Source of the DNA: an uncultured archaeon
GTDB taxonomy: Archaea; Iainarchaeota; Iainarchaeia; Iainarchaeales; 0-14-0-20-30-16
Reading direction: 5' to 3'
DNA length: 9,930 nucleotides
NCBI GenBank assembly: GCA_964595665.1
Contig: CAZQQS010000017.1
Span: 3,230-13,159 of the forward strand
A program made the position numbers and the translations under genes. Numbering within the stretch: position 1 is the first letter of the stretch; the number at the start of each line of letters is the position of its first letter. The notes beneath the pieces were generated by a model. The model saw nothing but the letters and a program-made list of their open reading frames with translations. It had not been told where the DNA came from and did no database searches. Positions 1 to 9,930 of this stretch are shown one piece after another.

Positions 1-3000
1 TTGATTTAGCATTACCTAAATTAATTTGTGCAGAATAATATTTGTTTTTCAAATCAGAATTTAATGAATTTGAAATAAATTCTTTTGGCTCAACACCACA
101 TTTTACTAAACTAACATCACCAAAAGCTTCAGATCCTTGGCTAGTTAAAACTATTTTCATAGGATCTGTTTTCAAATGTGCTTGTGCTAAATCTACATCT
201 GTAAAATTCACTTCTAAAATATATTCTTTTCTTAAACCATCTAAAAAAGAAACAGAACTTACAGAATTATTAAAACTATCTTTTATTCTTGTAGTATAAC
301 CCATATTAGGCCCTGAAACAGTTAATTCTCCCGAACCTAATTTAACACCATCAACAACAAAAGTACATTCTTGTTTTCCCAAACCAAAATAAATTGGACC
401 ACATTTAGTTACAGAATATTTTCCTGCACTAGTATCTTCTAAATGTGTTGCACTATAAGATCCATCTTCATTAATACAGCCACCTAAAGTGCCATCCCAC
501 ATAGCTTTAATTAATCTTAAAGCATCTTGCTTATCTGACAAATTAGTTAAATTAAATGCATTATTTAAAACAACATTTACAATAGAATCTTTTACATTAA
601 CATTTAATTTTGATTGACCTATATTACCAGTTGCAATATGTAAAATATTATAGCTTCTTGAAGAATCAATTCTTTCAGAACCAAAAATAGATTTTGAAAC
701 TTCTTTTGCAAAATCTTTAATTCCAGTTTCAGAATCTAAAACAGCATATCTAAAACCATATAATGAATCTGTTTTTTGAACTATATCTTTTGGCAAATAC
801 ATTATAAAATTTTCTTGTTTTTCCTCACATTGTGGAGTACTTTCTTTTTCAATAACATCTACGAATAAATTAATATTATCGCTTTGAGGAATTTGATCTC
901 TAACTAAAAAAGATCCTTTCAAATCTATAACATATTTTCCACAACCTTTTAATTCGGGGTCAACATAAATATTTTGGAAATTATAATTATAAGATGTTAA
1001 ATCTAAATTTGTACTAGATGCTAAAGAAACACCTCTAATTGATTTTATATTTTGCACTATTTTTTCTTTTAAATATTCTAAACTAATATCATCATGCATT
1101 AAATATAATGTAAATTGAGTTGTTTGCACACCAATATATTCAAATCCACAAGTTTGTGATTCAATATTACAACTTGTTAAACCTAAATTCTTACTATATT
1201 TCAATACTTGAGAATTATAATTATCATAAAAACCTTTTAATTTTCCAGATATAAATTCTGTTGCTAATTGACCATCACAATAAGCTTCAGAACAAGAAAC
1301 ACTTTTTGCAATTTTAGGAACAGTTATTTTAACATTTCCTGAACCATCACATTTAGCAATTTCCTTTTGTGTAATTGGATCTTTACCAGCAGTAATTTTT
1401 GATTCACCAATATCAAATTCATAATTAATAGTTAAATTATATTTTGCACCAGTATATTGACCCATAGCTTCAAAAATTATTGGTTTAGTTAAAGACATAA
1501 TTTTAGCAGTATTCAAAACAGATTTTAATTTTACAGTTTGCATCGGAGCCAAAACATTAGATTCAGAAGTAATTTCTAATGAATTACCTTCAATATCTTG
1601 TTTAATAGGAGTATTAATTAAAATTGGTTCTACACATTCATTAATTAAAGTTGCAGAATTATTTTCTAAATTAATTCCTAATTTATTAGTCATAAAAGTA
1701 ATTTTATTTTGTGGAACAGTTAATTTAAAACAATTTTGAGTTGATAAATTTATCAACAAAGGCATTGTTTGACTTACTTCTTGATTATCTATTGCATTAG
1801 TTCCAGTTGCTGTTATAGAATATGCTGATACTGTATTAGAAGTTCTTGAAAATTGTGCGTTTACAAATAATTGCACCATAATTGTTTGACCAGGCAATAT
1901 TTGAGGAACTACATTTGGATTTGAAGCAATATGCACATTATTAGAATAGGAATTCAAATTACGTAAATAATCTCCTGTTGGATCTAAAGAAGTATTTCCT
2001 AAATTACTGCTTAAAGAATATAAACTATCCATACCATACATTCCACCAGCAGTTAATGGAGTATAAGAAATTTTTAAATTCTTTATTGGAGAATTACCAA
2101 TATTTTTTAATGTTAATAATTGAATAGATTGTTGACCAGAAACCATATACATTTGTTGTTGTTGTAAAGCCATTACAAAGGTAGTATCACTATTTACCAT
2201 TTTTATAGATAATGGAATTTCTTTTTTCAAATATCCAACATCAAAAATAACATTTGTTTCCAAATTCAAATTTGCAGTAGTTAATTTCTTAATTGCATTA
2301 ATATTATATTTTATAGATTTTGATTCTCCTTTACCTAAAGACGCACTAGTAGTATTAAAGGTTAATAATGCATCTAAATCTTCTGTACTTCTACTTTCTA
2401 AAATTGCAGAAACATTAGAAAAATTATATTCACAATTATTAGTTAAAACAAATTCACCATTATACTTTTCACTAGGAACATCGTAAACTGTAATTGTTGT
2501 AGCTTTAGGAGTAATATCTAAACAAACACTATCTAAATCTTTATTTGCAGAAAAACTTAAAGCACTTAATGCTCTAACAGTTTCTTTATCATTAATTAAT
2601 CCAGTAATTGCAATATCTTGAGATCCAAAAACTAAATCTTCATTTTCATAACTTACGTTAATATATAATATTGCTGATTGACCAGGCAAAATATTTGTTC
2701 TATTAAATTTATAATCAATAACAAACATTTCTGCATTATCTTTTAATATTTCCACACCCAAATTTATTACAGGCAATTTAGAAATATTTTTTACTTCTAA
2801 CTCATAATCAATTTGAGTCATCCCATTTGGGATTCTAATATCATTTTGTTTATTTACAGATAAAACATTTAATCGAGTTACAATAAACTTGCCAGAAACA
2901 TTAGAATAATTTTTAGCACTAACAGTATAAGTATAATTTCCAGCTGGCAATTCTTTAATAATATACTCACCATTTAATCCATTTCCTAAAGTATTGTCTC

Positions 3001-5830
3001 CTAAAAATAAAACACTAACTAAATTTTCAGAATCATAAACATTTAATTTTGCATTAGTTATTGCTCCAGAAGTACTTGAAACTTTAAATGCAATTGGTTT
3101 TCCTAATTCATAAACAGAACTATTCAAAGTTACTTGCATATTAGATTTTTCTTTAATATTAAATGAAAAATCTCTGTTAATTTGCATTTGATCAATTAAC
3201 ATATTAATTTTTCCAACACCTATAGATTTAGCTTCGAAATATAATCTATATTTTGCAATTTGACCTTTAAATAAATTTAATTGTAAATCTAAATCTGTTT
3301 GTTGTGAATCTTCTGGCAAAAATTCCATTAAATCCGAACTTATATTATTTAATACTAAATTCTCCATAATGTTTTTTGAACTAAACTTTACAGTAGTTGA
3401 CAAGTCATTTATAGAATAAAATTCTAATTCCAAAGCGTATTTTTGATCTAATGATGCTTCAAAATTTTCAATTTTTCCAAACTCATCTACAAACCTATAA
3501 GCATAACACAAATTTGCAATTTCACTACATTCAAAAGTATCTGAAAATACTTGCAAACTCTCAACCTTAGTTAACGCATATAATCTTTCTAATTTATTAG
3601 AACTTATTTCTGTATTTGGATCTGAATGATAAACACCATCATATGAAATTGCTCTAAATTCTAATGGAATTTTTTCAATACTTATTGTAGGATCAATTTT
3701 AATTTTAACATTAAATTCATTTGAACCTTTTGGTGAATCATAGTAAATATTTACCCAATTATTTTTAATTCCAGGTCTTCCAAATACTTGCAAATCTTTT
3801 ACTGTTGACAAAGATTCATTTTTTGAGAAATATAACCCATATTCAGTGCTTGCACCATAAGCTGTTGCACCATATATTCCATAACCATTTGCTAAAGAAT
3901 ATCCTTCACCTAAACGAACGTGTAATTCACCTTTATTTTGTGCTTTAGGCCAAACAACATTAAATTTTAGATTATATGTTTCTCCAGCTTTTACACCATT
4001 TACTTTTTTACCAAAAGCATCATAAATTCCTAAAAAAGAAATTCTTGGATTTGTAGATATGTCTAAAACATTTAATGTAAATTCCATTTTTGGTTCTACC
4101 ATTAAAATCTTAGAATAATATGTTTCTTCAAAAAATACAGATACCTCTACTTCTTTTAAGTCATAAGGATAAAATTCTATTATTCCATCCAAAGTATTTC
4201 CATCATACAATACTTGTGTTTCAGAAGATATTTTTAATTCTGCATTTTTTAAAACTTTTCCATCTAAGCCATACACATATAATTTTGAATTACCTTTATT
4301 TGGTAACATTACTATATCAAAATCATTTTGACCAACAACTAAGTTTTCTTCCATAGTGCCAAATAAATCTTGAGATGTTGCTTCAACATATAATCTTTTA
4401 TTTGCTTCTAAAATAACGCTAAAAAAACCAGCAATAGATGATTTCGAATCTGGTAAAATAATTGGATAATATTCTAAATTATCAACATAAAATAATTGCA
4501 ATGCAGAACTTACAGGAATATCTTTAGAATCAATTGTAAAAATATTTATTACGGCATTATTTTGCATATTAATTGGTTTTAAAATAATTTCTTCTCTTCC
4601 AGAATTTACATTAGTTACTTTTTTTGTAGAAGGATAATAATTATCTTCAGTATATGCTGAAAGATATGCACTTCTTTTAACATCTAACCCAGAAAATTCT
4701 ACTGTTCCCAAAATGCCAGTTCTATTTACATCTAATAATAATCCATTTTCGGAATATAATGCAACTAATACATTTGATAATTCTTTTCCTGCTTCATTTT
4801 TAGCAGTAACAATTAAATTTACTCCACCTGTTAACAAATCTACATCTCTAGACATAGAGTTTTGAATTACAGTAATATTTTGATTTGTTTCTTGTGAATT
4901 AAATGTTATGAAACCTTCTTTTGAAACAACATATCTTACAACTATACCTTTAGGAATATTTACTAATCCTAAACCCGCATTATCAGTATAAATTTCATCA
5001 ATTTTATCGTTTGTTTTTGTATTATATAATTCAATTTTTGCATCGTTTAAACCAATATTTAAAGATTTAACTAAAAAATTTATAGTCCCTGATTCAGTAG
5101 AATTAAATGATTTTCTTTCTATTTCTACATTTTCAATAACCCCATCTCTAGCATATATGGTTTTATCTGTTTCCATATACCCATCTAAAACAACTTTCAA
5201 TTTTAAAGGTGTTGCAATAGGAATATTTAATAAATTTATTTCTCCTTTAGAATTTGTTTCTCCTTCATATAAAATATCTTCACCATTTAATAAAATTATT
5301 TTTGCTCCAGATAAAACAGTTTTTTCAATATTATCTACTAATCTTAAAGACATATTTCCTAATAACTCATCTTTAGAAAAATTTAATTTTAATTCTAAAT
5401 CTTTATCCTCAACAACTATTGTTGCTGGCCCTAAAAAAGTATATCCTGAAATAATTGCAGATACAGCAATTACCGCTCCATTTTTAGTAGTAAAATTATA
5501 TTTCCCAGGTGTAACTACTTCCTCAAATATAGCTTCATCATTAACAGTTAAAGTTAAATCTGCAGAGGGTAATGAATTTCCAGCAGCATCTACTATAGAT
5601 ACATACATGTTAACATTGACTTTTGAAACCATAAAAACTAATAAAACGATTAAAGCAATCAAAATCAATAATAAGATTATATTAAACCAAACAGGTGGAA
5701 TTCCTTTAGATTCTAAAAAATCATTATACTTATCTATAGGAAGTCCCTTCTCAGATAAGAAATCAGAGAATGCATAATATTTATCTTCAAAAAAACCATT
5801 TATTTTTGTAAAAAATTCACCAACACCCAT
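1..5830 (-). CDS. Giant membrane-anchored cell-surface protein, 3'-partial (>=1943 aa visible, stop beyond the left window edge). Contains carboxypeptidase-regulatory-like/PEGA-type beta-sandwich repeats, CARDB/S-layer-like modules and orphan regions.
   Basis: The start is ATG at 5830..5828. AGGTG sits 5 nt upstream, and an in-frame TAA lies at 5840..5842. I checked every plus-strand triplet starting at positions equal to 2 mod 3, from 2 to 5828. None is TTA, CTA or TCA, so the minus-strand frame has 1943 codons and no stop. The translation begins MGVGEFFTKINGFFEDKYYAFSDFLSEKGLPIDKYNDFLESKGIPPVWFNIILLLILIALIVLLVFMVSK, with one hydrophobic helix at aa 46-68. It continues with repeated motifs such as MSLRLVDNIEKTVLSGAKIILLNGEDILYEGETNSKGEINLLNIPIATPLKLKVVLDGYMETDKTI. 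The track omits it because there is no stop in the window. The plus-strand ORFs listed here are antisense shadows of this gene. Confidence 0.85.
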   Translation of the reverse strand, partial: MGVGEFFTKINGFFEDKYYAFSDFLSEKGLPIDKYNDFLESKGIPPVWFNIILLLILIALIVLLVFMVSKVNVNMYVSIVDAAGNSLPSADLTLTVNDEAIFEEVVTPGKYNFTTKNGAVIAVSAIISGYTFLGPATIVVEDKDLELKLNFSKDELLGNMSLRLVDNIEKTVLSGAKIILLNGEDILYEGETNSKGEINLLNIPIATPLKLKVVLDGYMETDKTIYARDGVIENVEIERKSFNSTESGTINFLVKSLNIGLNDAKIELYNTKTNDKIDEIYTDNAGLGLVNIPKGIVVRYVVSKEGFITFNSQETNQNITVIQNSMSRDVDLLTGGVNLIVTAKNEAGKELSNVLVALYSENGLLLDVNRTGILGTVEFSGLDVKRSAYLSAYTEDNYYPSTKKVTNVNSGREEIILKPINMQNNAVINIFTIDSKDIPVSSALQLFYVDNLEYYPIILPDSKSSIAGFFSVILEANKRLYVEATSQDLFGTMEENLVVGQNDFDIVMLPNKGNSKLYVYGLDGKVLKNAELKISSETQVLYDGNTLDGIIEFYPYDLKEVEVSVFFEETYYSKILMVEPKMEFTLNVLDISTNPRISFLGIYDAFGKKVNGVKAGETYNLKFNVVWPKAQNKGELHVRLGEGYSLANGYGIYGATAYGASTEYGLYFSKNESLSTVKDLQVFGRPGIKNNWVNIYYDSPKGSNEFNVKIKIDPTISIEKIPLEFRAISYDGVYHSDPNTEISSNKLERLYALTKVESLQVFSDTFECSEIANLCYAYRFVDEFGKIENFEASLDQKYALELEFYSINDLSTTVKFSSKNIMENLVLNNISSDLMEFLPEDSQQTDLDLQLNLFKGQIAKYRLYFEAKSIGVGKINMLIDQMQINRDFSFNIKEKSNMQVTLNSSVYELGKPIAFKVSSTSGAITNAKLNVYDSENLVSVLFLGDNTLGNGLNGEYIIKELPAGNYTYTVSAKNYSNVSGKFIVTRLNVLSVNKQNDIRIPNGMTQIDYELEVKNISKLPVINLGVEILKDNAEMFVIDYKFNRTNILPGQSAILYINVSYENEDLVFGSQDIAITGLINDKETVRALSALSFSANKDLDSVCLDITPKATTITVYDVPSEKYNGEFVLTNNCEYNFSNVSAILESRSTEDLDALLTFNTTSASLGKGESKSIKYNINAIKKLTTANLNLETNVIFDVGYLKKEIPLSIKMVNSDTTFVMALQQQQMYMVSGQQSIQLLTLKNIGNSPIKNLKISYTPLTAGGMYGMDSLYSLSSNLGNTSLDPTGDYLRNLNSYSNNVHIASNPNVVPQILPGQTIMVQLFVNAQFSRTSNTVSAYSITATGTNAIDNQEVSQTMPLLINLSTQNCFKLTVPQNKITFMTNKLGINLENNSATLINECVEPILINTPIKQDIEGNSLEITSESNVLAPMQTVKLKSVLNTAKIMSLTKPIIFEAMGQYTGAKYNLTINYEFDIGESKITAGKDPITQKEIAKCDGSGNVKITVPKIAKSVSCSEAYCDGQLATEFISGKLKGFYDNYNSQVLKYSKNLGLTSCNIESQTCGFEYIGVQTTQFTLYLMHDDISLEYLKEKIVQNIKSIRGVSLASSTNLDLTSYNYNFQNIYVDPELKGCGKYVIDLKGSFLVRDQIPQSDNINLFVDVIEKESTPQCEEKQENFIMYLPKDIVQKTDSLYGFRYAVLDSETGIKDFAKEVSKSIFGSERIDSSRSYNILHIATGNIGQSKLNVNVKDSIVNVVLNNAFNLTNLSDKQDALRLIKAMWDGTLGGCINEDGSYSATHLEDTSAGKYSVTKCGPIYFGLGKQECTFVVDGVKLGSGELTVSGPNMGYTTRIKDSFNNSVSSVSFLDGLRKEYILEVNFTDVDLAQAHLKTDPMKIVLTSQGSEAFGDVSLVKCGVEPKEFISNSLNSDLKNKYYSAQINLGNAKS
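1511..2833 (-). other. Four CARDB / archaeal S-layer-domain-like modules within the giant protein (aa ~1000-1440).
   Basis: The modules share the pattern x-L/V-x-V/L-x-N-x-S/G-x-x-P-I/V-x-N-L ... I-L-P-G-Q-S/T-x-x-hydrophobic-x-hydrophobic. One example is DYELEVKNISKLPVINLGVEILK...NILPGQSAILYINVSY. Another is IQLLTLKNIGNSPIKNLKISYTP...QILPGQTIMVQLFVNA. The LPGQ codons are an identical 12-mer, ttgaccaggcaa, at 2678..2689 and 1886..1897. Two weaker modules are bracketed by Cys pairs (C1103/C1133 and C1367/C1399). Confidence 0.4.
4091..5608 (-). repeat. Six tandem, highly diverged protein-level repeats of about 70-90 aa (aa ~75-580 of the giant protein). They resemble the carboxypeptidase regulatory-like / PEGA beta-sandwich fold.
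   Basis: The same pattern recurs six times: hydrophobic-x-hydrophobic-x-D/K, then A/G-x-I/V-x-L, then T/N-x-x-G-x-hydrophobic-x-hydrophobic, then Y-x-V/L-x-V/A-x-x-G/E-Y/F. Examples are VSIVDAAGNSLPSADLTLTVN...GKYNF, INFLVKSLNIGLNDAKIELYN...TDNAGLGLVNIPKGIVVRYVVSKEGF, VNLIVTAKNEAGKELSNVLVALYS...GILGTVEFSGL...YLSAYTEDNY, and KLYVYGLDGKVLKNAELKISS...TLDGIIEFYPY. A seventh copy lies at aa ~897-985 (nt 2876..3142). No nucleotide-level repeat is visible. The family assignment is by eye, without an HMM. Confidence 0.55.
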
Positions 5831-5835
5831 AATAA

Positions 5836-5840
5836 CACCT
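5836..5840 (-). promoter_or_regulatory. Shine-Dalgarno-like site (AGGTG) for the giant ORF.
   Basis: The minus strand reads AAGGTGTTATTATG. AGGTG is complementary to the conserved 16S 3' end and lies 5 nt from the ATG. Confidence 0.5.
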
Positions 5841-5868
5841 TATATATATAAATAATAACATTTATAAA
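5841..5868 (-). promoter_or_regulatory. AT-rich TATA-like elements in the 46-nt cls/giant-gene spacer. This may be an internal promoter.
   Basis: On the minus strand there is TTTATAAA (5861..5868) and TTTATATATATA (5841..5852). If the first is an archaeal TATA box, the transcription start would fall near the SD and give a very short leader. Co-transcription with cls is equally plausible. Confidence 0.2.
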
Positions 5869-5876
5869 TAATGTAT

Positions 5877-7310
5877 CTAAAGCATAGGCGATATTAACCT
5901 TGCTAAAGATTCTAGTAGCCTTTCAAATTTACTTTTCTTCTTTAAGTTTTGTATATTTAACTCTACTGAATTCAATAAATCCTTATTAAAAATATCTACC
6001 AATTCATTAGTTTTATTAACGTCCAAAACAAAAGAACTTGCTTCAAAATCCAAATTTAAACTTCTTGAATTCAAATTTGCTGAACCAATAGAACACAAAT
6101 TATCAGAAATTAATAATTTATTATGTAAAAAACCTTTATCATAATAATAAATCTTTATCCCAACATCCAATAACTCATATAAAAAGGTTTTTGATGCTAA
6201 ATTAACAATATTTACATCTGATTTCAAAGGCAGAATTATTTTTACATCTACTCCTTTTAATGCAGCATTTTTTAAAGCAAATAATAATGTTTCATCCGGA
6301 ATAAAATAAGGTGTTTGAATATATAATCGTTTTTCAGCAGAAGTAATTAATGAAAATAAAATAAATTTTAAATTAGTTAATTTGTTATCTGGACCTGAAG
6401 GTGCAATAAATAAACTTGTATTTCCCGAATAATAAAATTTAGGAAACAAATCAAAAGAATCTATTTCTTTCTTTTTTACATAAACCCAATCTTTTAAAAA
6501 AATAGTTTGTAATGAATATACTGCTGGACCAATAATTTTTAATTGCATATCTCTCCAATTACCTAAAGAATTTCCTTTCAAATAATTCTCTCCAATATTT
6601 ATGCCTCCAATAAATCCAACCCTACCATCAATAATTGCTATTTTTCTATGATTCCTATGATTTATTTTACTTCTTAAAATAGAGTAATATACTGGATTAA
6701 ATACTGCATAATCAATATTATTTGTTTTACATATCTTTTTGAAATGTTTTTCAAATTTATTTGATCCTAAACCATCAATCAATATCCTTACTTTAACATT
6801 TTGTTTGGTTTTTTTAATTAACAAATTAAATAACTCTTTCGATAAGGAATCGTTTTCAAAAATATAGTATTCTAAATGAATATGCTTTTTTGCACTCTTT
6901 ATATTTTCAAATAATTCTGGAAAAAATTCTTTGCCATTGTTTAAAAATTTAATATCGTTATTATTGGAAAAAGGCATATTTGTTGAGTTTAATGCCAAAT
7001 AAATCAAATTTTTAGTTGCAACTAAATCTTTAGGATAATGTTTTGTTAATAAGATATTTTTTTGCATTGAAACTACTTTTTTTATAGCTTTATTATATTT
7101 CTTTCTTTTTAATTTCCAATCATAAAATTTTCTCTTTAAACTTTCTCCTAAAAACAAATATGCTATAATACCAATTCCTGGTAAAAGTATAATTACTAAA
7201 AGCCAAGCAATTGTTTTATATGGATCTCTATTCTCCAGAATTAAAACCAGAATTAAATTAAGAATGTATAACACGAATAAAATTAATAAAACATATAATA
7301 GCCAAGGCAT
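5877..7310 (-). CDS. cls: Cardiolipin synthase (phospholipase D superfamily, two HKD motifs, N-terminal membrane anchor).
   Basis: The ORF is 477 aa and ends in TAG at 5877..5879. HKD motif 1 is HRKIAIIDGRVGFIGGINIGENY (H221/K223/D228, nt 6627..6650). HKD motif 2 is HNKLLISDNLCSIGSANLNSRS (H396/K398/D403, nt 6102..6125). There are two N-terminal hydrophobic helices, with the Cls-typical ENRDPYKTIAWLLVIILLPGIGIIAYLFLG. An AGGA lies 8 nt upstream of the ATG (7319..7322). Confidence 0.9.
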   Translation of the reverse strand: MPWLLYVLLILFVLYILNLILVLILENRDPYKTIAWLLVIILLPGIGIIAYLFLGESLKRKFYDWKLKRKKYNKAIKKVVSMQKNILLTKHYPKDLVATKNLIYLALNSTNMPFSNNNDIKFLNNGKEFFPELFENIKSAKKHIHLEYYIFENDSLSKELFNLLIKKTKQNVKVRILIDGLGSNKFEKHFKKICKTNNIDYAVFNPVYYSILRSKINHRNHRKIAIIDGRVGFIGGINIGENYLKGNSLGNWRDMQLKIIGPAVYSLQTIFLKDWVYVKKKEIDSFDLFPKFYYSGNTSLFIAPSGPDNKLTNLKFILFSLITSAEKRLYIQTPYFIPDETLLFALKNAALKGVDVKIILPLKSDVNIVNLASKTFLYELLDVGIKIYYYDKGFLHNKLLISDNLCSIGSANLNSRSLNLDFEASSFVLDVNKTNELVDIFNKDLLNSVELNIQNLKKKSKFERLLESLARLISPML

Positions 7311-7344
7311 ACATATTATCCTACTTAAAATTATTTAAAGCTAT

Positions 7345-7366
7345 GTATATATACTATATTTATAAA
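7345..7366. promoter_or_regulatory. Candidate bidirectional promoter core between divergent cls and tRNA-Gln.
   Basis: A perfect 10-bp palindrome, GTATATATAC (7345..7354), lies about 26 nt from the cls SD region. TTTATAAA (7359..7366) is centred about 38 nt upstream of the mature tRNA 5' end. That spacing fits an archaeal TATA box at about -26 plus a leader of about 12 nt. This is based on sequence pattern only. Confidence 0.3.
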
Positions 7367-7400
7367 CATTTCTTAACAAGAAATAAATACTATTTTTAAT

Positions 7401-7473
7401 AGCCCCATGGTGTAGTGGTCTATCATCCGAGGCTTTGGACCTCGGGACCTGGGTCCGAATCCCAGTGGGGCTA
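7401..7473 (+). tRNA. tRNA-Gln (anticodon UUG), 73 nt, no encoded CCA.
   Basis: I folded the cloverleaf by hand. The acceptor stem is AGCCCCA (7401-7407) paired with TGGGGCT (7466-7472), with discriminator A7473. U8 is present. The D arm is GTGT/TCAT with loop AGTGGTCTA containing GG. The anticodon stem is CGAGG (7428-7432) paired with CCTCG (7440-7444). The anticodon loop is C-T-TTG-G-A, giving anticodon TTG at 7435..7437, U33 and G37. The T stem is CTGGG (7449-7453) paired with CCCAG (7461-7465), with loop TCCGAAT. The tRNA is a GC-rich island in AT-rich DNA. The A1:U72 pair and the GGUGUAGUGG D region resemble archaeal and eukaryal tRNA-Gln. Confidence 0.9.
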
Positions 7474-7484
7474 TTTTTTATTTT
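7474..7484 (+). terminator. Oligo-T tract (TTTTTTATTTT) immediately 3' of the tRNA. This may be an archaeal-type termination or processing signal.
   Basis: T6-A-T4 starts one base after the discriminator, and no hairpin is present. Because the RSH ATG follows only 9 nt later, termination here must be leaky or the tract may have another role. Confidence 0.3.
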
Positions 7485-7493
7485 CGTGAGAAT

Positions 7494-9215
7494 ATGAATT
7501 TAGAAGAATTGAAAATTCAATTAAATTATATTAATTCTGAATTAATCAATACTGCTTTAGAAATTTATGAACGAAACTTAAGATTAGGTTTTCCAGAATC
7601 TATTTGTATTTTAAGCCTATTTTTACCATATATTGAAAATAATGACAATAATAAAGAATTAAATTCATTAATAACTAAAAATATAACTAATGCTAATGAC
7701 AAAATCAAAGATTTAAAAATAATTTCTGAAATAGAAAACTTATTAGATCCAATAATAAAAGAAAAATTCTTAAAAAATGATTCAAAAATATTTGATATAA
7801 TTTTAAATAAAATAACTGATGTTGATTTAGCGTTAGCTTTAATGTCTGAAAAAATAACTTTAATTAATAAAAAAATATTTTTTCCAGATAAAAAAACTTT
7901 TATGACTTATATTGAAAAAGTATATGTTCCATTATCGCATGTTTTTGGAATTTATAGTTATACTACTTTATTTGATGATTTTATAATTACAAATAAATAT
8001 CCTAAAGAATACAAAGCTGTTTTAGAATTAACAAAAGAAAATTTAACGCGAAGTAAAGATGAAATAGAATATGTTATTTCAAAATTAAACAAATTTAGAA
8101 AATCTCAAAATGAAATTATTAAAGGAAGATTAAAAAGTCCAACAAGCGTTTTTAAAAAAATTTATGATAAAAAACAAAAACCTAATGAAATTATGGACTA
8201 TGTGGCTATAAGAATTATAACTAATACAATATCAGACTGTTATTCTTGGTTAGGACATATTTATTCTTTATGGGAACCAGAATTAGCTAGATTTAAAGAT
8301 TATATAGAACACCCAAAGCCTAATGGATACAAATCTTTACACATAGTTATTATTACAAAATTTGGCCCTATTGAAATACAAATCAGAACTTTTTCTATGG
8401 ATAGATTTGCAGAATTGGGTTTTGCTGCACATTGGCAATATAAAACAAAAAGTGAAAATAAGACATTATTAAAAATAAAAACATCAATAAATACTCAAGC
8501 ACCATATTTTGGAAATGGAAATATTTATGTGTATACTCCAAAAAAAGACATAATTTTATTAGAAAAGGGATCTTCAATTATAGATTTTGCATATGCTATT
8601 CACACATCTATAGGGAGTAAAATATCTTATGCCAAAGTAAATGGAGTTATTGTACCTATCGATACAAAAGTAAAAGATAAGGATTTAATTGAGATATTTA
8701 CAGATGAAAATAAAAAACCAAGTAAAAAATGGTTGGAATTTGTTATAACAAATAAAGCAAGAGATAAAATTTGCCAAATATTAAATATAAAACACATAGA
8801 TAAAAAAATAAAAGATATAAATCCAAAATTAAAAGTTTTAGAAAAAATATCTGTTGGAAAATGTTGTAATCCTTTTGCCAATGAAGAAATAGGAATTTAT
8901 AAAACAACAAAAAGAAAATTAATTTTGCACAATATAGCTTGTTTAGAAAAAAATAATTTAAATTATTCTTATGCTGGAGATTTATTAAAAATGCAATTCT
9001 TAACTTCTAAAACAATAAAAATAATATTTAATCAAAATCCAAAAAATATTTTAGAAATGTTAAAATTAAAAATAAAACTTCCTTCCGAATATTTTATAGA
9101 TTTTGAAAAAAAAGAAGCAATTCTTAATTATGATTTTAATACTTCTGAAGATTTTGAAAATCTTAAGAAAGAATTGCTAAATAATGAACATGTTGAAAAT
9201 GTTGAATTGATTTAG
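7494..9215 (+). CDS. relA: Long RelA/SpoT homologue (RSH). It is a likely (p)ppGpp synthetase with a degenerate, inactive hydrolase-like N-terminus followed by TGS, Cys-motif (ZFD/CC) and ACT/RRM-like regions.
   Basis: The ORF is 573 aa and ends in TAG at 9213..9215. The synthetase signature spans aa 205-317: GRLKSPTSVFKKIYDKK, DYVAIRII, RFKDYIEHPKPNGYKSLH, EIQIRT and AAHWQYK. The TGS region is aa 343-404: IYVYTPKKDIILLEKGSSIIDFAYAIHTSIGSKISYAKVNGVIVP. The Cys motif is aa 455-485: KCCNPFANEEIGIYKTTKRKLILHNIAC. The tail at aa ~505-573 is ACT-like. The N-terminal ~185 aa occupy the HD-domain position, and YVPLSHVFGIY matches the conserved YAPLAHRLG helix. No His occurs before residue 149, so the H...HD metal ligands are absent. 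Confidence 0.88.
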   Translation: MNLEELKIQLNYINSELINTALEIYERNLRLGFPESICILSLFLPYIENNDNNKELNSLITKNITNANDKIKDLKIISEIENLLDPIIKEKFLKNDSKIFDIILNKITDVDLALALMSEKITLINKKIFFPDKKTFMTYIEKVYVPLSHVFGIYSYTTLFDDFIITNKYPKEYKAVLELTKENLTRSKDEIEYVISKLNKFRKSQNEIIKGRLKSPTSVFKKIYDKKQKPNEIMDYVAIRIITNTISDCYSWLGHIYSLWEPELARFKDYIEHPKPNGYKSLHIVIITKFGPIEIQIRTFSMDRFAELGFAAHWQYKTKSENKTLLKIKTSINTQAPYFGNGNIYVYTPKKDIILLEKGSSIIDFAYAIHTSIGSKISYAKVNGVIVPIDTKVKDKDLIEIFTDENKKPSKKWLEFVITNKARDKICQILNIKHIDKKIKDINPKLKVLEKISVGKCCNPFANEEIGIYKTTKRKLILHNIACLEKNNLNYSYAGDLLKMQFLTSKTIKIIFNQNPKNILEMLKLKIKLPSEYFIDFEKKEAILNYDFNTSEDFENLKKELLNNEHVENVELI

Positions 9216-9376
9216 CCCCTAATTATTATTTCTTCTCTTTCTGGTCCTACAGAAAAAAGTCTTACATTTCATTTTTAACGGATCTTTATTTTTAAAAGAT
9301 AAAAATGGTATTTTAAAATATCTTAATAATATTTTTACCTTTTGATTTTATGAATTCTCAAATTACCCTAAAATCA
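9216..9376. terminator. Convergent intergenic region with oligo-T tracts on both strands. This is the likely termination zone for RSH and proS.
   Basis: The region is 161 nt and very AT-rich. The plus strand has T5 runs at 9272..9276 and 9289..9293. The minus strand has a T6 run (complement of 9253..9258) and a T5 run. The only hairpin is weak: ATCTTT (9282-9287) with AAAGAT (9295-9300). There is no GC-rich stem and no C/D-box or other ncRNA motif. Confidence 0.3.
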
Positions 9377-9930
9377 CTAATAACTTTTTGCAAAGTAAGT
9401 TAACTTTGCTTTCTTATTACACCAGAAACATTTTTTATCATTTTTTTCTGCAAATGGAATAACTCTTGAACCTAAAGAAGTTGCATCTTTAATTTCTTCT
9501 TCACATTCTTTATTACCACAAAATGGAGCTAAAATATATCTATTATTTCTTGCATTTAAAATAAATTCTTCTTTTTTATTTACTTTTGTTATTAAGTTAT
9601 CTTGCACTTCTTTTGCTTTATTAAATAATGCTTTTGGCATTTCTTTTAATTGTTTTTTTATTTCATTTTGCAAATCAGTTAATGCAACAAAATTCTTTTG
9701 TAACAAATCTCTTCTTACTAAAACAACTTGTTTATTTTCTACATCTCTCGGACCAATTTCAATTCTTAATGGAATTCCTTTAAGCTCCCATTCTGCGAAT
9801 TTAGCACCAGGAGTATAATTTTCTCTATCATCTAAAAAAGCACCAAATTTTTTCAAAGACTTTTCTAATTTTTTAGCTTCTTGCAAAACTAATTCTTCTT
9901 TTCCTTTAATTAAAATTGGAACTATAACAA
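9377..9930 (-). CDS. proS: Prolyl-tRNA synthetase, archaeal/eukaryote-like type. This is the 5'-partial gene: the anticodon-binding domain and the C-terminal zinc-binding domain are visible.
   Basis: The frame is open to the right window edge. The track's M is actually a TTG at 9886, and upstream codons read VIVPILIKGKEELV. The sequence LDDRENYTPGAKFAEWELKGIPLRIEIGPRDVENKQVVLVRRD is the class IIa anticodon-binding-domain signature. The C-terminus has CGNKEC...CFWC, four Cys in a zinc-site pattern. It ends in ...FAKSY, the terminal Tyr typical of this ProRS type. The stop is TAG at 9377..9379. Confidence 0.9.
   Translation of the reverse strand, partial: VIVPILIKGKEELVLQEAKKLEKSLKKFGAFLDDRENYTPGAKFAEWELKGIPLRIEIGPRDVENKQVVLVRRDLLQKNFVALTDLQNEIKKQLKEMPKALFNKAKEVQDNLITKVNKKEEFILNARNNRYILAPFCGNKECEEEIKDATSLGSRVIPFAEKNDKKCFWCNKKAKLTYFAKSY

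Follow-up and report, generated by a model that had tools for sequence, protein, structure and literature searches.

Results

A giant gene on the minus strand

The window, that is, the whole stretch of 9,930 nucleotides analysed here, carries on its minus strand a giant open reading frame (ORF) and, directly upstream of it on the same strand, a cardiolipin synthase gene (cls) (Table 1). Translation of positions 1 to 5860 and a codon count gave 1,943 sense codons and zero stops from ATG 5830 to position 2, in line with the original prediction, position 1 being a single leftover base past the last whole codon. The remaining five frames across this region contain 68 to 255 stops each, and the longest open run in shuffled DNA has a mean of 68 codons and a maximum of 129 (200 mononucleotide shuffles), which makes the open length observed here 15 times the shuffle maximum. 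The ORF was missing from the initial ORF list because its frame runs off the window, just as had been proposed when the omission was blamed on a stop past position 1. Three plus-strand ORFs lie inside the giant region, where the plus frame with the fewest stops has 68 of them; a stop-poor antisense frame is consistent with AT-rich coding DNA, and selection was measured in the minus-strand frame only.

The start context described earlier (AGGTG, a 5-nt spacer and a TAA four codons upstream) was seen again, the in-frame TAA lying at 5842-5840, and ATG 5830 is further corroborated as start codon because all homologues align from residue 1. Both elements upstream of the start are conserved in three other genomes: AAGGTG is found with identical spacing on contigs L081 and L083, its spacer on L082 being 7 nt long, and the TTTATAAA box, a candidate archaeal TATA element, is kept on all three despite a synonymous divergence of ~0.7 in the coding sequence. 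The giant ORF is a real gene under purifying selection. Indeed, its dN/dS is 0.25 and 0.27 against two orthologues (0.10-0.57 for individual segments), which bears out the coding selection initially claimed for this frame; the neighbouring genes cls and relA have values of 0.08 and 0.20, respectively. An alternative genetic code was first considered since the ProRS ORF seemed to start late; it was rejected, as this ORF merely runs off the window and the giant ORF is devoid of any TGA.

Table 1. Positions and supporting evidence of the features discussed in the text (residues refer to the giant protein of the window unless stated otherwise)
Feature	Position in window	Strand	Evidence or remark
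Giant ORF (residues 1-1943; full length estimated at ~2,800)	2..5830	minus	Stop-free; 3' end beyond position 1
Residues 1-45, putative cytoplasmic tail, tandem DFLxxKG(I/L)P motif	5696..5830	minus	Conservation, 94 relatives
Residues 46-70, single transmembrane helix (signal anchor)	5621..5695	minus	Kyte-Doolittle up to 3.55
Residues ~71-585, six beta-sandwich domains in tandem, each ~85 aa	4076..5620	minus	AF2, pLDDT 86.9, all beta
Residues ~596-893, all-beta module(s), no family assignment	3152..4045	minus	Secondary structure, AF2 model
Residues ~899-985, CarboxypepD_reg-like beta-sandwich	2876..3136	minus	PF13620
Residues ~1000-1480, four Ig-like beta-sandwich domains	1391..2833	minus	AF2, pLDDT 83.9
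Residues ~1486-1923, Cys-rich mixed alpha/beta module, family-specific	62..1375	minus	AF2, pLDDT mostly 75-92
Shine-Dalgarno-like AAGGTG	5836..5841	minus	5-nt spacer to ATG 5830
TTTATAAA box	5861..5868	minus	Within the 46 nt that separate cls from the giant gene
Bacterial-type cardiolipin synthase (cls)	5877..7310	minus	TIGR04265, 419 bits (cut-off 290)
ORFs inside the giant region	42-299, 4120-4356, 5157-5777	plus	Taken as antisense by-products
Tip of orthologue P0001: SLT at its residues 2406-2447, GDSL at its residues 2636-2781			Pfam match

Orthologues and extent of the family

Three complete orthologues, P0001 (76% identity, 2,805 aa), P0002 (70%, 2,838 aa) and P0003 (39%, 2,914 aa), are colinear with the window protein from residue 1, with 100% of its 1,943 residues aligned. 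Since complete orthologues measure 2,805-2,914 aa, ~860 residues would lie beyond the window, and positions 2-5830 probably account for ~70%, counted from the N-terminus, of a single-pass membrane protein of ~2,800 aa. A profile of residues 1000-1943, run against 1.84 billion representative proteins, matched its own family alone, which comprises ~154 clusters (50% identity level, E<=1e-3); throughout, the module occupies about residues 1000-2050. This family of about 150 sequence clusters is strictly colinear and has a median full length of 2,782 aa; the window protein thereby shares the size (roughly 2,000-3,000 aa) and the homology throughout that characterise the giant murein-transglycosylase family. 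Searches by sequence with the window protein, the profile of residues 1000-1943 and the C-terminal 857 aa of an orthologue retrieved no relative of solved structure. Self-BLAST of the window protein found no internal repeats at E<=10 and the family HMMs of its putative domains cross-match weakly; the repeats are therefore structural rather than sequence-level.

An anchored array of beta-sandwich domains

The short N-terminal tail and single transmembrane helix of the original prediction were recovered, with one strong hydrophobic segment at ~46-70; such a segment is likewise the sole one in the 16 family members examined. Among 94 relatives, the tail is the best-conserved segment (mean identity of 41% versus about 20% elsewhere), with E15, D23, G29, P31, E40, G43 and P45 conserved at 85% or more. 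Residues 1-75 of P0001 (tail and helix) gave phmmer matches to 104 of the 158 family sequences, and the identical tail type is found on paralogous giants. On the basis of hydropathy, conserved cysteines and analogous folds, we infer a cytoplasmic tail; the balance of charges on either side of the helix is not decisive. The K42-G43 pair directly precedes the helix and includes one of the conserved residues (G43, followed by P45), and was considered as a prepilin (class III signal peptide) cleavage site. This assignment is unsupported: the leader would measure 43 aa, position +2 is an invariant proline and a second copy of the KG(I/L)P motif lies 14 residues upstream, where no helix follows. A canonical KKGFTLFTAL start occurs on ~600-aa ORFs adjoining distant family members.

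About nine beta-sandwich domains follow the helix. The seven regulatory-like sandwiches that had been proposed fit the structural model, which places six at residues 70-585 and one at residues 899-985. The six tandem domains are of the prealbumin/CarboxypepD_reg/macroglobulin-like fold type, and the model of the N-terminal half matches CD109, ECAM, complement MG arrays and Bacillus anthracis TIE. Sub-threshold Pfam matches were obtained on D2 (CarboxypepD_reg) and D4 (bMG3), and the counterparts of these domains in homologues exceed the Pfam cut-off. The all-beta region of residues ~596-893 gave no Pfam match at E<=10; it holds an H637-x-R639-x-G641 motif and an invariant C768/C775 pair, and residues 501-750 form the most constrained block of the protein (dN/dS of 0.10).

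The three Pfam families put forward for these repeats fared differently. CarboxypepD_reg (PF13620) was retrieved as a whole-protein sum of 38.2 bits (E 1.9e-9, threshold 32.3) over two stretches that are each sub-threshold (25.5 bits for D2 and 24.4 bits for D9 as single domains), the best one covering residues 953-983, where relatives match strongly at the equivalent position; this family was matched in 16 of 17 relatives. PEGA (PF08308) remained under its 20.8-bit threshold, its match (15.2 bits, residues 959-994) overlapping with that of CarboxypepD_reg, and reached E<=0.001 in 5 of the 17 relatives. As for CARDB (PF07705), there was no match with the whole protein at E<=1 or with isolated domains at E<=10, so that the four CARDB-like modules announced are present as four Ig-like domains at the level of fold and not as CARDB at the level of sequence.

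Two of the Ig-like domains contain cysteine pairs (1103/1133 and 1367/1399) whose residues are at least 98% conserved, and a disordered low-complexity loop interrupts the region at ~1263-1294. The best structural matches of this array are ASH/HYDIN-type arrays, pilins, SbsB, cadherin, DUF11 and BACON. Both AF2 models are confident predictions and match folds of extracellular stalks or adhesins. The Cys-rich module that follows, for which no relative was found in PDB or Pfam, conserves C1494, C1513, C1518, C1554, C1561, C1630, C1668 and C1785 as well as Y-C-D and G-C-G-x-Y motifs. A recount gave the same total of 17 cysteines in residues 1-1943 as before, 15 of which are at least 86% conserved in 94 full-length relatives, a pattern that fits disulfide-bonded extracellular domains. 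Similarly, the estimate of about two dozen N-x-S/T sequons, all past the helix, was close to the 26 counted. Their number is at chance (25.3+-4.3 in shuffles; mean z of 0.02 over 40 relatives) and 14 of the 26 are retained in the orthologue with 76% identity, a share close to that expected from overall identity; neither enrichment nor preferential conservation of sequons is thus observed. Glycosylation as such is compatible with chance-level sequons.

Murein hydrolase tips of the relatives

In complete relatives, the Cys-rich module is followed by a glycine-rich/coiled-coil segment and, in each of the five complete proteins from the closest clade (34-76% identity), by a peptidoglycan hydrolase tip at the far C-terminus, built from SLT lytic transglycosylase, GDSL/SGNH esterase and Amidase_2 domains. 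P0001 displays the SLT catalytic 'NES...GLGQF' motif together with GDSL blocks I ('GDSIT') and III ('GGAND'), P0002 has an Amidase_2 with only weak lysozyme-like matches besides, P0003 combines SLT and Amidase_2, and SLT is present in P0018 and P0019. In orthologues, the SLT domain sits at about 2400-2600, outside the window, and residues 1-1943 of the window protein gave no SLT match; by homology, the C-terminus of the window copy beyond position 1 probably carries a murein hydrolase tip as well.

Tips differ even among 70-76% identical orthologues, whose identity collapses after about residue 2400. Throughout the family, those recognisable by Pfam are murein hydrolases without exception, with SLT, DUF2272+SLT, NlpC/P60 and NlpC/P60+Amidase_3+glucosaminidase in the wider family. 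Most of the wider family lacks a recognisable hydrolase (35 members with a Pfam-less end module and another cluster of 21). The Pfam-less end modules of ~200 aa were considered as cryptic lysozyme-like domains and rejected (hhalign probability of at most 2.5%), with no detectable similarity to SLT, and no PG-binding domain was detected.

Gene neighbourhood and host genome

The adjacency of cls and the giant gene is kept on L081, L083 and L082. In a scan of genome contigs, the nearest relatives of cls belong to Bacteroidota (at most 44% identity), and the gene is therefore bacterial-type. The sole related contig reaching further upstream, L081, also has ProRS, relA and tRNA-Gln. When the full-length cls and relA proteins were looked up for identical entries and JGI metagenome contigs were scanned with an exact 50-mer, no match to the window locus was obtained. 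An archaeal origin of the genome is supported by Alba (above the curated cut-off) and PAC2, both encoded on the orthologous contig L083, and the literature together with the low GC content makes Woese-/Pacearchaeota the candidate phylum. The GC content of 25%, with a base composition that is uniform across the window, is compatible with this group. ORFs downstream of the giant gene in orthologous loci gave no Pfam match and no recognisable immunity gene, and distant relatives possess tandem paralogous giants that share the N-terminal anchor.

Discussion

The explanation that we favour, with a probability of roughly 0.7, is that the window encodes most of a giant anchored stalk protein from a very AT-rich, DPANN-type archaeon, a protein whose murein-cleaving tip is directed toward a bacterial partner. 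The stalk would project tens of nanometres off the archaeal surface. Its distal tip, as suggested by the orthologues, may bind and cleave the murein of the partner, resulting in attachment, local wall breaching or nutrient release. Because murein is absent from the archaeon itself, no immunity protein would be needed. The initial suggestion of a candidate device for host contact, in the form of a giant, N-terminally anchored surface protein made by a small-genome symbiont, is supported by the dN/dS values, the transmembrane helix, the cysteine pattern and the AF2 models.

Other readings of the locus were weighed against these data. That the ORF is a chance open frame, a pseudogene or an assembly artefact has the absence of a stop codon from the window as its sole point; it is already refuted by the open length, the full-length homologues, the purifying selection and the 154 family clusters, and its probability is negligible. 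Hardly more credible is an integrated gene from a virus or mobile element, of tail-fibre or tape-measure type and equipped with a lysin. Similar parts do occur in tail-associated lysins and in fibres decorated with Ig-like domains, and matches in BFVD comprise phage Ig, BACON and tail proteins. However, these viral matches are generic Ig folds with TM-scores of at most 0.2, no integrase or phage gene was seen nearby, base composition is uniform, and the synteny kept in L081 (ProRS, relA, tRNA-Gln and cls) as well as the cls adjacency in three genomes speak against it.

More serious, though still unlikely, is a structural role in the envelope or in adhesion at large (as an S-layer-like protein or fibril), in which the stalk is the function and an enzymatic tip may be absent. 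Foldseek matches to the S-layer protein SbsB, pilins, cadherins and integrins speak for it, as do the majority of family members, which are devoid of a recognisable hydrolase, the position of the window copy's C-terminus outside the window and the tandem paralogous giants with the same anchor in distant relatives. It has to face the murein hydrolase domains in five of five complete members of the window clade, and we know of no lattice-forming S-layer protein that combines a single-pass anchor, a ~2,800-aa monomeric stalk and a conserved, distal coiled-coil/glycine-rich segment. We give somewhat less credit to an antibacterial weapon serving interference competition or predation ('vampiristic' lysis) rather than stable attachment, with a tip that might be proteolytically released. 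The shuffling of tips between close relatives, as in polymorphic toxin systems, would suit such a role, as would the predatory lifestyle proposed for Woesearchaeota with large GH23 proteins (Vigneron et al. 2022, PMC9723730) and the experimental evidence, reported in PMC12352652 (PLoS Biol 2025), that archaeal peptidoglycan hydrolases kill bacteria. Against it, the N-terminal anchor and the conserved cytoplasmic tail favour a cell-bound device, neither a cleavage site nor a release mechanism was identified, and the present data fit killing and attachment alike.

The favoured stalk protein could also be the core of a more elaborate cross-domain contact apparatus, a proposal that we regard as speculative and about as improbable as the envelope protein. 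Its wall-cutting tip and a glycine-zipper-like segment would breach the murein and engage the bacterial membrane, the conserved DFLxxKGIP tail would couple the device to an intracellular partner, and the adjacent bacterial-type cardiolipin synthase would remodel the membrane at the contact site.

Bacterial effectors of the CdiA, Rhs and MafB type, which are polymorphic and contact-dependent, carry exchangeable enzymatic tips at the C-terminus of a long and conserved scaffold. The giant family resembles them in its conserved scaffold and in tips that differ between close relatives, but it lacks FHA, Rhs or YD repeats as well as a context of two-partner secretion, and its tips fall into few classes instead of showing their hypervariability. 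The SPEARE proteins of Nanohaloarchaeota, which are DPANN episymbionts, are reportedly (Hamm et al. 2019) giant multidomain surface proteins proposed for host contact, and are said to contain serine protease, adhesion and restriction endonuclease domains and to face archaeal hosts; they are giant DPANN surface proteins like the window protein, with a different domain content. Archaeovorins and further giants of predatory Omnitrophota (West-Roberts et al. 2023, bioRxiv 10.1101/2023.11.21.568195) are also very large multidomain surface-associated proteins from small-celled, host- or prey-dependent organisms, a lifestyle that the window archaeon would share. They differ in being bacterial, 10,000 to >30,000 aa long and rich in glycosyltransferase, methyltransferase and TPR domains, and no homology to them was detected with the profile of residues 1000-1943.

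The closest published counterparts come from Woese-/Pacearchaeota (fam00969). These proteins of 'up to 3,000 aa' contain a murein lytic transglycosylase domain, and Castelle et al. 2021 (PMC8204110) propose that they are extracellular, with bacterial walls as their target. Such large proteins had been mentioned earlier for AR20 in Castelle 2015, a 'large lytic murein transglycosylase' of GH23 type appears in PMC9723730, and a gene of the same kind is also found in PMC10936187. As compared by description, with the SLT-bearing end outside the window, the protein studied here fits the fam00969-type family in length (orthologues of 2,805-2,914 aa), in the SLT of its close orthologues, in its small-genome archaeal host and in the extracellular attack on bacterial cell wall proposed for it, and it is therefore of an already known kind. 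In the passages compared, the published accounts mention only the transglycosylase domain; the full colinear architecture is described here, along with the conserved tail inferred to be cytoplasmic, the shuffling of tips and the cardiolipin synthase gene that is kept next door. Bacterial-type PG hydrolase domains occur in archaea, prominently in Nanoarchaeota (PMC12352652); the hydrolases treated there fuse a PG-binding and a catalytic domain, unlike the giant family, whose catalytic domains are carried distally on a membrane-anchored stalk of ~2,400 aa.

To conclude, giant murein-hydrolase proteins that recur in Woese-/Pacearchaeota genomes are the main genomic argument for some archaea living on bacteria. 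To our knowledge, no DPANN archaeon with a bacterial host has been cultivated. The window adds one further, fairly divergent member, the tip of which lies outside the window, and its relatives provide a fuller anatomy of the family, with a fixed anchor-stalk scaffold, a tail common to paralogous giants, exchangeable wall-cutting tips and a cls neighbour. This also offers concrete pieces for biochemistry and imaging, such as the tip domains (about 150-450 aa) and the conserved module of residues 596-893. If the contact apparatus proved true, it would provide molecular evidence for archaea parasitising bacteria and represent a new class of trans-envelope device.

Results

Reading of the minus strand from the ATG at 5830 gave 1,943 sense codons with zero stops up to the window edge and one base to spare at position 1; the remaining five frames hold 68 to 255 stops across the same 5.8 kb, and the longest open run in 200 shuffles averaged 68 codons (maximum 129). 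The original prediction of a giant stop-free ORF, which the ORF list omits for the sole reason that frames running off the source are not reported, is thus borne out, as are the Shine-Dalgarno-like motif and the upstream stop proposed to define its start. GC content stays at ~25% across the whole window, without compositional break. When 5.8 billion proteins were searched by word index, nine relatives emerged, three of which span the entire query. Since these full-length orthologues (P0001, P0002, P0003) are colinear with the giant protein from residue 1, they confirm the start codon and place ~860 residues beyond position 1. In codon alignments with the two closest orthologous loci (Nei-Gojobori), dN/dS amounts to 0.25 and 0.27, ranging from 0.10 to 0.57 by 250-codon segment, next to 0.08 for the neighboring cardiolipin synthase gene (cls) and 0.20 for relA. 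The claim of coding selection, against which a ratio near 1 would speak, is therefore upheld and, on sequence grounds, the giant ORF is a genuine gene. Antisense to it, in the plus frame of few stops (68), lies a 206-aa ORF that we take for a side effect of coding on the other strand in such AT-rich DNA.

Coordinates and properties of the giant gene, its neighbors and its relatives
Feature	Location	Strand	Remarks
Giant ORF	5830..2	minus	3' end beyond position 1
In-frame TAA	5842-5840	minus	four codons 5' of ATG 5830
AAGGTG	5841-5836	minus	5-nt spacer before ATG
45-residue tail	5696-5830	minus	tandem DFLxxKG(I/L)P just before TM helix
Six tandem sandwiches	residues ~70-585		AlphaFold2; ~85 aa each
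Larger module or modules	residues ~596-893		AlphaFold2; all beta
Last sandwich of N-terminal half	residues ~899-985		AlphaFold2
Four Ig-like sandwiches	residues ~1000-1480		AlphaFold2
S/N/Y/G-rich insertion	residues ~1263-1294; ~1949-2044	minus	third Ig-like domain
Mixed alpha/beta region	residues ~1486-1923		AlphaFold2
Antisense ORF	5157-5777	plus	206 aa
Bacterial-type cardiolipin synthase	5877-7310	minus	TIGR04265, 419 bits; upstream of giant gene
tRNA-Gln(UUG)	7401-7473	plus	upstream side
RelA/SpoT-synthetase + TGS protein	7494-9215	plus	upstream side
Class-I ProRS, C-terminal part	right end of window		upstream side
cls orthologues adjoining giant gene	L081 8520-9953; L082 1-627; L083 2-460
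Orthologous tRNA	L081 8356-8430
Genes downstream of close orthologues	L083 9027-15611; L081 18458-21522
Distant members' loci	L084 1-10000, 18856-28445; L085 10296-20244
Second giants with tail	L084 20769-28445; L085 12245-19312
P0001			2,805 aa; 76% identity, 100% coverage; tip SLT + GDSL/SGNH esterase
P0002			2,838 aa; 70% identity, 100% coverage; tip weak lysozyme-like matches + Amidase_2
P0003			2,914 aa; 39% identity, 100% coverage; tip SLT + Amidase_2, separate 511-aa GDSL gene follows
P0018			tip SLT + GDSL
P0019			tip SLT

An exhaustive search with a HMMER profile of residues 1000-1943 recovered 154 proteins at E<=1e-3 (146 of them at E<=1e-10) among 1.84 billion cluster representatives. 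Most are 2,200-4,500 aa long (median full length 2,782 aa) and carry the module at ~1,000-2,050 when full-length; none of the matches listed lies outside the giant architecture, the scores trailing off into short fragments. Across 94 full-length members, the N-terminal 45 residues are the best-conserved stretch (mean identity 41% vs ~20% elsewhere), followed by the 600-800 (H637, R639, G641, D679, R726, C768, C775) and 1500-1700 blocks. The tail with its tandem motif is also borne by second giants of distant members and may act as a common module for sorting or anchoring, with a putative cytoplasmic partner. The predicted 17 cysteines, about two dozen N-x-S/T sequons (26) and single hydrophobic helix (~46-70) were counted correctly, and every member examined has just one strong hydrophobic segment. 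Fifteen of the 17 cysteines are at least 86% conserved, several of them in pairs spaced by 7 to 32 residues (768/775, 1103/1133, 1367/1399), a pattern that looks like disulfide-bonded extracellular domains. The N-glycosylation detail is not supported: the 26 sequons match chance (25.3+-4.3; mean z 0.02 over 40 relatives), and their conservation does not exceed what overall identity would lead one to expect.

Two confident AlphaFold2 models were built from family alignments, the domain borders being taken from secondary-structure strings rather than coordinates. Residues 61-1000 (pLDDT 86.9) are all beta, and Foldseek matched them in the PDB to macroglobulin-domain arrays (CD109, E. coli alpha-2-macroglobulin, complement), the B. 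anthracis TIE adhesin, DSCAM and titin. For residues 1000-1943 (pLDDT 83.9), the best structural matches are ASH/HYDIN-type Ig arrays, pilins, the SbsB S-layer protein, cadherins and integrins, together with DUF11, BACON and Ig proteins among viral models. The only Pfam family above cut-off is CarboxypepD_reg (38.2 vs 32.3 bits, reached by adding up two stretches that each score too low alone); bMG3, SpaA and PEGA remain sub-threshold, no internal repeats are detected at the sequence level, and no Pfam or PDB relatives were found for modules 596-893 and 1486-1923. The proposed tally of seven regulatory-like sandwiches, four Ig-type modules and ~750 unassigned residues stands as a fair structural description, but its CARDB label lacks support at family level, none of the four Ig-like domains matching this family even at E<=10. 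The model has a single low-confidence loop, the insertion in the third Ig-like domain; with ~40 more residues of N/Y/Q-rich low complexity in P0002, this loop stands out as hypervariable within a stalk that is constrained elsewhere.

In complete relatives, the alpha/beta module is followed by a glycine-rich, weakly hydrophobic segment and a coiled coil, conserved in 94 members, then by a C-terminal tip. P0001 displays the SLT catalytic 'NES ... GLGQF' motif and GDSL blocks I and III. Tips are exchanged between close relatives, as the identity of P0001 and P0002 collapses past ~residue 2400. Family-wide, four main clusters and singletons are found; all Pfam-recognised tips are murein hydrolases (SLT, DUF2272+SLT, NlpC/P60, NlpC/P60+Amidase_3+glucosaminidase), and the majority of members end in one of two ~200-aa modules without family assignment, the one shared by 35 members having no detectable SLT likeness. 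Because all five complete members of the closest clade bear a murein-hydrolase tip, the missing C-terminus of the window copy is expected to do so, and we put the probability that it carries wall-cutting enzymes at about 0.85.

Discussion

The genomic context is compatible with either of two views of the cls neighbor. Its adjacency to the giant gene is kept in three of three related contigs, including the one with the 39%-identity orthologue, and the TTTATAAA box and AAGGTG of the 46-nt intergenic spacer are conserved there. This constancy could reflect a functional link, for instance through remodelling of the membrane where the giant protein is anchored or makes contact, or mere synteny; on the 33-kb contig of P0001 (L081), the same genes surround the giant gene but are arranged a little differently. 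The best genome matches of cls are in Bacteroidota (<=44% identity). Despite this bacterial-type gene and relA, the lineage is archaeal, since Alba (scoring over the curated NCBIfam cut-off) and a proteasome-assembly chaperone of the PAC2 type are encoded on L083, the contig of P0002; from low GC, small-genome features and the literature, we infer a Woese-/Pacearchaeota (GTDB Nanoarchaeota) affiliation. Few (p)ppGpp synthetases are known from archaea. The RelA/SpoT-family protein of this archaeal genome has a 75% identical counterpart on L081, and its first ~200 residues give no Pfam match to the HD hydrolase domain. Position 55 of tRNAs is almost universally U (pseudouridine 55); the T-loop of the tRNA-Gln reads TCCGAAT, with C55, either a true variant or a sequencing error. 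The L081 tRNA has the canonical TTCGAAT, and its T-stem differs by a compensatory pair change (CTGGG/CCCAG vs CAGGG/CCCTG).

Downstream of close orthologues are found a 329/336-aa ORF on the opposite strand, then ORFs of 163, 1,438 and 247 aa, all without Pfam matches. The 163- and 247-aa products look polytopic and the 1,438-aa ORF starts with a signal peptide-like stretch; these genes, probably present just left of the window, may encode partners of the giant protein. In distant members, the genes after the giant one include an ORF of ~600 aa bearing a class III (prepilin-like) signal (e.g. MNKKGFTLFTALISLLL) and one or two more giants; a T2SSE-type ATPase and an exosortase-like gene lie upstream in L084. 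This setting suggests a link to type-IV-filament-like machinery.

The main line of the original prediction, a giant anchored surface protein and candidate host-contact device, is supported. The protein would be a type-II-anchored stalk of ~14 beta-sandwich domains and an alpha/beta module, reaching tens of nanometres if extended (roughly 4 nm per domain), whose distal end would present wall-cutting enzymes to the peptidoglycan of a bacterium, be it partner or prey. The outcome could be attachment, a breach in the wall that permits exchange, or killing. MurNAc O-acetylation blocks lytic transglycosylases and is removed by SGNH-family O-acetyl-peptidoglycan esterases (Ape enzymes). Against this background, the SLT and GDSL pairing is suggestive of a mechanism.

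A protein of this kind is already in the literature. Castelle 2021 (PMC8204110) describes a murein lytic transglycosylase family (proteins of up to 3,000 aa) specific to Woese-/Pacearchaeota with the smallest genomes, proposes for it an extracellular location and an action on bacterial walls, and mentions earlier sightings in three genomes; Vigneron et al. 2022 (PMC9723730) and mBio 2024 (PMC10936187) report the same kind of gene. The published family's defining SLT domain falls outside the window. Giant SLT-bearing proteins of predatory Omnitrophota are analogues, not homologues, with no homology to the giant protein detected by the 1000-1943 profile. Relative to the published descriptions, the following appear to be new: the fixed, colinear order of the scaffold, the conserved, presumably cytoplasmic tail that paralogous giants also have, tips in which several enzymes are shuffled, the cardiolipin synthase as a conserved neighbor, and the prepilin-like ORFs with a nearby T2SSE-type ATPase in distant members. 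PG hydrolases made by archaea kill bacteria, and their homologues are prominent in Nanoarchaeota, according to PLoS Biology 2025 (PMC12352652). The informative end of this copy is missing from the window. The giant family, known to specialists yet experimentally untouched, matters for the question of whether bacteria sustain some archaea as hosts or prey.

Follow-up and report, generated by a model that had tools for sequence, protein, structure and literature searches.

A compact long RSH with a degenerate hydrolase domain in a DPANN archaeon, a predicted synthetase-only alarmone maker

The window, a stretch of 9,930 nucleotides on contig CAZQQS010000017.1 of an uncultured archaeon, carries a complete RSH gene (7494..9215, + strand), which starts with ATG, encodes 573 aa and ends with a TAG stop. 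Upstream of it lies an archaeal-type tRNA-Gln(UUG) gene (7401..7473, + strand), recognized by ARAGORN and by the Rfam tRNA model (55.6 bits). This tRNA has an A1-U72 pair and the discriminator base A73, and its CCA end is not encoded. Position 55 of the tRNA is a C here and a T in all of the orthologues (8/8), and an alignment of the nine orthologous tRNA-Gln genes contains compensatory stem changes. The distance from A73 to the ATG of the RSH gene is exactly 20 nt, so that the first-pass annotation, which had placed the gene 20 nt after a tRNA-Gln with archaeal identity elements, was correct on both the gap and the type of tRNA. In all nine loci of the window subclade (9/9) the tRNA-Gln adjoins the RSH gene. 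An att-like copy of the tRNA-Gln 3' end, as expected from an integration at this tRNA, was sought elsewhere in the window and none was found.

The window gene proves to be a long RSH, and its TGS, Cys-motif and ACT-like regions are confirmed. Its domain order, that is pseudo-hydrolase (pseudo-HD), SYNTH, TGS, short helical linker, zinc finger and RRM, is the same as in the bifunctional bacterial Rel (Bacillus subtilis 6YXA; RelSeq 1VJ7). The intact 573-aa protein with these regions, as initially described from the open reading frame, was borne out by Pfam, by hhalign and by an AF2 model with a pLDDT of 88.8. In fold, this model most resembles 70S ribosome-bound RelA (5IQR), B. subtilis Rel and full-length SpoT, with E. 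coli RelA in first place (5IQR_8, E=3.5e-26), and the best PDB sequence match found by phmmer is B. subtilis Rel (6YXA, E=6e-54). Aligned with bacterial Rel proteins, the window RSH is 137-189 aa smaller (573 vs 710-762 aa), in good agreement with the 150-200 aa estimated before, and it is about 170 aa shorter than E. coli RelA. The shortening is spread over four places: the N-terminus (about 25 aa), the SYNTH-TGS linker (18), the helical (AH) linker (about 90) and the C-terminal tail (about 15). The NCBIfam model TIGR00691 (spoT_relA) scores 260.4 bits, below its curated cut-off of 499.2, and aligns over model positions 84-462 only, which suggests that standard annotation pipelines would under-call this protein. 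Furthermore, the Pfam models HD_4, RelA_RIS and ACT_4 gave no match in any of the 19 clade members, and therefore profile-profile comparison and structure prediction were required for these regions.

The N-terminal part (7494..8090, + strand; aa 1-199), delimited by alignment, hhalign and the AF2 model, is a degenerate HD domain. All eight aligned hydrolase residues (RelSeq R44, H53, H77, D78, E81, D82, D144 and N148) are lost, and a 24-aa deletion spans the H53 region, in contrast to bacterial Rel with its complete hydrolase site. The same eight residues are replaced or deleted throughout clade A. The HD fold itself is still recognizable. By hhalign, the region matches the bacterial HD domain with 96% probability (E=4.8e-9) and the HD domain of a second set of DPANN proteins, group C, with 97.6%. 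In the AF2 model it is all-helical, with helices spanning residues 3-199, and it matches the N-terminal domains of Rel structures with a TMt of 0.6-0.76. The catalytically dead state of this domain had been missed by the first-pass annotation. As the metal-binding and catalytic residues that characterize the bifunctional Rel/SpoT enzymes ([HS]) are absent, the window RSH should not, on its residues, be classed as bifunctional.

The SYNTH domain (8091..8492, + strand; aa 200-333), the (p)ppGpp synthetase, is matched by Pfam RelA_SpoT at aa 211-320 (E=1.6e-35) and has all its motifs intact. These are RxKxxxSxxxK (R212, K214, S218, K222), D235, R240, RFKD (266-269), the G-loop KPNGYKSLH (Y279, H283), EIQIRT (E294, Q296, R298) and AAHWQYK, and the listed motif residues are invariant in an alignment of 80 sequences. 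Of the 31 SYNTH positions checked, 30 are retained or show a conservative replacement. The one exception is RelSeq H332, which corresponds to D303, a conservative change also seen in 3 of 42 bacterial Rel proteins; apart from this His-to-Asp change, the synthetase residues, the TGS histidine and the zinc ligands are the same as in bacterial Rel. The loss of all hydrolase residues together with the retention of the synthetase residues points to a RelA-like, synthetase-only enzyme. A dead HD domain next to an intact SYNTH domain is what E. coli RelA has as well (5IQR, 5KPV, 5L3P), the [hS] type in the Atkinson nomenclature.

The TGS domain (8520..8708, + strand; aa 343-405) is well matched by Pfam (aa 344-403, E=6.6e-18). 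In the alignment to 5IQR and 6YXA, H370 corresponds to H432 of E. coli RelA, the histidine facing the CCA end of the tRNA (Arenz et al. 2016, PMC5291266). The domain also contains the hairpin Y347-T348-P349, and H370, T348 and P349 are invariant. Behind the TGS follows a remnant of the AH linker (8709..8846, + strand; aa 406-451), delimited by alignment and AF2. In RelA, this linker consists of five helices that wrap the tRNA acceptor arm (PMC5291266). The window protein retains its first conserved helix (PSKKWLEFVITNKARDKICQIL) and, behind it, a flexible stretch, and is without the arrangement of about five helices between TGS and zinc finger, in line with the lack of a PF19296 match. The AF2 model places helices at 411-430 and 444-450, with a pLDDT below 50 at 437-447. 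From the conserved Trp to the CC motif there are 43 residues, compared with 121-144 in typical bacteria. The first-pass annotation had described the helical linker as almost gone; the shortening is real, but with 43 residues remaining that description went too far. With about a third of the linker left, an exact copy of the bacterial binding geometry is not possible.

The zinc-finger or ribosome-intersubunit domain (the Cys-motif region; 8847..9002, + strand; aa 452-503), delimited by alignment, has its ligands C457, C458, H479 and C483 at the positions of E. coli RelA C612, C613, H634 and C638, with identical spacing (phmmer vs PDB), and all four are invariant in 80 of 80 aligned sequences. 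It also carries a clade-specific hairpin, TTKRK (aa 471-475), where bacterial Rel has (R/K)GRG. The corresponding motif TxKRK occurs in all 32 short-linker DPANN sequences and in 0 of the other sequences. The protein ends with an RRM/ACT-like domain (9003..9212, + strand; aa 504-573), supported by AF2 and by hhalign up to the last residues, for which the model gives a beta-alpha-beta-beta-alpha-beta fold at aa 505-572 with a pLDDT around 90. Over its full length, the C-terminal region of the clade matches that of bacterial Rel with 99.1% probability (hhalign, E=5e-19). The RRM is the least conserved domain of the clade, as seen in the mean pairwise identities of 0.64 for SYNTH, 0.58 for the zinc finger, 0.57 for TGS and 0.31 for RRM.

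In a rough NJ tree of 80 sequences, picked by similarity to the query, the window RSH falls within a DPANN-only clade (bootstrap 100% for groups A+B and 100% for A+B+C), and the linker deletion and TxKRK mark this DPANN clade. Group C proteins, for example P0027 of 'Candidatus Diapherotrites archaeon', represent the DPANN RelA/SpoT genes known before (Li et al. 2021, PMC8407392) and share with the window protein an archaeal host, the short linker (42-54 residues in group C) and the TTKRK hairpin. In contrast to the window clade, they still match Pfam HD_4, RelA_RIS and ACT_4, and most of them keep H53 and H77. They are also 35-50 aa longer (608-627 aa), have an ExDD-like charge motif and lack the linkage to tRNA-Gln. 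Judged from these sequence features, the window clade (A+B) is a more reduced and divergent branch than group C. Neither does it belong to the proteobacterial RelA subgroup, since its charge motif is RFKD, of the Rel-type RxKD, and not the RelA-type ExDD (EFDD in E. coli RelA), and since its clade in the NJ tree is DPANN-only. The separate clade and the RFKD motif argue against a RelA orthologue, and thus for a hydrolase loss independent of that in proteobacterial RelA. Small alarmone synthetases (RelP, RelQ, YjbM) are more remote. They share the SYNTH fold and catalytic motifs (weak matches), to which the window protein adds a full pseudo-HD at its N-terminus and, at the C-terminal end, a regulatory region of four parts, both missing in the small enzymes.

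A reference survey of RSH proteins lists no long RSH in archaea (PMC3153485), and reviews of archaeal second messengers regard (p)ppGpp as not described in archaea and probably unimportant there (PMC10249747). However, RelA/SpoT has been reported from the genomes of four DPANN phyla, at 69% in Diapherotrites, 41.7% in Woesearchaeota, 21.3% in Pacearchaeota and 19% in Nanoarchaeota, and was inferred to have been acquired from Bacteria (Li et al. 2021, PMC8407392). The presence of RSH in DPANN is therefore not new, and the description of archaeal occurrences as sporadic in the first-pass annotation does not hold within DPANN, where the gene is common (19-69% of genomes, PMC8407392). What is new, as far as could be found, is the anatomy of the window RSH.

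The host is a DPANN archaeon, Iainarchaeota/Diapherotrites-like, a taxonomy drawn from the loci of close relatives, and in this it differs from the bacterial Rel enzymes. These loci were obtained through exact protein matches; a scan of the GTDB representative genomes, a set without the window's own genome, gave bacterial Rel loci only, its confirming patterns being generic, and a metagenome scan on two universal TGS motifs had bacterial Rel and no DPANN loci among the matches listed. The window locus is syntenic with one of the related loci (L022), and the contigs, from independent assemblies, carry archaeal markers: thermosome, CDC48, XPD and TrmB in related loci, and RadA, Hjc, PcrB, TFIIE and Trm56 in the group C loci. 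The neighbouring ProRS is 85% identical to that of L022, the best named relative of which (77%) comes from an Iainarchaeota MAG; among the best 120 ProRS matches, every named protein is from a DPANN or unclassified archaeon and none is bacterial. Archaeal-type ProRS is found in some bacteria too, long RSHs are typically bacterial, and the cardiolipin synthase encoded nearby is of the bacterial type by its score (TIGR04265, 419 bits). A bacterial contig (CPR, Mollicutes-like or another low-GC lineage), or a chimera of a bacterial RSH with archaeal DNA, would account for these points, but it is rejected as hardly credible, because the same tRNA-Gln/RSH junction recurs in 9 loci that differ in sample and assembler, with archaeal flanks, ProRS and A1-U72 and A73 in the tRNA-Gln, and because the composition agrees. 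The GC3 of the RSH gene is 0.10, the same as that of the neighbouring genes, and its RSCU likewise matches the flanks. The archaeal host proposed in the first-pass annotation is thus supported by DPANN-archaeal neighbours and syntenic contigs, and the bacterial or CPR markers and the discordant composition that it had named as warning signs were not found. Equally slight is the chance that the gene is a decaying relic of horizontal transfer, devoid of current function. The lost hydrolase site, the four shortenings and the divergent RRM would fit such decay, as would the rarity of the subclade (about 5 representatives, clustered at 50% identity, in a set of 1.84 billion proteins), yet the conservation pattern rejects a pseudogene. 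The open reading frame is intact (565-579 aa) in all 19 full-length members of the clade alignment A1, at identities to the window protein down to 38%, the 80 invariant columns of this alignment include all catalytic residues of SYNTH as well as the sensor residues, and the codon usage is fully ameliorated.

If the gene is functional, the question is what its synthetase makes and what its C-terminal region senses. There are RSH relatives (10.1101/2021.04.30.441581) that, as toxic small alarmone synthetases, have a repurposed SYNTH domain, making (p)ppApp or pyrophosphorylating the CCA end of tRNAs. The strict linkage to tRNA-Gln would hint at such a tRNA-directed activity, a hydrolase partner was not seen, and CapRel (7ZTB) turns up as a weak fold match. 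We nevertheless regard this activity as very improbable: the guanine-binding G-loop KPNGYKSLH and the full set of Rel-type substrate residues do not differ from those of bona fide (p)ppGpp synthetases, the best folds are long Rel, RelA and SpoT, with CapRel at E=2e-5 only, and the flanks examined are without a conserved adjoining antitoxin-like partner gene. On the same three grounds, a small-alarmone-synthetase-type toxin was rejected. Unlikely, but of more weight, is that (p)ppGpp is made while the C-terminal region no longer reads the ribosome and serves only auto-inhibition, oligomerisation or the binding of a ligand or partner, with ribosome-independent activation. The linker, which wraps the A-site tRNA in RelA, is reduced (43 vs 121-144 residues), the RRM/ACT is the least conserved domain (0.31) and goes unmatched by Pfam ACT_4, as the zinc finger does by RelA_RIS. 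In addition, the AF2 model is compact, and in this it comes nearer to free SpoT (7QPR, TM 0.5) than to the extended, ribosome-bound RelA (rmsd 39 A). On the other hand, the CCA-facing His and the Y-T-P hairpin of the TGS are invariant, as are the zinc ligands, and conservation is equally high in the zinc finger and the TGS. According to the model, the flexible stretch of ~20 residues (aa 431-451) could still bridge TGS and zinc finger. Moreover, the ribosomal elements H38, uS19, uL16 and H43 are universal, and these are the elements that RelA contacts (PMC5291266).

The window protein is most probably (at about 0.7) a compact long RSH of a DPANN archaeon, derived from bacterial Rel and predicted to act as a synthetase-only, RelA-like alarmone maker. 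An ancestor of several DPANN lineages would have taken up a bacterial Rel in the distant past. The enzyme would transfer pyrophosphate from ATP to GDP or GTP, giving (p)ppGpp, and the C-terminal region would hold the synthetase off. Its sensor is plausibly adapted to the archaeal ribosome; the invariant sensor residues are consistent with this, and so are the changes specific to the clade. The deletion of 90 linker residues and the basic TxKRK hairpin, both common to the DPANN relatives, are candidate adjustments. More tentatively, and at somewhat less than even odds, the whole short-linker DPANN clade may be a working stringent factor, in which uncharged tRNA in the archaeal A site triggers (p)ppGpp synthesis, the linker deletion and TxKRK adapt the sensor, and expression in the window subclade is tied to tRNA-Gln. 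If true, this would be the first case in Archaea of an alarmone system coupled to the ribosome. Against the main reading count, besides the shortened linker and the poorly conserved RRM, that an unopposed synthetase would be toxic in bacteria and that no hydrolase partner was found in any flank examined of the window-type and related loci. Alarmone breakdown would have to fall to another enzyme, and the missing hydrolase raises the question of how alarmones are removed in very small cells.

As the tRNA- and ribosome-sensing parts are kept, the protein could be used to test for a bacterial-style stringent response in some archaea. It would be a clonable reagent from a DPANN-wide long RSH clade in which the residues that read tRNA and ribosome are strongly constrained, and its linker deletion, TxKRK hairpin and independently lost hydrolase indicate the sites at which the interface would have been re-tuned. 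This value is tempered by the published presence in DPANN, and whatever goes beyond the anatomy is inferred.

The expression of the gene may be coupled to that of the tRNA. A TATA-like box read from the sequence (TTTATAAA; 7359..7366, + strand) lies about 35-42 nt upstream of tRNA-Gln and probably represents an archaeal promoter for the tRNA and, via read-through, for the RSH gene. The 44 nt upstream of the tRNA are nearly identical in L022, and another locus (L114) has TTTAAAAA at the same position. A scan of the region for sigma-70 promoters was at chance (17 matches vs 18.8 expected). Directly 3' of tRNA-Gln, a T-rich tract, likewise read from the sequence (TTTTTTATTTT; 7474..7484, + strand), may serve as a partial archaeal termination signal and RNase Z trailer. 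The RSH gene would have no room for a promoter of its own in the window, and its transcription would most likely be read-through from the tRNA-Gln promoter, with its transcript freed by tRNA 3' processing. In three other loci (L113, L107 and L026), the tRNA and the RSH gene are separated by an element rich in hairpins, which matches no Rfam family. A putative Shine-Dalgarno-like GTGAG (7486..7490, + strand) is located 4-8 nt upstream of the ATG, and a GUGA(U)-like element is present 5-9 nt upstream of the start codon in all six clade-A loci (6/6).

The ORF at 7494..9215 on the plus strand encodes a genuine RelA/SpoT homologue (RSH) of 573 residues, correctly spotted by the first-pass annotation. 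Pfam matched RelA_SpoT at residues 211-320 (E=1.6e-35) and TGS at residues 344-403 (E=6.6e-18), and TIGR00691 scored 260 bits against a cut-off of 499 bits, covering model positions 84-462 only. The Pfam families HD, RelA_RIS (Cys-motif) and ACT were unmatched in the window RSH and in 19/19 clade members. Profile-profile comparison, a PDB sequence search and structure prediction show that these three domains are present in divergent form. The C-terminal 170 residues of the clade aligned end to end with bacterial Rel C-terminal regions (99.1% probability, E=5e-19), and the N-terminal 199 residues matched both bacterial HD (96%, E=4.8e-9) and less reduced DPANN homologues (97.6%). By phmmer against the PDB, C457, C458, H479 and C483 correspond to E. 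coli RelA residues 612, 613, 634 and 638 with identical spacing, and H370 aligns with RelA H432. The AlphaFold2 model (80 homologues as input; pLDDT 88.8, pTM 0.70) predicts helices over residues 1-199, an alpha/beta domain (208-333), a beta-grasp (343-403), two short helices with a disordered stretch (411-450), a small beta-rich domain (452-503) and a beta-alpha-beta-beta-alpha-beta domain (505-572). The closest PDB folds to this model were 70S-bound RelA (5IQR, E=3.5e-26), B. subtilis Rel (6YXA), RelA (5KPV) and full-length SpoT (7QPR, TM 0.5). The proposed long RSH with TGS, Cys-motif and ACT regions is thus borne out, by Pfam for TGS and by profile-profile comparison, phmmer and AlphaFold2 for the C-terminal parts.

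A comparison of segment lengths with 42 bacterial Rel sequences locates the shortening. In the window's clade, the N-terminus lies 209-219 residues from the GRxK motif (bacterial Rel about 229-261), the linker between the synthetase domain (SYNTH) and TGS has 30 residues (46-55), the conserved Trp after TGS is 43 residues from the CC motif (121-144), and the tail past the last zinc ligand has 88-92 (101-116). The helical linker, earlier described as almost gone, is instead cut to about a third, and the alignment shows that its first conserved helix (PSKKWLEFVITNKARDKICQIL) is retained.

Four groups of RSH relatives were found by database search. The 22 close relatives, of 565-580 residues and with Pfam RelA_SpoT and TGS only, divide into clade A, which includes the window protein, and clade B. 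Group C proteins (590-627 residues, two members named Diapherotrites) still match HD_4, RelA_RIS and ACT_4, group E proteins have about 692 residues, and ordinary bacterial Rel is ~37% identical across half of the query. In a rough neighbour-joining tree (560 columns, 80 sequences picked by similarity to the query), A+B were supported at 100%, and A+B+C were split from all other sequences at 100%. A short linker (42-54 residues) and the motif T(T/S/Q)KRK in the zinc-finger hairpin (RSH residues 471-475, window 8904-8918) are present in 32/32 members of A+B+C, whereas every other sequence, comprising all bacterial ones and group E, has (R/K)G(R/K/Y/F)G in the hairpin. Both are derived characters common to A+B+C. 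The basic T(T/S/Q)KRK change sits in the domain that touches rRNA helix 38 and S19 in RelA. The window's subclade is seldom encountered: a search of 1.84 billion proteins with its N-terminal region retrieved only ~5 representatives at 50% identity.

With a streptococcal Rel whose numbering matches RelSeq as the residue reference, eight hydrolase residues are invariant in bacteria (R44, H53, H77, D78, E81, D82, D144 and N148). None of the eight survives in the window RSH or its close relatives, each being replaced or deleted, as for example in LLHDVVED to SLFLPYIEN and LADRLHN to LMSEKITLIN. The synthetase residues are essentially all kept (R212, K214, S218, K222, D235, R240, E294-I-Q-I-R-T, AAHWQYK and the G-loop KPNGYKSLH), and the single change, His to Asp at RelSeq 332 (D303), also occurs in 3/42 bacterial Rel. 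Because the hydrolase residues are lost and the synthetase residues present, the window RSH is RelA-like on paper, hydrolase dead and synthetase live, a state reached independently of proteobacterial RelA. Its charge motif RFKD (residues 266-269, window 8289-8300) resembles that of bifunctional Rel, whereas E. coli RelA has EFDD. This motif, associated with substrate and metal use, is R/K-x-K-D (Rel-like) in clades A and B, unlike group C, where it is E/H-x-D/E-D (RelA-like). Since, of the hydrolase residues, group C retains little beyond H53 and H77, hydrolase decay seems to be ancient in the DPANN RSH lineage. No alarmone hydrolase gene was seen in any RSH flank inspected.

The host is an archaeon. 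On contig L022 of GCA_030154545.1, whose RSH is 75% identical to that of the window, the gene order of the window (giant ORF, cardiolipin synthase, tRNA-Gln, RSH, prolyl-tRNA synthetase or ProRS) is repeated and followed by an XPD-type helicase. The window ProRS fragment and the full L022 ProRS share 85% identity; among the best 120 matches of the latter, the named proteins were all DPANN or, in a few cases, unclassified 'archaeon', none was bacterial, and the closest named one (77%) was from 'Candidatus Diapherotrites archaeon CG08_land_8_20_14_0_20_30_16' (NCBI lineage Archaea; Nanobdellati; Candidatus Iainarchaeota). Other contigs with RSH relatives carry CDC48 and archaeal ATPases (L023), thermosome and TrmB (L026), RadA, Hjc, PcrB and DUF2240 (L025, 522 kb, named Diapherotrites), or RPA, RadA, Trm56 and TFIIE-alpha (L110). 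The suggested comparison of codon usage and tetranucleotides with flanking genes found the RSH gene consistent with its window neighbours (GC3 0.10 vs 0.09-0.16; RSCU correlations 0.79-0.93; tetranucleotide correlations 0.88-0.97). Sigma-70-like sites were at chance level, and a TATA-like box upstream of the tRNA also counts toward an archaeal host. Given the synteny with L022, the ProRS relatives, the marker genes, the composition, the tRNA-Gln/RSH junctions and this box, we reject a bacterial host, the alternative named by the first-pass annotation itself. A chimeric join is rejected as well, because nine loci from independent samples show the same junction. GCA_030154545.1 contains, on different contigs and each beside a tRNA-Gln, a clade-A RSH (P0002, on L022) and a clade-B RSH (P0018, on L023; 43% identical to the window RSH). 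Either two DPANN populations are mixed in this assembly, or a single genome encodes two RSH paralogues along with two tRNA-Gln genes.

In 9/9 distinct loci of clades A and B, the gene directly upstream of RSH is tRNA-Gln(UUG), with junctions at window 7401-7494, L022 9905-10001, L114 821-913, L113 654-924, L107 5756-6001, L026 9781-10001, L023 9853-10001, L109 5847-6001 and L112 83-244; the other neighbours vary. The tRNA is on the same strand as RSH in clade A, at a distance of either 17-21 nt or 144-195 nt, and on the opposite strand (divergent) in clade B, 73-88 nt away. The linkage thus persists across an inversion and RSH divergence to ~40% identity. It was not found in group C, with tRNA-Ser upstream in one locus and triose-phosphate isomerase in two. 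Co-regulation through a shared promoter region is possible, as is a remnant of integration at the tRNA; no att-like repeat was found in the window.

The window tRNA (7401..7473, plus) is archaeal-type as claimed, with A1-U72, A73 and no encoded CCA, as in eight orthologues, and the gap to the RSH ATG is exactly 20 nt (TTTTTTATTTT, then CGTGAGAAT). This leaves no space for an archaeal promoter of RSH. L022 has an almost identical copy of the 44 nt upstream of the tRNA, which include TTTATAAA at 7359-7366, and L114 has a similar TATA-like box at the same position. In the simplest reading, transcription from the tRNA-Gln promoter would run through a leaky oligo-T signal into RSH, and tRNA 3' processing would free the RSH mRNA. 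In 6/6 clade-A loci, the start codon is preceded at 5-9 nt by a GUGA(U)-like element. Clade B RSH genes have their own ATATATTTAAAAA box ~25-35 nt before the ATG.

Three long-gap clade-A loci share a conserved, hairpin-rich element of ~110 nt (L113 729-850, L107 5832-5950, L026 9857-9985), consisting of a stem-loop directly after the tRNA, a GTTTTCCATAAA box, and a 9-12-nt copy of the 3' end of their own tRNA, with which it co-varies. It matched no Rfam family, its predicted fold is weak with three sequences only, and its possible identities are a MITE or att remnant and a structured leader. At T-loop position 55 (window 7455), the window tRNA-Gln has C (GGGTCCGAATCCC), in contrast to the near-universal T (GTTCGAATC) of 8/8 orthologues; this is either genuine variation or an error of sequencing.

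The cryo-EM structure of ribosome-bound RelA (PMC5291266) shows the deacylated A-site tRNA gripped at its CCA end by TGS, close to H432, the F409-P411 hairpin and V461-I463, with the five-helix linker wound around the acceptor arm. The Cys-motif domain contacts the H38 tip and protein S19, and the ACT domain contacts H43, A896 of H38, L16 and the tRNA elbow. Alignments of the window's clade show no variation at the TGS histidine, the Y-T-P hairpin or the zinc ligands. To our knowledge, the ribosomal elements touched by RelA are all universal. Mean pairwise identity in the clade is 0.64 for SYNTH, 0.58 for the zinc finger, 0.57 for TGS, 0.45 for the linker remnant, 0.41 for the pseudo-HD and 0.31 for the ACT-like RRM. 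The sensor parts are thus nearly as conserved as the catalytic domain, which argues that the C-terminal region still performs a specific job. By analogy with RelA and Rel, the simplest one would be to read uncharged tRNA on the archaeal ribosome. Since the linker is shortened, the exact bacterial binding geometry cannot be reproduced. The C-terminal region may be regulatory and no longer read the ribosome, which we consider unlikely. A flexible 20-residue linker stretch (pLDDT <50 at 437-447 in the AlphaFold2 model) could still bridge the gap left by the deletion. We tentatively favor ribosome-coupled activation of the window RSH, at a probability of roughly 0.4-0.45.

The presence of RSH genes in DPANN is already known (Li et al. 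2021, PMC8407392). A 2011 survey identified no archaeal long RSH (PMC3153485), and its 2019/2020 update, which defined 13 long-RSH subfamilies, names no archaeal subfamily in its accessible part. (p)ppGpp was not detected when measured in Haloferax and Sulfolobus, and a 2023 review considers it apparently not important in archaea (PMC10249747). Our literature searches returned no paper on domain anatomy, hydrolase loss, linker deletion or biochemistry of DPANN RSHs; in the searchable literature, the compact hydrolase-dead variant, its signatures specific to the clade and its linkage to tRNA-Gln seem to be undescribed. The window RSH offers a direct experimental route to the question of a ribosome-coupled alarmone response in Archaea, a value tempered, in our assessment, by a DPANN occurrence already on record and a mechanism that we infer.

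The 9.9-kb window has a GC content of ~25%. A giant ORF (2..5839, minus; >1946 residues) runs off its left end; many beta-rich repeats are predicted in it, along with an N-terminal membrane anchor at about residues 50-75, counted from a start near 5830. Its homologues at syntenic positions on L022, L026 and L107 have 2833-2943 residues, with faint bMG3, CarboxypepD_reg, SLT and GDSL-lipase matches, and the product is probably a DPANN cell-surface protein. The cardiolipin synthase (5877..7310, minus), which also adjoins the tRNA-Gln/RSH pair on L022 and L107, exceeds the cut-off of a bacterial equivalog model (TIGR04265, 419 vs 290 bits), yet the genome is archaeal; it is probably another acquisition from bacteria. 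At the right end lie the C-terminal 183 residues of an archaeal/eukaryotic-type ProRS (9377..9928, minus; ProRS-C_1, TIGR00408). In L022, purA (11725-13221, minus) overlaps the RSH stop, and the window is without it; in L111, another relative's contig, guaA, purE, purC and purF lie downstream of RSH (10209-13827). In bacteria, (p)ppGpp targets include several enzymes of purine-nucleotide metabolism, and the association of RSH with purine genes in some relatives is weak. The related contig L026 also carries a tRNA-Ile with a UAU anticodon (15441-15514, minus), unusual for archaea, in which AUA is normally read by a modified CAU anticodon.
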